Virus record (IMG/VR): IMGVR_UViG_3300045988_135589
Span: 1-64,000 of that record
Source: a virus
Strand: one strand, 5' to 3'
Length of the DNA stretch: 64,000 nucleotides
Shown: positions 1 to 64,000 of the stretch, piece by piece
Layout: each line of letters starts with the position of its first letter
How positions within the stretch are numbered: position 1 is the stretch's first letter
Made by a program: the position numbers and the translations under genes
The notes under the pieces: model-generated
The model's database searches: none
Seen by the model: only the letters and a program-made list of their open reading frames with translations
Told to the model about the DNA's origin: nothing

Positions 1-260
1 GTAATAAACAGAGGAAATGGAAAGACCGGAGTATAATAAGCTACGCAAAATGGCTAAGACTACTCCAGGTCTGATAGTGGACGAGGCGCAAAACATGATG
101 CGTGTATCGCTATACGATAATGGAGAACTTAAGAAGGTGGTAGTAGTAATGAAATGCGATTCTTTTTTACAGTCAAAAAGTAACATAGAAAAGATAATGT
201 TATTATCATCTTCTATAGAAGATAGAAAAAACAAAGAAAAAAATAAAACAAAATCAGAAA

Positions 261-644
261 ATGAACAGAATAACAAAAATAAGAGAAGAAATAGGAGGAA
301 AACAGGTTGATTTAGCCTTTTACGGGCGCTTTTGCAGCCTTATCGAAGGTGACAGAAAGATAATACTAAGGGCAATAAAAAACGGTCGTAAGAAGGGCGT
401 AATCGGAGCCATTCAGCCTGGGAGACATGACAGAATTTGGACCACATGGTCTATCGCTTTTGATGATCTAAAGGTAGGGGATACGGTAGAGTTTAGTACA
501 TCTGGAAAATACAATCCCGGATTTCATGCTACGGAAAAGTATGTAGGGTGTGTAGAATGGATAAAAGGGTCAGAATGTGCGATAAAAACCGGTAAGGGAA
601 TAGCAGTAGTATTAATTAAACACGTAGAAAGGGTGGTAAAATAA
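261..644 (+). CDS. hypothetical protein (127 aa)
   Basis: Clean ORF with an AGGAGG-like purine-rich tract upstream. It is translationally coupled to the next ORF (ATGG overlap at 641-644). The overlapping ORF 17..310 is low-complexity (K/N-rich) and may be only partly real. Confidence 0.5.
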   Translation: MNRITKIREEIGGKQVDLAFYGRFCSLIEGDRKIILRAIKNGRKKGVIGAIQPGRHDRIWTTWSIAFDDLKVGDTVEFSTSGKYNPGFHATEKYVGCVEWIKGSECAIKTGKGIAVVLIKHVERVVK

Positions 645-925
645 TGGATTTAAGGATGTTTATAGACCTATTTCAGGAGATTGAGGTAGAGAACTTGTTT
701 AAAGCGTTAGATTTATGTATGGAATATGTAAGATTAGATTTACATGTGTTTAATGTAGGAGCTTATGTAATGTGTTCATACAGTAATGATCTTGAATCTC
801 TTTCACAGGCAGAAGGTTGTAATGTGAATATGATAATAGAGGTACCCTACTTATTCGAAGCATTCATGGAATATGCTTCACCGGAAATGAAGTTGTATTA
901 TGAAAAACTAACAGAGATAGTATAA
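644..925 (+). CDS. hypothetical protein (93 aa)
   Basis: ORF packed in an operon-like arrangement. Its start overlaps the previous stop. Confidence 0.45.
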   Translation: MDLRMFIDLFQEIEVENLFKALDLCMEYVRLDLHVFNVGAYVMCSYSNDLESLSQAEGCNVNMIIEVPYLFEAFMEYASPEMKLYYEKLTEIV

Positions 926-926
926 T

Positions 927-1400
927 ATGAAAGAAGAAGTAGAACGGATAAAGAAGTTGGTAGGCATAGATCATAACAGATGGGAGCAACCTTGTACATG
1001 TGATAAATGCAAGAACATGTGTAAGGTTCCTTGTATTGGTGTGCCAAAAGACATAGAGGCTATCATAGATGCCGGATACGCTGACAGGTTAAAAGAAACA
1101 ATGTGGATGGTAGGGTGTCTTGCAGTGGGAGAAAAACCAATAGCGATGATCCAGCCAACAGGGAAAGAAGGGTGGTGCGCATTCCGCCGGCCAGACGGTC
1201 TCTGCGAGCTGCATGACCGTGGACTAAAGCCGACCGAAGGAGTTCTGGCTTCTTGTAAGATGGTTGAAGAAGACAATGTTCCAACATATGAAACGTCTGT
1301 ACTTAGAGCAGTAGCTCATGAGTGGGTTAAGGTGGAGAACTTCGCAACTATAATGAGAGTCGTTTTTAAATACTTGCATGAAAATGAACGTGGAAAATAA
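927..1400 (+). CDS. Cys-rich hypothetical protein (157 aa)
   Basis: ORF with several Cys clusters (CTCDKCKNMCKVPC; GWCAFRRPDGLCELH). It is probably a metal-binding protein. A GC-rich non-coding island follows it. Confidence 0.55.
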   Translation: MKEEVERIKKLVGIDHNRWEQPCTCDKCKNMCKVPCIGVPKDIEAIIDAGYADRLKETMWMVGCLAVGEKPIAMIQPTGKEGWCAFRRPDGLCELHDRGLKPTEGVLASCKMVEEDNVPTYETSVLRAVAHEWVKVENFATIMRVVFKYLHENERGK

Positions 1401-1973
1401 ATTAGATAAAGTAGTTAAGATCCTAAAAGAAAAAGGATTTGTAGTATATAGAAAGGGCGGGAAGGAGCCAGGGTAAGGCGGCGCTTGCCCTGCCATGAGG
1501 TCGGTCCGCCTGTTTGTGGCCAGGGTCGCATATTAGTCAGATAGTGACGGACGCCACAGGAGACAGGTGGTTGACATACTCCCACGCCTAAAGGCAGTGG
1601 GATTCTTGGATACAAGCGCAAGAAACCCCGATATTACTATCGCTGGAATTACCCATACTCTCCAATTCGGAAATGCCCTTCCGAAGTATATTACGGGCTG
1701 CAAGAACATCACGGTCGTTGACCGCGCCGCACGACGGGCATACCCACGTGCGGTCGCGTAACGACAGACCTTTATTAATGCAGCCACATTCACAAGTTTT
1801 GGAAGAAGGATACCATTTGTCAATCTTGTGTTTGGAAGCAGCAGAAGGTTATCCGGTAGATGTAGATTTGGAAACACAAGGGTTTTACCGTTGTAATGAC
1901 GCAGGAACACTTCCCGGAGAGTGTGCAGATTTTATTTTTCATAAGTGTAATGATTAAATTGAAATAATCAAGT

Positions 1974-2288
1974 TTGAACTTAAATAAAATACAAGATATG
2001 GAAAGATTGAATTTTGAAACATTGTTTCGTATCGTAAGATGGGATTACAACCGTTGCTTTAAGGATGAATCATTGGACAAGGATTTGTTCGTAGAAAAAT
2101 ACGGACGGGTAATGGGTGAACATTATTATAACAAGTTTGTCCATGAATTTGACGGAAATATCCTGAAGATGGTTGGTTACTTCAGAGGTTCCGAAAAAGA
2201 TGGGCAAATCTTCTGCGATATGATAACCGAACGTATTGAAAAATACGAAAAGAGAATGTCATATGATAAAGGTAAGTTAAACAATTAA
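1974..2288 (+). CDS. hypothetical protein (104 aa)
   Basis: ORF in the tightly packed + strand block. Confidence 0.5.
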   Translation: MNLNKIQDMERLNFETLFRIVRWDYNRCFKDESLDKDLFVEKYGRVMGEHYYNKFVHEFDGNILKMVGYFRGSEKDGQIFCDMITERIEKYEKRMSYDKGKLNN

Positions 2289-2300
2289 AAAGATATTTAT

Positions 2301-3362
2301 ATGAACAATTCAATGGTCGCTCACTTGTGGGCTCATGAACAAGAAGAATCAGCATCAGGGAGCAATTTCTTCTTTGAAGGTGCAAGTATTTATTCTTATG
2401 GGCATCACTTTGAAGTCGGGAGAATAGTAAAAAACAAACAAGGGAAGAAAGCATACCTGATAAATGAAGATTATTATTCTGTTACCACGAGCAAACATCA
2501 ATGCTATGTTCGTAATGCGATACCAACTTGGGCAATGGTTTTCAGTGTAGGGGATAATATATCGGATACTGGTAATATGAGGTTTGTTGCCAGCAAACTG
2601 GAATCAATTAAGAAGTCTATTGAAAAATACAAAAGAGCTAAAACAGAATTATCTTATACAGATATTTGGGGCGCTTTTGAGAATATGATGGATTACATTC
2701 AGTTCTTTAACATGGGGACTGCTAAGAGTATCCTTAAAAAGAGTGCTAATGATTGGCTTGGAACCAATCATGAATTATCCAAGAGCGGAGATAGTATCAA
2801 GCGTAAGCACGTACATGAATTAAAACGCATCTTTCAAATTTTATTGGATCATCAAGGATTAAAAGTGTTAGGGACCGTAAATGTGATTGTTGATGAAGTT
2901 TGCGGGGAAGGTACATGGATTAAGTATTCAGAAAGATCTGAAAGATGGAGAAAGGGTGAGGAAGAAAGAGAAAGAATAAAATTAGAGAGATTAAGAAAGG
3001 AAGAAGAAGCCCGTTACAAGGATTTTGATGAAAAACTGGAAGAGTGGAAGTCGGGAGAAATCAATTTCTTGAATACACCTTTCTATATTCCTGGTGAAAA
3101 ACCTAACGCCTGGATTCGTATAAAAGGAAATATTATTGAGACAAGTAAACAGATAAAGATTGGAATAGCAGAAGCCAGAAAACTGTGGCGGGCTGTGTCG
3201 GCAATGCACCGGGGCGCCGAGTTTCGGCACGGTCTGGTGGAGGACATCACCGGTCACCAGTGGAGTCTAAATCGGTACGAAAACGATTTGCTAACCGCTG
3301 GATGTCATAGGATAGCATATAGCGAAATGGAGAGAATAGCAAAACAACTGGGATGGGTTTAA
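2301..3362 (+). CDS. hypothetical protein with central charged coiled-coil (353 aa)
   Basis: Long ORF with an E/R/K-rich heptad-like segment (ERWRKGEEERERIKLERLRKEEEARY). It contains a local GC-rich patch near 3180-3290. Confidence 0.6.
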   Translation: MNNSMVAHLWAHEQEESASGSNFFFEGASIYSYGHHFEVGRIVKNKQGKKAYLINEDYYSVTTSKHQCYVRNAIPTWAMVFSVGDNISDTGNMRFVASKLESIKKSIEKYKRAKTELSYTDIWGAFENMMDYIQFFNMGTAKSILKKSANDWLGTNHELSKSGDSIKRKHVHELKRIFQILLDHQGLKVLGTVNVIVDEVCGEGTWIKYSERSERWRKGEEERERIKLERLRKEEEARYKDFDEKLEEWKSGEINFLNTPFYIPGEKPNAWIRIKGNIIETSKQIKIGIAEARKLWRAVSAMHRGAEFRHGLVEDITGHQWSLNRYENDLLTAGCHRIAYSEMERIAKQLGWV

Positions 3363-3661
3363 GCAACCCATCTTATTTTATAACAACTAAAAACAAGAAA
3401 AATATGGAAAATGCAATTATTGTTCCGTTTGATTTAAATACGGCGAGAAAAATTAAAAGCGGAGAAATAGAAGGTTCGGTATTAATTGATAATATTGAAA
3501 TAGAATTTGTATATGAGTCGAAAGACTGTGCAGGTCCTTATAATTTGCTTTTTGTAAAAAAAAGATGGATATGGGATAAGTGCTATATATGCCAACACGG
3601 AAGGTTGCATTATTGGCGGCACCACTCTGGAATTGAGGGTAGAGGCTGGAGCGTATTTTAA
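3353..3661 (+). CDS. hypothetical protein (102 aa)
   Basis: ORF that overlaps neighbouring candidate ORFs 3633..3893 and 3760..4143. Which of these overlapping frames is real is uncertain. Confidence 0.35.
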   Translation: MGLSNPSYFITTKNKKNMENAIIVPFDLNTARKIKSGEIEGSVLIDNIEIEFVYESKDCAGPYNLLFVKKRWIWDKCYICQHGRLHYWRHHSGIEGRGWSVF

Positions 3662-4190
3662 GAAAGGAGATGTATTAACAAGCACTAATGGATATCAATT
3701 CATATATGATGGAATTATTACCAAAGGGATAATGGGATGTATATGCGGAATGGCAACATTTGGAGATATTGGGTTTGATTACAAATTATGGACTCATGTG
3801 TATGACGAAGATAAAAAAACGGCATGTAAGAAAGGCTATAGAAGAAGAGAAGAAATTTTTAGCAGAAAAGATTATAAAAGTCGAAGACAGTAGAAAAATA
3901 GATATAATAAAACGATATTTAAGTGAATATGAGTATCTATTAGATGAGATGCCGAAACATGACTTCAAACCATTTGAACGAGTATTGGTAAGAAGAACTA
4001 ACCAAGAGAGGTGGAAATTGCATTTATTTTCCAGAGAATCAGGAGAAGATAATAAATACGAATGCTTAGGAGGGGGAGGATTTAGTCAGTGTATCCCATA
4101 CGAAGGAAACGAACATCTTTTAGGAACTAATAAAAATGGATAACAAATATGAAAACAATAACATACGAAGGGGTGTAGCATGGAGACTGG

Positions 4191-4652
4191 GTGAGATGTG
4201 TCTCATGTGGGGCGCAAATACTTCTTCCATGTGGGGCAGATAAATGCCCGGAATGTGGAGAAAATGGCACTTTAAGATGGGTCGACGAAGAGAGGCAGGA
4301 AATAGACGATAAGGGTCTGGATTGCTTAGGCTATGTAAGAGAGTTGAGGGTAGATGATTATTTATCTCCAACAACATTAGAAGAGATCGCGGAAGAAATA
4401 AGGAACTGCATAACATTAACAGAAAGCAGTTTTGAGTACACGGTTCTCATGGATGAGCCAGACAGGAACCTTGACATTGACAACATAATGCAGATTCACA
4501 ATGTATTGTCATTTCATAAACCACAAACACAAATTATAGCCATAATACACAATCCGGCATTGATTTACAAATTAAGTAAATTAGATTGTGTGAATTTCAT
4601 AGAGATGACAGAAGGGTATCTTAATAAAACTTGTACATTTGTGTCTAACTAA
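4191..4652 (+). CDS. zinc-ribbon hypothetical protein (153 aa)
   Basis: N-terminal CxxC...CxxC motif (CVSCGAQILLPCGADKCPECG). Confidence 0.5.
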   Translation: MRCVSCGAQILLPCGADKCPECGENGTLRWVDEERQEIDDKGLDCLGYVRELRVDDYLSPTTLEEIAEEIRNCITLTESSFEYTVLMDEPDRNLDIDNIMQIHNVLSFHKPQTQIIAIIHNPALIYKLSKLDCVNFIEMTEGYLNKTCTFVSN

Positions 4653-4663
4653 TTAAAGGTGAG

Positions 4664-4978
4664 ATGAACTGGAAGAAATTCAAAGAGGAAAAACCTCCAG
4701 AGGGAGAAGAAGTGTTGGCTTATCACCCAAGTTGGATAGATGAAGATTTCAACCCAAGAGGTATAAGAATAGGGTTTTGGAATGGAGGAGCCGATTTTAG
4801 ATCGGCTCATTGGTGGGATTATCAAGATTGTTATATCACAATCTCTCATTGTGATTGTGATGATAATTCTCTTTTCAGTGATAGAATAAAAAACAGCATA
4901 GAGCCAGAGTTATGGATATCACTTGATGTTATTACAAATTACTTACCTGATATAAAACAAAATCACTTATCACAATGA
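4664..4978 (+). CDS. hypothetical protein (104 aa)
   Basis: ORF with tight spacing to its neighbours. Confidence 0.45.
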   Translation: MNWKKFKEEKPPEGEEVLAYHPSWIDEDFNPRGIRIGFWNGGADFRSAHWWDYQDCYITISHCDCDDNSLFSDRIKNSIEPELWISLDVITNYLPDIKQNHLSQ

Positions 4979-5358
4979 GCTATTTTATATTAATGGGGAG
5001 AAGAATCCCCAAGCAAGCCATAACAGGCTTCAAATTTCAAAATGAAACAGATAACATTCGTCCTTTCTTGTCAATCAGGATAAGGGGAAAGGACGAAATT
5101 ATACCTTTCAAAGATAAAAAGGAGATACAGTCTGTAAAAGCGCATCTGTGTTCTATCTTTTCTGGGTTTGTAAAAATAGGTGACTGGTATCTCAAGATGT
5201 CGGAAGTTAAGGAATATAAGCCGGTGACCGCCGAAGACATGAACCCCTACATCTTGTTTAAGACATCTAAGTTCGGAAACATAAAAGTTCGTTTCCCGAA
5301 AGATGAAGATATGGATGCAGAATTATTGGTGTTAGATCAACTTTTTGATGTAGAATGA
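4975..5358 (+). CDS. hypothetical protein (127 aa)
   Basis: ORF whose start overlaps the previous stop by 4 nt. Confidence 0.45.
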   Translation: MSYFILMGRRIPKQAITGFKFQNETDNIRPFLSIRIRGKDEIIPFKDKKEIQSVKAHLCSIFSGFVKIGDWYLKMSEVKEYKPVTAEDMNPYILFKTSKFGNIKVRFPKDEDMDAELLVLDQLFDVE

Positions 5359-5652
5359 ATTATTGATCATATTTTAGAAATCATGACCTGGAAAGAATTA
5401 AAAGACAAAATATCCCTTATGACAGAAGAAGAGCAACGACAAGAAGTTGCAGTATGGGGAGAAAATATGAATCTAATGAAAGATTGTTCCTTGGAGAAAA
5501 CAGACGAGGATATGTACTACAACTCTGAATGGGATTATACTTGTGAAGAGAGTGAATTGGAACCGGAAGACAAGAATGACCCTGATGTACATAAGGTATA
5601 TGAAGCAGGAATGTATTATATTTATTCGAATTGATTTTAAAAAGATCTGATT

Positions 5653-6399
5653 ATGGCAGCATTAACAACACTAAATATAACGGAAAAGAACGCTAATAAC
5701 AGTTTGTCTGTAACTGTTAAAGTGAATGTCACCAAAGAAGGAGTGTTTACCACTACCTTGTCAAAAGAAGATGTGGACAAGATTCATTCTTATGGGATCA
5801 AATTACCTACAAACAGATTAGGCAACGAAGGATATTTCAATAGTATAGCACTTTCTGATTTGGAAAGTCAAATCAGGGAAGTTCTGAAGAGATGTTTGAG
5901 TTATAAAATAGTAGAAGAAGTGCCTGTTATTAAGTATCAACTGGAAACGAATTGCACGTTTTCCTATGACAAAAACGGAAATATTGTCCCTAACCCCTCT
6001 AAGGAATGGACAGGAGGCGATGAAAATGGAAAATGGAGAGATGGAACTTCCCGTTTAGATGCCTTAAACACCCAACCTTTCGGTTTTAGTGTTTATGCAA
6101 AACCATTTCTAAAAAGAGTAATTGAATATGGAAATGGAGAGACAAAAGTAGAATACGGCAGGTTAAATACAGAAAAAGGAACTTATGTGCACTGGCTGAA
6201 TTGTGTAACGAGCATATCATACAATAGACATAAACAGGTAATGGAAGTGGAGTGTAACGAATGTACCTCGAAATTATTCGTTGATATGATCAAGTCCATT
6301 TGTAATATAAGCGAACAAGTTAAGAGTTTTATCAATCCAGAACAAATAAAAGCAATTGCGGAGTCAAATGAACCGATTTTGCTTTTATCTAACAACTAA
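5653..6399 (+). CDS. hypothetical protein (248 aa)
   Basis: Long ORF with no competing frame. Confidence 0.6.
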   Translation: MAALTTLNITEKNANNSLSVTVKVNVTKEGVFTTTLSKEDVDKIHSYGIKLPTNRLGNEGYFNSIALSDLESQIREVLKRCLSYKIVEEVPVIKYQLETNCTFSYDKNGNIVPNPSKEWTGGDENGKWRDGTSRLDALNTQPFGFSVYAKPFLKRVIEYGNGETKVEYGRLNTEKGTYVHWLNCVTSISYNRHKQVMEVECNECTSKLFVDMIKSICNISEQVKSFINPEQIKAIAESNEPILLLSNN

Positions 6400-6552
6400 A
6401 AAATCATGAGGTATGTATGTGTTTTTATCTGCTTTCTGTTATGGCTTATTTTTACGTTGCTATTATCATTCACTGTCATAGGATTGGTTATAAGCGTGAG
6501 TGATGAATGGCAGGAAATGGGTGATAAAATAATAGATAAACTTTAAAAATAA

Positions 6553-6837
6553 TTGAGCATGAGTAAATATACAGCAAAACAAATTGCCGAGTCCGATGAT
6601 CTGTTTGATAAGCAAATACATAAAGTCAGAAAGTTTTATTTGAGTCGTAATCCTGATAAAATGATGATGCTCGAAGAAAGAAAAGCTGTTATCAAAGAAC
6701 GAAATAAAGGTCTTTCCCCAGAATATGATAAGGAATATTATTGCGGAACCTGCGGAGCTAAAGACGGTGCGGAGCATCCTAAAACCGGATATTGCTTTCA
6801 CTGTGATACGGATAACTGGATTCCAAAAAATGACTAA
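6553..6837 (+). CDS. hypothetical Cys-containing protein (94 aa)
   Basis: ORF preceded by a TAAAAATAATTGAG motif. It carries a C-terminal CGTCG...CFHC cluster. Confidence 0.5.
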   Translation: MSMSKYTAKQIAESDDLFDKQIHKVRKFYLSRNPDKMMMLEERKAVIKERNKGLSPEYDKEYYCGTCGAKDGAEHPKTGYCFHCDTDNWIPKND

Positions 6838-7294
6838 CAGCTAAAATAATCGAATTATGACAGCCGAGAAGTTTAAATCTATTTGTGAATATAAAGGAAT
6901 AACTTGGAATGATCTTGTCCGTATTAGGATTATCAGGCCAAAGAAATTTTTAGGATTCTTTAGGCAATTAACAGGTATAACAATCGAAGGTGCATTCAAT
7001 AGATGTTCTGCTTGTGTTGAAATAATGGCTAATGATGACAACGGTGTTTCAATGATGCACTATATTGATTACGAAGATATTATAGGAGTTGAATTAATTA
7101 AAAATTAAAAATAATTGAGTGAACAGTTTGCAAAAATCAGTACGAATGCGTTGTTAGGATTATCAACATCCGCCACATAAGAACCATCTAATCCCGTAAA
7201 TATCGTGATGCGTTGGTAGTATGTGTACAGATAGCAAGCAGGCGCTGGGATAAAGCATTTGGCAAACATTCACTCTAAATAAGAAATAGTAGAT

Positions 7295-7633
7295 ATGAAT
7301 ACAGAATTTGAAAACATGGCTTTGCTGAATATAGAAGACTACAATGAGCTTAAAGCTAAAGCCGAAGCAACAGATGAGCAGATAAAGAAACAAGCCGAAG
7401 AAATGGCTAAGCCTGAAGTTGTCACATTGAAAGTGTGCTTTGATACATACGGATTATTATACAGGCCAAATACTTGTGTTGATGTTGAAATACCATTCTA
7501 TGATGATGAAAAAATCAGAGATATGCTTAACAAAGCAAGTGCTGATATAATGAAATGGTGCGACAAAAATATGGTAAAATACAACAAAGAACTCAAAGAA
7601 TCCAAATCTACAAAAAACATTGCGAAGGACTAA
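7295..7633 (+). CDS. hypothetical protein (112 aa)
   Basis: ORF. Confidence 0.45.
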   Translation: MNTEFENMALLNIEDYNELKAKAEATDEQIKKQAEEMAKPEVVTLKVCFDTYGLLYRPNTCVDVEIPFYDDEKIRDMLNKASADIMKWCDKNMVKYNKELKESKSTKNIAKD

Positions 7634-7999
7634 GAAAGCATATCGCAAATCTCGAAAGGCGCCTCTTAAAGCATGCATTGGCAAACGTTATTTTATCTAT
7701 TATATCAGTTGCGGCTATAATTGCTCTTTTCACATTAATTCAAAACTAAATAGACATGGAACAAGAATATGCTATTCCTCTTTTTAAAGCTGGTGCAGAG
7801 TGGCGCATTAACAGCGTGTGGCATTCTATAACAGTAATTCCAGATTGCCACCGTTTTATTGTGTTTCTCCCTAAGAAATCAACAATAGGATCAAAGAATC
7901 CAATTATGGGTATATTGGAAGAGAACAAAACTTTTATATCCAGCCGTCCAGGATGTATTTTATACAGATTAGATGAAATGGAATCATGGGCTTATTTAG

Positions 8000-8443
8000 A
8001 TGATCTATTACCTTAAAAACAGCATAAGCAATATGGAAAGCGAAAAGAAGAAAATATGTCCCAAATGCGGCTGCGAAGATGGGTCGGGGCAAAATAATAT
8101 ACATAGCATGAATCCAGAACATTTTTGTAAATGTCCTATACGGTCTATTATGGAACGAGATGGAGTTTGCTATTCTTGTGCGTTTTGGATCAGACTATAT
8201 GAAGAGAATAAGAATAATCCCAATTGGTTGATTATAGATGGAGAATCATGGATAGCTAATCCGTTTGTTCCCAATACAAACAACAAAACACGAAGATTCA
8301 TGGGTATGGGAGGAAGAATGATGGAGGCTATTTCAAATGATGGGAGAAAAATCATTTCCAATGATTGGTGGCATCAAGGGAAAATCCCAGAAGAATTTAA
8401 GGATTTAATACCTGATAATGCCAAATGGGTAAAAATGAGTTAA
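8000..8443 (+). CDS. Cys-rich hypothetical protein, member of an intragenomic paralog pair (147 aa)
   Basis: Clear paralog of 30488..30976. Shared motifs are CPKCG, a conserved C..C.FW, IDGESW, a GG-R-M box and a C-terminal FKDL(I/M)PDNA-W. Confidence 0.6.
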   Translation: MIYYLKNSISNMESEKKKICPKCGCEDGSGQNNIHSMNPEHFCKCPIRSIMERDGVCYSCAFWIRLYEENKNNPNWLIIDGESWIANPFVPNTNNKTRRFMGMGGRMMEAISNDGRKIISNDWWHQGKIPEEFKDLIPDNAKWVKMS

Positions 8444-8462
8444 GAAGAAAATATGAAAGGTT

Positions 8463-9329
8463 ATGACCGACAGAGAACTTCTTGAAGAAAACAATAAGAT
8501 GTTAAAGGAAATTCTAAGTTTTGTGAGAAAAGTTGACTCTGTTGAATACAGGGATCATCATGACTTTATGGAATTTCTTAGAAATGTGGCAGCCGATATA
8601 TGGGTAGAATATATGGAGCCTGAACAAAGAGGTAGATTGTTTAATTTAATAAATAAAAAAGAAATGAAAACAGTTTTTGATTTAAGCAGAGATGAGATTG
8701 TGTCATTGACATGCAAAGAGATATATCTGTATATAGACAAAGAGCTTGCTGGTAAAGGTATTCCAATTGAAGCTAAAAACTGGAATATAAAGAACGAAAA
8801 AGAAGTCGTGTATCCAAGAACTGGAGTTCCAGTATTTATGTTAAAAGATATCGGCATCGGTTTTAGAACCATAGAAGGTGTAACTGAGGTGGCTAATTTG
8901 CTTGTTAAATATAATGCATTTAAAATGGAATCAAAGTTTCTGATAGGATCGTATGAACAGTTTTGGATCATAGGGGAAAGTGTTTGCCCAGCCATTGCAG
9001 GAGAAGCTGGATATAGTAAGGAAGAGTTTGATAAGGTAAACAAGGAAAACAAAGATCCAGAATTGAAAAGTATAAATTCCTTCAATGATACTGTGAAAAA
9101 AGCCAATGAAATTAAAGACAGGGTATTGAAATACGTGGACAAGATAAAACGGGAGCGTTCATATAACAATGACCTGGTTGGTATCTTTGAAAGGTATAAA
9201 GATATAGCAGACGGTGATATGGAGGTAGCTATGAATTTTATTAAGGAGGCTTATCCATTCAATGAAGAAACAGAATCGTTTATCAGGAAAAAGTTTGACA
9301 TGCCTATGCCGGACGAATCAAAAAAGTAG
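8463..9329 (+). CDS. hypothetical protein (288 aa)
   Basis: Long ORF. The ORF 8558..9169 on the opposite strand is low-complexity and likely spurious. Confidence 0.6.
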   Translation: MTDRELLEENNKMLKEILSFVRKVDSVEYRDHHDFMEFLRNVAADIWVEYMEPEQRGRLFNLINKKEMKTVFDLSRDEIVSLTCKEIYLYIDKELAGKGIPIEAKNWNIKNEKEVVYPRTGVPVFMLKDIGIGFRTIEGVTEVANLLVKYNAFKMESKFLIGSYEQFWIIGESVCPAIAGEAGYSKEEFDKVNKENKDPELKSINSFNDTVKKANEIKDRVLKYVDKIKRERSYNNDLVGIFERYKDIADGDMEVAMNFIKEAYPFNEETESFIRKKFDMPMPDESKK

Positions 9330-9379
9330 TAATTAAGCTAAATTAAATCATTTTGAATCTTTTTTATTATCAAAAGACA

Positions 9380-9387
9380 TATCTTTG
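9380..9387 (+). promoter_or_regulatory. Candidate Bacteroidota-type -7 box TATCTTTG, with TTTG at 9352-9355 as a possible -33 element
   Basis: Exact match to TAnnTTTG. It lies 18 nt upstream of a 31-codon mini-ORF (9406-9501). That mini-ORF sits upstream of the omega-RNA/IscB locus. Confidence 0.35.
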
Positions 9388-9544
9388 TCCAAAAAAACAA
9401 ACAGAATGGAAGAAAAAGAGATAAAAGAAGCTATGATTGAAGCCCTGACGCACTTAGAGGGGTGTAAGTATTTCGTGGCCACGATAGTAAATAATCGAGA
9501 ATAATACATAACTCATACAAATCATAACCAATTTGTATCGTATT

Positions 9545-9790
9545 ATGCATAATAGCCAAAAGCTATTCCGATTATTAGCCTAAGTGTTGAAACAAACACT
9601 ACGTTATTTAAGAATAGATAGTTACCTGCGGATGTTTGCCCAAGTCTGTAGCTCTAAGGTAAGTGATTAAACAGTTCTGGTATTCAGGAACAGTGTTGCT
9701 TACAAAAAAACCTCTTATAACATTGGCGATGGGTACTAACAGAGTTTCACTCTGACTTATGTTGAATAGACATTAAAAACGTTTGTAGAT
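9545..9790 (+). ncRNA. Putative omega-RNA (IscB guide RNA) comprising a 5' guide-like segment plus a structured scaffold
   Basis: A roughly 460-bp non-coding region lies immediately 5' of iscB on the same strand. The scaffold part, about 9572-9745, has a near-copy at 22494-22671 with compensatory stem changes. The first hairpin is GTGTT-GAAACA-AACAC here versus GCCTT-GAAACAG-AGGC in copy 2. Just upstream is a promoter-like 15-mer, TTTGTATCGTATTAT (9532-9546). Confidence 0.55.
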
Positions 9791-11017
9791 ATGGTGTACG
9801 TACAGGACATAAATGGTAAACCTATGATGCCCACAACAAGGCATGGTAAGGTAAGACGACTGCTTAAAGACAAGAAGGCAGTCGTTGTGAACCTATGTCC
9901 GTTTACCATCAAATTAATGTACGTAACATCTGATTACAAACAGGAAATTGTGTTAGGCGTTGATGCTGGTACTAAACATGTTGGTTTATCGGCTACAACG
10001 AAAAGCAAAGAACTTTACAGCAGTGAAGTTATTCTTAGAAATGATATTGTAGATCTTTTGTCTACCAGAAGGGAGCTACGAAGATCAAGACGAAATAGAT
10101 TGAGATATAGAAAACCTCGTTTTGATAATAGAATAAAAAGTAAGCGTCCGGGATGGGTAGCACCTTCGGTGAAATACAAAGTAGACGCCCATATTCATAT
10201 TATTGACAATGTATGTTCTATATTACCAATATCTCGTATTGTTATCGAAGTAGCTCAATTTGATACTCAAAAGATTAACAATCCTAATATATCAGGTAAA
10301 GAATATCAGGAGGGTGATCAACTTGGATTTTGGAACGTTAGGGAATATGTTTTAGCAAGAGATGGACATAAATGCCAGTATTGTAAAGGAAAGTCAAAAG
10401 ACCCAGTATTGAATGTTCATCATCTTGAGTCTCGAAAAACCGGAGGCGATTCCCCATCTAATCTTATTACCTTATGTGAAACTTGTCATAAAGAATACCA
10501 TAAAGGTAATATAGATTTGAAGATCAAACGGGGATCGTCGCCTCGCGACGCAGCCGTAATGGGAATAATGAAATGGAGATTGTATGAAGAACTAAAATCT
10601 AAATACGACAACATTTCTATGACTTTCGGTTATGTTACAAAATACAATAGGATTAAACATGGTATTGAAAAATCTCATGTTTTCGATGCATTTGTTATTT
10701 CTAAAAACTTTGATGCTATAAGGTTAGGTTATTATTATAAAGTAAGATTAGTAAGAAGACATAATCGTCAGATCCATAAACAAAAGATTCCAAAAGGAGG
10801 GATAAAAAGACCAAATCAATCTCCTTTTGAAGTTTTTGGTTTCCGATTGTTTGATAGGGTTATGTTTGAAAACAGTTATTACTTTATATTTGCAAGGCGT
10901 AAAACCGGTAGTTTTAATATTCGAGATATTGATGGTAAAAAACAAAGAGATATTACATACAAGAAATTGAAATTATCAAGGTGTAAACGCTTTATGGTGC
11001 AAAAGGAAATGGATTGA
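9791..11017 (+). CDS. iscB: IscB-like RNA-guided nuclease (OMEGA; RuvC-HNH, Cas9 ancestor family), 408 aa
   Basis: The N-terminus carries a PLMP-like motif (KPMMPTTRHGKVRRLL). The RuvC-I motif is GVDAGTKHVGLSA. An arginine-rich bridge helix follows (RRELRRSRRNRLRYRKPRF). RuvC-II carries a Glu (IVIEVAQFD). The HNH motif is CQYC...NVHHLESRK...SNLITLCETCHKEYH. RuvC-III is H-x-x-DA (SHVFDAFVIS). All catalytic residues are present. Confidence 0.85.
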   Translation: MVYVQDINGKPMMPTTRHGKVRRLLKDKKAVVVNLCPFTIKLMYVTSDYKQEIVLGVDAGTKHVGLSATTKSKELYSSEVILRNDIVDLLSTRRELRRSRRNRLRYRKPRFDNRIKSKRPGWVAPSVKYKVDAHIHIIDNVCSILPISRIVIEVAQFDTQKINNPNISGKEYQEGDQLGFWNVREYVLARDGHKCQYCKGKSKDPVLNVHHLESRKTGGDSPSNLITLCETCHKEYHKGNIDLKIKRGSSPRDAAVMGIMKWRLYEELKSKYDNISMTFGYVTKYNRIKHGIEKSHVFDAFVISKNFDAIRLGYYYKVRLVRRHNRQIHKQKIPKGGIKRPNQSPFEVFGFRLFDRVMFENSYYFIFARRKTGSFNIRDIDGKKQRDITYKKLKLSRCKRFMVQKEMD

Positions 11018-11511
11018 TTAATTTGAATAAAAATATAGACATGAATCGTTGGTTTGAAATCACAGTAAAAGCCGAGATTGATAATATCGAGAACGGCAAA
11101 AAAAAGAAAGTAACTGAAAAGTATTTGGTAGATGCCTTGTCTTATACAGAGGCAGAATCAAGATCTTTGGAGATTTTCAAGGATTTGTACAATTCTTTCG
11201 AGGTTGTAAAAATTAATCCTATTAAAGTGTCGGAAATCTTCTTCAACGGAGAAGCTGAGTACTGGTATAAGTGTAAGGTGAATTACATTACACTGGATGA
11301 AAAGAAAGGTAAAGAAAAGAAAACGCCATGCTATATGTATGTCCAGGCCGGCAATCCGAAAGACGCTGAGGCTGTGTTAACTAAAGGTATGCAGGGCACG
11401 TTAGGAGACTGGAATTGTGAGTCTATTGCAGAAACGAAAATCATTGAAGTGTTTAAATACGATCTGCAAAAAGGCGTAGAAAAATTGGGAGAAAAGAAAA
11501 CTGATGAGTGA
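11014..11511 (+). CDS. hypothetical protein (165 aa)
   Basis: ORF immediately 3' of iscB. It is not a TnpA-like protein (no HuH/Y1 motifs seen). Confidence 0.5.
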   Translation: MINLNKNIDMNRWFEITVKAEIDNIENGKKKKVTEKYLVDALSYTEAESRSLEIFKDLYNSFEVVKINPIKVSEIFFNGEAEYWYKCKVNYITLDEKKGKEKKTPCYMYVQAGNPKDAEAVLTKGMQGTLGDWNCESIAETKIIEVFKYDLQKGVEKLGEKKTDE

Positions 11512-11709
11512 TGTTATTTCCCGTGTAGCACTTGCGACGGCAATTGTATTATTGGTAGTGGCAAGTGCTACTTTACTGATAGTGATTAAGACAGAAGAGG
11601 TACCAAGATGGTTAATGAACTTACCATATACGTTGTCTTTAACGGCGTTATCCCTTTCAACTATATCGCTTATATCTAAATATATATCGCTTGTATTGAA
11701 ATACAAAAA

Positions 11710-12225
11710 GTGGAAAAGAAATTATACGTCTGCGAAAAATGCGGACGAAAAGTGATGATAAGAAGTCATGGCTTATGCCAGGCTTGCAGGAGCAAAGAGT
11801 TGACTCCGAAGAAAAAAAACAGAATTACATCCATTAAAAACAGCAACAAGAAGAAAAAGTTAGAGAGCCCGGATTTATCCGGGTTTTTTCGTCTTATGCT
11901 GGAAGAGTTGAGTAGTATTCGGATGTCTATGACCGGTAAGGCTATTCATTTTCCTACAGTATGTAACGTATGTCACATACTTCCGAAAAGGATATATAAG
12001 TCGGTTGCTACTTGCAGGGATAATATAGTTTTCCTTCATGAATCGGAGCATACGGTATTCGACATGTATCTTGACCGGATGGAATTTGATAAACTTGAAA
12101 CAGAATTTCCTTTTGTATGGAAGTATGCGGTAAAGAAGGTGCTGGATATGGAAAGCAGGGGAATGATTAAAGAAAGAGGTAGATTAATTATTGAAATAAT
12201 TGACAGATATGAGAAAACTTTATAA
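11710..12225 (+). CDS. zinc-ribbon hypothetical protein (171 aa)
   Basis: N-terminal motif CEKCGRK...HGLCQACR. Confidence 0.5.
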   Translation: MEKKLYVCEKCGRKVMIRSHGLCQACRSKELTPKKKNRITSIKNSNKKKKLESPDLSGFFRLMLEELSSIRMSMTGKAIHFPTVCNVCHILPKRIYKSVATCRDNIVFLHESEHTVFDMYLDRMEFDKLETEFPFVWKYAVKKVLDMESRGMIKERGRLIIEIIDRYEKTL

Positions 12226-12381
12226 AATAAGAATAGAAGCCGACAATGAAACTATCTTTTATGCTCACATACAAAGAGAGAGTTATGGTAAGGATATAGC
12301 TATCGCAGTGAAAGATAGAGATAAAGATGAAGTGGAAACGGTGTTACATTGTATTAAAGAAGAATTAATTAGAGGAAGATC

Positions 12382-13698
12382 ATGAAAGATAAAATAAAAA
12401 TATTGACAGATTTAGGGTTTATACCTATGGTGGAAGGAGAAGGAAATACGTTGTTTAGAATGAACGATGTTGTGATGTCGGTGTCAGATCCTAATCAAAC
12501 ACCAGAGCAATTAAAGAAAGAAGTTATGTCTTTGATAAAGAACAAGGATATGGCAGAAAGAAGCGGACAGGCTCCAGTGGTTAAAGAGCCGGCGCCTGAG
12601 CCAGAGCAGGCCCAGGGAGAAGAACCGGAAGCTCCGGCAGAGGAAGCAGATCCTAACCCTGGAGAAGAAGATTCGAATCCGTTTATAGAAAATCAGGAAA
12701 CATTAGAGCCATTTTATATCTGCGATGAGTTGAAGAAGATTGAGACTCCTAAATTCGTAAGATTGACATTAGACGATAATCGTTTTTATGTAAGGAAGAT
12801 GGATGATGGAACGGCCAAGATATATGCTTCAGTAACAACCTTAATCAAAGATGGATATGTCGATGATAAGACCGCACTTCAGGAATGGAAGCAAGAGATG
12901 AAGATGCTTGGTCGCAATCCGGAAGAGGTGGCGCAGTATGAAGCTGATAAGGGAACGATCATGCACTATCTGTACGGATTGTATCTAACAGGTAGAGATA
13001 TGGTCTTAAATCGAAGCTTTGTGGTTAAGACAGTGCAAGAAGGTAAGCTGAAGATATCTAAGAAAAATCTTGATCGGTTCTTTAACAGTATTGATGATCT
13101 TGATGATATGATTGTCAGAATTATGAAGTTTGCCAAATTTTGTTCAGAGTATAAGGTTAAGCCGATGATGATTGAAAGAATATTGTCATTAGAAGACTAT
13201 TTGGTAGCTACGCCGATAGATGCGATGGTTAAAATGACATTCAAATACAAAGAAGAAGGTTATTTTGGAGCCGTGTATCAAAGGGCCACAGGGCAGTTTA
13301 AGAAAGGTGATCCGAAGAAGGAGGTAAGAGAAGTGGAGAAGGAAGAAGTGGTTATTCTCGACTTTAAATCAGGGGGAATATGGGAATCATACGCATTTCA
13401 ATTAGAAGCTGAAAGAAGAATGGTTAAAGCATGGTATGGGATTGATGCACGTATTATGAACTTTTCTCCAAAAAGCACGAGTAGCAAAGGATATACGCTG
13501 AAAGAATGGACAGAAGACAGTATAGCACTTGAAAAGGCGGACTGCGTGTTCCAGCAAGGGATGTTGAATCACATTAGAAAAGACAAGAGGTTTAAAGTGA
13601 GAAAAGGAGTATTGAATATCAACAAGCCGTACAATGAAGAGGATCATATTGTTGTATATGATATTGCTGAGGAAATGTCTAAAAGATTCATAATATGA
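12382..13698 (+). CDS. PD-(D/E)XK (RecB/Cas4-like) nuclease-family protein, 438 aa
   Basis: The C-terminal half has the ordered motifs ATPIDAMV (D), ILDFKSG (D-x-K) and YAFQLEAERRMV (QxxxY-type). The acidic, Pro-rich N-terminal region looks like a linker. Confidence 0.5.
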   Translation: MKDKIKILTDLGFIPMVEGEGNTLFRMNDVVMSVSDPNQTPEQLKKEVMSLIKNKDMAERSGQAPVVKEPAPEPEQAQGEEPEAPAEEADPNPGEEDSNPFIENQETLEPFYICDELKKIETPKFVRLTLDDNRFYVRKMDDGTAKIYASVTTLIKDGYVDDKTALQEWKQEMKMLGRNPEEVAQYEADKGTIMHYLYGLYLTGRDMVLNRSFVVKTVQEGKLKISKKNLDRFFNSIDDLDDMIVRIMKFAKFCSEYKVKPMMIERILSLEDYLVATPIDAMVKMTFKYKEEGYFGAVYQRATGQFKKGDPKKEVREVEKEEVVILDFKSGGIWESYAFQLEAERRMVKAWYGIDARIMNFSPKSTSSKGYTLKEWTEDSIALEKADCVFQQGMLNHIRKDKRFKVRKGVLNINKPYNEEDHIVVYDIAEEMSKRFII

Positions 13699-14267
13699 GC
13701 GATATTGTTATTCCTAAAGGAGATTATGTGGAAATCGTAAAACCGATACATATCAATCCTTTTGGTTATTGTTTTATTAACATCAAAAGGGGTTCAAGAT
13801 TAAGATTATCGGAAGATTTGAAAATAGGAGATAAGTATGCAATATACATACTCGTATCTTATGAGAAATATGGCAAGACCGTTAAAATGATAATGCCTAT
13901 ACTGGCCAGAAATACAAGAAGGGTATGAGAAGAAAGATTAGGAGAACAGGAGAGATAATAGACGTAATTACCTTTAGCGGTTCAACTATAAGGAGTGATT
14001 ATGACAAAATACAGTTCTATGATAGTAATGGAAGTGTGATAAATGGGAGTTTAAATTATTATCTCGATACCCTTCCTGTGGATGATGAAAACAAAGACGT
14101 AGATTGGGAACAACGTAGATTCGATCTTGTTAAAGCCTATTCTATTGAGTTTATCAAAATGCAAGATAGAAAAGGAGAGATAGATTGCGGGGTATATATA
14201 CCAGATGTGGTGTCATGGTCTATAACTATAGCAGATAGAATCATAGAAGCAATGAGAGGAGTTAAAA

Positions 14268-15281
14268 ATGCTTGATTTCAGAAAATACGAAAACGTACCT
14301 CGGTTTCAACTTGACCGCAGGCCTGGCAGGAGCCGGCTGAAGCTAACCTGCCCAGCTTGTGGGAAAAGCCGGTGCCTCACCCCTTATATTGATGTGGCAA
14401 CAGGTCAGGTTGTTGGAAACGAGTTCGGAAGATGTGATCATGAACGGACATGTGGTTATGATAAACGACCAACTGGTAAGGATGTAGGAGACAAAGATCT
14501 TTGGATTTCAGGAAATAAATGCATAAGAGCTTATCGTCCTCCTGTAAATCCTGACGTTGTAAATTACATACCTTTTAGCGAGTTTGAGAGGACTGTAGTT
14601 CCAGACGATAGAAACACCGTATTTAGATTTTTATCGTCTCTATGGGGGAAAGAAAGGGTATCTGATGTGTTCAGAAGGTATCATGTCGGAACAATGGACT
14701 TATGGGGATGGAAGGGGTGTTGTATATTCTGGCAGATAGATAAGGACTTTGTATGTAGAACCGGCAAGATTATGGATTTTTACATAAAGACCGACAGCCA
14801 GGGGAATGAGATTGATGTAAAAAGAGTGAAGGAAAAAGACGGTGACAATGAGCGACCTCATGTCATGTTTTATCACTCGTTGCATGCAAGAGACTTCTTG
14901 TTTAGACAATGCCTGTTTGGAGAACATCTTCTAAGCCAGTATCCGGATAAGGTAGTTAATTTGGTGGAGTCAGAAAAGACGGCTATTATATGCGCCGTGA
15001 ATAAACCAGATGAGTTGTTTGTAGCTACCGGTGGGTTGCAGAATTTAAGACCGGAAGTGATAGATGTTTTAAAAGATAGAAAGACTGTAGCTTTTCCGGA
15101 CAAAGGACAAGCATTTGACACATGGAGTAAAAAGATAGATGGGATGATGATGAAGTCAAGGATAAAAGTATCGGACTATCTTCAAAATGTTGAAAATGTA
15201 GGAGACGGAGATGATGTGGCAGATTTGATAATTAATAATAAAGTAAAAGAAAAATATTATGAGCCTGGACGTTTATATTAA
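14268..15281 (+). CDS. putative primase-like protein (Cys/His zinc-binding N-terminus + TOPRIM-like segment), 337 aa
   Basis: The N-terminus carries CPACGKSRC...CDHERTC. A downstream acidic-residue pattern resembles TOPRIM (VESEKTAIICA ... AFPDKGQAF). It sits in a replication-gene neighbourhood. The assignment is tentative. Confidence 0.4.
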   Translation: MLDFRKYENVPRFQLDRRPGRSRLKLTCPACGKSRCLTPYIDVATGQVVGNEFGRCDHERTCGYDKRPTGKDVGDKDLWISGNKCIRAYRPPVNPDVVNYIPFSEFERTVVPDDRNTVFRFLSSLWGKERVSDVFRRYHVGTMDLWGWKGCCIFWQIDKDFVCRTGKIMDFYIKTDSQGNEIDVKRVKEKDGDNERPHVMFYHSLHARDFLFRQCLFGEHLLSQYPDKVVNLVESEKTAIICAVNKPDELFVATGGLQNLRPEVIDVLKDRKTVAFPDKGQAFDTWSKKIDGMMMKSRIKVSDYLQNVENVGDGDDVADLIINNKVKEKYYEPGRLY

Positions 15282-15837
15282 GAGCAAGAAGAAAGAAGAG
15301 GATCGTAAATGGGTTACAAACATCACCCACAACATGAACAAGATGGCACAAAAAATATTCGTATCAGAAAATAAAGAAACGCTGTACGATTATGTTTGGA
15401 GACCGGAAGAATTGGGTAGGGAAATAGATACCAAAGAGATGGCGAAGATACTCACAAAAGGTATATATATTATGATATCCAAGAGAAAGAGCCTTTTGAG
15501 ATACGAACCAGAAAATGGATGGGGGTCTTATGATTCATTTCTTAAGTTTCTTATCGAATACAAAGAGGCATGTGAAGATAATCCAGGGTATGTAATTGAA
15601 GCAAGTAGATAACATGGAAAATTATAAAAACACTTTAGACGAGGTAGTGGTGATCGAATCATCACCAGAAACGTATTTTGTTTATGCTATTCGTAATGCT
15701 ATTCGTATCTCTAAATGTGCGTATCCTACAGCCAAGAAAGTAATTTTCAAAAGAGAGGACGTAGAGGTGGAGATCTCGGAAATGGAAACTGAAAGCAGTT
15801 TGTATGAAAAGTTTAAAGAGAAACAAAAGGATAGAGT

Positions 15838-16404
15838 ATGGAACTCAATGTGCGGCAACAACGGATTTTAAGAGGCGAAATTTGCCCTTATTGCGGAAGG
15901 GAAACTGAGCTGGTAAATGCCGATAAAATATATAGCAGAAAAGGCTTAGGGATGGTTATGATGTGTAAACCATGCAATGCTTATGTCGGTGTTCATGAAT
16001 CAGGGCCGAATAAGGGAAAAGCTAAAGGCCGGCTTGCAGGACCATCACTGAGGTCTCTTAAGGTAAGAGTCCATGCCGAACTTGATAGACTATGGTCTAC
16101 GCCGGAAGAACGGGAAAGGATGTATAAAGATTTATCCGAATTTCTATCTATACCAGAAGAATACACGCATATAGGTATGTTCGGCGAGAAGACGATGGGG
16201 AAAGTCTTTCAGTTCTGTCATATAAATAAAGAACGATCAGGTTCGAGGATAGAATGGCATAAACCTGGAGATAAGTGTCCTAATAAGAATAATCAAATAG
16301 TGTCAGGGAGTAGTGCATGCAGGGGATGTCCTGAGTATCTTCATGATGAGAAAGACGGATATGTTTGGTGTGATCCTGATATGAGCTACGGCAGGTTGAA
16401 ATAG
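15838..16404 (+). CDS. zinc-finger hypothetical protein (188 aa)
   Basis: Multiple CxxC pairs (CPYCGRE, CKPCNAY, CRGCPEY). Confidence 0.5.
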   Translation: MELNVRQQRILRGEICPYCGRETELVNADKIYSRKGLGMVMMCKPCNAYVGVHESGPNKGKAKGRLAGPSLRSLKVRVHAELDRLWSTPEERERMYKDLSEFLSIPEEYTHIGMFGEKTMGKVFQFCHINKERSGSRIEWHKPGDKCPNKNNQIVSGSSACRGCPEYLHDEKDGYVWCDPDMSYGRLK

Positions 16405-16417
16405 GGCGCGAATTGCC

Positions 16418-16425
16418 TATCTTTG
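16418..16425 (+). promoter_or_regulatory. Candidate -7 box TATCTTTG upstream of the 16457 ORF and helicase
   Basis: Exact TAnnTTTG match about 32 nt upstream of the ATG at 16457. Confidence 0.3.
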
Positions 16426-16456
16426 TGCTATTATTAATCAAAAAAAATATAAGCAC

Positions 16457-16735
16457 ATGGGTAGATCGACAGAGTACTACAGGACTCATCCCGAAGCCAG
16501 GAAGAAAAAGGCTAAAAAAGACAAGGAGATAAATGCCAGACCGGAACAGAAAGCCAAACGCCGGGAACTTGGTCGTAAAAACTACGAAACGGACAAGAAG
16601 AAGGGCAAGGGCTGGAGGAAAGGCAAGGATTGTTCTCATACCAAGAACGGTCTTAGGTATAAATCAGTAAAAGCTAATAGGGGATCCAAGTCGGATACGA
16701 AAGGTGACAAAAATGCAAGAGGAGATAGCAAATAG
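16457..16735 (+). CDS. highly basic (K/R-rich) small protein, possibly nucleic-acid binding (92 aa)
   Basis: About 40% K/R residues. It overlaps the helicase start. Confidence 0.45.
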   Translation: MGRSTEYYRTHPEARKKKAKKDKEINARPEQKAKRRELGRKNYETDKKKGKGWRKGKDCSHTKNGLRYKSVKANRGSKSDTKGDKNARGDSK

Positions 16736-17813
16736 GATAGATATAAGAAGGATATTCAAGACCTCTAAACAGGTTATGGAAGAGGCGTATGAGAATATCT
16801 TGAAATACAGGCGGGGAGAGCTTATCCCCGCTAAAACAGGATACGATTATATTGACGAGGCTTTGCTTGGAGGCATTTTCCCTCAGCATGCTATTGCCAT
16901 AGGAGCCCGGCCATCTGTAGGTAAATCGTATGTGGCTCAAAAGATATTGGAAAATGTGATGAATCCGATGATTAACCCGCAAGCAGAAGATTATTTTCTT
17001 GTTAATTGCGAGTTCGAAATGAATCCTCAAGATCTTCTTCTTCGCAGAATGAGCCAGGATATGAAAAAGCGGGCTCCTGAAATATTAAGAAGGCAAGATT
17101 CTAATACAGTAGAAGAGATGAGGATGTTTGAAATCCTTCAAGGTGAAATCAGAAATAATATAATATACATCGACGCTCCGTGTACGGTAAAAGAGTTTGA
17201 GGCGGCTGTGTATCATATAGCTACCAGACACAAGGACAAACGTCTTATAATATTTAAAGTCGATCATATTGCTTTGATAAAAAGAATGGGGTTAGATCCT
17301 AAGTCGGCTATAGATGATTTGGTGGCGGTTATGAACGAAGCCAAATTAGTGTATAAAAACATATTTTTCCTCATCATATCCCAATTCAACAGAGAGATAG
17401 AAGGAAGGATAAAAAGCCCTCAAGAGCAGCCTCCGCGTCTTTCTGATTTTTACCAATCTGATACACTGGGTCAGTTATGTACGTTAATGATAGGTTTGCA
17501 TAATCCTCGTCGGTACGGGCTGGATAAGTATATGATATTTGGGAAAGACTGGTATCAGACTCTTGATCGGTTTAAAACTGAAAACAAAACATCATTCAGA
17601 ACAGCCGGACTGGTGTTTCATCATATACTGAAGGTAAGGCAAGTTAGTATGGAAGAGCTTACTAATACAATCCACCCAGAGATTCTGCCAGGGCATGGAT
17701 GGATGTACGGGGAGGGAGGGACGAAGTTCGTGAATCCCAACCAGCCGCCGACGCCGCCCAAGCTCTATACTGTGGAAGACGTTACGGATAATCAAGAACA
17801 GTCAGTATATTAA
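16704..17813 (+). CDS. DnaB-like replicative helicase (RecA-fold C-terminal domain only), 369 aa
   Basis: H1/Walker A motif TGYDYIDEALLGG...IAIGARPSVGKSYVA. Walker B-like motif LIIFKVDHIALI. An H4-like motif ISQFNREIEGR is also present. Confidence 0.75.
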   Translation: MTKMQEEIANRIDIRRIFKTSKQVMEEAYENILKYRRGELIPAKTGYDYIDEALLGGIFPQHAIAIGARPSVGKSYVAQKILENVMNPMINPQAEDYFLVNCEFEMNPQDLLLRRMSQDMKKRAPEILRRQDSNTVEEMRMFEILQGEIRNNIIYIDAPCTVKEFEAAVYHIATRHKDKRLIIFKVDHIALIKRMGLDPKSAIDDLVAVMNEAKLVYKNIFFLIISQFNREIEGRIKSPQEQPPRLSDFYQSDTLGQLCTLMIGLHNPRRYGLDKYMIFGKDWYQTLDRFKTENKTSFRTAGLVFHHILKVRQVSMEELTNTIHPEILPGHGWMYGEGGTKFVNPNQPPTPPKLYTVEDVTDNQEQSVY

Positions 17814-17879
17814 AAAGGTAATAAAATTGAAATTTCAGGTAGTATCGTAATAGGTTTAAATAAAGGATGGAAACAAAAG

Positions 17880-18226
17880 ATTAATCTTGGAAAGAAGATT
17901 AATCAAAAGTTTGTTGAAATACCTTTTCAAGACTTATAGACAAAATATCCTATAAATGTAAGTTGGTAGGTATCAGCTTTCAAATTAATGAAGAATCCTA
18001 TACATCAAAGGTTGATCATTTAGCTTTTGAGAAATTAGGGAAACATGATGTTTACTTAGGCAAAAGAAAGAAACGTGGATTATTCCAAAGCTCAGTTGGA
18101 AAGTTGTTAAATGCGGATATCAATGGAGCTATTGGGATAGGTAGAAAAGTATTCGGTGATTCATTTGTAAACATGATAATCGATAGTGGGTTTGCGTTTA
18201 ACCCGATTAGAGTAAACATTTTGTAA
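17880..18226 (+). pseudogene. TnpB (IS200/IS605 OrfB, Cas12-like) C-terminal relic
   Basis: ORF 17963-18226 encodes ...VGISFQINEESYTSKVDH...RGLFQSSVGKLLNADINGAIGIGRK. The TnpB hallmarks YTSK and NADxNAAxNI are retained. The zinc-finger cysteines are replaced, and upstream TnpB sequence is lost or frameshifted. Confidence 0.5.
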
Positions 18227-18269
18227 TATAGATGTGAATTTAATGAATAAAATTTAAAATTTTAATAAC

Positions 18270-18872
18270 GTGAGACTTACAGTAGAAGAAAACGAATACC
18301 TGATAAGTAAGTTCCTTTTGGTTCTTACTGAGTTTGCAGGAGATGAAAGAGAGATGTTTTTAATCAACTCCATACATGATAAGGCGGTGGCGGATATGAA
18401 TTATCGTCTTCCGTCTTTAATAAGCAGAGAACGTAAAAGACGAGTCATTGAGCTCCTTAAAGAAGGAACCAGAATAATCAAGGACTTTTCCGGCTATGCA
18501 GGTGATATGGGTATGATTAACGAATACGATCGTTTAAAGAAAGAAATAGGAACCGTCCAAGACCAGCTTGGTGACGTAGAAGGTCAACTTCGGGCAGCAG
18601 GAGAAGTTATTAAAAAAGAACTTGATATGATTGCTGACCGAATCAAAGAAGACCTCCTCGACCGAGAGCTGGCTAAAAGTAATGCCGAGGCCGAAAGAAA
18701 AGCCAAAGTAGATCCGAGATACGAAGTAGCTTTAGGTGATTACAAGGAGATGCTGGAAGTGATTTTTGCAACCAGAAACAAGTATTCTACGGTAGATTCT
18801 GTACATGACGATCTTCGACAGTCGGTATCTACCGGTAGAAATTCGATTATCAAAGAAGGATACAACAGTTAA
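18270..18872 (+). CDS. hypothetical coiled-coil protein (200 aa, GTG start)
   Basis: ORF starting with GTG per the supplied track. Its charged helical segments are coiled-coil-like. Confidence 0.45.
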   Translation: MRLTVEENEYLISKFLLVLTEFAGDEREMFLINSIHDKAVADMNYRLPSLISRERKRRVIELLKEGTRIIKDFSGYAGDMGMINEYDRLKKEIGTVQDQLGDVEGQLRAAGEVIKKELDMIADRIKEDLLDRELAKSNAEAERKAKVDPRYEVALGDYKEMLEVIFATRNKYSTVDSVHDDLRQSVSTGRNSIIKEGYNS

Positions 18873-19087
18873 AAACAAGGAGGAAATATGGAAAAGAAGG
18901 AATTTAAAGTAGGAGAAGTATTTACTGCCGGACTTGTAAGATTAAAATGTGTGGAAGGTGATAAATGCGATAGGTGTATATTCGAAGATTACGATTCTTG
19001 TTCATGTACAGACATAATTATTGGTCCATGTGGACATGTTGATAGACAAGATAACAAGAATGTTATTTTTATTAAAGCTGATTAAGA

Positions 19088-19801
19088 ATGTACATCAATT
19101 TCAGACAACTTGCAGCATCAGACATGACTCCTAATGATCTCGCTAATCTTCTTGCCATAAGACAGAAGGATGCGGTTATGATCGAAGCCATGCCGGAAGA
19201 AGATGCTGGTAGATATATAGAACTTGGCCTGGTTGAGAAATTAAAATCAGGTGTGATGAGATTAACCAACAAAGGAACGTCTTTTGTGAATTATATAGAG
19301 ACACCGGAAATGACGGACGAGGTTCTGGAAACGTTGAAGATTATGATAGGAATGTACGAATCATATTCAAAAGACATAGGTGTCAGCAGAAAAGAAGCGG
19401 AATCCAGATTGTGTTGGTTTATGGGTAATACTTCATTTAAGAAAGAGGTCATACTTCAGGTAACGGAATCTTATATAACAGAGTCAGGAGATTATACAAT
19501 GAGCTTATGTAACTTCATATGGAAACCGCCTTCTCAGGCTTTTTCAGTCCATATGAACCTTAAAAACTCAAAGCTCTTTGACTTAATAGCTGAAAAATTT
19601 AAGATCGCTACTGAGCCTTATTTGGAGCCTAAGAAGAATAAGGAAATGGATTGGTTGTTTGCCGTATCTAAATTGCCTACGCCGCCGGCTAAAGGAAATC
19701 CGGATTATTTGTTTACCGGAAGTTCGGAAACAGACAAAGAGAGGTTGAAAAACATAAAAACGTATTTATTTAACAAAATTATAAAGCAATGGAAAAAGTA
19801 A
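19088..19801 (+). CDS. hypothetical protein (237 aa)
   Basis: ORF immediately upstream of and overlapping the ACP gene. No convincing catalytic motif was found. Confidence 0.55.
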   Translation: MYINFRQLAASDMTPNDLANLLAIRQKDAVMIEAMPEEDAGRYIELGLVEKLKSGVMRLTNKGTSFVNYIETPEMTDEVLETLKIMIGMYESYSKDIGVSRKEAESRLCWFMGNTSFKKEVILQVTESYITESGDYTMSLCNFIWKPPSQAFSVHMNLKNSKLFDLIAEKFKIATEPYLEPKKNKEMDWLFAVSKLPTPPAKGNPDYLFTGSSETDKERLKNIKTYLFNKIIKQWKK

Positions 19802-20040
19802 GAATTAGAAAGATAATAGAGGATATAATTATTACTCAGTTTCTTAATTCGGAAATGGATATAGTTCATGAAGAAGATGTGTCGTTTAAAGAACTTGGAT
19901 TAGATTCTATTGATCGAATTGAGCTTGATGCGATGGTGGAACAAAAATTCAATATCGTTATTATTGATTATGATACAGAATCCATCAAAGATATGACTGA
20001 TCTTGTTTACAAAATAATAACAGAAGGATATGGGAAATGA
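19789..20040 (+). CDS. acpP: acyl carrier protein (83 aa)
   Basis: Canonical phosphopantetheine-attachment site LGLDSIDRIELDAMVEQKF, matching [20 protein letters not shown]. The protein is small and acidic. Confidence 0.8.
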   Translation: MEKVRIRKIIEDIIITQFLNSEMDIVHEEDVSFKELGLDSIDRIELDAMVEQKFNIVIIDYDTESIKDMTDLVYKIITEGYGK

Positions 20041-29348: not shown

Positions 29349-30054
29349 TTACGCGGCAAAAGCCAGAAGAGCTTATTTGATAAACAATTTCGATAAGATT
29401 CTTAACAGTCTTAACACGCTTCATTCGACGGTTGAGACCATGACATTATTTGTAAACGACCAGGCTTATAATTACATTCTTAAGCTAAAGGAGGTAATTA
29501 AAACCAGTCCTATGTATAAGCACAATATCAAGCGTCTTTTAAATGAGATGGACAAAGAGATAAAAAGATACAATGCCTCTATATATTACATAAACAAAGA
29601 ACGTAGTGAGGTTATTGCTGATATAACACAAGCGATGGAAGATTGTCTCATGCCATACATAGACGACCTGGCCGGCGCTATAAGGGCAGCCGTGTGGTCG
29701 AAGGGCGTGTCCGAGGAGCGGACGGAAGCGGCGGTACTGTCCCTAATCGTATCCTCCTTGGCCACGACATCAGGCAGACTTATTTCAGGTGGATATCAGA
29801 TCATGAAAGAAATGGGTGGAGGCTTGGGTGGTAATCCATTTACGTTTATGAGCATTGATAAAATAAGACACTTATCTACATCATTATCTGATGCTATTAC
29901 CGGTGGAGAAATAGCTCTTGAGGAAAAAGAAGCCAATGACATAACTAAGGCAATGGATGTTTTTATTGAGAAAATGTCTGATTCGGATATTGTTGATAAG
30001 GTGATCAGCATACTCGAAGAGGCAGAATCTAAAAATAAGGAGGAGCGATCGTGA
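29332..30054 (+). CDS. hypothetical protein (240 aa)
   Basis: ORF with a Gly-rich segment (GGGLGGNPF). Confidence 0.5.
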   Translation: MNAMINYAAKARRAYLINNFDKILNSLNTLHSTVETMTLFVNDQAYNYILKLKEVIKTSPMYKHNIKRLLNEMDKEIKRYNASIYYINKERSEVIADITQAMEDCLMPYIDDLAGAIRAAVWSKGVSEERTEAAVLSLIVSSLATTSGRLISGGYQIMKEMGGGLGGNPFTFMSIDKIRHLSTSLSDAITGGEIALEEKEANDITKAMDVFIEKMSDSDIVDKVISILEEAESKNKEERS

Positions 30055-30249
30055 ATTATTTGGATGGGTATGTAGAAGAAGTTCTTTCTGAGCCGTACTA
30101 TGATGATTATGGCTCTGGAATTTTTAGGTGGTGGGTGGAAGTATCTTACATTTGTGAAGGTACAGAATCAACTACTATCTTAATGTTTGATACGAGAGAA
30201 GAAGCAGAGGCAGTAAAACCAGGTTATAAATTTTTATGTTGAAAATAAC

Positions 30250-30498
30250 ATGAGGTATTTTGTTTTATTGATGGCACTTGTGTTATCATCATGTTCGCAT
30301 GATGATAGTCAGGTTAATAACGGATGGGTTATATATGATTTACGTCCTTTACAGGGTGGGCGTGTGATGTATTATGGTGAAGACGGAGGATTTTCAATAT
30401 TTAACAGTAATAGACTTATAAAATTCGTTGGATACCAAGGGGAATACAATATAGGAGATTCTATTAAGATCATAAAAGTGAAACAATATGGAAAATAA
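30250..30498 (+). CDS. small predicted lipoprotein (82 aa)
   Basis: Signal peptide with a lipobox (MRYFVLLMALVLSSC). Confidence 0.5.
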   Translation: MRYFVLLMALVLSSCSHDDSQVNNGWVIYDLRPLQGGRVMYYGEDGGFSIFNSNRLIKFVGYQGEYNIGDSIKIIKVKQYGK

Positions 30499-30976
30499 TT
30501 TAAAACTCGTATGTCCAAAATGTGGCACTCCTCACCAGCCTCATTCTCCGCACACGATGGATGCAGATGGATTTGAAAGGTGTGAGATAAGAACTGTCAT
30601 GGAAGACAGGGGGTGGTGCTACGAATGCTCTTTTTGGCAAAATATGTACGACAAGCACAAAGACGATCCAGGATGGGTTAGGATAGACGGTGAAAGCTGG
30701 GTGCTTAAGCCTATGGTGGAAAACGTACCGAGCGGATGGAACAGCCTTGGATGCGGTGGAAGAAAAATGTATATCAATATCGAAGGGAAAGGCATTGTTG
30801 TATCAAATAACTGCTGGTGCCAAGGTGATGTTTCGGATGCATTTAAGGATCTGATGCCTGATAATGCCACTTGGGCTACGAAGGAGGAATTTGACAAAGC
30901 TCCTGTAGTAGGATATATTATAGAAGGTATTGGTTTAGTTTTCACAGATAGGGAAGGTCATAAAGCTAATGCTTAG
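30488..30976 (+). CDS. Cys-rich hypothetical protein, paralog of 8000..8443 (162 aa)
   Basis: See the 8000..8443 entry for the shared motifs. Confidence 0.6.
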   Translation: MENNLKLVCPKCGTPHQPHSPHTMDADGFERCEIRTVMEDRGWCYECSFWQNMYDKHKDDPGWVRIDGESWVLKPMVENVPSGWNSLGCGGRKMYINIEGKGIVVSNNCWCQGDVSDAFKDLMPDNATWATKEEFDKAPVVGYIIEGIGLVFTDREGHKANA

Positions 30977-31221
30977 GAATCTATTTCATGTTCCTATTAG
31001 AATATTTGAAAGGAAATTAACTAATGGGGAAATAGAATATTGGTGCCAATATCAAAACATTTTTGGGAAATGGAAAAACAGAATAAAATATAATATGTTT
31101 GGCGTGTCGTATTATGCTGTTTTTTATTCATTCGAAGATGCGTATGAATTTAATTATGGTGAGAAAGAAGAAGGAAAGGTAAAGGTAGTGGACTCTTGTT
31201 ACAAGAGAAGATGGTAACTAC

Positions 31222-31264
31222 AATAATCCCCGGCCATACAATAGGTGTACGGTTGGGGATTATT
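31222..31264. terminator. Bidirectional hairpin between convergent + and - gene blocks
   Basis: AATAATCCCC (31222-31231) pairs with GGGGATTATT (31255-31264) in a 10-bp perfect stem. It lies in the 120-bp convergent intergenic region. Confidence 0.5.
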
Positions 31265-31337
31265 GTAATATATGATTAATAACCGTCTTATCTTATACTA
31301 ATACATTTTAGTACTATTTTTATATCTTTTATTATAA

Positions 31338-31781
31338 TTATACATAGGTGTCAATAGGAACAAAGCTGCCACCTGTACTTATCTTATATATTGAATGAAT
31401 AATGTGAGTACTTGGACTTAATTTCAGTTGAGGTACTTGATTGGGTCCTTTTGTAATAAAGAAATAATAAAAAACGTCTCCAATCGTAAACTGTAACATA
31501 ATATCACCTGTTACCGATCCTTCATTAAAGTAAGCCTGGACATATTGTCCAGAATTTGATATCGTACAATTTATAGGATTACCGCCCATCGTACATACCT
31601 TGCTATTATTAATTTCATCTAAAACATAGGAAGCCGTCATAGTTAATCCATCATATCGGGATCTACAACCAAGAATAGGTGCAGGATTTCGCCATGTGGT
31701 TGTAGGGGCCGAAATCGAACAAGCAAAAACAGAGATCTTGCCGCCAGCAACTGTATTAATATTTTCAAATCTTCTTCTCAT
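31338..31781 (-). CDS. MRRRF-family small protein, paralog 1 (147 aa)
   Basis: N-terminal MRRRF. Shared blocks with 31778..32239 are ISAP..TW.N...IL, NVTGDI.L.F and YYF.IT. Confidence 0.6.
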   Translation of the reverse strand: MRRRFENINTVAGGKISVFACSISAPTTTWRNPAPILGCRSRYDGLTMTASYVLDEINNSKVCTMGGNPINCTISNSGQYVQAYFNEGSVTGDIMLQFTIGDVFYYFFITKGPNQVPQLKLSPSTHIIHSIYKISTGGSFVPIDTYV

Positions 31782-32239
31782 ATTCCTTTTAAGTAAGTAT
31801 CAGGTGCAACAAAATTACTTATTGTCTCTATTATATGTATAGTATCTATAAAATATTTATCAATATCCATAGAAAGCTGAGGACGAAGATCTGAATCGTT
31901 TGTCTTATCTGTTATATAGAAATAGTACAGAACATCCTCCAGATAAAATGTAAGATAAATATCCCCTGTGACATTTCCATTATTGAAATAGCAATTGATG
32001 CCGGAACCAGATGGAGTCATATGGCGATCTATACTCTGGGTATCTCCCATAGTACACACGTAATTGGAACTGGCAATATCAACCGCATATTTTCCAACAT
32101 TTATACCACCACTTTCCCTCGATCTCGTGGTAAGTATATGAACGGCATTTTTCCAAGTGGAAAGAGGTGCAGATATACCAACAGCGAAAACGGGAATTAT
32201 CGTCTGAAATAAATCATATGACAAAAACCTTCTTCTCAT
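31778..32239 (-). CDS. MRRRF-family small protein, paralog 2 (153 aa)
   Basis: As for paralog 1. The two are tandem with a 4-nt overlap. Confidence 0.6.
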   Translation of the reverse strand: MRRRFLSYDLFQTIIPVFAVGISAPLSTWKNAVHILTTRSRESGGINVGKYAVDIASSNYVCTMGDTQSIDRHMTPSGSGINCYFNNGNVTGDIYLTFYLEDVLYYFYITDKTNDSDLRPQLSMDIDKYFIDTIHIIETISNFVAPDTYLKGI

Positions 32240-32286
32240 TATTTTATTTTTTTTTGCAAGATAGCATTTTTTTTCATAACAAAAGA

Positions 32287-32320
32287 AACCGGTTCCCTAT
32301 CATCTCTGACTGAGAACCGG
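32287..32320 (-). terminator. Intrinsic-terminator-like hairpin after the 2140-aa gene
   Basis: ACCGGTTC/GAACCGGT is an 8-bp perfect stem. On the - strand RNA it is followed by UUUCUUUUGUU. Confidence 0.5.
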
Positions 32321-32458
32321 TAAGAAAACAATTTCAGAAAAAATTAAACCTACATAATCTTTCAAGTAAGAACAAAAAAACGTACAATCTACTCTTTGAC
32401 GATGCTAATATAACATATTGGAATCATACAAAAACAATGCAAGTCCGATATTCTTCGT

Positions 32459-35400
32459 CTATTTGTAACTAACGTCATCGTCTCCTTCCGAATCAGGAGT
32501 AGCGCCGATGAAGAACATCATTGACTTGTTGTTTGTCTGCTGCCACCAATTATAGGCGCGCGCTACGTCTTCCGGCGTCTTGATATTATACCATTGTTTG
32601 ATAAACGTCTGTTTGGCGAGTTGCCTAAATAGCTTAGACTCTCCTTTGTATGTACCGGATGTTACTTTATCAAGTGAATAATTCCTAAGATCGGTAAGAT
32701 CCTTCAGCTTCCTTCCCATAACAAACGGGTCGTTAATGATATCTACAACGTTAAGCTCCATAATAAACGGCATCTGTGAAGCTATTTCGTTTATGGTTCT
32801 GAATCCAACGTAAGATCCAAATTGAGTAAGCCAACTTTCTTCGTTTTCATTATCATCACGCCATCCGGCAAGAAGCATGGATACGGCTTGCATGATAAGG
32901 AACGTGCCGGCATAGACACTGAGGCGTTTGAGATTAGTTTTCTCTACCTCATTCATATTGTCTTTATTTTCGTTCCAGGCATCCATGATGTTTTTCATAC
33001 CAGACTCGGAAGCCAGGCTAAATGTTTTGGCTATCATATTCTTTAACGTAATTGACAACCCTTCCTCTTCTTGCATTGTTTGGAAATTGAAGCCACGTCT
33101 TTTCCACAGACGTTGAGCCGCCAGCACCAACCATCCTCGGTGGGCGGTCATGAACCTGGCTATCCAGTTGCGCGATGCGGCAGTTCGGTTTTCTTCATTC
33201 AAAGATCCGTTACATATCTGCGACAAGCTACGGACTTGATTCCTGGTTATAGCCATCTGGGTTTCAACTTCCTCAACAGTAACACCCGATCCCGGCTTTA
33301 CAACCACCTTTCCATCCACGACGTCTACCATACTCCATAAAGTACGATCTTTTAATGCATTCCATTCTCTTTTTATGGTACTCTGTTCTTTATTGCGTTC
33401 TTTTTCCATCTTGAAATCTTGGAACGTGTAGAACCGACCTTTGTAATAACGAACATTGTCCATAGTAGCAATCATAACCTGCGGATCAAGAGGGTAGTTC
33501 AGGATTTCCATAAAAGCATACATAGGTGAACGCATTAAGGTCCTGGCCACTCTATTGTATCCGGCACCATACATACGATTTCGGATATTGAATATCCCCA
33601 TTCTCTCACCTATGACATATAATTTGCTTTTCCTATCTATGTCTCCGGTTTCTGCTATACAAGATGGAGCAAGGCGTGAAAATTCAGCCGATGCGTATTT
33701 AAGGGAATCTTTACTTATATACTGTCCTACGGCAGATTCCATGATGAGGTTGATATGACCTGTTAAGGCGCCGGTAGCTGCCACAAACGGGGACAGTGCC
33801 AAGTTCATGACCGACATAAATCTTTCAACAGCCATCATAATTCTTGTAAGGTCTACCGTATATCCTCCGATGTTCACCGTAAGTTTTTTGGTGTTCATCC
33901 TAATGCCATAATAATGATCGTTGAAGAAGTCCCTGAACATCTGATATGCTTGGGTTGCTTCAGCCTTTTTACCACCTTCAAATTGTTTATTCAGTAACAT
34001 CTGCTCCAGTCCTTGAGCGAGCTCTATAGACTTCTGCTTTTCGTTGTATAACGATGACTGCATCATAAGCATCGAATAAGAGTAGCCAAAATCGTGAGAT
34101 ACATCATCTTGGTTCTCCAATTCATATATGTAGTATTTAGGTATAGACCTAAGTCTGTCTTCCGGATCATACACTTCTCCTTGCCTGGTTTTACCGTATA
34201 AAGAATCGTCTACTCTGTCCAGGCACAGATCTGATACAAAATTACGAACCGTATTTTTGAAGTTAATACCCAATCCTTCTATACGTTCTATATCTTGTTT
34301 TGATATCTGTGGAATAGCATACAGGTTCGGGCTCTGCTCTTTGTATAGATCAAGGGATTGTCTTTTTATTTCCTTGAGTTTTTGAATCATATTCCACTGC
34401 TCTACGTTTTTAGTAGCAACTTCATTACCGTCAGCATCATACTTGATACCAAAGTCATTGAAATAAGATTCATCACGATACAGGCTTTTCTTAGGCATTC
34501 GATGACCATACCCATGATCTTTTACATAATCAGGATTACGGCCGTTATTTTCGGCTTCAGATTCAGCCACCCATGCCCTTGCAGGATCGAAAGACAGGTA
34601 CGATATGTTCATGCCATAATCTTGGGTGGATGTACCGTTTTGCACGTCCTTAACCATCTGCGCCACATCTATCTCACCTCGACCTATTTTGTCGATCATA
34701 GCCGCATATCCGGTAGGCGCCATGCGTTTATAGTAGGAAAAGACCTGGCCCCTGGCAAATTCATTAACAATAGCATTAGCTTCTTCTACACCCTCTTCTC
34801 TTGTATTATTTAAAAACAAGCTGGCCATCTTAGCATTAACAGCATTCCTGAAATCTCTACCGTCTAATTCTTTGCTTATACCAAGCTTTTCTGACAGGTA
34901 GTTGGTTTCAGATACGGTAAACAGATATCGGTTATCAGCAGCCTTAAACAGCTTATCCCTTAAAGCCTGAATCCTTTTTGCTTTCTTCGCCGTAGTATGA
35001 CGTTGTACGAACTTCCATTCCACTTCCTTGGAGTCAGCAAGAGCATTTAAATAAGACTGATTTACTTCGTTTTCAGCCTTACTGCTTTTAGTAAGGTACT
35101 TATCAATATCTTCAAGACCCACCATCTTAGCATAATCTATTAAAATAGCGTAGTCGGTTTCAATAGCTTCAGATGCAGCCCTAAAAGCATCTCTTTCAGA
35201 TGAGGTAAATGTCGCTTCGTTAATTTCTCCGATATCAGCCACATCTCGGTTGTTTCCGATTATTTCCTTGATAATGGCCTTATTTTTTTCTATATCTTTC
35301 ACAATCGAATCCACGTCAGTCGCATCTCTATCACTTGTCGTAGAACTAATGATATCATGCGCCATTTTAAGATACGAAGCCTTGTTATTTGATTCGGTAC

Positions 35401-38400
35401 GCGCCGACTGTTCCGATTCTACTTCATTCCAAAACCGATCATTGAACGACAGGTGACCTCCCAACATAAGTGTCTTCAGCGCAGCTTCTCCTCCCGACTC
35501 GCTCTGAATCGTTCTTAATTTTTGCAAAAACGATTCTGATACGGCATTGGTAACATTATTTGATTCCTTTCTCCATACTTCATTTATAGCTTGTATTTCT
35601 TTAGCCATCTTAAGTTGGTCGCCAGTTTTTTCCACTCTCCTGGTTCCTACATATATGTATTCTGAAGCTGCTTCCTTACGTTGTTTACGAAGCAGTCCTT
35701 CTTCTTCGTAATTGCTGCTTTTAAAATAGGCAACCTCATCAAAATTACCACCGCTATCAATAAAAGGCTGCCTCAATATCCGTTTTTGCCTGGATAGAGC
35801 ATTAAGGTATTCTTTGGTTGTTTGAGAAACCGGATGCCCTAATTCTTCTTCAGCCTTTTTGTATATGGATTCCATTCTTGTGGCATAACTTTCGCTAAAT
35901 TCCAGTTCCGAATTTTCAGCATCCCACTTTTCCATCTGTTCTGTATAAATCTTTTCCTGCTCGATGGTAAAAATATCGGTATTAACTCTATCAGACGATG
36001 GTTTGAATTTAGCGTTTTCAGTAACCGTATTTCCATCCTTGTCAACTACTTCTCTTTTAAATACGTAATTACGGTTATTGTCAACCACATCACCAATTTC
36101 TTCTTCTGATATCTCTATGTTCATGGCAGTCGCAAACGCTCGCATCTGCGCCAGCTTCTTATTACGATCGTATTTAGCCATATCAAGAGCACTACGAAGG
36201 TAATTAGAAGTTTTGCCGTCTACTTTCTGAAGCAGTTTTTCAAATTCAGATTTGTTAAAACCATGCTTTTTAGCATATGCCAGGAAGTCGGATATGGCGG
36301 GCTGGGCATTCACCATCGCATTGTAATTGTCTTTGGCAATCATAGCTCCAAGAGCGTTATTGAACGGACTGGAAGAATGCTCTAATATACCAAACCACCT
36401 ACTTATCCAAGAAACATCGTGTTGAACCTTGTCGAAAAATTCTTTTACTCTCTTTACCTTATCTGCCGGCACATGAAGTTCGTTCATTAACTTATCAAGC
36501 AACGTACTTTCATCAAGGTCTTGTACTGATTTAATATCAGACTGAATACCATTGATGTCGGCAATGACGGTATTGATCCTATTTGTATAATCCTGCTTTT
36601 CACGTTCATCAAATTCGGTACTTCTGTTACGGATATATCCTCGAAGATCGTTCATGATCGGAAGAACCTGATTGTTGATAATATCTACGTTCTTTCGATC
36701 ATTGGTATTGAAGTGAAGCTTACCGTCTTTGGTATCACCATGAAGGATGGTGTTCACCACATTGCTTAAGTATCTGACCTGAGCTTCGGCTGTAGAGATC
36801 ATGCTGTTCATGGCAGCCGCCATCTCATTCTTGTCTATTTCGGTCTCTACTTTATTTATCTTATCTTCTATGGTCTTAAGCTGCGCAAGGGTCATAGACG
36901 TAGTTACAGCCCTATCAGAGCTTATCTGACGTAAGTCTCTTAATGTTTTCCTTAATGCCAGGATCTTAGACTCAAGAAACTTGTTCTTGTTCATAGAAGA
37001 AAGGGAGTATAATGTAAAGTCATTATCCTTTAACAGAGAGGTGTCAAATCCTTTATCTATGTCAGTAATGGCAAGATCACGAATGTTTTTAATAACGTTA
37101 TTCAAATCTTGTCTTTGGGTTGATAAAGCTGATTTAAGCCAGCTTACGATTCCAGAGAAAAGCTGCCGGACGCGCCCCAGGAAGGAGGTGGGCTCTACCG
37201 GCGCCTGTGCTGTGCCGGCCTGCATCTCCCTTGCGAGGATCTTTCCAAGAATTTCTCTCCTAACAGCATTATCAAGCTCAGCTCCTTCATATACCTTACC
37301 GTATGTATTATAATACTGACCTGCATACTGGTTCCACTCTTCCGTACCTTCTACATCTTGCAGAACAGCCTCAACAGCATTCTGATCTCTGTATGCCTCT
37401 ACGAGAAAGTGTGCTGTTTCTTCTACTAAGTCAGACAAAGTAGCATCTTCACCGACTGCTATTACGTTATTGGCAATATCCGCCAATGCTTTAGCAGAAG
37501 GTTCGTGCCCGTATTTAGTTTGGTACTTCTCTATATAATCGGTCATACCAACGACACTAACGCCCAGCGTTTTCAGTATCTCGACAATAGAATTTCGTTG
37601 GTCACGTTCCTGCCTGCTATAATCTGATACGATCTTAGCTTTAGTATCAGCATAAAGATCGTTATCTTCTAATATGAATGAAACTACAAGCGCATCAAAA
37701 TGATCGTACTTGGCGTCCAATTCATTGTATCTTCCTGACTTGAGATCGTTCTTTATCTGTTCCCTACTAACCCTTTCCGTTCCTCCGGTGGCGAGTCTCA
37801 TAGTTACCTTACTGTTATCCAACGAGCTTATGGTTATCATACCTTGGTCGTTCATGGAAACATCGGAACCAAAATGATTACGGAGCTCGGTGTATGATAA
37901 GGCTGAATTGAAAAGTCTAATTTGTCCTGTATGACCTTCTCCTGTAAGATAATAGCTTCTTGTTTCAGAATCGAATATCTTAGATCCTGACAAAAGACCT
38001 TTCTTTATAAGGTAGTTAATTATCCCGCCTTTTGTTGATAAAGAAGTAGAAGCAGAAGCGGTCATGACCGGTATAAAAGATTTGGGGTTGTTAAGAACAT
38101 ACTTTCCAGCTTTGTAAGTAATGTCTGCCACGCCATCCACGGCAGATTCTTGAACGGTGCCTGATAAGAACCCTATTCTAATATCATTCCCGCCAGAGCG
38201 AAGAGCTTCTCCGTAATCTTCAAATAATTGGCTACGATCGTTCATGAAAAACAAACGAGGCTCTCCGGTCTGATACGTTACACCCACAGGATTAGAATCT
38301 GTTTCTGGTAGCTCTTCTGGGCTAAATATCTTAAGACCGTCTTTTATAACCATATAATTAACACCCTTATCCTGTACCATAGATACGGGAGTGAAGTCTG

Positions 38401-38881
38401 AAGATATGGTATCTTGTAGATACTGCCCGGCGTCTATTCCAGGTCCTTCCGGTACGGAAATACTTGACGGGACCATGGCATCCACCAACATAATATTATC
38501 ACCCAGATTTTGGCTGTAGAATCCAAAGCCCGATTCTTGGATTTCATAAGGTGCATCTGATTTTGACACAAGAACAGGGTTACTCATCTTAGAAGCCTTA
38601 TCCAGCACCCTTTCCCTATAGGCTTCCGGAATAAGATCGATGTTGGATTTCACCTTATTGTAGGCCTGTTTATTAACAGGTACATTCCTTCTCCAGTCGC
38701 CAAAAGCCTTTAAGAACTTATTAGAAAATACGGTTTTAAAAACAGTAGTAGCCCGTTCCCTGTTCTCCATAAGAGGAATAGATGCTATTTTATCAAACAA
38801 CATAGACCTGTCCCCTGATCTGGTAGAGATAGAAACAACTTTCTTTTTATTATCTCTTTTAATAATACACGTTGATACCAT
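32459..38881 (-). CDS. giant virion-associated protein, function unassigned (2140 aa)
   Basis: Uninterrupted 6.4-kb ORF. All + strand ORFs overlapping it are short and low-complexity, so they are spurious. No polymerase or ATPase motifs were recognised. It is likely a tail or ejected internal protein. Confidence 0.8.
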   Translation of the reverse strand: MVSTCIIKRDNKKKVVSISTRSGDRSMLFDKIASIPLMENRERATTVFKTVFSNKFLKAFGDWRRNVPVNKQAYNKVKSNIDLIPEAYRERVLDKASKMSNPVLVSKSDAPYEIQESGFGFYSQNLGDNIMLVDAMVPSSISVPEGPGIDAGQYLQDTISSDFTPVSMVQDKGVNYMVIKDGLKIFSPEELPETDSNPVGVTYQTGEPRLFFMNDRSQLFEDYGEALRSGGNDIRIGFLSGTVQESAVDGVADITYKAGKYVLNNPKSFIPVMTASASTSLSTKGGIINYLIKKGLLSGSKIFDSETRSYYLTGEGHTGQIRLFNSALSYTELRNHFGSDVSMNDQGMITISSLDNSKVTMRLATGGTERVSREQIKNDLKSGRYNELDAKYDHFDALVVSFILEDNDLYADTKAKIVSDYSRQERDQRNSIVEILKTLGVSVVGMTDYIEKYQTKYGHEPSAKALADIANNVIAVGEDATLSDLVEETAHFLVEAYRDQNAVEAVLQDVEGTEEWNQYAGQYYNTYGKVYEGAELDNAVRREILGKILAREMQAGTAQAPVEPTSFLGRVRQLFSGIVSWLKSALSTQRQDLNNVIKNIRDLAITDIDKGFDTSLLKDNDFTLYSLSSMNKNKFLESKILALRKTLRDLRQISSDRAVTTSMTLAQLKTIEDKINKVETEIDKNEMAAAMNSMISTAEAQVRYLSNVVNTILHGDTKDGKLHFNTNDRKNVDIINNQVLPIMNDLRGYIRNRSTEFDEREKQDYTNRINTVIADINGIQSDIKSVQDLDESTLLDKLMNELHVPADKVKRVKEFFDKVQHDVSWISRWFGILEHSSSPFNNALGAMIAKDNYNAMVNAQPAISDFLAYAKKHGFNKSEFEKLLQKVDGKTSNYLRSALDMAKYDRNKKLAQMRAFATAMNIEISEEEIGDVVDNNRNYVFKREVVDKDGNTVTENAKFKPSSDRVNTDIFTIEQEKIYTEQMEKWDAENSELEFSESYATRMESIYKKAEEELGHPVSQTTKEYLNALSRQKRILRQPFIDSGGNFDEVAYFKSSNYEEEGLLRKQRKEAASEYIYVGTRRVEKTGDQLKMAKEIQAINEVWRKESNNVTNAVSESFLQKLRTIQSESGGEAALKTLMLGGHLSFNDRFWNEVESEQSARTESNNKASYLKMAHDIISSTTSDRDATDVDSIVKDIEKNKAIIKEIIGNNRDVADIGEINEATFTSSERDAFRAASEAIETDYAILIDYAKMVGLEDIDKYLTKSSKAENEVNQSYLNALADSKEVEWKFVQRHTTAKKAKRIQALRDKLFKAADNRYLFTVSETNYLSEKLGISKELDGRDFRNAVNAKMASLFLNNTREEGVEEANAIVNEFARGQVFSYYKRMAPTGYAAMIDKIGRGEIDVAQMVKDVQNGTSTQDYGMNISYLSFDPARAWVAESEAENNGRNPDYVKDHGYGHRMPKKSLYRDESYFNDFGIKYDADGNEVATKNVEQWNMIQKLKEIKRQSLDLYKEQSPNLYAIPQISKQDIERIEGLGINFKNTVRNFVSDLCLDRVDDSLYGKTRQGEVYDPEDRLRSIPKYYIYELENQDDVSHDFGYSYSMLMMQSSLYNEKQKSIELAQGLEQMLLNKQFEGGKKAEATQAYQMFRDFFNDHYYGIRMNTKKLTVNIGGYTVDLTRIMMAVERFMSVMNLALSPFVAATGALTGHINLIMESAVGQYISKDSLKYASAEFSRLAPSCIAETGDIDRKSKLYVIGERMGIFNIRNRMYGAGYNRVARTLMRSPMYAFMEILNYPLDPQVMIATMDNVRYYKGRFYTFQDFKMEKERNKEQSTIKREWNALKDRTLWSMVDVVDGKVVVKPGSGVTVEEVETQMAITRNQVRSLSQICNGSLNEENRTAASRNWIARFMTAHRGWLVLAAQRLWKRRGFNFQTMQEEEGLSITLKNMIAKTFSLASESGMKNIMDAWNENKDNMNEVEKTNLKRLSVYAGTFLIMQAVSMLLAGWRDDNENEESWLTQFGSYVGFRTINEIASQMPFIMELNVVDIINDPFVMGRKLKDLTDLRNYSLDKVTSGTYKGESKLFRQLAKQTFIKQWYNIKTPEDVARAYNWWQQTNNKSMMFFIGATPDSEGDDDVSYK

Positions 38882-39023
38882 GATAAAACATTTTTGTTAT
38901 GAGACAAAGGTAGTTAAAAATCAAGCATGTCATAAAAAATAAAGCCATCTAACTCCTCAGTCTGATGGCTTAAAAATAATATGAAGAAAAATTATAATCT
39001 GACGAAAAATCGTCAAGTTCAGC

Positions 39024-39347
39024 TTATATGTAATGCATGTACCCATCTCGGTGTATAAACCTTCCCGATTCAAAGCGCTCAATATCTTCAGGGCAAATAG
39101 AGCCCGAATCCTCTCTCCTGGCTTCAAACCAAAGCCCCGGCTTACGAATTAGGCAAGTTATGATATAATTGAAGCAATTGTGCGTAAAATGGAAAACAGA
39201 TCCTACAGGGAAATACCTATCAGCTTGAAATACGATTCTTTTTCGTTTAGTATCAAACGTGATATCTCCTACTATCTTAGCCACGTAATAGCTTCTGCCA
39301 TTTAACGTTTCATCTGTTTGTGGTATCCAATAATAACCTCTTGCCAT
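39024..39347 (-). CDS. hypothetical protein (107 aa)
   Basis: ORF. Confidence 0.45.
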   Translation of the reverse strand: MARGYYWIPQTDETLNGRSYYVAKIVGDITFDTKRKRIVFQADRYFPVGSVFHFTHNCFNYIITCLIRKPGLWFEARREDSGSICPEDIERFESGRFIHRDGYMHYI

Positions 39348-39555
39348 GCCACAAATATATAAAAAAATCGGACAAGATATATGTCCGACTTTATATTACT
39401 TTGATTCGTTTTCAAACCGCTTTATAATAGAAGCAATATCATCACCACAAATAAACATCATTCGACGTTCTTCTTTTGGTTTATGAGACACTGGAATGGT
39501 TTTGTTTATCTTAATCTGATTCGCCAGACCTCTACCTAAACGAATATCAACTTTT

Positions 39556-39873
39556 TTACCTTTCATGAATTATTTGTTTAAACAGACCAATTCCATCTAT
39601 TATAATATGACCGCTTTGCATACGACCATTATTAGGATTATGTAGAAAATTGAAACCACTTTCTTTTTCCTGTCTTTCAAAAGAACTGATATCCTTTCCT
39701 CTACGGGCTCTTTCAAAAGCTTTCTTGAACAACTTACCTCTAAAGGTCTTGACGAGGATCTTGGTAGCGTTATTGCCGGCTTTTACCATTGTTTTCCTTG
39801 TCTGGTCCTCCGAGACAAAACTGCTTCGGAAAACATACGATGCTGCTGCTTGTATATCTTGTTTAGTAATCAT
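39556..39873 (-). CDS. hypothetical protein (105 aa)
   Basis: ORF. The overlapping + ORF 39650..40018 is likely spurious. Confidence 0.45.
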   Translation of the reverse strand: MITKQDIQAAASYVFRSSFVSEDQTRKTMVKAGNNATKILVKTFRGKLFKKAFERARRGKDISSFERQEKESGFNFLHNPNNGRMQSGHIIIDGIGLFKQIIHER

Positions 39874-40187
39874 ATGCCAAACATTCCTTTCAAGATACTA
39901 TTTTTTATACTATATATCAATTTCATCTCATCTCTATCATATACGCCAAAAAAGGATTCACTGGGATCCTTTGGATTTACGCTCAGTTGAATTATGCAAT
40001 TGTAAAGATATACCTTAAGTTCATAATTATCAGAGTATCTATCCCGTATGGTTTCAAATGTCTTAATCAATTCTTCAACAAGTACTCTGCTAAATGAAAA
40101 AGGTTCTCTACAATTACCTTTAAATATGATATGATTTAAATCATTGGTATTATCAAATTCGTACTCTACCCGACTACTGTTCATCAT
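39870..40187 (-). CDS. hypothetical protein (105 aa)
   Basis: ORF with a 4-nt overlap with the downstream gene. Confidence 0.45.
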   Translation of the reverse strand: MMNSSRVEYEFDNTNDLNHIIFKGNCREPFSFSRVLVEELIKTFETIRDRYSDNYELKVYLYNCIIQLSVNPKDPSESFFGVYDRDEMKLIYSIKNSILKGMFGI

Positions 40188-40241
40188 ATCATAAGTGATT
40201 GACTTTTTTGATTTTAAACCCCATGTTGTTTTGTTTTTTAG

Positions 40242-40547
40242 TTAATATAGATCTTCTGAATACAATTGTTCTCTAATGGCACTCCTATCTACTACCATTT
40301 CCTGATTATTGCTCTTAACAAGTTCAGATGCCTCCTCTCTTGTTAGAAACCGATTCTTGCTTGTCAAAAATCCTTGCACACTGCGGTTTTTATGGGCTAT
40401 ACCGTATGCCACAAGTTGAGATAGTATAGAGGGGTGTCTCAATCCACAGAACACGATGCCGGATGGTATATTGGTGGGCTGATAGGGACGTTTCTTGTCA
40501 TCCTGTACCCAGATGGCCGCGCATACAACAATTTCCTTATCACACAT
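40242..40547 (-). CDS. hypothetical protein (101 aa)
   Basis: ORF. Confidence 0.45.
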   Translation of the reverse strand: MCDKEIVVCAAIWVQDDKKRPYQPTNIPSGIVFCGLRHPSILSQLVAYGIAHKNRSVQGFLTSKNRFLTREEASELVKSNNQEMVVDRSAIREQLYSEDLY

Positions 40548-41289
40548 AAATCAATAATTTAAAATACCGTTTTTACCAATTGACCTATGTTGAACTTATA
40601 TAATAATCTCATAATTTTTAATACATTAAATGCTATTTACAAAACCATACATCTAAGATACATATCACATTTGTATTACAAAATATAATTAATTATTTTT
40701 AATGTTATTTTACATTATAACCTGTCCCCTCCTAATCCTGAATTGATGCTAACGTACTTAACACGGACATCATTTCCACGTCCAAGCTGACCCCAGCCGG
40801 GCGATGGCGTTCCCTTGGCCGGAGCGGGGACAGCCCTAAGCCGAGACCAGTCCTGCTTTTGCCTCATGGCTTCAGCCTCTTTGTAATACCGGTTACACAG
40901 TTCTTGATCTTCGTAACCAACGTAATCTTCCTTATTTTCCATAAAAAATACTTTTTCAACAAAAGTACGACATTCATGAATTAATTAGATTTAAAATAAA
41001 ACAATATGAATTAAAATAAAAACCCGATACGTTAAAATCGCATCGGGCCTGGTTTTGAAAAAAAATAGGTTCATATCCTTGGTAAAGATTCGAGCCAATT
41101 TTTAACATCTTTATATTTAGGGTCTTTATCTATTCTATCTTTCAGTTCATGCAATGCCGTGTCCATAACCGTATTCGGTACGCCAATCAACTCTCCTATT
41201 AAATACAATGGGGTTTTATTCGATTTAGATTCGTGTGCTATATTCATATACAAAAAAAAGTTATGTGAAACAAACCGGCCACGGGTATT

Positions 41290-41706
41290 CTATTGCCCGC
41301 CGACCGGTATAACATTTTTATTCTTTTTTTTCCAAACGGGAAAAACGGGAATGCGGGAATCATATTTTTTACTATGGCTCCCGCACCACCGGAAGGGCCT
41401 GGGTCTGGATCTCAGGTCAGATCCTTCCAGTTTATTTTTTTCGCCGAGGTAATCTTGCACGGCAAGCCATCTTATAAAGGCTACTCCTTCGGGAGCATCC
41501 GGATCATCCAAATACATTAACGTAGCTTTCACCAACTCGTTCTCACATTTGAAGACCTTCGGAAAACCATCCGAATAGTACATTGCAAAGACATATTGGA
41601 CATCGCCCCATGTCGCTTTATCCGGCTTCTTCGCTCCGCACTTTCCAAAAATATCTTTTATTTCCGGCTGCTTCCAGATCCTCTTGGATCCATCGACGTT
41701 GACCAT
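41290..41706 (-). CDS. hypothetical protein (138 aa)
   Basis: ORF containing a GC-rich local patch. Confidence 0.45.
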   Translation of the reverse strand: MVNVDGSKRIWKQPEIKDIFGKCGAKKPDKATWGDVQYVFAMYYSDGFPKVFKCENELVKATLMYLDDPDAPEGVAFIRWLAVQDYLGEKNKLEGSDLRSRPRPFRWCGSHSKKYDSRIPVFPVWKKKNKNVIPVGGQ

Positions 41707-41799
41707 CTTCTTTACCGCCTCATCAGCGAGAGCATTAGAAAAATGGTAGCCGTAAGTATCTACATATTTCTGATAAGCTGGATCCTCTGCGTCTGCTCC

Positions 41800-42168
41800 T
41801 CAATAAGAACGACCTCTGCCACGTCCGCGACCTCTACGCATCTGAGGTCCGTCACCGTAGTATCTGTCGTCTCCATAGTAATCGGTCGGGTAGGATTCGT
41901 AACCCATCCTCCGGTATTCCCGGTCCTCCATTTCATGACGACGTTCGCGCTCTTCAAGCCTTCTTTCCCTTTCTTCCAGCTCGTTTTCGCGTTCTTCCAT
42001 TTCCTTCATCTTCTCATGCATACCGTAATGGTCATAAATACCACCACCGTACCCCATGTACGTCCCATCAGAACGCCGGCTTCTGCCTCTGCCTCCACCT
42101 CGTCTGTCTTCTATCTCGTCATATCCAGGATATTCTCTGTGTCCTGAATTTAAATCATATACTATCAT
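41800..42168 (-). CDS. RG/RGG- and ER-repeat low-complexity protein (122 aa)
   Basis: Repeats include RRGGGRGRSRR, ERENELEERERRLEERERR and a C-terminal RRGRGRGRGRSY. Coding status is uncertain because a low-complexity ORF is also present on the other strand. Confidence 0.4.
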   Translation of the reverse strand: MIVYDLNSGHREYPGYDEIEDRRGGGRGRSRRSDGTYMGYGGGIYDHYGMHEKMKEMEERENELEERERRLEERERRHEMEDREYRRMGYESYPTDYYGDDRYYGDGPQMRRGRGRGRGRSY

Positions 42169-42524
42169 ATTATACTTATTTCAAACGTTCTACAATTAAC
42201 TTCTTTAAATCTTCGAATGTTACCGAAGCCGCGTCCACCCCACAGCCAGAACAAAACAATTATCCAGAGCCACCAACCGTTAGCCCCACCGAAACCGTCC
42301 TGGTTGTTACGACCGTTCATCAAAGCCGCCACCAGATTCGGATCCATTTTATTACCACCTATCAAATTAGCAAACATGCCGGGAATCATTGAAAGAAGAC
42401 CGTTAGTGGCTGCACCACCACCGTTAGCCCCGGCTCCATCTAAAAGGACGATTTTATCACCACCCATAATTTTATAGTATTTAATTGTTAAACATATGTG
42501 CATGAAGCACGTAACAAAGATCAT
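42165..42524 (-). CDS. Gly-rich small membrane protein (119 aa; real start may be internal, MGGDK...)
   Basis: Gly/Ala/Asn-rich region followed by a Trp/Leu-rich TM segment (WWLWIIVLFWLWGG). Confidence 0.4.
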   Translation of the reverse strand: MIFVTCFMHICLTIKYYKIMGGDKIVLLDGAGANGGGAATNGLLSMIPGMFANLIGGNKMDPNLVAALMNGRNNQDGFGGANGWWLWIIVLFWLWGGRGFGNIRRFKEVNCRTFEISII

Positions 42525-42649
42525 GATTGCAGGGTGGAATATGGGTGTGTTTATTTCCTATAGAAGAGAAGTATTTTCAGAAAAATAAGAAGAGATGAGT
42601 AAATATCACCATAGACTCATCTCTTAATCACTTTTTATTGTAATAAAAT

Positions 42650-43303
42650 TCAAGCCATGTCACACAACTTGAATTTATATTTATCAATTATATCATTCAA
42701 ATCGCAATCTGATAAGTTGAACCATTCTCTGTATATCCCTTTGATATCAAATCTTGCATGAAGCTCGCTCTCTATATCTTTATTCACATAAGCTATTAAT
42801 GTTAAGTTATCTTCTACAATAGACAACCCAGATAGCCTTCTTTTTACATCAGAGCTTTTACCTATTTTATAAAAACCATTATTATTATTTCTTATTATAT
42901 ATGTAAAATATTTTATACATTTTTTATTATACCTATCGATAGATCTATGTATTATATCTAATACCCGATCGTCATTTTTAATATTACAACAATCAAATAT
43001 ATCATAAATAAAATCTTTAAATAAAGATCTATCACACTTCATATAGATGATACACAGAATCGATTTGGGGAATAAATAATAGTCATGCCTAAATACATGA
43101 CTATTATTATCTATTATTTGTTCTCCATTATTATCATATCTATATGATATATAATCTATTCCATCCTTAAAATTAAAAGATGATATTACATCCTTAATCC
43201 AATGTTTAAAATCATACTTACATTCTAACAATTTATGAACATGTTTTGCGTCAATCATTTTTCTGTCGTTTATTAACACAAAAGGAATACAAGTATTATC
43301 CAT
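42650..43303 (-). CDS. KilA-N/Bro-N-like + T5orf172 (GIY-YIG-like) domain protein, 217 aa
   Basis: The C-terminal block GFYKIGKSSDVKRRLSGL...ELHARF...REWF fits the T5orf172 pattern. The N-terminus IPFVLINDRKMIDAKHVHKLLE is KilA/Bro-like. The gene is extremely AT-rich. Confidence 0.55.
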   Translation of the reverse strand: MDNTCIPFVLINDRKMIDAKHVHKLLECKYDFKHWIKDVISSFNFKDGIDYISYRYDNNGEQIIDNNSHVFRHDYYLFPKSILCIIYMKCDRSLFKDFIYDIFDCCNIKNDDRVLDIIHRSIDRYNKKCIKYFTYIIRNNNNGFYKIGKSSDVKRRLSGLSIVEDNLTLIAYVNKDIESELHARFDIKGIYREWFNLSDCDLNDIIDKYKFKLCDMA

Positions 43304-44010
43304 AATAAAAAAAATAGGCCCAAAAGAGAATGTCAGATCCCACTATGACAAACCCTAATGAGCCAAAAATATCTTTCAACATCAAACAACCAGAGGTGGG
43401 ATCTCGTTGTTCATTGTTTCTGGAACAAAGATAGGAACAGGATTTTAAATAACAAATATTTTAATACTTTTTAAAACAAACCAGGGCCCGCATCACTGCG
43501 AACCCTGATCTACACTAATCTAAACTAATACCATGAAAAACTTAAATCTAAAAACTAAAGAACACACAAATGTATGAAAATGTATGGTTTTCACAAAGAA
43601 TCTGTATCCTGTTCTTTTGTGTGATTCAAGACATGGGATATAGTTCAGATACTTAATCCGGTTTGATTTTGTATCAGATTATAAATATAGGATTTTGAAA
43701 CTACAGTTCTTAATTGACCTAAATCATTCATAATGTTTTTATACATAAGATGAATACTGTTGTTACGTTTGATGGTACTGATTCTCATTTCCTACTATTA
43801 TTAGTTACGTTCGGTTCTTACTTTTTCCTTATTTCCATAATCCCTTCCTGAAACTAATATTGCAAACTTAACAAAAATAATTCATAAACAATGAAAATCT
43901 AACTTTTCTTGTATGTTATTGATATACGTGCATATATAAGAAAAGTGAGACTTTCACAAGCCCCACTTCCCAAATTGTAATTATAAAAAAACTATATATG
44001 TGTACAAAAA

Positions 44011-46266
44011 TTATTTGCATTCTAATTTGTTAAGATCATCCAATTCAGACTTGCTTACGATCATATCTTGCGTCAAGCCAGATTTGTTTTGGTATGGAGC
44101 GTAATCGGTTTCTACCGTCTTAGCCTTCTGAGTAGAATCGTATTTCACCTCCGATTCGGTTCCTGTTAGATTTTGGTAGATAGAGCCGGAACTACTTTCG
44201 CCAACTTTAGTGAACACCATGTCTCCTATTCTGATAAAATTATCATACAAACCTTCTACGATAACATTATCATCCTGCTTAGTTATGTTATGATCCCGAA
44301 CCTCATTTAAGAGATTAGGATGTTTCGTAAAAAGATCGTGATAGAAATCAGAACCGGCATATAACATATCATAATAATCCAAATAGAACAGATCTGTAAA
44401 AGAAGGATCGGTGCTGCTCATGCTATACTCAAATAACTGCTCACGATCATTACCTGCCAAAGATAGTTCAATTTGTTTTAACGTATCCGGATCTGAAACG
44501 GTAAGACCCAGTAAATGATCTGGTTTAAAGTCAAGATACTTGTATGCCCCTTCGTACACTTCCGTATTATGAAGCTTATTTTCAAGATAAGATTGGTATA
44601 AATCGAATAAGAGTAAAGGATTCTCTTTGTCCTGCTTTCTGTTTATGTATCGGCTAAACTCCCGTTCTTCATTAACATACGGGCTTCCGGGAACAATAGG
44701 ATGACCGAATGCCAATCTGGTAGCATTCATCTCTTCCGTATTCTGAGAATCGGTATAAGACAGGACGTATTTTTTAATAGAATCAGCAAGGACCTTACTA
44801 TCTACGTTTTTCACGAGGAGCTTATCTAAAACACCATCCTTAAAACAATATTCAGGATAGATACCAGGCGGGAAATAAGTTAGATTCCGCTTGGCAAGTA
44901 TGGCAGCCACATCGTGCAAATCACTTAAATTATCTCTTTTTACCTTATGATATAGGTTTCCACCAAGATAAAGCAGGGAATGATTTTCAAATGCCGATAC
45001 TGGATCTATGTCAGATTCCATATAAACGATATTCATCTTATCCATATACTCTGGCAGAAACATGACACGACGATCATGGCTATCTCCAAGAACGTCATCG
45101 ATAGCAGAAGCTAAGGTAGGAGCATAAGTGTCATCGTTGTGCCTTGCTGCATAAATATCAAGATCCAACATCAAGCTATCAATTTTATTCAGCGATTCTT
45201 CTGTTCCGTCATACGCCTTAGACACGCCTACGATATCTATACCAAGACCTATACAAGCCTCTTCTACGTCCCATATCATACTTCTAAGGTCTTCTTCTGT
45301 ATCAGCATTAACCCTGTTTAGAAAGGCTGATATACGGGCTCGTAATGACTCAGATCCAATAGGGCTGTAATAAGCATAATCTTGCAACTTTGACAATGAC
45401 CGCCTTTTCCCTTCTACGATATTATTATCTTCTAAAGTTACAACCGGAACGATGTTCATATTCGAAAATTCGTTGAACAGCGACAAGGCAAAACTCTTAT
45501 CCGACTGATATCTTTCAACTAACTCCGGATATGAATCAGATAAAGATCCGAAAGCAGAATCAAACTCTGAAGCAACACTAATACCTCCTACTGTATTTTT
45601 TATAGCCTCATAAACTTCAGCCGGATTATATGATGCTCTCTTTCCTAATTTATTGAAGACGCCATTTTTATACACAACAGGACCGTATGGTTTTTCTACG
45701 GTCGTGAAGTAAGACTCTTTCCCGAGATCGTGTTCGTTATTGGAATAATCTAATAATAACCTCATAAAAGAGCTGACCTCATTAAGTACAGAAGGATTAT
45801 CTAATATCCTACTTATCTCTGTCTCATTGTACAAGCCGGATCTCCTTAGATTTTCTTCATTTAGGATAAGATTACCATCCACATAAAAAGAGCTTCTAAC
45901 TCTATTAATAAGAGATCGTATGCTATATATGGAATTGGATATCATAACATCTCTTACATCCTTAACATCCTGAGCCGTTAAGGGATCGGAAAAATAAGCC
46001 TGACGCTTCATATACGACAGCACATCTTCTAAAAGAGGTTCGCCATTAGGATCGGTATTAAACATCTCCCCTGGAGCCGGGTTATTCCAATGACCATAAT
46101 ACGACAAAAAATCAGAGGTGTAAGCCTTAGCCCATACTTGAAGAGCTCGCTCGCTGTTTCCTAATAATTTTAAGGCACTTTCGTAAAGAACGGAAGGCTC
46201 ACCGTTAGGAGCCTCAACCCGTTCTATTTTATTTTCCTTTTTTTCTATCTGACATTTGACACTCAT
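44011..46266 (-). CDS. virion structural protein, function unassigned (751 aa)
   Basis: Long ORF in the structural block. Confidence 0.7.
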   Translation of the reverse strand: MSVKCQIEKKENKIERVEAPNGEPSVLYESALKLLGNSERALQVWAKAYTSDFLSYYGHWNNPAPGEMFNTDPNGEPLLEDVLSYMKRQAYFSDPLTAQDVKDVRDVMISNSIYSIRSLINRVRSSFYVDGNLILNEENLRRSGLYNETEISRILDNPSVLNEVSSFMRLLLDYSNNEHDLGKESYFTTVEKPYGPVVYKNGVFNKLGKRASYNPAEVYEAIKNTVGGISVASEFDSAFGSLSDSYPELVERYQSDKSFALSLFNEFSNMNIVPVVTLEDNNIVEGKRRSLSKLQDYAYYSPIGSESLRARISAFLNRVNADTEEDLRSMIWDVEEACIGLGIDIVGVSKAYDGTEESLNKIDSLMLDLDIYAARHNDDTYAPTLASAIDDVLGDSHDRRVMFLPEYMDKMNIVYMESDIDPVSAFENHSLLYLGGNLYHKVKRDNLSDLHDVAAILAKRNLTYFPPGIYPEYCFKDGVLDKLLVKNVDSKVLADSIKKYVLSYTDSQNTEEMNATRLAFGHPIVPGSPYVNEEREFSRYINRKQDKENPLLLFDLYQSYLENKLHNTEVYEGAYKYLDFKPDHLLGLTVSDPDTLKQIELSLAGNDREQLFEYSMSSTDPSFTDLFYLDYYDMLYAGSDFYHDLFTKHPNLLNEVRDHNITKQDDNVIVEGLYDNFIRIGDMVFTKVGESSSGSIYQNLTGTESEVKYDSTQKAKTVETDYAPYQNKSGLTQDMIVSKSELDDLNKLECK

Positions 46267-46292
46267 TGTAATTAACTTTTTTGCAAAGTTAA

Positions 46293-46832
46293 TTATAAAA
46301 CCGACTTATACAATGACGGATCCCAAATTCCTTCTATATAAATCTCCGGAAAACTCAAACTGCCATCACGAAGAGTGGTGACTTCCAAGCTGGGAATGTT
46401 GAAAACAGTACTGGTATCACAAAACTCACCATTCAACTTGATAGCATTTCCGCTGTTATTAGCCTCATAATAAAAATAACAATAATTTTCATTAATGCTT
46501 GGATCATATTCGTACCAATATGTTAGATCTTGTATATGATCTTCTATGTTACCAATTTTGTTTTCACCTAATATAAAAATACCATTATTGCTATGATTAT
46601 AAACCATAGATTCATAACCACCATAATTCCAATCACTATTAAACATTATGTAACTAACATCAGAATCATGATCTTTTAATACAGGTCCTATATGTATATG
46701 AATTTTATTAAACTGACATACATAAGGTCTTTTTCCTCCAAGCCTTTTTATATCTTCATTGGATAACTTATTATAACATCCTCCCGCAAAATTATCCGCA
46801 GCATTAAAAAATCTCCTTCTCATACTTAACAC
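46293..46832 (-). CDS. MRRRF-family small protein, paralog 3 (179 aa)
   Basis: It starts MLSMRRRFFNAA. It sits immediately downstream of the 2110-aa gene with an overlap. The other two paralogs are arranged the same way after the 2140-aa gene. Confidence 0.55.
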   Translation of the reverse strand: MLSMRRRFFNAADNFAGGCYNKLSNEDIKRLGGKRPYVCQFNKIHIHIGPVLKDHDSDVSYIMFNSDWNYGGYESMVYNHSNNGIFILGENKIGNIEDHIQDLTYWYEYDPSINENYCYFYYEANNSGNAIKLNGEFCDTSTVFNIPSLEVTTLRDGSLSFPEIYIEGIWDPSLYKSVL

Positions 46833-49800
46833 TCCTTATTTAACTCATTTATAGAATCTGAATTATCAGAATTTTTTACGAGATTCTTATTCCTATCTAT
46901 CTCTTCCTGGCTCATATTACTCATCATATTTTGTATTTTCCTACCAGATTGAGATAAAGAACGGATGAATGCGCTGGAACTTATCTTAACTTCAAGATCC
47001 GGTTTTGCCCTAAACGCTTCACCGGTACTGATATTATACAAATCATACACACCTGAGTTCATATAGAATTTATATATCCAGTTTCCACCAGCTTTTTTGT
47101 ACCCTAATTTGGTTAACTCGACTACACTCATACCAAATTTAATGCCATTACGACCCATTATCTTCTCCGGTATAGGTTCTACCTTAGCCGGAACAGATGT
47201 ATATGCTTCATCGCCGCCGTACAGGAAATAAGGAGATGTTACCCTTGATATGTGAGTAAGCGACTCTTCGGATATACGAGGTTCGTCTTTTTCTATTTCT
47301 CCTTTTGTAGATCCAGGTAATTCGACATTTCCTTCAACTTCGACATTTGTTCTGGATTGTCCTTTGCCTTCTCCATCTCCCTTTTTATCGCCATCTTCCT
47401 CAGTGCGTACTGCACCGCCTTCTGCACTTCCTTCTTTTCCATCATTTAAAATATTATCTGATTCTGACTCTATAGACTCCACAACAGCATCATACTCTGG
47501 TATGCCGCTAAGGAAATCTGCTACGTTATTCAAAAACTCTATTTTTTCCTCGTTTGTCATATCAAGGCTTTCCACGGGCCTCCATATGGCAGGCAAGTTG
47601 TTTGATTTTATTGCAGTAGAAACATCTTCTACAGTTTTATTATCCACCGTAGGCAAAACTTTAGAAACCAAACTATTGATATCAGATTCCATTTTTTCTA
47701 CTTCCTCTTTTGTGCCATATTCCTTTAGGGTGTCCATGCCATTGACTCTAAGAGAATAATTCAAAGCCTTACTTGGAACAAAATTAATATATTTCAAAAA
47801 GTTTTTCAACTCTGATATAATTTGTTCGTCAGATCTTGGCCCAACATAATCAACCACCACCTGATCTGTTTGAGAACGAAGCCAAGAAACGTATTCATCT
47901 AAGGTCTTACCACCTTTCTTGGAAGGAGTGGATATCTTATCACCTACTGTTCCTTTAGGTTCTAATCCCATTTCCTCCTTAAGACTTTTAGGATTACCCC
48001 TCTCACGAAGAAACCTTAAGTCGCCTCCTACAATCTTCCTTGCTATAAAATCAAAAATATTAGCATAAGGCGGCAATCCTTCTTTTTCTATATGAGATTC
48101 TATTTCGTTTAACATAAGAGAGAAGTTTTTCCTGGAGGTACGCTTCTTGCCAGGTAAAGACTGTGCAGCTTGTGCCGCAGGAGCCGGCTGAGCTAATGGC
48201 GCCGGCTGAGTCTCCCGGGCAGCCCCTTCCTCTGGCATTTCCTCTTCATAAACATCCACGTATTCTTTAGAAGTAACGGTCTTACCCTCATCAGAGAAAG
48301 GAAGATCATCCTCTATAAGCGATTTAGGTCTGGAAGATGATTTGCCAAACTGAATCCTGATCTTAGGAGCGACAAACATCTCACCTTCGAAATCTATTCC
48401 AGATTCTACTTCAGACGTCACAATGTCTTTCACGCTCCTACTTCCATCTTCTACCCACTTAACAACATCAGGAACTGTAGATAATTTTTCTATAGCCTCA
48501 CGAGCTTTTCTAAGCCCTGAAATAGGATTCAAATACGATACTTGATACGAAGCCGGATCAAGACCTAACTTGGTTAGATACGCATTAAGATCTTGTATAT
48601 CATCCTGACCCATCTGTAGCAATTCAGAATCACCGGATTCAAGCAGCATATCTATAAAAGACATCCATTTCTGCCCTTCCTCTGATTCCACAGAACGTAG
48701 GCTAACTGGGAAAAGATAATTAAGACCGTTTTTACCTTTGATGACAACTACCGGAACTCTTACATTTTTGTAATTATTCCCCTTGTCATTTAATATAGAA
48801 TAAGCAAATGGGAAGCCTGTGTATTTAGATCCGTTCTTAAGCACGACTTTGCCATTTAATACATATCCTACATCAGATACTTTTTCAGCACCTTTTTCGG
48901 TAATAGGGAGATTTTCTACCTGGCCATATCCTTGACCGTTTACCTTCATGTTAAACACCGGTCTTCCGGGAAGAGTCTGGGCAACAACATGCGTGCCGAC
49001 GCCGATGGTAGCCGACCGGCCGGCGCCCTTCTTCCACTTGTTAAAAGCCGTTCTTCTTATTTTACTTATACCATCTATGCCTCCTGTATCAGCTTTTACA
49101 ACAGAAACGAATCTGTTCCCACTCATGACCTTGATAACCATATTGGACACCAGTTTATTCTCAGCAGATTCTATTCTTTTTTTATCGCCGGACTGAACAG
49201 CATCATTGTATTCGGCAAAAAGAGACTGATTATAGGTATCATTTACATCTATTTCGAGATTAACCTTATCTCCTTTTTTCAAAGAAGATAATGCTTCCTG
49301 ATCTATTTTATCTACCTCATTCTCTCCGAATCCGACACCTGTTCTGTACGGAACCAATTCATCTGAATCAAGACGCTTATAAACCAAAGAATAGGAATTA
49401 CCCACGTCCTGAATAGACACGTCTGTGTAACGGTTAAGAACACGAGCCGATTCTTTGTCTATAGACCATCTCGCATGATAAGGCAGTTCAATTATAGTAG
49501 CCGTTTCACCACCTATGTTAAGAGAATACCTTTTAGTGCCATTAGCGTTCGTTTCAGAGCTTATTTGAATAGGAACCAATGATTTTATGGAAGATATAAA
49601 TTTATCGGCTCTAAGACCCGCAATTTCATACCTTTCATTGCCATCATTAGAGATTCTTCTAACCATCAACGTCTCTGGATTCTGGGCGCTATCTATATTG
49701 GCTCCCGGCGTATTATCAGATTCGTCTAATTCATTTACAAGAGAATCTATATTAGCATCATCCTCCCCGAAATTACTTAACGTAGATTCGGAAATACGAC

Positions 49801-52800
49801 CTTTATCAATAATCCTGTTTTGTTCGGCATAAGGAAGGAGATCTGTGATGTTTCCAACCTGGCCAAGATCTTCTATGGTAAATACCGAATCGGCAAGCTT
49901 ATCTTCGTCAACCTTCTCCCCTTTATCCCGTCTGTTCATTATATCAACATACGAAGAAATAGCATCATCAAGTTCCTTCCTTTGATCTGGTTCTAAATTG
50001 GATTTAGCCATATCAATAATAGCTTTATTATCCTCATACACAGATCTCGGACTTGTAAGCCTATCAGCCTTCTCAGATAATGATTTTATGAGATTAACAG
50101 GACCGTCACCCAAAGATGATACATAATCATCAAAATCTTGTTTGTATTTATCATACACATCTTTTTCTCTCGCAGTAAGAGGATCGGCATTGCCTGTATA
50201 TAGTTTATCAATTATAGACTGCCTTACGGCCGGAACCATAATAGGATTATCCATAGCAGCCTCATAATCTTCATCCGATACAGACTCCGTAAGCGGTGAC
50301 TCTTTTATATCATCTTCTGCTTCCCTCATCCTATCTTCCCTTACTTTATCAAGAGCATGCATAAAAGCCTTGATAGTCCAAGCTTCGTCTTCCGAAATCT
50401 TACCTTCTGACATAGCCTGATCTACCACCTCGTCAGTATCATATTCACCAACTTTATTAGGCTCTGCAAAATCAGGAACCTTGTCATCCTCCTTATAAGG
50501 AGTAGACCATAAAGAAGACAACGCTTTTAAAAATCCTCTGTTTTCCTCGGCTAAGAATCTTTTATCAAGCATCTTAGACAAGAAGTTATTCATATTCCTA
50601 TAGTCTATCAAACTCCTACGGTATTCATTTACCAAGGATCTCATGGCTTTATCTTTAGCTGTAAACTCCTTTTCTTGTCTTGATTTTACATTGAAATAAT
50701 CATCAAAAGCCACGAGCGTATCATAAGCCTCTATTACATCTTGTGAGCTTATAGGAGAAAGAGGTGATGATAAAACAGATTCGGTTTTACTTACCAACTC
50801 TTCTATCGAAAACTCTTTTCCTATTAACGTTGATAACTCAGACAACGAATTATTGTAATTGGTTCTAAGATCTTCCAATTCTTTGGTTTTTCGTTGTATA
50901 GATTCAGCTTGTGGGTCTTTTCCATCTACGTTACGAGGACGGGTGGCAAGATCTTCTATTTCGGATTCAAGTTCTTCTATCCTTGATTGTATGCCACGGA
51001 TAGCCATCGCCCGCTCCCTCGCTCTGTCCGACAGCCGGGAGAACGTACTTAGCGCATCTGCCACGCGAGGCTGTCCCGAAAGCGTTTCTATGACAGAAGC
51101 TATGTCTTTCATCCTTGATTCTGATTGAAGACCAAGGAAGGCATTACGAGCCACGTATTTCCTAAATTCAATCTTAGAGTCATCACCTATAAGATCTTCA
51201 GCAAAACTCTGAGCAGATCTGAAATCAGAAAGACGATTATTATAATTATCAATAATAGAGTCCTTGTACTTCTTTGCCTCTTCCAAAGACATTCCGTTGG
51301 CTTCGGCTATTTCCGAAATAGGCATCATATCAACCATCTGCCTGAAATTTTCAGCCGAATCCTCTAAGGTTCCCATTTGGTTGTCAATCGACATCTTTTC
51401 AAACATTGCATCATCAAGCTCCTTGCCGGTCATAGACTGAGCATCGGAACGAACTTGAGGCCCTAAACTCATTGACTTTTTCAACGTATTCAAAGCCGCC
51501 GTATTAAGATTAGAAGATGCTTTGTTATATTCATTTACTTGCCTTTCCAGCAATATCTGATTATTACTATACTCTTTCACTCCAAAGAAGCCTTCCCTCA
51601 TACCAAACAAAGAACCGATAATAGCACCGATTCCTATTTCAGTCCATCCTTCTTTAGACGTATATTGTTTTTTAAATCCTTCAGAAATAGCATCAAGAAC
51701 ATCAACGGCCCCGTTCATAGCAACATTGTCATATCTTGACTTAACATATTCCTCAGCCGTATTCTGGACAGCACCTTGAGATCCTTCTTCCCATAATCCT
51801 TCAGATACCGGTCTTTTCATGATATTGAAAACATTGCCTGCTATCTTCTGTCCTATATTGGGATTGGTTATTTTAATAGCCATCTCTCCCGGCTTCGCAA
51901 CTTCCGTCCCTAATCCAAATAAATGCTTGTTGAGCTTCTTTTCCAAACCAGGTATAGCCTTGCCTCCTAACCCTATATACTTACCAAAAAGAAGCCAGTT
52001 GGATAATCCTACTATACCCATATTGGCGGCAAATATAGCACTACCTACATCAGCATTAGAATTACGAAAAACAGCCATTTCCTCTGCATTGGGATCACGA
52101 CCATAAATCTTACGATAATAATCCTTGAAATCAGACTCGGATTGCTTCATAAAAGAATTTGCTTCAACCGATGACTCGAATCCGGCACTGGTAGCCAGCA
52201 ACGTCATGGTCTTAGCCGCCTCCCCTACATTTCTTCCGGTGGCAACTCCTTTTCTTACATAGTCGTTAAACACGCTTTTAAGGTTTCCTATGCCCCTATT
52301 GGCAGCTTGCCTTGCTGCCAACTTAGCTCCGATTCTTCCACCTAATTTAGCGCCTATATTGCCCAATGATCCAACCCCAAGTCCTCCGGTCGTGTACGCT
52401 GATATCATGGCTCCTACGGTAAAAGACATACCATTACCAAGGACGTCATTCCATAAGAAATTACCGGTATCCTTAAAAAGCTTCTGACCGAAATTATAAT
52501 CTTCTACCTCTTTCTTGTAATAATGGGGAAGAAGCATGTCTATTTGCTGGTCAAGATCACCTACAAACTTATCCATGTTAGTGTTTAACGCAGCTTTGTA
52601 ACTTCCCTCAGATGCCATATTGATAAGTTTGTCAGGCAATGACACAACTCCTTGCGCACCGTACAATGCAGACTTTAAAGCGAATTTACCTACACCATTC
52701 CAAAACTTACTCCACCCGCTCTGTCTCCTGGCATAATAATCCTCATTATTTATACCCGGAATATAGTTGGGATATTTTGTACGCCATACCCCATCATTAC

Positions 52801-53158
52801 CCATCTGATGACTTTCACGGATACTTACCTTCGGTCCATAGGGATTAAGGGGCGGCGCGGCAGGTGTAGCCCCCCTGTAGCTGTTACGAGCCAGTGCCTC
52901 CGAGTAGCTGTTGCTTATCTCCTTGGCTATATACGGTTCTTCGTATTCGGCAGCAGCTATCCTTGATGCGTAATCCGGAAATTTAGGTTGGGCATACACA
53001 CCTTCACCAGGCATATAATTAGGAACCAGAGGTGTTGTCGTCTCTGGTAATGTAGCCGGAGTGTAATTCTCTTCTTCGGCTAATTTCCTTTGCCTTGCCA
53101 CATCTTCGTAAGTGGTTTTAGCAGCAGGATTATATCTATCTATATTATTGTCAGCCAT
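46826..53158 (-). CDS. giant virion-associated protein, function unassigned (2110 aa)
   Basis: Uninterrupted 6.3-kb ORF. It has a Gly-rich stretch (GGLGVGSLGNIGAKLGGRIGAKLAARQAANRGIGNL) and a Pro/Ala/Gln-rich linker (QPAPLAQPAPAAQAAQ). Confidence 0.8.
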   Translation of the reverse strand: MADNNIDRYNPAAKTTYEDVARQRKLAEEENYTPATLPETTTPLVPNYMPGEGVYAQPKFPDYASRIAAAEYEEPYIAKEISNSYSEALARNSYRGATPAAPPLNPYGPKVSIRESHQMGNDGVWRTKYPNYIPGINNEDYYARRQSGWSKFWNGVGKFALKSALYGAQGVVSLPDKLINMASEGSYKAALNTNMDKFVGDLDQQIDMLLPHYYKKEVEDYNFGQKLFKDTGNFLWNDVLGNGMSFTVGAMISAYTTGGLGVGSLGNIGAKLGGRIGAKLAARQAANRGIGNLKSVFNDYVRKGVATGRNVGEAAKTMTLLATSAGFESSVEANSFMKQSESDFKDYYRKIYGRDPNAEEMAVFRNSNADVGSAIFAANMGIVGLSNWLLFGKYIGLGGKAIPGLEKKLNKHLFGLGTEVAKPGEMAIKITNPNIGQKIAGNVFNIMKRPVSEGLWEEGSQGAVQNTAEEYVKSRYDNVAMNGAVDVLDAISEGFKKQYTSKEGWTEIGIGAIIGSLFGMREGFFGVKEYSNNQILLERQVNEYNKASSNLNTAALNTLKKSMSLGPQVRSDAQSMTGKELDDAMFEKMSIDNQMGTLEDSAENFRQMVDMMPISEIAEANGMSLEEAKKYKDSIIDNYNNRLSDFRSAQSFAEDLIGDDSKIEFRKYVARNAFLGLQSESRMKDIASVIETLSGQPRVADALSTFSRLSDRARERAMAIRGIQSRIEELESEIEDLATRPRNVDGKDPQAESIQRKTKELEDLRTNYNNSLSELSTLIGKEFSIEELVSKTESVLSSPLSPISSQDVIEAYDTLVAFDDYFNVKSRQEKEFTAKDKAMRSLVNEYRRSLIDYRNMNNFLSKMLDKRFLAEENRGFLKALSSLWSTPYKEDDKVPDFAEPNKVGEYDTDEVVDQAMSEGKISEDEAWTIKAFMHALDKVREDRMREAEDDIKESPLTESVSDEDYEAAMDNPIMVPAVRQSIIDKLYTGNADPLTAREKDVYDKYKQDFDDYVSSLGDGPVNLIKSLSEKADRLTSPRSVYEDNKAIIDMAKSNLEPDQRKELDDAISSYVDIMNRRDKGEKVDEDKLADSVFTIEDLGQVGNITDLLPYAEQNRIIDKGRISESTLSNFGEDDANIDSLVNELDESDNTPGANIDSAQNPETLMVRRISNDGNERYEIAGLRADKFISSIKSLVPIQISSETNANGTKRYSLNIGGETATIIELPYHARWSIDKESARVLNRYTDVSIQDVGNSYSLVYKRLDSDELVPYRTGVGFGENEVDKIDQEALSSLKKGDKVNLEIDVNDTYNQSLFAEYNDAVQSGDKKRIESAENKLVSNMVIKVMSGNRFVSVVKADTGGIDGISKIRRTAFNKWKKGAGRSATIGVGTHVVAQTLPGRPVFNMKVNGQGYGQVENLPITEKGAEKVSDVGYVLNGKVVLKNGSKYTGFPFAYSILNDKGNNYKNVRVPVVVIKGKNGLNYLFPVSLRSVESEEGQKWMSFIDMLLESGDSELLQMGQDDIQDLNAYLTKLGLDPASYQVSYLNPISGLRKAREAIEKLSTVPDVVKWVEDGSRSVKDIVTSEVESGIDFEGEMFVAPKIRIQFGKSSSRPKSLIEDDLPFSDEGKTVTSKEYVDVYEEEMPEEGAARETQPAPLAQPAPAAQAAQSLPGKKRTSRKNFSLMLNEIESHIEKEGLPPYANIFDFIARKIVGGDLRFLRERGNPKSLKEEMGLEPKGTVGDKISTPSKKGGKTLDEYVSWLRSQTDQVVVDYVGPRSDEQIISELKNFLKYINFVPSKALNYSLRVNGMDTLKEYGTKEEVEKMESDINSLVSKVLPTVDNKTVEDVSTAIKSNNLPAIWRPVESLDMTNEEKIEFLNNVADFLSGIPEYDAVVESIESESDNILNDGKEGSAEGGAVRTEEDGDKKGDGEGKGQSRTNVEVEGNVELPGSTKGEIEKDEPRISEESLTHISRVTSPYFLYGGDEAYTSVPAKVEPIPEKIMGRNGIKFGMSVVELTKLGYKKAGGNWIYKFYMNSGVYDLYNISTGEAFRAKPDLEVKISSSAFIRSLSQSGRKIQNMMSNMSQEEIDRNKNLVKNSDNSDSINELNKEC

Positions 53159-56100
53159 AAATTTTCTGCAAAAAATCGTTCAACTTACTAAACTTGTCAT
53201 TCATATTGGGCGTGATATTTATTCCTCTCATATACGGATCCCTCATCTGATCAAGACGTTCTTGAACAGCCTCCTTCACGTATTTTACAAAGAAGTACTG
53301 AGGACACTTCTGGTGAATGCTATTCCAGTAATCCGCATACTCATCATTACCTGGATCCAAAGGAACAAAATCCGAGAACAACAATGCAGGATTTTTAGAA
53401 TTTTTAGTCCTTTTGTCATAGAAATTGACCGCTACCTCTCTTGAACCCCTGTCATCCATTCCCTCCAACTGAACTGATATGTTATCAGACATGTCAATAA
53501 AATTATCAACAAGGGTTTTAACAACATTCATTTCTTCTGGCTTAAGGTAAGAACCATGAACCTTTACTATATCATAAAGATCATTCTTAACATCAGCCTT
53601 AGAAGCCAAACGGGGAAGACCATTACGTATAAGATACTTATCATAAGAATAACCTTCCTTCTTTCCGGTATCTACAAAATCACAGGTTCCAAAACTTGAT
53701 TTGTAACCATCCACCGGATAATTACGCTCCTCGACCGAAGGATCTATACCCGCCTTAAGAAGCTCGTCATTCGTAATCTCAACCCTTTCTGTAACATAAG
53801 AATTTTTACCGGAACCTACTTGAGCGGTCAAGAATCTTCTAACAGTGCCATTATCTATCTCGGCATCCATATTAATGGCATTAATAGCAGTAGGATCCAG
53901 ATTATTTACCTTTCCTGCCATGTAACCAGACAATCTTCTAAACTGAGCCTTCTGCAAAGACTTTTCCGGTGAATCGGCATTCCAATTGTATCTTTTGTAA
54001 GAATCAAGGTAATGATACTGAGATAACTTATCAGAAATCTGATCAGGAGATACAGACATTTTTATCTCATCCTGCATCTGACCTGCTATCATATCAGACA
54101 CTCTACTGTTTTTCTCAGCATATCTTAGCTGGGTAATAGTTAATGGTTCACCTTCCTGATAATCTTTTAAATCTATATCACCATCCTTATCTATGGTCAT
54201 ATAATCTGATATATTAAAATCAGGATCGCCGTTGAGTTTCTTCATTCCATTAATAAGAGCCAATGTACCAGCAGAAGAACCATTATTCTCGCTTGTAATA
54301 GCATCAGATATGTTTTTCCCCAACTTGCCGGCACTCGCCTTAGCTCCTAATGACGGAGATATAGCACTAAGAATATCTATTCCTCTTGAAGGGTCCATCA
54401 TGTATTCTCTGAACCCTACGGCATCAGATACACCAGTTGTTATGGCTGTGGCGAGCAGGAAGGCTCCAGCCTTATCATCTGTATCGGTAAGATTTATAAA
54501 AGAATTTCCTTTCATAAACTTAGCATTACGAACTTTACTGATAATATCCTTATTTTTTTTAGTAACTATATTATCTATTTGATAATCAGTTATGTTATTT
54601 ATAGCCTTTGTAGCTCCATTTGCCTTAGAATCAGAAAGAAGTAAAGCATCATAAGCTTCAGACAGTCTGTTATTTCCTTGTCCAAAATATCCGTTTTTCT
54701 GACCTCCATTATTTTTTAAATAAGAATATATCCGTTCTTCAGGAGTCATATTAGCATACAATCCTGGGTCAGTTTTTTCTTCTTCGTATGATGCTGCAAC
54801 GATATTACTTCTGTCTGTAGGAGATAATGAATTATATAATTTCAATAAATTTGCTCTACGCTCTGTGGAAGAAGATGTGAGTTGTTCATAAGGAATATTA
54901 GCCAAATTAACAGATCCTATCTTACCCGTTCCAGAATTGATAGCCGTAGGCCCGTCCATAGGAGCCATCGGCACTCCTACACCGCCTGCTCCTCTTGTGC
55001 CTCCGGATGAGCTTTCAGTGCCCATCTTGGAACCGTAAGTACGCATGTATTCGGTTTCAATCTTAGCCTGTGCAAGTTGCTCTTTTGCCAACGATATTTC
55101 AACCATAGACTTAGCATTATCAGTCAAAAACTTTTGCTGAGCCCTATCCTCTGCCAACCTTGCAAAATAAAGATCATCTTTCTTCCTTTCAAAACTTGTA
55201 TTGTCGTATCTCCATGCATCAGTCATCTTATCGAAAAGATTATTGGTAACAACAAAATTAGCAGCCGCTACCGGATCTGATGAAGCTATTATCATATCTG
55301 CCTCCCTCTTGGCTTCTGCTTTCTGATTTTTAGCTTCCTGTATCTGACTGTCAATACGATCAATAATATCCTTATTATCCCCTACTGATTTCCTTTTTGC
55401 TTCCAATGCTCCTATGTGCCTATCGTATCTTTCGACATAAGACCCAATGTATTGACTAACCAAATCCGGATTACTGAACACCGGATTGGTAGCTGCCATG
55501 TATGATGCTTCTATTCTCATCTGATTCCTCATGTTTTCAGATAAGTTAGCAGACACAAAATTCCTTATCTGGGAATCAGTAAGCTCATCTACGTTGACTT
55601 CTATGATTCCACCAGTAGGATTACCTTTAACATCATATTCTGTTGTCTGAATCTTCTTGCCTTTGTTGTTTTTCCTAAAATCACTGACCAGCTTATTTAT
55701 CTCCTTAGTATAATCGACATAAGGAGAATAATGAAGACCTCCCAACCTTGATCCTGCTTTACCATCTGACCTCCATTTGTAATAAGGGTCCAAAGCATGC
55801 CATTCATTAATAGGAGAATAAAGTTCAGGATGATTCTGTTTTATAGATTCTATTTCCTTCATAACCCTCTTGCCTTCTTTTGTGCCGGCAATCGCGTTAA
55901 TGACCGTATCATCTAACACCGAACTTATCTCTCCTTGTATGGCTCTCGTAACACCATCAGAAGAAAGATCCACGCCTTTGAATTTTTGATTGATGTTAGC
56001 AATCACACCTGACATCTTATCTTCCATATAAGCGCGGGCTTCAGGCTTATCTATCTCTTGACTCATAAGATAATCTACCTGGGTATAGATCTTTTCACGA

Positions 56101-56210
56101 GCAGCATCAACCTTCTGCTGTTTGTACATCATGACGTCCTTAACAAGATCTATGTTATAAGGACTAACATACGGGGCATATTGCCTTAAAATACTATACT
56201 GTGAAGCCAC
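53151..56210 (-). CDS. virion structural protein, function unassigned (1019 aa)
   Basis: Long ORF that overlaps the upstream gene stop. Confidence 0.75.
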   Translation of the reverse strand: MASQYSILRQYAPYVSPYNIDLVKDVMMYKQQKVDAAREKIYTQVDYLMSQEIDKPEARAYMEDKMSGVIANINQKFKGVDLSSDGVTRAIQGEISSVLDDTVINAIAGTKEGKRVMKEIESIKQNHPELYSPINEWHALDPYYKWRSDGKAGSRLGGLHYSPYVDYTKEINKLVSDFRKNNKGKKIQTTEYDVKGNPTGGIIEVNVDELTDSQIRNFVSANLSENMRNQMRIEASYMAATNPVFSNPDLVSQYIGSYVERYDRHIGALEAKRKSVGDNKDIIDRIDSQIQEAKNQKAEAKREADMIIASSDPVAAANFVVTNNLFDKMTDAWRYDNTSFERKKDDLYFARLAEDRAQQKFLTDNAKSMVEISLAKEQLAQAKIETEYMRTYGSKMGTESSSGGTRGAGGVGVPMAPMDGPTAINSGTGKIGSVNLANIPYEQLTSSSTERRANLLKLYNSLSPTDRSNIVAASYEEEKTDPGLYANMTPEERIYSYLKNNGGQKNGYFGQGNNRLSEAYDALLLSDSKANGATKAINNITDYQIDNIVTKKNKDIISKVRNAKFMKGNSFINLTDTDDKAGAFLLATAITTGVSDAVGFREYMMDPSRGIDILSAISPSLGAKASAGKLGKNISDAITSENNGSSAGTLALINGMKKLNGDPDFNISDYMTIDKDGDIDLKDYQEGEPLTITQLRYAEKNSRVSDMIAGQMQDEIKMSVSPDQISDKLSQYHYLDSYKRYNWNADSPEKSLQKAQFRRLSGYMAGKVNNLDPTAINAINMDAEIDNGTVRRFLTAQVGSGKNSYVTERVEITNDELLKAGIDPSVEERNYPVDGYKSSFGTCDFVDTGKKEGYSYDKYLIRNGLPRLASKADVKNDLYDIVKVHGSYLKPEEMNVVKTLVDNFIDMSDNISVQLEGMDDRGSREVAVNFYDKRTKNSKNPALLFSDFVPLDPGNDEYADYWNSIHQKCPQYFFVKYVKEAVQERLDQMRDPYMRGINITPNMNDKFSKLNDFLQKIYG

Positions 56211-59065
56211 TATTTGGTCCTCCTTCTTCTTTTAATTTCATCATCTTCTTCATTTAAACTTCTCAAGTAAGGTGTGGAATAATCACCCATATTCATCACA
56301 TCCTGATTACCTTGAACGTAAATAATTTGACCACTTGGAAGCATTCTCATATTTGGAGCTATGGAAGCTATGGTATTCAACGATGTACGAACATTGAACT
56401 TATTCTGTATCTCGCTGTTTATGCTGTCATAATAACGAGCAAGATTTTCATCCCTTATAGCCATAGCCTTCAATAACCCAGATTCATAACGTTGCCTTTC
56501 CGCTATGTTCATATTGTCTGTCTGAACATAAGCCATTTCATTGAATCTATCAGCTTCGTTTATTTGCCTTGCGTTATTGAAATTTACTTCGTTAATATAC
56601 TTGGCTATATTGCTTCCAGCTATGGCGTTCATATTAGCCAGAATAGCAGCTCGCTGGGAGTCGGGTACGTCACCTACTGCGTCTAACTGAGCCGATGTCG
56701 CACGGTTGAGCTCGTTGATATACTGATCAGCAGATTGAAGAACCGGGTCTATTCTCGGAGCCTGATGTCTTTCCAGACCTTCTATCTCCAAGCCTGTATC
56801 GAGCGTTCTCAGCATTTCCGGGAAGATAGGACCGAACGCCTCCGGTCTGCCCTGTCCTTTAGGTCCGTTGTCTTCAACCACCTCCTCTGTATCGGTGTCG
56901 GTTGCAGTCGTAGGCGTACTTGCTTTCGGTTTTACCTCTATCCTTCCAGGAGATCCAATCTTAGGCGGTGTAAGGCCTGGTGCTATGGGACCGGCCTCAA
57001 TAGGCTTCATTTCTGGTTTAACAGACTCAAGAACGAAGTCTATTTCCGGCATTAACCCACTATCTCTTAAAGCAACAAACTTATTATAATCGGAGCCCAG
57101 AATCTTCTTAGCGGCATCAGATTTATCACCAAATAAGTCAACATAATTCTTTATCCCTTTTTCGTTTAACAATCTTTTTTGCTCTGCCGAAACAACATCC
57201 AACCCGTAATAAGAACGGGTGGCTGTTGTTTGACCAAACTTATCATCTACGGCAAATGAATTATAAGCCCGATTACCTCCGTAGCTTCCGGCATCCTGGC
57301 CCCAGAATCCGTACTCATCTCTGAATTTCTTGGCTGCATCAGCATTCGTGATAGCACCTACATCAGCTAACGCCCACAATGCATTTAATTGCCTGTTATA
57401 TCCTTTCTGAAAACCTTCTGTATCAAAATCACCATCCGTATTGTACTTATTAGCCCATCGGTTTACATCAAGCAAATTAGATACCGCCTTATTATTTACC
57501 CTGCCGTATCCTAAATTGCTTCTATGTTGTAGATTCTGATTGGCATTGACACTGGAATCGGGATTAAGAATCTGCTCACGACCACTAACATCAGATATAG
57601 TCATATTAAGAGTTCGTCCAAATAACTGATTGATAAGCTTATTGTAGCCGATAGCATTCTTTCTAAGTTCCTCCAGCTCCTTCTGAGTAGGTCCACCTTC
57701 AGCCATTTTCCTGGTTTGCTTAACATACTCGTCATATATCCAGTTCTTGGCATCTGATTCTGCAATATTAAAAGCCTTGGCTTGTTTCTTTACCTGATTC
57801 AGATCAACAACCCCGCCATCCCTGAAGAAAGCATCCATCTTCTCGTTACGCTTAGATTCTTCCTGTTTGCCATAAACGATTTCAGCGAAAGAACGAAATT
57901 GTGCTTCAAGCTCGTCTATCTCTTTCTGGTTTTCATTGACGTACTTGGAAAGAATAGAAGCATTAAGATTAGATGTATTTTTATCTTTTACATCTTCATT
58001 TTTCTCTAATCTCTTATATACACGCTCCTGATCTTCGTACTTGTCAGCCAAACCGATCTTTTTCTTATATCTATCGAGGAGTGTAGCATATGTGTCTTTT
58101 GACGTCGCCTTAATACCGTAATTTTCCCTTACGTAAGAAGCGAAATCATCATCGATAGTACGATAATCTGAAATAATATGAGCTTCAGGCAAATCAACGG
58201 GAGTGCCGCCTTCTTCATGCCTGTTACCTTTTGCCTCCATAGGGCCAACATCATCCGGAGTCAAAACATATTCTCCTTTTTCTATCTCAACATTAGCATT
58301 ATCCTCCATAGATTTAGGAAGAGGATAAATGTATTCTCCAGTCATATCGGACGTATCCATCTTCTGACCATTGCCCAAGTTTATTCCACCACCTTCACGC
58401 TCCCATCGAATAAACTGCTGCCGGCGCTCTTTTTCGAGCTTCTCTCTCGCTGCCTGCTCGTCCCTGCTGGCTGCATACGCAGCAGATGAAGCCCCCATGA
58501 TATTACGGGTAAGACCTAATCCTAAACTAATACCAGACAAGGCGGCTTGAGCCACGTTAGCACCAACCTTATTACCGGCTCTTATCCGACCAAGGCTTGT
58601 ACCGAACATTTGAGCCCTACTTCCAAGATCAGGCGAATAATATGGCATAGTCATAGGATCCAGAGGATTACCATCTTGGGAACGTTTTTCTTTAGAGGAA
58701 TCATCATCAACACCACCTACATTCATTGCATTATTAATGACTGATTTCTCTACGTTTTTAACCATGCTCCTATTATCAGCGAGAAATCCTGCATATCCTG
58801 CATCATTATTTTCAAAAAACGGATCGGATGTAGGCATACTACTAAATGGATTTATCTCCCCATCCTCTGTTTCTAAAATCACATCAGAAGGCATATATAT
58901 ATTCTGAATATCAGATTCACCCCATTTATTAACAGGTGTTCCATGATCAAGAATAGGCTGAGTAGAGGATACATTAATATCCTGTTTCTTATCCTGTACA
59001 CTACCACCAGGAGCAAATACTGGACGATTTTTTACTATTCGTAATTTCATATCATCTTTTTTCAC
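56210..59065 (-). CDS. virion structural protein, function unassigned (951 aa)
   Basis: Long ORF with a C-terminal basic tail (KRRRRTK). Confidence 0.75.
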   Translation of the reverse strand: MKKDDMKLRIVKNRPVFAPGGSVQDKKQDINVSSTQPILDHGTPVNKWGESDIQNIYMPSDVILETEDGEINPFSSMPTSDPFFENNDAGYAGFLADNRSMVKNVEKSVINNAMNVGGVDDDSSKEKRSQDGNPLDPMTMPYYSPDLGSRAQMFGTSLGRIRAGNKVGANVAQAALSGISLGLGLTRNIMGASSAAYAASRDEQAAREKLEKERRQQFIRWEREGGGINLGNGQKMDTSDMTGEYIYPLPKSMEDNANVEIEKGEYVLTPDDVGPMEAKGNRHEEGGTPVDLPEAHIISDYRTIDDDFASYVRENYGIKATSKDTYATLLDRYKKKIGLADKYEDQERVYKRLEKNEDVKDKNTSNLNASILSKYVNENQKEIDELEAQFRSFAEIVYGKQEESKRNEKMDAFFRDGGVVDLNQVKKQAKAFNIAESDAKNWIYDEYVKQTRKMAEGGPTQKELEELRKNAIGYNKLINQLFGRTLNMTISDVSGREQILNPDSSVNANQNLQHRSNLGYGRVNNKAVSNLLDVNRWANKYNTDGDFDTEGFQKGYNRQLNALWALADVGAITNADAAKKFRDEYGFWGQDAGSYGGNRAYNSFAVDDKFGQTTATRSYYGLDVVSAEQKRLLNEKGIKNYVDLFGDKSDAAKKILGSDYNKFVALRDSGLMPEIDFVLESVKPEMKPIEAGPIAPGLTPPKIGSPGRIEVKPKASTPTTATDTDTEEVVEDNGPKGQGRPEAFGPIFPEMLRTLDTGLEIEGLERHQAPRIDPVLQSADQYINELNRATSAQLDAVGDVPDSQRAAILANMNAIAGSNIAKYINEVNFNNARQINEADRFNEMAYVQTDNMNIAERQRYESGLLKAMAIRDENLARYYDSINSEIQNKFNVRTSLNTIASIAPNMRMLPSGQIIYVQGNQDVMNMGDYSTPYLRSLNEEDDEIKRRRRTK

Positions 59066-59118
59066 AAAGATAAGAGAAACGAACGAGAAAATCCAACGTT
59101 ATGGGATACGTTTAAAAA

Positions 59119-60237
59119 TCAATCATGTACGGCAGACAAACCACCCGAATCAGGATCATACTTAAGGCCGCATGCCCGTCGATAGTTTTTAAGCGCTCTC
59201 TTGTACAAAAACAGCACTGTCTTGGAAACTATTTTCTTCATAGATTTGGTTAAAACCTCTTCTGTTGAAACAGACATCAGACAGCTATTCAAAAACGACC
59301 TGACATTGGAACCGAACAAGGTCTTCACCATTTTTCTAAACGTTCTAAAAAGATATGATGCAGAAAGGGCCTTTAACCCATTGCGAACCAGTCTCTTATT
59401 TAAATACGAAACAGCCTTTTCAGATAAACATAGTCTATTCTTTCCTTCACTGTCTACCTCTGACGAAAACCACGAATATAAAGTGGTAGGATGTTTCTTG
59501 AGATGGTTGATGAAGGAAGTTATAATACCCTCTTTTAAAGCCCTTTTATGAGCTACACATGCAGCAATCTTCTCTTCTCTTTTTAAAGAGCTGTCAAGGC
59601 ATCTAAACACCGTCCTATCGTCTCCAATAAAATACTGAGGACGTTCTTCCTTAAACTTAGCCCGATAAGCGGCATATCCTTCCTTACGAAGCATATCTAT
59701 CTGAGACCGGATATAGAACCTTACACACTTTTCTTCAGCCTCTTGCACGCTTTTAAGATAAGGAACTGACTTTCTCCCATATCGAAGATAATCATAAACC
59801 ATAGCCTCAATAAAGTCATTGTACGGAAAGAATCTTCCAAATCCAAAGTTCCAAACTATGAAACATCGCACTCTATCTTTCCAGTAATCAGATATGAGAA
59901 AATTACTACAATATCTCAACTTCCTGTTTTTCTGATAGAAATGATGAGTATGTTTGTCATAAAATAGATTAAAATATCTCAAATTGCCTAAACACTGACC
60001 GGCTGGACGGCGTACTACGTTATACCCTAAGTTGCTGAAGCTATTGTATATAACTTCTATCGGAGAGACCTGCTCTTTCTTGAAGAGCTTGTCGTGTAAC
60101 TTGTGAGGATCTGTTATTTCTTTTAACTTTGTGTCCATGTTATTTTGTTGTTTTAGTGCAAAGATATGGTTTTTCATCATACGCTCAAAGAAGAAAATGC
60201 ACGGCCTTGTATCCGGTTTGAGAGAAATAGGATACAA
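59119..60237 (-). CDS. hypothetical protein, aromatic/basic-rich (372 aa)
   Basis: ORF between structural genes, directly downstream on the - strand of the structured non-coding region 60238-60892. It contains an HTHH and an FIGDD segment. I could not assign a fold. Confidence 0.55.
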   Translation of the reverse strand: MYPISLKPDTRPCIFFFERMMKNHIFALKQQNNMDTKLKEITDPHKLHDKLFKKEQVSPIEVIYNSFSNLGYNVVRRPAGQCLGNLRYFNLFYDKHTHHFYQKNRKLRYCSNFLISDYWKDRVRCFIVWNFGFGRFFPYNDFIEAMVYDYLRYGRKSVPYLKSVQEAEEKCVRFYIRSQIDMLRKEGYAAYRAKFKEERPQYFIGDDRTVFRCLDSSLKREEKIAACVAHKRALKEGIITSFINHLKKHPTTLYSWFSSEVDSEGKNRLCLSEKAVSYLNKRLVRNGLKALSASYLFRTFRKMVKTLFGSNVRSFLNSCLMSVSTEEVLTKSMKKIVSKTVLFLYKRALKNYRRACGLKYDPDSGGLSAVHD

Positions 60238-60463
60238 GGTTTTTTTGTTTTATGACGGTTTGGATAAGAGACGGGAAAACGGTTCTGAACGTAACCGACT
60301 GACCGTCAGGGGTGGGACAACAAATCTTGAATTAAAACTACGCCTATAAATAGTCTCCGTTTTCCTTAATATTAAGACCATTTTCAATGATCTTACCCAT
60401 TATATTATTTATATTATTTTATATACTTTACCATTTATTCATATAATTGTTTGCAGTGAATGA

Positions 60464-60638
60464 ACTTAACGACTGAAGGGAGTTAAGTGAGTGAACGGAT
60501 TGACAAATTACTTTTTCCGTCTATTGTATTGTTTGCCTAATTGTGTTAAAAGATTGAGTATCGTGACCGAAGGGAACGATGCGAAAGAACATATAATATT
60601 TAAAAACGACTGAACCTATCGACTGAAGGGAGATAGGT
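60464..60638. other. Three hairpins with covarying stems and identical 11-nt loop GACYGAAGGGA
   Basis: Hairpin 1 is ACTTAAC-GACTGAAGGGA-GTTAAGT at 60464-60488. Hairpin 2 is ATCGT-GACCGAAGGGA-ACGAT at 60560-60580. Hairpin 3 is ACCTATC-GACTGAAGGGA-GATAGGT at 60614-60638. A GACGGGC-GTCCAT-GCCCGTC hairpin lies at 60701-60720. Confidence 0.6.
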
Positions 60639-60892
60639 GATGGAGTGACGTTAATAATTATATTAGATAGCCAGTGGAGAATTAGGCAGGCTGGTAGGCG
60701 AGACGGGCGTCCATGCCCGTCAGGACAGTGGAAGTACGTAGGTCTGTTCTGTTAAACCAAGACGATGATAGTTCCATCCTTCACGAAATTGCACAAAAAA
60801 GCCGGATTATCTTGATATCGTTCTTCAACCTTCGGTATCCGCATAACGAGTCTCAAATCCGGCTTCGCTTCATGAGAAATAAAATAATTGTT

Positions 60893-63800
60893 CTAATTGT
60901 CAGTGACGCCTTTAATGCGAAGTTGTATATTGGGAAGCACGGCATTAATCAAAGCCATTTTCTTATCCTCTTCGCTTTCTTTTTCATGCTGTTTATACAT
61001 CATGCTGTAATCGCTGTCATCACCATCCTTTTTCCCGTCTAACGTCAGTAAATGATTTACGATGTCCTTACCATACGTTTCAGTCCATGTACGGAATCTA
61101 TCTTCCTCGGACTGTCTCTCCGGGGACGGAGCTTCCGGGTTAGGGAGGGCGGCTGCCACTTCTACCTCTGGAAGTGTTACCGATGCTGCTATTTCTCCAT
61201 CATCTCCGAATCCCATTTGACCATACGAGGATACGGAATTTTCTTCAATATCCAAACCAAGATTTTTAGCAACTTCCATAGCATAGTTATAACGGTCATC
61301 GTTTCGTATCACACTTTTATGAGGGCGTCCTGCCCCTTGGTTCCAAGCTACTACAGCATCCTTAAGGTTATCGGCGTTCATAAAATCCTGCCGGCTGTAG
61401 TTGTAATACCCTGGTCCTTTTTTCCCTTTTCTTGTGTATAAGAAATTAGAATATCCGGTTTTCCCTTCGTATTCGTCAGCTAAGAACTCAAGTTGGTCTT
61501 TGAATGTGGGTGTAGAATGACCTTTCTTTTTGGCGTGCTTGAACAACTTATCCATGCGCTCATTATGCCATTGTTGTATGCCGTATGATGTTCTGTTGTC
61601 TCCATATATGTCATCTTTAAGACCGGATTCAGCCATGAGGTTACCTATGATGGCGAGCGCCTGTATCTTAGACATGCCTCTCTTATTAGTAAAGTAATCA
61701 TATGCTTCACGCTGCTTGCCAATTACGCCACCTTCTTCAGCAAACACAATGCTTTTACTCGGTTTATCGTTTTCATAGAAATACATGAATTTCCTACTTG
61801 GAATCCTGTGTGATGCATCTTTCGGATCTCCGTATTCTTTTTTATGATCAATAAAACGAAAACCAGCTTTGTATGGAGTAAGCTTCCCTCCGTTTCTTTT
61901 CTTTTCTTTTTTAGGATCAGCAATCCTATCCCCTACATAGTAGGCCCCTAATCCCACCGAGGCGTGATCTGTTATCCATTTGGCAGCCTTTTTATAGTCT
62001 GATATGGATTCAAAATATTCTTTCATCTCATTATCATACCCATAATCCTTCAAGTAATTTCTGGCTGCATATTCTAACATTTCAGGCGTCACTTCTTGAG
62101 CATCATCGGTCAAACCAAAATAATTTTTAATCTGAGTTCCTCTGGCCGCCATTTCCGTAAAATGATCCTCTTTGAAATAATCTTTTACTTCATCATCATC
62201 TATCTTATTCAAATCAAATCCGTTTTTATCTGCGCCTGAATCTGGATAATGAATTTTGTGTTCCACTTCGTGACTTTTCACAAAATTCTCTACATCCTTG
62301 TTAGATATATTGGGGTTTCCTTCGAGAAATAAATCAATGAACTTATCAACGTTTTTAGACCTGATTATATTTCCATTTAATACCCCATATCCAGATATTT
62401 CATCTATTATCTCCCTTATCTCATCATCAGAGTATTCATCTCCTAAAAAATACTTTGCATCCCTGAAAACTTTCGGATCATCCCAATCATATATGTTGGT
62501 ATCAAGCATATCCGGATCTGGCTCCCCATTTTTCATCCTTAACTTCTCCCCAGTAAGCCTTTCATAGGCTCCAGAGAAAAGTCGCTTTTTATGATTTTCC
62601 CATGCCTCGCCTATAGGAGATGCTGGTTTAGCATATTCAGGCAACGATCCTAAAAGTTCTTTATCTCTTTGAGATAGTTTTTTAGTAGCTCTTTTCGCTT
62701 GCATTGCTTTTTTCGATATACCTCCTACAAAAGGAATAAGACCCATAGCGGCCATAACCATTCCAAGCGCATCTCTATCTATGAAAGAATCATACGCATC
62801 CTTGACGTCCATTATATCACCTACTACAGGAACGCCTCCAGCTACAATTTCGTTTATATTCACGCCATCAACAGGGATCGTACCATAATTAGCATTTTCA
62901 TTTATTCCGCTTGACCCTACTGATGTATTATCCTTAGATGCAATGTACCTATATTTAGATCCGTTTTCTTCATCTACGGCTCCTCCTTCTTTTTTTATAT
63001 TGGTATTGTATCTCTTTCCATTCCATGTAAATTCCTTAAGACCTCTTTTCCTGGCTTCTTTAAAGGCTTCGCCTCTTGTAGTGGAAATCGGGTCTTGTAA
63101 TTCAAGATCGTTTTTTATGTCAAGAATAGCATCAATAATACTATTATTCTTTTTATCAGCATCATCTGAATTATTAACATTATCCGTAACATAAGATTGG
63201 CTTATCAAGTTTGATACGCTCTTTCTGTTTTTATAAGTTCCTTCTTTATCTGATGGAGCTTCAAAAGCATATACAAGTGGATACGAATAATCTGTATCTG
63301 GATCTTCTGACATAAATTCGTTTACTGCATGAATGGCTTTATCATATTTAGTATCCTTTATACTATACATCCCAGCATCTTGAACATGATCATAAAATCT
63401 GTCTATCATATAGTTGATATATCCACGCTTATCGCTCTTAAATCTCTCTTTATCTCTTTCAAACTCTTTTGGCGGATATCTTTTGTAATATTCTTGAAAA
63501 AGTCCCCTAAATTTTCCATCCTCAGATATAGCGTAGGGGTTTCCACCAGATTCTTCAATAATATTTCCAAGTACGGCTTCTATCTGGCGTTGATTAAAAC
63601 CTTTATCATATAAAGCATCATAGATCATATTCACCCCTTCTACGTCCATAGTACGATGCTTACCCTTACCCACACGCTTCATATTTTCATATTTGGATTT
63701 GAATAAATCCCAATCTATTTCCGGCTTAGAAGAATCCCCTCCTTGTTTTTTGGATCTTATCTCCATCCTTTTATCCAAATCATTCTTTGAATCAATAATG

Positions 63801-63991
63801 GATCTAAACAGGATCTTGTTTGGATCATTCTCTTCGTATGGGATTTTATCTTCTACATAATCCCTTATTTCAAAAGGATATCCTATTGTATCAAGAGTCT
63901 TAGTAACAACCCCAACACCAAAAGGCTGATCGCTTCTATAAAAATCGTACTTATCTTTCACAACCATCCTACCTCTATCATCACGGTACAT
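60893..63991 (-). CDS. virion protein with two SLT-like lytic transglycosylase motifs (1032 aa; N-terminus at window edge)
   Basis: The first motif is LGNIIEESGGNPYAISEDGKFRGLFQ. The second is IIGNLMAESGLKDDIYGDNRTSYGIQQW. Each has an ES...G(L/I)xQ pattern typical of family-1 lytic transglycosylases. By analogy it is probably an ejected peptidoglycan-degrading internal or tail protein. Confidence 0.55.
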   Translation of the reverse strand: MYRDDRGRMVVKDKYDFYRSDQPFGVGVVTKTLDTIGYPFEIRDYVEDKIPYEENDPNKILFRSIIDSKNDLDKRMEIRSKKQGGDSSKPEIDWDLFKSKYENMKRVGKGKHRTMDVEGVNMIYDALYDKGFNQRQIEAVLGNIIEESGGNPYAISEDGKFRGLFQEYYKRYPPKEFERDKERFKSDKRGYINYMIDRFYDHVQDAGMYSIKDTKYDKAIHAVNEFMSEDPDTDYSYPLVYAFEAPSDKEGTYKNRKSVSNLISQSYVTDNVNNSDDADKKNNSIIDAILDIKNDLELQDPISTTRGEAFKEARKRGLKEFTWNGKRYNTNIKKEGGAVDEENGSKYRYIASKDNTSVGSSGINENANYGTIPVDGVNINEIVAGGVPVVGDIMDVKDAYDSFIDRDALGMVMAAMGLIPFVGGISKKAMQAKRATKKLSQRDKELLGSLPEYAKPASPIGEAWENHKKRLFSGAYERLTGEKLRMKNGEPDPDMLDTNIYDWDDPKVFRDAKYFLGDEYSDDEIREIIDEISGYGVLNGNIIRSKNVDKFIDLFLEGNPNISNKDVENFVKSHEVEHKIHYPDSGADKNGFDLNKIDDDEVKDYFKEDHFTEMAARGTQIKNYFGLTDDAQEVTPEMLEYAARNYLKDYGYDNEMKEYFESISDYKKAAKWITDHASVGLGAYYVGDRIADPKKEKKRNGGKLTPYKAGFRFIDHKKEYGDPKDASHRIPSRKFMYFYENDKPSKSIVFAEEGGVIGKQREAYDYFTNKRGMSKIQALAIIGNLMAESGLKDDIYGDNRTSYGIQQWHNERMDKLFKHAKKKGHSTPTFKDQLEFLADEYEGKTGYSNFLYTRKGKKGPGYYNYSRQDFMNADNLKDAVVAWNQGAGRPHKSVIRNDDRYNYAMEVAKNLGLDIEENSVSSYGQMGFGDDGEIAASVTLPEVEVAAALPNPEAPSPERQSEEDRFRTWTETYGKDIVNHLLTLDGKKDGDDSDYSMMYKQHEKESEEDKKMALINAVLPNIQLRIKGVTDN

Positions 63992-64000
63992 GGTAAAACT

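Follow-up and report, generated by a model that had tools for sequence, protein, structure and literature searches.

The locus lies near the start of a stretch of AT-rich viral DNA (38% G+C), the whole 64,000 nucleotides of which were analyzed and are called the window here. Over its first 4 kb the window shares about 87% identity with csAssE-Sib (OR575929.1), a human-gut phage of 151 kb, and on this similarity the source of the window appears to be a related human-gut phage of the ~150-kb class. A literature search for phage csAssE by name returned nothing relevant. Genes in this part of the window are on the plus strand. The 157-aa ORF at 927-1400 is a complete gene whose stop position is the same in relatives and which is annotated in csAssE-Sib as a Lys_methyl_FliB superfamily protein; in IMG/VR, at least 182 stretches, mostly on gut-phage contigs of 80 to 158 kb, encode a relative of this protein. 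The segment that follows the 157-aa gene had been described in the original prediction as a GC-rich island from 1440 to 1960 with stable stems and no convincing ORF, for which a noncoding RNA or a self-splicing intron was suggested. We identified in this segment the 3' end of a tnpB gene with its omegaRNA on the minus strand, parts of several small phage genes, and a conserved phage hairpin (Table 1).

Table 1. Features identified in and around the GC-rich segment, with strand and base composition
Feature	Position	Strand	G+C	Remarks
5' fragment of small phage gene, 32 codons (MKMNVENKLDKVVKILKEKGFVVYRKGGKEPG)	1378-1476	+	34% (1378-1472), usual for genome	stop taken from joined segment
Left deletion junction	1451-1472			imperfect ~20-nt repeat, GGGCGGGAAGGAGCCAGG vs GGGCGGAACAGCCAGG
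GC-rich conserved phage element	1473-1539	+	61%	imperfect long hairpin
First codons of conserved small phage ORF or C-terminal module (..IVTDATGDRW/VKCEE..)	1540-1570	+	61%	cut by insertion
Predicted omegaRNA guide, 5'-CCACCUGUCUCCUGUGGCGU-3'	1551-1570 (1570->1551)	-		flank directly 3' of right end
5'-truncated IS200/IS605-family element, right end only	1571-1831	-	49% (1571-1830)	261 bp
omegaRNA scaffold core, 115 nt	1571-1685 (1685->1571)	-		ends at right end, overlaps tnpB 3' end
tnpB pseudogene fragment, last 80 codons (HKIDKWYPSSKTCECGCINKGLSLRDRTWVCPSCGAVNDRDVLAARNILRKG..ESHCL)	1588-1830	-		stop at 1590-1588
3' fragment of ~84-aa phage gene, 41 codons and stop (LEAAEGYPVDVDLETQGFYRCNDAGTLPGECADFIFHKCND, then stop)	1832-1957	+	39%, usual for genome	5' half deleted

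The enrichment in G+C is genuine, although it is narrower than was claimed. At 56% G+C, positions 1451-1750 rank highest among all 300-nt stretches of the 64 kb, about 3.8 sd above their mean (0.380, sd 0.047), and a 200-nt profile gives 0.48-0.51 from 1401 to 1900. Division by segment limits the GC-rich part to 1473-1830, and the excess comes from two unrelated sources, namely, the IS remnant and the phage hairpin. A GC content shared with homologous coding sequence, which the original prediction had named as an argument against itself, is found in part: the 3' end of tnpB is as GC-rich in full-length copies as it is in the window copy. The stem singled out at that time is present as CCGCACG...CGTGCGG at 1726-1752, but comparison does not support it: about one third of 68 homologous copies have lost its two inner pairs with no compensating change. 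As this stem falls within codons of the TnpB zinc ribbon (R-T-W-V-C-P-S-C-G), codon conservation is the best account of it.

The assignment of 1571-1831 combines protein, nucleotide, and boundary comparisons. The minus-strand translation reads ..HKIDKWYPSSKTCECGCINKGLSLRDRTWVCPSCGAVNDRDVLAARNILRKGISELES..ESHCL up to a stop, which is the C-terminus of TnpB. This fragment spans the zinc ribbon and the last RuvC motif, matches Pfam PF07282 (Cas12f1-like_TNB) with an E value of 2.4e-14, and is, by tblastn, 77.5% identical to the TnpB C-terminus of L002, a complete IS element on the gut-phage scaffold MT839900.1. At the nucleotide level the stump is 83-97% identical to full-length elements in loci L002, L003, L036, L052, and L083-L097. 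The fragment corresponds to the last 80 of 379 codons, the first ~299 being gone, and against NCBIfam guided_TnpB (NF040570) it covers only profile positions 338-389 (the last 52) with 62 bits, the cut-off being 100. Although it remains an open frame, these matches point to a member of the family by descent and not to an intact gene. Left end and tnpA are both lacking from the stump, as are all tnpB codons before His-Lys-Ile-Asp-Lys-Trp, and tblastn detected neither tnpA nor another tnpB of the same family in the 64-kb window. With left end, transposase gene, and intact tnpB all missing, it would, by the known mechanism of the family, be able neither to transpose nor to make its own nuclease. 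The stop codon of tnpB lies 17 nt inside the right end.

The right end itself can be placed at 1570/1571. This boundary is common to most of 25 aligned loci with about ten different flanks, and as the shared sequence in most of them begins exactly at window position 1571 (TTGACATACTCCCAC.. on the plus strand) despite these different flanks, the element must end here; the exceptions are L052, which differs at the first base, and L057, which differs in the first ~13 nt. An element end at 1472/1473, where homology to csAssE-Sib ends, was also considered and was rejected because 1473-1570 is phage DNA in the IMG/VR relatives, 80 of which were compared for this boundary. In a scan of metagenomes the right-end junction was found in one contig, the human-gut contig L097, which is 96.6% identical and in which tnpB is continuous where the window copy breaks off and can be followed to at least residue 104, where the contig ends. 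L097 can accordingly be read, from its sequence, as the unbroken state of the same insertion. Both of the exact window junctions are absent from the IMG/VR contigs scanned.

The flank of the right end links the stump to a defined insertion event. On the minus strand it reads CCACCTGTCTCCTGTGGCGTCC.., corresponding to the start of the small phage ORF or module that is cut here, and the 31-mer at 1540-1570 is uninterrupted in 17 loci, where it continues as ..GGTGG/GTAAAGTGCGAAGAG.. (within a 41-aa ORF in L057). The 18-nt target of the window copy is uninterrupted at 21 places in the fetched loci: it directly follows TTTAC or TCTAC at 14, has TTTAC one base further upstream at 3, and has CTTTC at 4. 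At the window's own locus the motif position is occupied by GTCAA. In nine full copies TTAC directly adjoins the left end; in tnpA-less subfamilies the adjoining bases are TTAT or TTAC. Across 130 copies there are 65 distinct 18-nt flanks, and for 33 of these 65 insertion sites an empty site was found, with TTAY before the guide match in 29 of the 33. The TTAY motif and the empty target sites suggest that the original event was a normal insertion of this family and that 1570->1551 would be its guide. With the motif included, the target of the stump reads TTTAC-CCACCTGTCTCCTGTGGCGT.

Directly inside this boundary, 1685->1571 takes in the final codons of the ORF and reaches the right end of the element, as expected of a TnpB omegaRNA, and it is classified as one on this basis. 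These last 115 nt are the best conserved part of the element, also in copies with no more than 58% identity in TnpB. For 67 unique copies from gut-phage contigs, RNAalifold predicts five helices, which form a hairpin P1, a long-range UUGGA/UCCAA helix around both a 7-bp helix and a hairpin with a tetraloop, and, before ..GGGAGUAUGUCAA, a terminal hairpin. In 24 diverse copies the five helices comprise 34 pairs, with 96.1% of cells paired compared with 36-51% when the pairing partners are slid; compensatory changes occur at 12 pairs, and the covariation score is matched by none of 500 shuffles. In one hairpin, GUAA, GAAA, and UUCG tetraloops are exchanged on different stems. The z score of single-sequence folding is -0.98 and energies do not separate the RNA from shuffles; the predicted structure rests on covariation and not on folding energy. 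No part of the scaffold is missing from the window, and a 4-nt patch is all that separates this copy from L097, its nearest intact relative. It is the sole copy of the 67 with a U-U mismatch (pair 43-77) plus two wobbles in helix 3, the 7-bp helix, which combines a 5' strand (GUAUGGG) of one subfamily type with a 3' strand (UCUUGC) of another.

This omegaRNA family is not in Rfam 15. A scan of the whole window returned no Rfam family at gathering score in this region, the sole hit at E <= 10 between 1200 and 2200 was an 11.5-bit chance match, and the related copies in L090, L003, and L097 (two of them full length) contain no Rfam family at gathering score either. The check proposed earlier, a search with intron and noncoding RNA models, therefore left the region without matches. 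The suggestion of a noncoding RNA nevertheless finds support, albeit at 1571-1685 only and on the strand opposite to the one that had been considered.

Both sides of the stump consist of phage gene debris. To the left, the small gene that begins at 1378 has full 136-aa homologues in L057, L070, and L052. Homology ends at 1472 in 12 of 12 relatives examined (L001, ten IMG/VR loci, and L097), at a repeat whose two copies lie at codon ~30 of the 136-aa gene and at the end of a 65-aa ORF; the DNA between the two copies is missing from the window. In loci L034 and L010 there is a second match to window 1451-1553, ~1.3-1.7 kb downstream. The hairpin beyond the junction stands directly 3' of the stop of the 65-aa ORF (..GYREWVEQPE) in 61 fetched loci. 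Compared over 62 copies (the 61 fetched loci and the window) with 30 sequence variants, it folds in RNAalifold with -20.6 kcal/mol on the plus strand vs -8.3 on the minus strand; the changes are mostly one-sided, with little true covariation, and the single-sequence folding score for 1473-1570 (z = -2.16) is unremarkable.

To the right, the element is broken at 1831/1832. At this point L097 runs ..CAATCTTGTGT/ACTATCACTCC.. into the remaining tnpB, and the window runs /TTGGAAGCAGCAGAAGG.., which is the last third of a ~84-aa gene in L025, L077, and csAssE-Sib. The segment 1832-1957 is 96-100% identical to the end of the csAssE-Sib CDS WOZ57388.1 and to L025 and L077, where ..TGLTDEECEEIQRF precedes its counterpart. 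The whole neighborhood downstream of the 157-aa gene is, in this phage clade, a hot spot of cassette shuffling, with junctions at short shared motifs.

When these results are placed together, the island is very probably the right-end stump of an IS200/IS605-family TnpB/omegaRNA (OMEGA) element on the minus strand, a relic accompanied by gene debris after two deletions. None of our observations speaks against the identity of the stump, which is a mobile-element relic of an ordinary, known kind. In the history that can be proposed, the full element would have inserted 3' of TTTAC in the small conserved phage ORF (..TDATGDRW/VKCEE..). A later illegitimate deletion may have removed the left end, most of tnpB, and adjacent phage DNA, and the same deletion would have joined, at 1831/1832, tnpB codon ~300 to what is left of another small gene, its 41 final codons. 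A second, repeat-mediated deletion at 1472/1473 could account for the DNA that is missing between the hairpin and codon 32 of the 136-aa gene. How the two deletions arose, and in which order, is a reconstruction from sequence.

Comparison with intact relatives indicates what the window copy has lost. Full-length TnpB relatives have 379 aa with HTH_OrfB_IS605, OrfB_IS605, and TNB domains, and they score 239 bits against guided_TnpB (cut-off, 100). One subgroup of relatives carries a divergent Y1 tnpA, whose product scores 143 bits against NF033573; the subfamily of this phage clade has no tnpA at all. The left end of the full element is a hairpin region of ~90 nt. Left end, subterminal hairpin, and Y1 TnpA are thus present in relatives, and none of them is in the window. 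The family is highly active in these phages: at least 120 matches to the element were found in IMG/VR, some contigs holding two copies, and in at least 13 of the 80 relatives copies of the omegaRNA motif occur elsewhere in the genome, most of them with full-length tnpB. Derivatives of ~115-120 nt that consist of the omegaRNA only are found at four or more independent sites; in L107, L112, and L119 a left end (TTAC/GATATTCCGTAAAGCCCCTGC..) lies ~95 nt upstream of the omegaRNA, with no protein gene. A genome scan with TnpB as the query gave a single distant copy with 56% identity, located in a Candidatus Cryptobacteroides MAG, which may be taken as a weak hint of the host. Elsewhere in the window there is a solo HEARO.

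The full-length TnpB relatives are, among solved natural proteins, closest by phmmer to ISDra2 TnpB (E = 3e-30, residues 11-352), and the TnpB-omegaRNA of ISDra2 from Deinococcus radiodurans (PDB 8bf8, 8exa, and 8h1j) belongs to the same protein family. As in ISDra2, omegaRNA and tnpB overlap at the 3' end of the gene, the RNA scaffold stops at the right end of the element, the flank supplies the guide, and a short 5' motif adjoins the target. This motif is TTGAT in ISDra2 and TTAY here; the scaffold core here is also only ~115 nt, the stop codon is 17 nt from the right end, and the window copy is without the first ~299 codons, left end, and tnpA. A second reference is IS608 of Helicobacter pylori, which has a Y1 TnpA and subterminal hairpins and inserts 3' of TTAC without target duplication (PMC10055086). 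The family described here likewise inserts 3' of TTAC or TTAT without target duplication and has subterminal hairpins at both ends and, in the autonomous subgroup, a Y1 TnpA. It differs from IS608 in that the tnpA and tnpB genes of the autonomous relatives are divergent, the subfamily of this clade has no tnpA, and the hosts are gut phages.

Other readings of the island can be weighed against this evidence. The original prediction allowed for a self-splicing intron with exons at 927-1400 and 1673-1957, and more broadly, a group I or group II intron or an IStron could be imagined to interrupt one gene, with 1378-1472 as an alternative first exon. Such an intron would fit a GC-rich and structured segment between coding pieces in different frames, and IStrons of Clostridia, in which a group I intron is combined with tnpB and omegaRNA (PMC13521648), are the only known class to unite the intron idea with tnpB. 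However, no intron model matches in the region even at E <= 10, or at threshold in the window or in L090, L003, and L097, and the left end of the full element has its hairpin region and no intron core. In addition, tnpB and omegaRNA are antisense to the phage genes that are interrupted and hence could not be spliced out of a plus-strand mRNA. The comparison with intron-less homologues points the same way: the flanks derive from three different genes, which in relatives are kilobases away from one another, and in 12 relatives they were not found as one continuous gene, being unjoined and separated by 1.3-3.4 kb of other small ORFs. The two supposed exons are thus pieces of different genes, and given the lack of an intron core, the antisense orientation, and the origin of the flanks, the region is, as far as sequence analysis can tell, not an intron or IStron; the probability that we would leave to that reading is negligible. 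It is also very improbable that the island encodes a small protein, for which the 94-aa plus-strand ORF at 1673-1957 and the 125-aa minus-strand ORF at 1533-1910 could be considered. Both frames are open with start codons, and a conserved phage peptide makes up the C-terminal 41 residues of the 94-aa ORF. Against this, the 94-aa ORF has no Pfam hit and its first 53 codons are antisense to tnpB, where a similar frame is also open in the intact L002 and L090 and is therefore attributable to the codon structure of tnpB; the 125-aa ORF reads tnpB in the wrong frame and spans the transposon boundary, and neither junction is present in IMG/VR. The junction peptide of such a chimeric product would read ..HLSILCLEAAEGYP.. 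As its ORFs are chimeras, the island is not a gene, and the earlier judgment that no convincing ORF is present can be endorsed.

A further reading accepts the stump as described here and assigns it an activity. It could be speculated that its omegaRNA is transcribed and loaded in trans by the TnpB of another phage or host copy, so as to cut co-infecting phages with TTTAC-CCACCTGTCTCC.. We consider this unlikely. The scaffold is complete; the 21 empty target places in relatives follow the motif pattern given above; and as GTCAA replaces the motif, the window's own locus would be protected. The same insertion has another upstream context in L097, as homing or recombination predicts. With at least 65 family sites in gut phages, two copies on several contigs, and copies elsewhere in at least 13 relatives, TnpB in trans could conceivably be supplied from the ~90 kb of the phage beyond the window. 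PATE-like IS200/IS605 elements that consist of omegaRNA only and act in trans have been proposed by Meers et al. (PMC10055086). An omegaRNA without a nuclease gene would similarly need TnpB in trans; L107, L112, and L119 are exactly such elements, one type (left end plus omegaRNA) among the omegaRNA-only derivatives that recur at independent sites. Unlike these, the window copy lacks a left end and still contains 80 codons of tnpB; it is a deletion stump and not a mobilizable mini-element. Its break lies inside tnpB and not at the neat omegaRNA boundary of the recurrent solo elements. No TnpB of the family is encoded in the 64-kb window, and a promoter scan found no sigma-70-like promoter on the minus strand, with the proviso that a sigma-70 model may not fit the host. 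The tnpB promoter and mRNA, the usual source of processed omegaRNA, have been deleted. The U-U mismatch and the two wobble pairs in helix 3 set the window copy apart from the other copies, and as its exact junctions occur in no IMG/VR contig, the stump allele has not visibly spread.

The reading that we favor is that the stump is most likely an inert, decaying relic, as the promoter region of tnpB is gone and no promoter is evident, helix 3 is weakened, and the allele is absent from IMG/VR. It could presumably act only if it were transcribed and if TnpB from another copy loaded its omegaRNA. Were the guide used, the outcome would resemble the action of the free-standing Seg and Mob homing endonucleases of T-even phages, which are known for marker exclusion (reviewed in PMC13565253), as related phages that lack the insert would be cut within a hyper-variable gene-cassette region. 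Recognition would differ in being achieved by an RNA guide and TTAY and not by a protein, as predicted here from sequence.

In terms of annotation, the guess of an intron or noncoding RNA can be replaced by a precise map in which a tnpB pseudogene fragment with omegaRNA and guide is placed next to a phage hairpin and the fragments of two genes, and the alignment of omegaRNA copies could serve as a new Rfam family. Should the stump function as an orphan guide after all, RNA-guided homing or marker exclusion among gut phages would favor its allele, and the recurrent solo omegaRNAs of ~115 nt and the solo HEARO in the window would be further cases of the same strategy. Beyond this locus, one TnpB/omegaRNA family with the motif TTAY occupies at least 65 sites in a clade of large human-gut phages, mostly without tnpA. 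As sister phages contain intact sites to which its guides correspond, this clade is well suited to tests of TnpB-driven homing or phage competition.

The region 3' of the conserved 157-aa gene (ORF 927-1400) varies among the relatives of the window in its sets of small genes (window ~1400-2000; the homologous 1.5-5 kb in relatives L003-L082), and window positions 1-1472 show 92-97% conservation in relatives. The variable genes meet at the short common motifs GCCAG(G/A)GTAAGG and GATAGTGA, and one conserved C-terminal module (..TDATGDRWVKCEE..EHFKNR) is found on several different N-terminal parts. The region is a hot spot of cassette shuffling. Within the phage clade of the window, a conserved GC-rich hairpin lies directly 3' of the stop codon of a 65-aa ORF, and its consensus fold is considerably more stable on the plus strand (-20.6 kcal/mol) than on the minus strand (-8.3 kcal/mol). 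Substitutions in the hairpin are mostly one-sided, and no family matching it was found in Rfam. Two more local GC peaks (0.50-0.52), at 1101-1300 and 3101-3300 (+), fall within ORFs 927-1400 and 2301-3362, respectively.

Features of the window and of related loci
Feature	Location	Strand	Support or occurrence
Conserved imperfect hairpin, 61% GC	window 1473-1539; L070 6545-6610	+ (window)	61 fetched loci
OmegaRNA-only derivatives	L107/L112/L119; L129, L141, L172, L175, L183; L198; L004, L005, L025, L054, L056		
TnpB match	L098 (JBGVNX010000030.1)		Candidatus Cryptobacteroides sp. MAG
HEARO omegaRNA	window 9549-9740	+	Rfam RF02033, 107.8 bits
IscB, 408 aa	window 9791-11017	+	Pfam RRXRR + HNH; NCBIfam guided_IscB, 359.8 bits
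Second HEARO RNA	window 22423-22667	+	95.2 bits

Derivatives of the window's IS200/IS605-type family that retain only the omegaRNA (~115-120 nt) occupy at least four independent gut-phage sites, and all are cut at a nearly identical point, TnpB residue ~346-348. In the L107 type, a left end (TTAC, then GATATTCCGTAAAGCCCCTGC..) lies ~95 nt upstream, giving a mini-element of ~210 nt, and the L198 copy sits at the same site as the full-length copies L121 and L127. Two otherwise full-length tnpB genes are interrupted: in L036 (6146-7285, -) a conserved Trp codon has become TGA (KIDK*YPSS), and the copy in L052 (2140-3279, -) falls into two ORFs of 139 aa and 227 aa. Possible explanations for these interruptions are that the genes are pseudogenes, that the assembly is in error, or that stop codons are recoded. 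The final bases of L097, the metagenome contig carrying the unbroken version of the window's insertion, are not biological, because the contig runs into an Illumina Nextera adapter (CTGTCTCTTATACACATCTCCGAGCCCACGAGAC; 8900-8954). Among species-representative genomes, this TnpB has a single match (L098, 56% identity), which weakly points to Bacteroidales as the hosts of these phages.

The window also carries, at 9549-11017, a HEARO followed by IscB, apparently an intact IscB OMEGA unit. The second HEARO shares ~80% identity with the first across 177 nt; no IscB adjoins it, tblastn of the window returned the IscB at 9791 without a second, and the next large ORF encodes a PD-(D/E)XK nuclease (23131-24150). 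This second copy is a solo IscB guide RNA, which the IscB encoded at 9791 could in principle employ as a guide.

Follow-up and report, generated by a model that had tools for sequence, protein, structure and literature searches.

The window, a 64,000-nt stretch of DNA from a gut Epsilon crAss-like phage, carries a 1550-bp insertion composed of an omega-RNA, an iscB gene and a conserved right-end tail, and, farther downstream, a second insertion that contains an omega-RNA only (Table 1). The closest relative of this phage is csAssE-Sib (92.8% identity; it appears as crAssE-Sib in its paper), from which the IscB element is missing.

Table 1. Features of the two insertions and their flanks, in window positions
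Feature	Position	Strand	Evidence or remark
Promoter-like TATCTTTG	9380..9387	+	Within phage flank; kept in IscB-less csAssE-Sib
Phage-gene remnant, 31-39 codons	9406..9504	+	Alignment to csAssE-Sib; translation
Predicted omega-RNA guide GTGGCCACGATAGTAA	about 9475..9490	+	Flank-derived, directly 5' of scaffold
Complete non-autonomous IscB element, 1550 bp	9491..11040	+	Absent from csAssE-Sib; homology across sites
Omega-RNA scaffold (HEARO)	9491..9760	+	Rfam match, covariation, P1 stem
iscB, 408 aa	9791..11017	+	Profile, structure-database and selection analyses
iscB domain order: PLMP-like N-terminus, split RuvC, Arg-rich bridge, HNH, putative C-terminal domain	9791..11017	+	
AT-rich right-end tail TTAATTTGAATAAAAATATAGAC, 23 nt	11018..11040	+	Kept in elements from about 17 different sites
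ATG adjoining the element, start codon of the DUF4494 gene	11041..11043	+	Putative TAM-type motif (CAT on the opposite strand)
Predicted guide of the orphan omega-RNA, CATTATGATCAGTGTT	22407..22422	+	Directly 5' of insertion
Omega-RNA-only mini-element, PATE-like, 364 bp	22423..22786	+	HEARO match; precise insertion relative to csAssE-Sib
ATG adjoining the mini-element	22787..22789	+	Start codon of a 115-aa gene upstream of a PD-(D/E)XK exonuclease gene

Protein and RNA components

Judged by its sequence, the ORF at 9791-11017 is a bona fide, intact IscB, as the initial annotation had proposed. The profile and structure searches recommended there returned the NCBIfam equivalog NF040563 “RNA-guided endonuclease IscB” with 359.8 bits (E 1e-107, residues 2-303), well over its cut-off of 175 bits, the Pfam domains RRXRR (2e-60, residues 2-175) and HNH (9e-10, residues 195-238), and solved IscB structures in the PDB with E of about 1e-44 to 1e-46. 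The sequence features listed in the annotation lie where it places them and go well beyond chance expectation. All motifs it named were present: PMMP at residues 11-14, GVDAGT (D58), E153, H210/H211, N224, H233, CxxC at 195-198 and 229-232, and H296..D299. The arginine-rich bridge is RRELRRSRRNRLRYRKPR (residues 93-110), and the protein is small and has no REC lobe. Residues 2-110 aligned with OgeuIscB 4-113, and D58, E153, H296, D299 and H210 with OgeuIscB D61, E193, H340, D343 and H247, respectively. A sequence search of the PDB with the C-terminal 105 residues (304-408) gave no match. The AlphaFold model, built with 25 homologues, had a mean pLDDT of only 47, because all homologues used were at least 78% identical; it predicted beta-strands at residues 350-395 (pLDDT about 70). 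Among 61 unique family members, the catalytic positions were invariant (8/8), and the dN/dS of 0.06-0.20 demonstrated purifying selection on iscB.

An omega-RNA lies upstream of iscB on the same strand, which also agrees with the first reading. The suggested covariance-model search matched Rfam HEARO (RF02033) at 9549-9740 with 107.8 bits (E 3e-21, model positions 1-211), above the gathering score of 83 bits, and compensatory changes were found at 13 of 40 consensus pairs. The Rfam start at 9549 was ruled out as the start of the scaffold, since the P1 stem and the homology that links elements of different sites both begin at 9491; the match begins later because, at this locus, divergence affects the first multi-hairpin domain within P1. 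P1 pairs 9491-9497 (AUAAUCG) with 9569-9575 (CGAUUAU), reached 79.7% pairing where slid controls gave 17-52%, and is present in the MFE fold of the omega-RNA (z = -2.8).

These boundaries alter several details of the initial annotation. It had placed the transcription start of the omega-RNA near 9545-9550, inside what proves to be the scaffold, and had regarded TTTGTATCGTATTAT (9532-9546) as a second promoter before the scaffold. The position of the latter is right, but because the scaffold starts at 9491, this sequence is part of a hairpin inside it. The cleavage assay proposed there, with a target complementary to 9550-9571, would use the wrong guide: the guide of an IscB is flank-derived and lies 5' of the scaffold, so that the corrected anatomy consists of an element at 9491-11040, a guide at about 9475-9490 and an adjacent ATG. 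The border between guide and scaffold falls where the flank stops and the homology among elements at different sites starts, and the predicted guide length of 16-17 nt is taken from OgeuIscB (PMC9640706).

The sequences farther upstream belong to the phage. The promoter-like TATCTTTG fits the Bacteroidetes -7 motif TAnnTTTG; motifs of this type occur 10 times in the window versus 4.8 expected, a count reached in 3 of 100 shuffles. The initial annotation had located it correctly at 9380, but it is a signal of the phage and not of the element, as it is conserved in the IscB-less csAssE-Sib. Read-through from this putative promoter into the guide and omega-RNA may be possible, as described for IscB by Meers et al. 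(PMC10055086). The 31-codon ORF noted at 9406-9501 exists and is a truncated phage gene according to the alignment to csAssE-Sib, where the intact version encodes 86 aa (WOZ57362.1); its final 4 codons and stop are element-derived. A regular-expression search for a GIY-YIG ORF gave no match. TnpB fragments are present at other places in the window, indicating that decay of OMEGA elements occurs here.

Boundaries, insertion sites and mobility

Homology to elements at other sites runs from about 9491/9495 to about 11040. The insertion junctions are precise and lie at ATG, with just 2-3 ambiguous bases and no target duplication. The right flank opens with ATG at all of the about 18 IscB site classes and at the 3 mini-element sites, and the elements stop exactly at this ATG, where a phage gene in the same orientation starts; the right-end tail TTAATTTGAATAAAAATATAGAC forms a new leader for that gene. 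The rule holds at the left junction as well: in empty genomes, ATG directly follows the left flank in 10 of 11 junctions (chance 1/64 each), and of the 84 empty alleles in which the guide had a match, 71 show ATGAAG after the homologous sequence. We had taken differences in the left flank for random deletions that came after insertion at the downstream ATG, and revised this view, since the left junctions also adjoin ATG in empty genomes. In some genomes, stretches between two ATG sites have been replaced by the element. The rare variants L014 and L002 have the appearance of plain deletions.

A guide followed by ATG fits a guide-plus-TAM target, and such targets in empty alleles suggest indirectly that this IscB may perform RNA-guided, TAM-dependent cleavage of double-stranded DNA. 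The TAM of GstIscB is TTCAT, the reverse complement of ATGAA (PMC10055086). Alternatively, the ATG rule could have arisen without IscB cleavage, from the specificity of a transposase combined with selection against insertions that disrupt genes.

A search of IMG/VR yielded 302 matches to the IscB of this element, 80 of which were kept as loci. The site classification covered 93 loci, which fell into about 18-20 flank-defined sites, with two copies in some contigs. At the site of the window element (site 1), 21 alleles were occupied and 90 were empty, and copies at the same site shared 97-98% protein identity across many contigs. Beyond IMG/VR, a set of about 186,000 species genomes contained 2 close relatives, of which at least one (L097) is on a crAss-like contig. 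More distant homologues from bacteria (L099-L103) were 45-55% identical.

The Pfam scan covered 63 ORFs of the window (70-372 aa) and detected no Y1 transposase TnpA (PF01797), in agreement with the earlier remark that no TnpA gene is adjacent to iscB, and none is found among the annotations of csAssE-Sib. The element is therefore at most non-autonomous, a state shared by about 98% of iscB loci (PMC10055086); linkage of iscB to tnpA is found in only about 1.5% of cases (Meers et al., PMC10055086). The conclusion drawn in the initial annotation, that the lack of TnpA speaks against a mobile IS200/605 copy, was not supported: the absence from the closest relative, the occupied/empty polymorphism at site 1 and the presence at about 18-20 sites together constitute the signature of a mobile element.

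The same observations bear on the suggestion, also made at the outset, that the gene is possibly a domesticated nuclease, fixed by the phage for use against host or competitor DNA and no longer mobile. Strong purifying selection on iscB, the lack of TnpA in the ORFs scanned and the occurrence of close relatives almost exclusively on phage contigs (302 against 2) would suit such a role, and a carrier phage would gain incidentally from the cutting of IscB-less relatives. We nevertheless consider domestication quite improbable, as the element is present or absent at one and the same site, occupies many sites, occurs in multiple copies in some genomes, and has as its guide the adjacent flank, with a match in the empty allele of that very site, an arrangement also seen in selfish OMEGA elements. 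Moreover, iscB without tnpA is the norm (PMC10055086).

Mobilization by TnpA could explain the arrival at new sites. At the right end of the full element (10941-11048), the search for an LE hairpin revealed a weak AT-rich stem only (z = +1.0 to +1.2), while the RE side coincides with the structured P1 of the omega-RNA. It is conceivable, albeit unlikely, that in phages the element never uses a Y1 transposase and that recombination triggered by IscB between co-infecting genomes is its sole means of spread; what look like new sites, and the two-ATG replacements, would then result from recombination between copies or from ectopic repair. This would accord with the absence of TnpA from the scanned ORFs and the csAssE-Sib annotation, with the insignificant LE-type hairpin, and with the replacement of two-ATG segments, as expected from recombination of two nearby copies. 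However, homing alone cannot create the first copy at a new site, and precise, scarless insertion 5' of CAT/ATG at about 20 unrelated sites is the hallmark of Y1 “peel-and-paste” integration beside a TAM (PMC10055086). We regard TnpA supplied in trans as the presumed route to new sites.

An exact match to the guide of the IscB element followed by ATG was not found in IMG/VR. The guide haplotype of this copy exists in occupied form, or in empty form with ATG changed to ACG (synonymous). Both observations hint at activity in nature. At site 1, most empty alleles and the guide of this copy disagree in one base, at position 11 or 14 from the TAM, and mismatches at such positions block OgeuIscB (PMC9640706), so that the guide of the window copy may have few live targets.

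That the left flank and guide of this copy match no ATG-bearing empty allele exactly is also what would be expected of an inactive relic, in which the gene and RNA of an old insertion decay with no present activity, and the TnpB fragments in the window attest to the decay of OMEGA elements. A full-length ORF with invariant catalytic residues and a dN/dS of about 0.1, compensatory changes in the omega-RNA and near-identical copies in many contigs make a relic very improbable.

An orphan omega-RNA

The second HEARO RNA (22423-22667; 95.2 bits against the gathering score of 83, model positions 1-211) had been overlooked in the initial annotation, and a search downstream of the insertion at 22423-22786 found no iscB. 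In this mini-element the scaffold (22423-22686) is followed by a strong hairpin (z = -4.1) and by a right end that shows relatedness to the right ends of IscB elements. Compared with the scaffold of the resident IscB element, its scaffold has only about 80% identity; it is closer, at 84-89%, to that of another IscB subfamily. Its tail and the 3' end of iscB are related over the last 25 nt or so only. The mini-element is a protein-less derivative with a different guide, which would need IscB in trans.

Its site was occupied in 29 of 117 related contigs and empty in 88, and sister mini-elements were found at two other sites (3 sites in all). An exact guide match followed by ATGGAATTG was present in 69 of the 88 empty alleles; these are perfect targets that are still empty, which counts against the homing reading. 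Contigs in the IscB list made up 8 of the 29 occupied and about 19 of the 88 empty ones, figures that reflect the retention of 80 of 302 matches as loci and the partial state of many contigs.

The persistence of the RNA alone as a mobile mini-element also bears on whether the nuclease uses RNA at all. Homologues in GenBank phages are labelled plain “HNH endonuclease”, and the protein might be a free-standing homing endonuclease of the T4 type that finds its target by itself, the upstream structure being a mere leader. This is hardly credible in view of the orphan RNA, the equivalog-level match to RNA-guided IscB, including RuvC and bridge, and the HEARO RNA above the gathering score with covariation.

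Discussion

IscB and its omega-RNA reportedly constitute OMEGA systems of IS200/IS605-family elements, as Altae-Tran is said to have described in 2021. Our analysis suggests, with a probability of roughly three in four, that 9491-11040 is a non-autonomous IS200/605-type OMEGA element that has no transposase gene and undergoes RNA-guided homing between co-infecting phages. Transcription from the phage flank would produce an RNA with about 16 nt of flank (9475-9490) as its 5' guide, and the next 270 nt or so would fold into the HEARO scaffold and bind IscB. The complex would cut DNA in which the guide sequence is followed by ATG. This combination is predicted to occur only in related phage genomes without the element; in the carrier, the guide DNA is followed by ATA, the first bases of the element. 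When carrier and non-carrier meet in one cell, or after excision, the break would be repaired from a carrier copy and the element thereby copied in, the outcome being homing or retention. New sites would presumably be reached via a Y1 TnpA acting in trans. The insertion lies exactly 5' of a start codon, is co-oriented with the gene and brings its own AT-rich leader, and we therefore propose that the phage suffers little from it.

Elements consisting of IscB and omega-RNA, the missing TnpA, the logic of homing, PATE-like RNA-only derivatives and the presence in viral contigs are already published. A more far-reaching reading, which is tentative and which we would sooner expect to fail than to hold, is that these elements form a phage-specialized RNA-guided gene drive at guide-plus-ATG sites of gene starts, accompanied by omega-RNA satellites and by synonymous TAM or seed escape, and maybe free of transposase. 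The drive would spread among co-infecting Epsilon crAss-like phages, protein-less omega-RNA satellites would parasitize the IscB elements, and escape alleles would be those in which site 1 has ACG instead of ATG and the mini-element site has CAGTATT instead of CAGTGTT. CAGTGTC, another natural variant, may be an escape as well. If true, this would be a natural, population-scale case of the so-far-only-proposed “non-restorative homing into co-infecting phages”, and phage gene content would be shaped by the loss of small genes between two ATG sites.

The Epsilon crAss-like gut phages host a large IscB clade whose compact elements (408 aa) occur chiefly on phage contigs. The hundreds of natural occupied and empty alleles allow guide, target and TAM to be read without experiment, and offer a tractable system for RNA-guided homing between co-infecting phages and for the use of orphan omega-RNAs in trans. 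Small variants of IscB whose TAM is short and of the ATG type may also be obtained from this clade.

T4-like phages carry free-standing homing endonuclease genes, Seg and Mob, that bring about intronless homing and marker exclusion. As with these, the nuclease of the window is phage-borne, stands between conserved genes, and is predicted to cut the empty allele of relatives and to be copied in. In contrast to Seg and Mob, its target would be recognized by an RNA guide plus TAM and not by the protein, and the element has transposon-like ends and many possible sites.

The window IscB resembles OgeuIscB (Kato 2022, PMC9640706; PDB 7utn/7xht) in domain order, catalytic residues, an upstream HEARO-type omega-RNA and a 5' guide. 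It differs in its length (408 aa versus 496, with about 35 residues fewer after the bridge helix), in a C-terminal domain without detectable sequence similarity, in its probable TAM, ATG(D) as opposed to NNRR/NWRRNA, and in being phage-borne. GstIscB of ISGst5 from Geobacillus stearothermophilus has an omega-RNA bounded by the transposon RE and relies on outside transcription (Meers et al. 2023, PMC10055086). The window element shares with it the RE-bounded omega-RNA, the non-autonomous state, the co-orientation with outside transcription, the homing/retention model and PATE-like RNA-only relatives, and the LE-side TAM of GstIscB, which reads ATGAA on the opposite strand, belongs to the type of motif found at the flanks of the window element. 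However, GstIscB is chromosomal, with a TnpA in the same genome and recognizable LE and RE structures, whereas the window element has no known TnpA or evident right-end hairpin, and its proposed arena is phage co-infection.

Both RNAs of the window exceed the gathering score of HEARO (RF02033; Weinberg 2010) over the whole model, and that of the IscB element departs from it in the divergent first multi-hairpin domain inside P1 and in its 5' end at 9491. PATE-like IS200/605 derivatives have omega-RNAs that are usable in trans (PMC10055086); the mini-element likewise keeps only the omega-RNA and the ends and is mobile and polymorphic, but resides in a phage.

IscB homologues also occur in GenBank phages, namely in records of Clostridium phage c-st and of Ralstonia, Staphylococcus and cyanophages. 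No crAss-like phage was found among the deposited phage genomes with IscB homologues. These homologues all share less than 60% identity with the clade of the window, and their annotations say no more than hypothetical or HNH endonuclease. Goltsman 2022 reported a viral share of more than 16% among HEARO/IscB fragments.

IscB protein and its phage setting

The initial annotation proposed an intact IscB nuclease in this phage, and the profile search that it had named as a check agrees. The product of the ORF scored 359.8 bits against the NCBIfam equivalog "RNA-guided endonuclease IscB" (cut-off 175), carried Pfam RRXRR (2e-60, residues 2-175) and HNH (9e-10), and matched solved IscB structures with E values of about 1e-44 to 1e-46. 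Alignment with OgeuIscB paired the RuvC residues D58, E153, H296, and D299 with D61, E193, H340, and D343, and the HNH residue H210 with H247; the C-terminal domain is putative. All eight catalytic positions were invariant among 61 unique family proteins, and dN/dS between the IscB of the window and ten family members was 0.06-0.20.

[quoted passage not shown] Gut-metagenome contigs, the longest of about 160 kb, carry thousands of IscB relatives at 78-97% identity, nearly all of 406-408 aa. The 31 homologues in GenBank phages are all <60% identical and are labelled HNH endonuclease or hypothetical. IscB carried by phages is not new in itself: an earlier study assigned more than 16% of HEARO/IscB fragments to viruses (PMC9755519). 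Across 185,579 species genomes of bacteria and archaea, a relative with at least 68% identity was present on only two contigs, and at least one of these is crAss-like. This 20-kb contig (L097, NZ_JBHMEP010000019.1) belongs to a "Vibrio olivae" assembly; its IscB is 78% identical, and its flanks match the csAssE-Sib capsid region and window 26877-27452. From these matches it seems to derive from a crAss-like phage, and its place in a Vibrio genome assembly may reflect contamination or an unexpected host.

Boundaries of the element and its omega-RNA

The expected omega-RNA upstream of iscB was recovered by a covariance-model search against Rfam, which returned a full-model HEARO at 9549-9740 (107.8 bits, gathering score 83, E 3e-21). 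We rejected 9549 as the RNA 5' end; the Rfam match is locally truncated there, within a first domain that is divergent. Elements from different sites become similar at ATAATCG (9491-9497), which is complementary to CGAUUAU (9569-9575), just before the conserved UAGCC, and this helix occupies the P1 position of the HEARO model. The P1 strands co-vary in subfamilies (ATAACCC/GGGTTAT, ATATCCG/CGGATAT); pairing was 79.7% over 26 sequences versus 17-52% with a slid partner, the six double-change cells were reached by none of 500 shuffles, and MFE folding without constraints also produced P1 (z = -2.8). The remainder of the scaffold contained 13 pairs with compensatory changes.

Homology and P1 thus shift the start of the scaffold to 9491 from the RNA start first placed near 9545-9550. 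The supposed second promoter (9532-9546) falls within a hairpin inside the scaffold, and the segment first read as guide (9550-9571) is scaffold. The predicted guide is the flanking DNA 5' of 9491, in agreement with Meers et al. (PMC10055086), in which the transposon RE bounds the IscB omega-RNA.

At every site the right-end tail is followed by ATG and then by site-specific sequence, and with this ATG starts a phage gene in the same orientation; the right ends of three omega-RNA-only elements show the same arrangement. A hairpin search found no significant hairpin at the right end of the IscB element, and a Y1 transposase was neither found among the 63 window ORFs scanned nor annotated in csAssE-Sib. 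Therefore, the element, positive for IscB and HEARO, is of the IS200/605 type in the non-autonomous sense only. At the site class between csAssE-Sib 55282 and 55321 (L045 and L043), the iscB frame apparently lacks the usual stop and tail and continues into the first codons of the downstream gene (..AATGAAAGAAATTCTG..TAA), perhaps as a fusion, perhaps because the right end is a variant one.

Features of the two elements and junctions in empty genomes
Feature	Position	Strand	Remarks
IscB element	9491-11040	+	1550 bp; cross-site homology, P1 stem, right-end tail
omega-RNA scaffold	about 9491-9760	+	homology start and P1
iscB ORF	9791-11017	+	408 aa
Right-end tail	11018-11040	+	conserved, AT-rich, 23 nt, after iscB stop
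Mini-element	22423-22786	+	364 bp; precise insertion relative to csAssE-Sib at ..CAGTGTT^ATGGAATTG..
Clean empty junction, L037			..GTTTATATC^ATGAAAG
Clean empty junction, L063			..AATTAAA^ATGAGC
Clean empty junction, L056 (portal gene)			..ATAGCTC^ATGGAG
Sequence after left flank in empty genome			L031 ATGGAA; L067 ATGTTC; L069 ATGAGT; L045 ATGTTT; L090 ATGTTT

Insertion sites

The suggestion that the nuclease is domesticated is unsupported: 93 loci in hand, clustered by flanking sequence, fell into about 18-20 sites, and the window's own site (site 1) was occupied in 21 and empty in 90 of 111 usable related contigs. IMG/VR yielded 302 matching stretches; three variants examined lay in three different phage neighbourhoods, and several contigs carried two copies. 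csAssE-Sib lacks both the iscB element and the mini-element described below, and an omega-RNA-core profile had no match in 150 kb of it.

Empty versions for 12 site classes are supplied by csAssE-Sib. The clean cases read directly from left flank to ATG, and other insertions show apparent left-side deletions of 38-1246 bp, in each of which the left flank also precedes an ATG in the empty genome. In all, ATG was present at 10 of 11 left junctions, and C was never seen at position 4 of the motif. The motif matches the published GstIscB TAM, TTCAT, in reverse complement (ATGAA; Meers et al., PMC10055086). The exception, L041, shares with L044 the sole site without ATG at the junction in csAssE-Sib (..GGTAA^CAACGG..); their right junctions (about 4215-4250) read ..AAAAAT ATGAAT AACGG, as though the element had brought ATGAAT along and so given the downstream gene a new start.

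At site 1, BLAST placed window 9492-11000 opposite 144 bp of csAssE-Sib; by the junctions defined later, 181 nt are replaced. Sequence homologous to 9475-9490 was followed by ATGAAG in 71 of the 84 empty alleles with a guide match. The DUF4494 start codon lies 181 nt downstream of this ATGAAG; the element therefore stands in place of the DNA between two ATG sites and truncates a small gene that is evidently dispensable. The simplest origin would be a pair of insertions at neighbouring ATGs, after which the two copies recombined; Y1 chemistry acting on two TAMs is an alternative, as is drive-based selection for deletions of the flank that end at a TAM. Occupied site-1 copies (L014 about 2280-2340 and L002 about 3700-3760, corresponding to window 9428-9490) carry nested 25-62-nt deletions abutting the left end, so that each copy would have a different guide; some no longer lie beside the ATG of the empty allele.

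Proposed homing mechanism

We infer cutting, repair, and all other functional steps. Because the guide DNA is followed by ATA, the element's first bases, in a carrier and by ATG in non-carriers, cutting by an IscB-omega-RNA complex that uses an ATG-type TAM would be confined to non-carrier alleles, and repair from the carrier copy would insert the element. This homing or retention logic was demonstrated in experiments for TnpB and IscB (Meers et al., PMC10055086), and a 2026 review lists it as "non-restorative homing" into co-infecting phages. The main value of these loci lies in the wealth of natural data that they offer on RNA-guided homing in abundant gut phages.

Transcription would probably come from beyond the element, which always has the orientation of its flanking genes, an orientation dependence also reported for IscB by Meers et al. 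(PMC10055086); in addition, a TATCTTTG motif at 9380 lies within conserved phage flank. This motif, possibly the -7 element of a Bacteroidetes-type phage promoter, occurs at 10 sites in the window versus 4.8 expected (including 9182, 9380, 16418, 59065, and 60159), and upstream of the portal gene in relatives (L056 flank).

Mini-element and target variation

A second HEARO (22423-22667, 95.2 bits, Rfam), absent from the initial annotation, is followed not by iscB but by ORFs for a 115-aa protein and a PD-(D/E)XK exonuclease. The mini-element containing it adjoins, exactly 5', the ATG of the 115-aa gene. Its omega-RNA core is about 80% identical to the resident one and 84-89% to another IscB subfamily, and it has a strong hairpin and a related right end. 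It was present in 29 of 117 related viral contigs, with sister copies at two other sites; its predicted guide, CATTATGATCAGTGTT, matched 69 of 88 empty alleles exactly, each match being followed by ATGGAATTG. It corresponds to the PATE-like omega-RNA-bearing elements of Meers et al. (PMC10055086).

The exact site-1 guide followed by ATGAAG was not found in IMG/VR: this haplotype is either occupied, or empty with ACG. Most empty alleles have ATG; ACG occurs in csAssE-Sib (about 18860-18880) and in 12 of 84 empty alleles, as a synonymous AAT to AAC change. This removes the inferred TAM and thus may represent escape from IscB cutting. Other site-1 empties mostly differ from the guide by one base, and 19 of 88 empties at the mini-element site have a change no more than 3 nt away from the ATG. 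These observations are no more than suggestive of conflict, and lineage structure could lie behind all of them.

TnpB C-terminal fragments at 1591-1830 (-) and 17838-18220 (+) are 80% and about 50% identical to the two TnpB proteins in the csAssE-Sib annotation. They appear to be decayed remnants of further OMEGA elements, so that TnpB elements would have resided in this lineage alongside IscB. One of the 63 window ORFs scanned matches T5orf172/MUG113/GIY-YIG nuclease families (E 2e-8 to 4e-4); it may represent a gene of the protein-only homing-endonuclease kind in the same phage. Another matches the AntA antirepressor.

Follow-up and report, generated by a model that had tools for sequence, protein, structure and literature searches.

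What function is served by a long non-coding gap between two virion genes of a crAss-like phage, in which three hairpins present one apical motif on differing stems? The locus belongs to a crAss-like human-gut phage, one of a group that ranks with the gut's most abundant viruses and about whose non-coding RNAs, to our knowledge, almost nothing is known. We analyzed a 64-kb stretch of DNA (the window), which amounts to ~42% of the genome if the 151 kb of csAssE-Sib is taken as its length; csAssE-Sib is a near-identical phage. A sequence-only reading had described a gap of 655 bp next to a 372-aa ORF beginning at TTG. As the neighbouring gene starts at the ATG at 60138-60136, which yields 339 aa in agreement with the csAssE-Sib annotation, the gap bounded by the two virion genes measures 754 bp (60139-60892). 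It contains only ORFs of 72 aa or fewer and indels between lineages keep no reading frame, so the gap is non-coding and a coding region was rejected. No tRNA or tmRNA was found in the window.

Table 1. Features of the gap and of the adjacent gene, in window coordinates.
Feature	Positions	Strand	Details
ORFan gene	59119-60138	-	340 codons including stop; basic 339-aa protein; divergent from the element
Predicted Bacteroidetes-type promoter of the 340-aa gene	60159-60189	-	TTTG 60189-60186, 19 nt, TATCTTTG 60166-60159
Hairpin CCTTGTATCC / GGATACAAGG	60205-60247	+	conserved 15-nt loop GGTTTGAGAGAAATA, then T7-G
Upstream block CTGACCGTCAGGGGTGGGACAACAAATCTTGAATTAAAAC	60299-60338	+	includes mini-hairpin CTGA-NNN-TCAG
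Promoter-like site	60418-60447	+	TTTATA-18-TATAAT; ends 7 nt before unit 1
Hairpin unit 1	60454-60498	+	45-nt extended hairpin; covariance-model match 59 bits
hp1 (within unit 1)	60464-60488	+	stem 60464-60470 / 60482-60488; apical GACTGAAGGGA 60471-60481
Linker, units 1-2	60499-60547	+	holds GCCTAATT 60535-60542, complementary to AATTAGGC 60680-60687
Hairpin unit 2	60548-60592	+	covariance-model match 51.4 bits
hp2 (within unit 2)	60558-60582	+	stem GTATCGT 60558-60564 / ACGATGC 60576-60582; apical GACCGAAGGGA 60565-60575
Hairpin unit 3	60604-60648	+	covariance-model match 56.3 bits
hp3 (within unit 3)	60614-60638	+	stem 60614-60620 / 60632-60638; apical GACTGAAGGGA 60621-60631
G-rich 3' domain	60668-60728	+	TAGCCAGTGGAGAATTAGGCAGGCTGGTAGGCGAG, then hairpin, then CAGGACAG
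Hairpin of the 3' domain	60702-60721	+	GACGGGC 60702-60708, loop 60709-60714, GCCCGTC 60715-60721

All three of the hairpins described earlier, with their differing stems and common apical motif, were found in the gap. The motif GACYGAAGGGA has exactly three matches in the window, all on the + strand and all inside 161 nt, where ~0.06 exact matches would be expected by simple arithmetic, and chance clustering was rejected on this basis. The 11-mer had been taken for an identical unpaired loop; it is itself folded, with a GNA triloop on two base pairs that are in turn carried by two tandem G·A pairs, and the first of its inner pairs covaries (C:G, G:C, A:U). Nor are the hairpins the 25-nt structures that had been implied, as each is lengthened outward into a 45-nt helix with more tandem G·A pairs, such that every unit holds three to four tandem G·A pairs plus G·U pairs. 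We know of no described motif in which 2-bp steps and tandem G·A alternate regularly over a 45-nt hairpin. Read from the outside in, unit 1 consists of GU:AC, tandem G·A, 2 bp, tandem G·A and the 7-bp stem ACUUAAC/GUUAAGU, above which lie a further tandem G·A, C:G and U·G pairs and a GAA triloop; RNAfold returned exactly this structure (-11.4 kcal/mol, z -4.1; minus strand -4.5). For unit 2 the apical motif stood as first described, while the stem, given as 5 bp, proved to be a 7-bp helix with one U·G pair (GUAUCGU/ACGAUGC) beneath an apical GA-CC-GAA-GG-GA and flanked by outer tandem G·A pairs (-11.8 kcal/mol, z -4.35; minus strand -5.0). This stem is compensated across lineages, reading GUAUAUC/GAUAUAC in lineage B and AUAUCGU/GCGAUAU in lineage C. 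Unit 3 is a paralogue of unit 1, with which it shares a 51-nt direct repeat; their stems differ at two positions, both compensated (ACCUAUC/GAUAGGU in unit 3; -13.7 kcal/mol, z -4.6; minus strand -7.3), and in some relatives the inner Y:G pair of unit 3 is gone on both sides simultaneously (GACGAAGGA). The units are irregularly spaced, at 94 and 56 nt, and in lineage D the apex carries a GNRA tetraloop (GUGA) in place of Y-GNA-G.

The hairpins are non-random and conserved. Across 23 distinct units from three lineages, 90.8% of stem cells were paired, versus 67% after shuffling (0/500 shuffles) and 29-39% when the partners were slid, and in this set changes occurred on both sides in eight of nine pairs. 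An independent metagenome set gave 93.4% (again 0/500), which bears out the earlier claim that the stems covary beneath a conserved apex, with 91-93% of cells paired versus 67-72% after shuffling. The outer helix is likewise supported by covariation, with a series from U:A through U·G to C:G in lineage B, and tandem G·A pairs of one lineage appear as Watson-Crick pairs in another. Regarding strand, the main stem contains 23 G·U cells versus 0 A·C cells when read on the + strand, the whole segment folds with a z of -3.25 on + and -1.5 on minus, and an RNA from the minus strand was rejected on folding energy and on the G·U versus A·C count. The local GC skew (+0.2 to +0.43) is opposite in sign to that of the flanking genes, to both of which the + strand of the element is antisense. 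Since G·T and G·A pairs as well as GNA/GNRA loops are stable in single-stranded DNA too, the hairpins alone are also compatible with a role as DNA.

The units are embedded in further conserved sequence. The motifs on either side of the hairpin of the G-rich 3' domain show no change among lineages A, B and C and can still be recognised in D, and the hairpin itself occurs in every lineage with a stem sequence unrelated between lineages; the GC skew of the domain is +0.3 to +0.43. This is the GC-rich perfect hairpin of the sequence-only reading, which had placed it one base off. The repeats said to flank it, CAGTGGAGA at 60672-60680 and CAGTGGAAG at 60726-60734, are present and are specific to the window's own lineage rather than conserved. 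The promoter-like site, for which we infer promoter function from sequence, matches the sigma-70 consensus at 10 of 12 positions and differs from the host-type promoter (TTTG/TAnnTTTG) of the neighbouring gene. It sits in a spacer of 21% GC that is almost invariant within the lineage, and the same layout (TTTAnn or TTAAnn, 17-18 nt, TAtAaT-like, 4-7 nt, hairpin 1) is found in lineages B, C and D although their sequences have diverged. The complement between linker and 3' domain amounts to 9 bp in the window, with by-eye equivalents of 5-7 bp in B, C and D. A long-range helix joining the units, which appears with an extension in the minimum-energy fold, is only a candidate: compensatory change within the lineage was sought at 60535-60542 / 60680-60687 and none was found, and several single changes disrupt it. 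Upstream, lineages A, B and C all conserve the block at 60299-60338, of which D and E keep a part. The hairpin at 60205-60247 differs in stem sequence in each of seven lineage variants with pairing always kept, including three U·G pairs in the lineage C' (L086) equivalent that form on the + strand only, while its loop consensus GTTYGNGA(N)AAUA and its T-run plus G are conserved. On the + strand it may terminate or attenuate transcription; alternatively, it may be a Bacteroidetes-type -33/-7 promoter. A terminator scan of 59900-61000 yielded no terminator-like site, nor a clear + strand terminator after the 3' domain, although the 15-nt loop of the 60205-60247 hairpin exceeds the limits of that scan; none of units 1-3 is followed by a T-run. 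The terminator of the upstream gene is located at 60865-60793 on the minus strand.

The element is closely tied to the adjacent gene. This 340-aa gene heads an operon of large virion proteins and has homologues in 16 clusters by word-indexed search and in 23 by a full scan of 1.8 billion representatives. Its protein has no Pfam, PHROG, PADLOC or PDB sequence match and no convincing fold match, with two AlphaFold models reaching pLDDT values of 60.7 and 75.3. Equivalents of its promoter, called against the known Bacteroides consensus, read TTTG-N20-TACATTTG in lineage C and TATATTTG in D. Searched for in related phage genomes, the hairpin motif proved conserved (~290 related contigs), so that a lack of conservation does not speak against a functional element. 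In every locus with enough flank, the element is upstream of the 340-aa gene and divergent from it, and all 207 model matches in 80 metagenome loci (207/207) are antisense to the gene and 300-580 nt upstream. The same pairing recurs in a second, different gene neighbourhood (lineage C), and many contigs carry two paralogous element-gene modules per genome, with the two copies 36 kb apart in many genomes and element and gene duplicated jointly; the cis link to a gene of unknown function that had been suggested is thus borne out by two neighbourhoods and by duplicated modules. The number of units per element varies from two to four by tandem duplication. The loci of the distant homologues P0030 and P0033 (L211, L213) keep the first hairpin with its T-run and some motifs, while their hairpin units could not be confidently aligned. 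That the element acts by antisense pairing to the start of the mRNA of the 340-aa gene was rejected, as the duplex energy was -22.5 kcal/mol versus -23.7±3.4 kcal/mol for shuffled sequence in lineage A, with a similar result in C.

Counterparts were sought in databases and in the literature. The Rfam search for which the sequence-only reading had called matched no family to the segment: Rfam 15 gave three chance matches for 59000-62000 at E<=10, all outside the element, nothing in the element of five loci of other lineages at E<=5, and only HEARO and tRNA matches elsewhere when the whole window and L001 were searched at gathering score. The covariance model of the unit found no copy in the window beyond the three clustered ones, and in all loci it matched upstream of the 340-aa gene only. 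A strict unit pattern had 0 matches in 185,579 species genomes. A looser pattern had 36, equal to the chance expectation by simple arithmetic and none with convincing stems; the three matches in a Bacteroidales MAG are 9-nt simple repeats. On these pattern searches a host-encoded counterpart or mimicry target was rejected. The literature yielded nothing on csAssE-Sib, nor on Ro60 in crAss-like phages.

The most likely reading, to which we give about an even chance, is that the segment is the gene for a hitherto undescribed structured non-coding RNA whose three repeated modules make it a multivalent protein scaffold or decoy. Such an RNA would be a + strand transcript, antisense to the virion genes on either side, and would start under the -35/-10-type promoter at 60418-60447, continue through three tandem 45-nt hairpin modules (two to four in relatives) and be closed by the G-rich 3' domain near 60730. 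Every module would show one non-Watson-Crick surface, in which tandem sheared G·A pairs recur at regular intervals below an apical C-Y-GNA-G-G cap, leaving the Watson-Crick pairs of the helix free to vary, and one protein or subunit might be bound per module. As element and gene are inherited and duplicated as a unit, the adjacent basic ORFan protein would be the most economical partner, and may be the one that binds the RNA. Recognition of a hairpin, as RNA or single-stranded DNA, by some factor was the class of explanation offered at the outset, and it is still the right one for this candidate. Several observations count against the RNA reading, namely that the scan gave no clear + strand terminator after the 3' domain, that a TATAAT-type promoter is unexpected given the host-type TTTG/TAnnTTTG promoter of the neighbour, that the long-range helix tying the units into one fold lacks covariation support, and that such pairs and loops are stable in single-stranded DNA as well. 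With its clear covariation and no match to any curated family, the element makes a structured-RNA candidate with good support, and its building block, a hairpin alternating 2-bp steps and tandem G·A under a GNA cap, is unusual. Its co-inheritance with an ORFan that heads a virion operon offers a testable handle on the functions of both, and opens the questions of whether the ORFan protein binds the element's RNA and whether the two together govern how the downstream virion proteins are expressed or assembled.

Among the alternatives, the hairpins might instead act as single-stranded DNA on the template strand of the downstream operon, where a phage polymerase, possibly the crAss-type virion RNA polymerase, would use them to start transcription or priming. 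We regard this reading, made by analogy with the hairpin promoters of the N4 virion RNA polymerase, as unlikely. N4 promoters have a 5-7-bp stem bearing a 3-nt purine-rich loop, and the crAss-type enzyme is a relative of the eukaryotic RNAi polymerase QDE-1. The strand fits, as the + hairpin strand is the template strand of the minus-strand operon of the 340-aa gene and virion proteins directly downstream; the three copies are clustered, the stems measure 7 bp, and the C-GNA-G cap at their apex belongs to the extra-stable d(GCGAAGC) class. The preference of the crAss-type virion polymerase for single-stranded templates fits too, in that gp66 transcribes ssDNA well and its early promoters are without a known motif (bioRxiv 10.1101/2020.03.07.982082). 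It is the distribution and the stem chemistry that do not fit: no further unit copy exists in the 64 kb or elsewhere in any locus, and the helices contain tandem G·A and frequent G·U pairs, unlike the perfect inverted repeats of N4. Such pairs, together with the poor folding of the complementary strand (computed with RNA energy parameters), would make extrusion from duplex DNA costly. Furthermore, the 340-aa gene is already preceded by a host-type promoter, the conserved 3' domain and outer helices would be left without a role, and the site lies in the virion-gene block rather than in an early region. That the modules are template-strand signals read specifically by the QDE-1-like polymerase seems to us improbable; if true, this class of polymerase would gain its first recognisable promoter or primer signal, placed ahead of the operon for large virion proteins and analogous in structure to the N4 hairpin promoter but of independent origin. 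A single-stranded DNA role would bear on how the crAss virion polymerase finds its start sites.

The packaging or origin-like site also proposed from sequence gained no positive support. A transcription-primed origin, modelled on ColE1 RNA II and T4 ori(uvsY)/ori(34), would comprise a promoter and a G-rich transcript forming a lasting RNA-DNA hybrid that primes synthesis, and could draw on the 21% GC tract with its promoter-like site directly upstream, on the three 5' stem-loops ahead of a stretch whose RNA-like strand is strongly G-rich and poor in C (longer in lineage C), and on the high conservation of the element, its AT-rich part included. The large-scale GC skew, however, flips only at ~31 kb, where gene orientation switches, with no lasting change at 60.4 kb; many genomes carry two copies 36 kb apart; and co-inheritance with an ORFan lacking similarity to replication proteins would go unexplained unless the ORFan were the initiator, leaving such an origin a rather poor prospect. 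A Y-RNA-like partner of the phage's Ro60 (TROVE) protein is very unlikely. Y RNAs of bacteria and phages are built of stem-loop modules and have their genes close to rsr, and a gene for a TROVE-domain protein of csAssE-Sib lies ~3 kb away, adjoining two tRNA genes, but neither Y_RNA, YrlA nor any other Rfam model matches even at E<=10, the predicted folds are without a terminal helix pairing the 5' and 3' ends, and lineages B and C carry the element with no TROVE gene in their 8-kb flanks. Repeated structured units of varying copy number that adjoin a protein gene, with a hairpin between, and that duplicate jointly with it would also suit the antitoxin-like RNA of a type III toxin-antitoxin-style pair, in which the units neutralise the adjacent protein. 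Here all units are antisense to the gene, they are neither regularly spaced (94 and 56 nt) nor near-identical direct repeats, the gene heads a virion-protein operon, and its protein matches no ToxN, AbiQ, CptN, TenpN or other defence model (Pfam, PADLOC) and no fold, such that we give this explanation hardly any credence. There is likewise very little chance of a minus-strand cis element (terminators, leader or processing sites) or of duplex-DNA regulator sites: the segment does sit between the upstream gene's terminator and the next operon's promoter, a place where regulatory DNA is to be expected, but more than half of the modules' folding energy is lost on the minus strand, where each G·U turns into A·C, T-runs are missing from the three hairpins, and covarying stems are unexpected for duplex-DNA binding sites.

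Several known systems resemble the element in part. Its likeness to the N4 (Schitoviridae) hairpin promoters lies in variable short stems, a conserved 3-nt purine-rich loop closed by C:G, three clustered copies on the template strand of downstream genes, and a phage carrying a virion polymerase that favours ssDNA. It differs in that two pairs and a tandem G·A intervene between the triloop and the 7-bp stem, so that the stem has an 11-nt rather than a 3-nt loop, in its extended helices rich in G·A and G·U, in the lack of copies ahead of other genes and its location in the virion-gene block, in the attached conserved 3' domain, and in a crAss-type polymerase unrelated to the T7-like enzyme of N4. 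With Y RNA and YrlA it shares a modular stem-loop form and, in a close relative, a TROVE gene nearby; it differs in matching no model, in having no Ro-binding terminal helix and in being linked to another gene. ToxI likewise has repeated RNA units beside a presumed partner gene, a hairpin between, varying copy number and co-inheritance, whereas here the units lie on the other strand at uneven intervals and have diverged from one another, and the protein is unlike known type III toxins. Like CsrB/RsmZ, the element would be a stand-alone non-coding gene with several stem-loops bearing one motif and a varying number of modules, but it presents a structured G·A/GNA cap rather than single-stranded GGA: both G's take part in pairs (C3:G9, Y4:G8), a change of G9 to C or U is compensated by its partner, and GGA is gone where the inner pair covaries (GAGCGAAGCGA). 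We know of no CsrA-like partner in the presumed Bacteroidetes host. At the level of motifs, the internal loops are symmetric 2x2 and without a 3-nt bulge and thus do not form a K-turn; the closest likenesses are to tandem sheared G·A, with 5'-GA/3'-AG mismatches between Watson-Crick pairs and a GNA triloop closed by C:G, and to the d(GCGAAGC) mini-hairpin and GNRA caps, represented here by C-GNA-G and, in lineage D, by GNRA.

Phage csAssE-Sib (OR575929.1; 151 kb, human gut) matches the intergenic region at 95.7% identity; its record has nothing annotated beneath the matching stretch and, around it, a tail lysozyme, large structural proteins, a muzzle protein and a Ro60-related protein. We call the phage crAss-like because of the name of this record and its muzzle-protein annotation. 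Every gene from ~31.5 kb to 64 kb of the window lies on the minus strand. The gene left of the gap had been read from the sequence alone as 372 aa, an ORF beginning at a TTG; its start is the ATG that matches the csAssE-Sib annotation, giving 339 aa, and this start therefore sets the left limit of the gap. Read by the general Bacteroidetes consensus, the sequence ahead of this gene contains a host-type promoter. Sequence, profile and fold searches with the 339-aa protein found no family, defence-system or fold assignment.

The element in this gap has a modular, conserved structure specific to one strand, and it has been inherited and duplicated together with the ORFan gene. Searching with the 339-aa protein recovered 80 IMG/VR loci at 96-99% protein identity, with intergenic regions 92-97% identical to the window; 1.8 billion representatives, scanned in full, returned only 23 homologue clusters. 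Through more distant homologues we reached, besides lineage A (that of the window), lineages B (loci L087 and L096; 84% and ~60% protein identity), C (L082-L086; ~62%) and D (L209; ~42%), and the distant E (L213) and F (L211); a 3′-domain pattern and a metagenome scan added ~200 loci. A non-coding gap of 550-1100 nt lies upstream of the gene homologue in every locus with sufficient upstream flank. As the other neighbour in lineage C is a DUF6808 gene, replacing the lysozyme gene, the element follows the 339-aa gene and not the lysozyme gene. A covariance model of the hairpin unit matched only the three units in the 64-kb window, and its hits in 80 metagenome loci were all (207/207) antisense to the gene, 300-580 nt upstream. 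Many related contigs carry two modules that lie in different gene neighbourhoods ~36 kb from each other, each an element with its own gene paralogue and usually pairing an A- or B-type with a C-type module (locus pairs L220/L262, L222/L277, L225/L267, L218/L243, L219/L251, L226/L286, L250/L280 and L089/L096); csAssE-Sib has a single module. Unit number varies by tandem duplication (four in loci L136, L230 and L267, two in L209), and in locus L129 the 3′ domain is tandemly duplicated.

All three hairpins, with their stems and shared 11-nt motif, lie where the sequence-only reading described them, with exactly three copies of GACYGAAGGGA in 64 kb, all on the + strand and within 161 nt; the stem of hairpin 2 measures 7 bp (GTATCGT/ACGATGC) rather than 5. 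The motif is conserved across lineages with covarying pairs, and this comparison replaces the plain loop of the earlier reading with a structured cap. G1·A11 and A2·G10 are able to form tandem sheared pairs, positions 3 and 9 pair and covary (mostly C:G, with G:C in the lineage C unit GAGCGAAGCGA and A:U in the lineage B unit GAACGTAGTGA), positions 4 and 8 pair as C:G or U·G, and the real loop is GNA (GAA, GUA or GGA). The 4:8 pair is missing on both sides together in some lineage-A relatives (GACGAAGGA), and the lineage D apex, GA-C-GUGA-G-GA, is a GNRA tetraloop. Beyond the 7-bp stem the helix extends via conserved flanks (5′ AGUGAnUGA, 3′ GAGnGAAC) that form, going outward, tandem G·A, two pairs, tandem G·A, U:A and G:C. 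Unit 1 of lineage B has ordinary Watson-Crick pairing at the same outer positions (GUUUCGGAAUC/GAUUUCGAAAC), supporting the proposed register, and B variants show the series U:A, U·G, C:G in this outer helix. Units 1 and 3 of lineages B and C carry a fourth tandem G·A within the main stem and a bulged U. RNAfold, unaided, returned exactly the comparative structure for unit 1.

Among 23 distinct units, 90.8% of cells were standard-paired versus 67.0 ± 2.0% after shuffling (0/500) and 29-39% with the partners slid, with changes on both sides at 8 of 9 pairs; with four outer pairs added, 86% were paired. An independent metagenome set of 150 model hits (29 distinct) gave 93.4% versus 72.3% (0/500). 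By our own count, the main stems of 47 unit variants hold G·U in 23 cells and A·C in none, an asymmetry that favours the + strand. The units fold at -11.4, -11.8 and -13.7 kcal/mol on the + strand versus -4.5, -5.0 and -7.3 kcal/mol on the minus strand, the whole segment at z -3.25 versus -1.5, and GC skew at 60400-60750 (+0.2 to +0.43) is opposite in sign to the flanking genes. Taken together, these results indicate that the functional strand is +, antisense to both neighbours; a cis element acting on the minus strand or as duplex DNA fails at least one test.

Coordinates of the features in the window
Feature	Position	Strand	Detail
HEARO RNA (RF02033)	9549-9740	+	107.8 bits
HEARO RNA (RF02033)	22423-22667	+	95.2 bits
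TAnnTTTG	60124-60131	+	perfect Bacteroidetes -7 motif, antisense inside first codons of 339-aa gene
Start codon, 339-aa gene	60138-60136	-	ATG
Gap	60139-60892		
Promoter, 339-aa gene	60189-60159	-	TTTG, 19 nt, TATCTTTG; sequence reading
Flanking hairpin	60205-60247	+	conserved 14-15-nt loop GGTTTGAGAGAAATA, T7-G tail; antisense to 339-aa gene
Conserved block	60299-60338		further left of spacer
Promoter-like site	60418-60447		TTTATA-18-TATAAT, within spacer
Hairpin units 1, 2, 3	60454-60498, 60548-60592, 60604-60648	+	
3′ domain, after last unit	60668-60728	+	TAGCCA..GGCAGG..GGTAGGCGAG, hairpin, CAGGACAG
GC hairpin	60702-60721		
Terminator, 1032-aa gene	60793-60865	-	long-range stem AAGCCGGATT/AATCCGGCTT
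Upstream gene	60893-63991	-	single 1032-aa ORF

The GC hairpin of the 3′ domain exists, one base away from its earlier placement, and its stem differs per lineage (A, GACGGGC/GCCCGUC; B, GCCGUC/GAGGC; C, GCUGU/AUGGC; D, GAGGCG/CGCCUC); the CAGTGGAGA/CAGTGGAAG repeat was also found, confined to the window's lineage. The spacer before unit 1 is 21% GC and nearly invariant inside lineage A, and its promoter-like layout recurs at equal distance from hairpin 1 in lineages B, C and D despite sequence divergence. By eye, a TAAT-like box precedes each internal unit; it may be a promoter or part of the repeat. The flanking hairpin adjoins the promoter of the 339-aa gene, just upstream; its stem differs in sequence in every lineage with pairing always kept, and the version in locus L086 includes three U·G pairs that only the + strand could form. 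Its role may be to terminate or attenuate, on the + strand, a short antisense RNA begun within the first codons of the gene; alternatively, it may serve as a -33/-7 promoter. The TAnnTTTG motif recurs at equivalent sites in L209 (D) and L211 (F), and B and C have near matches; a cis-antisense RNA that crosses the start codon and ends at this hairpin could be driven from it.

On the other side of the gap, csAssE-Sib has two overlapping annotations where the window has the 1032-aa ORF, a tail lysozyme of 806 aa and an ORF of 137 aa; the versions in relatives are 990 and 1173 aa long. The terminator stem, compensated in lineage B, encloses a conserved insert of 47 nt that contains the palindrome CCTTCGG, which on the minus strand reads CCGAAGG, the heptamer of the hairpin caps. 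A TROVE-domain (Ro60-like) protein (Pfam E 2.6e-14) is encoded in csAssE-Sib, at 11601-13235 of its locus L001, adjoining tRNA-Lys and tRNA-Tyr genes; the equivalent place would fall just past window position 64000. Both HEARO RNAs, a class associated with IscB/HNH endonuclease ORFs, exceed the Rfam gathering threshold.

No Rfam family matched the element, and we found no tRNA in the window, no terminators at the three hairpins and no meaningful ORFs in the element region; 185,579 species genomes of bacteria and archaea yielded no counterpart. A non-coding region of a Bacteroidales MAG (OY781105.1, locus L313, 4247-5939) has three 240-nt repeats with inverted arrays of 9-nt tandem repeats (AAGAGACTG / GACTGAAGG) on their flanks; the region contains the hairpin-cap 9-mer without stems and is probably unrelated. 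Pairing with neighbouring mRNA was rejected, as complementarity was no better than ordinary.

An R-loop-primed replication origin, a Y RNA partnering the phage Ro60 and a type III antitoxin-like RNA each fail at least one test. The proposal that deserves a fair hearing is that the hairpins might act as single-stranded DNA signals for the crAss virion polymerase, as in phage N4: the downstream operon has their strand as its template, and single-stranded DNA is preferred by this polymerase, for which no promoter motif is known (bioRxiv 10.1101/2020.03.07.982082). The apex of the element is also a C-GNA-G cap, the kind used by N4 promoters, but the 64-kb window contains no further copies. Moreover, the helices are poorly suited to extrusion, the 339-aa gene already has a host-type promoter, and the 3′ domain would be left without explanation.

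Abundant G·U, the exchange of tandem G·A for Watson-Crick pairs and the alternative GNRA loop are expected of an RNA, which likewise predicts the positionally conserved promoter-like site, and the element is probably a + strand RNA. Non-Watson-Crick features are kept while Watson-Crick pairs drift and module number varies, the pattern of repeated protein-binding sites, which therefore favours a non-coding RNA binding several protein copies; leaving aside the partner's identity, we give this reading an even chance. Each hairpin module would be a protein-binding site, with several copies bound to one RNA; we infer its transcription, transcript ends and protein binding. The adjacent basic 339-aa protein would be the most economical candidate partner, although that assignment is itself rather unlikely. 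The element is outside all described families. Phage non-coding RNAs of the proposed kind, with repeats of a protein-binding hairpin, are familiar; what is new is the module architecture and its tight pairing with an ORFan gene heading an operon of large virion proteins.
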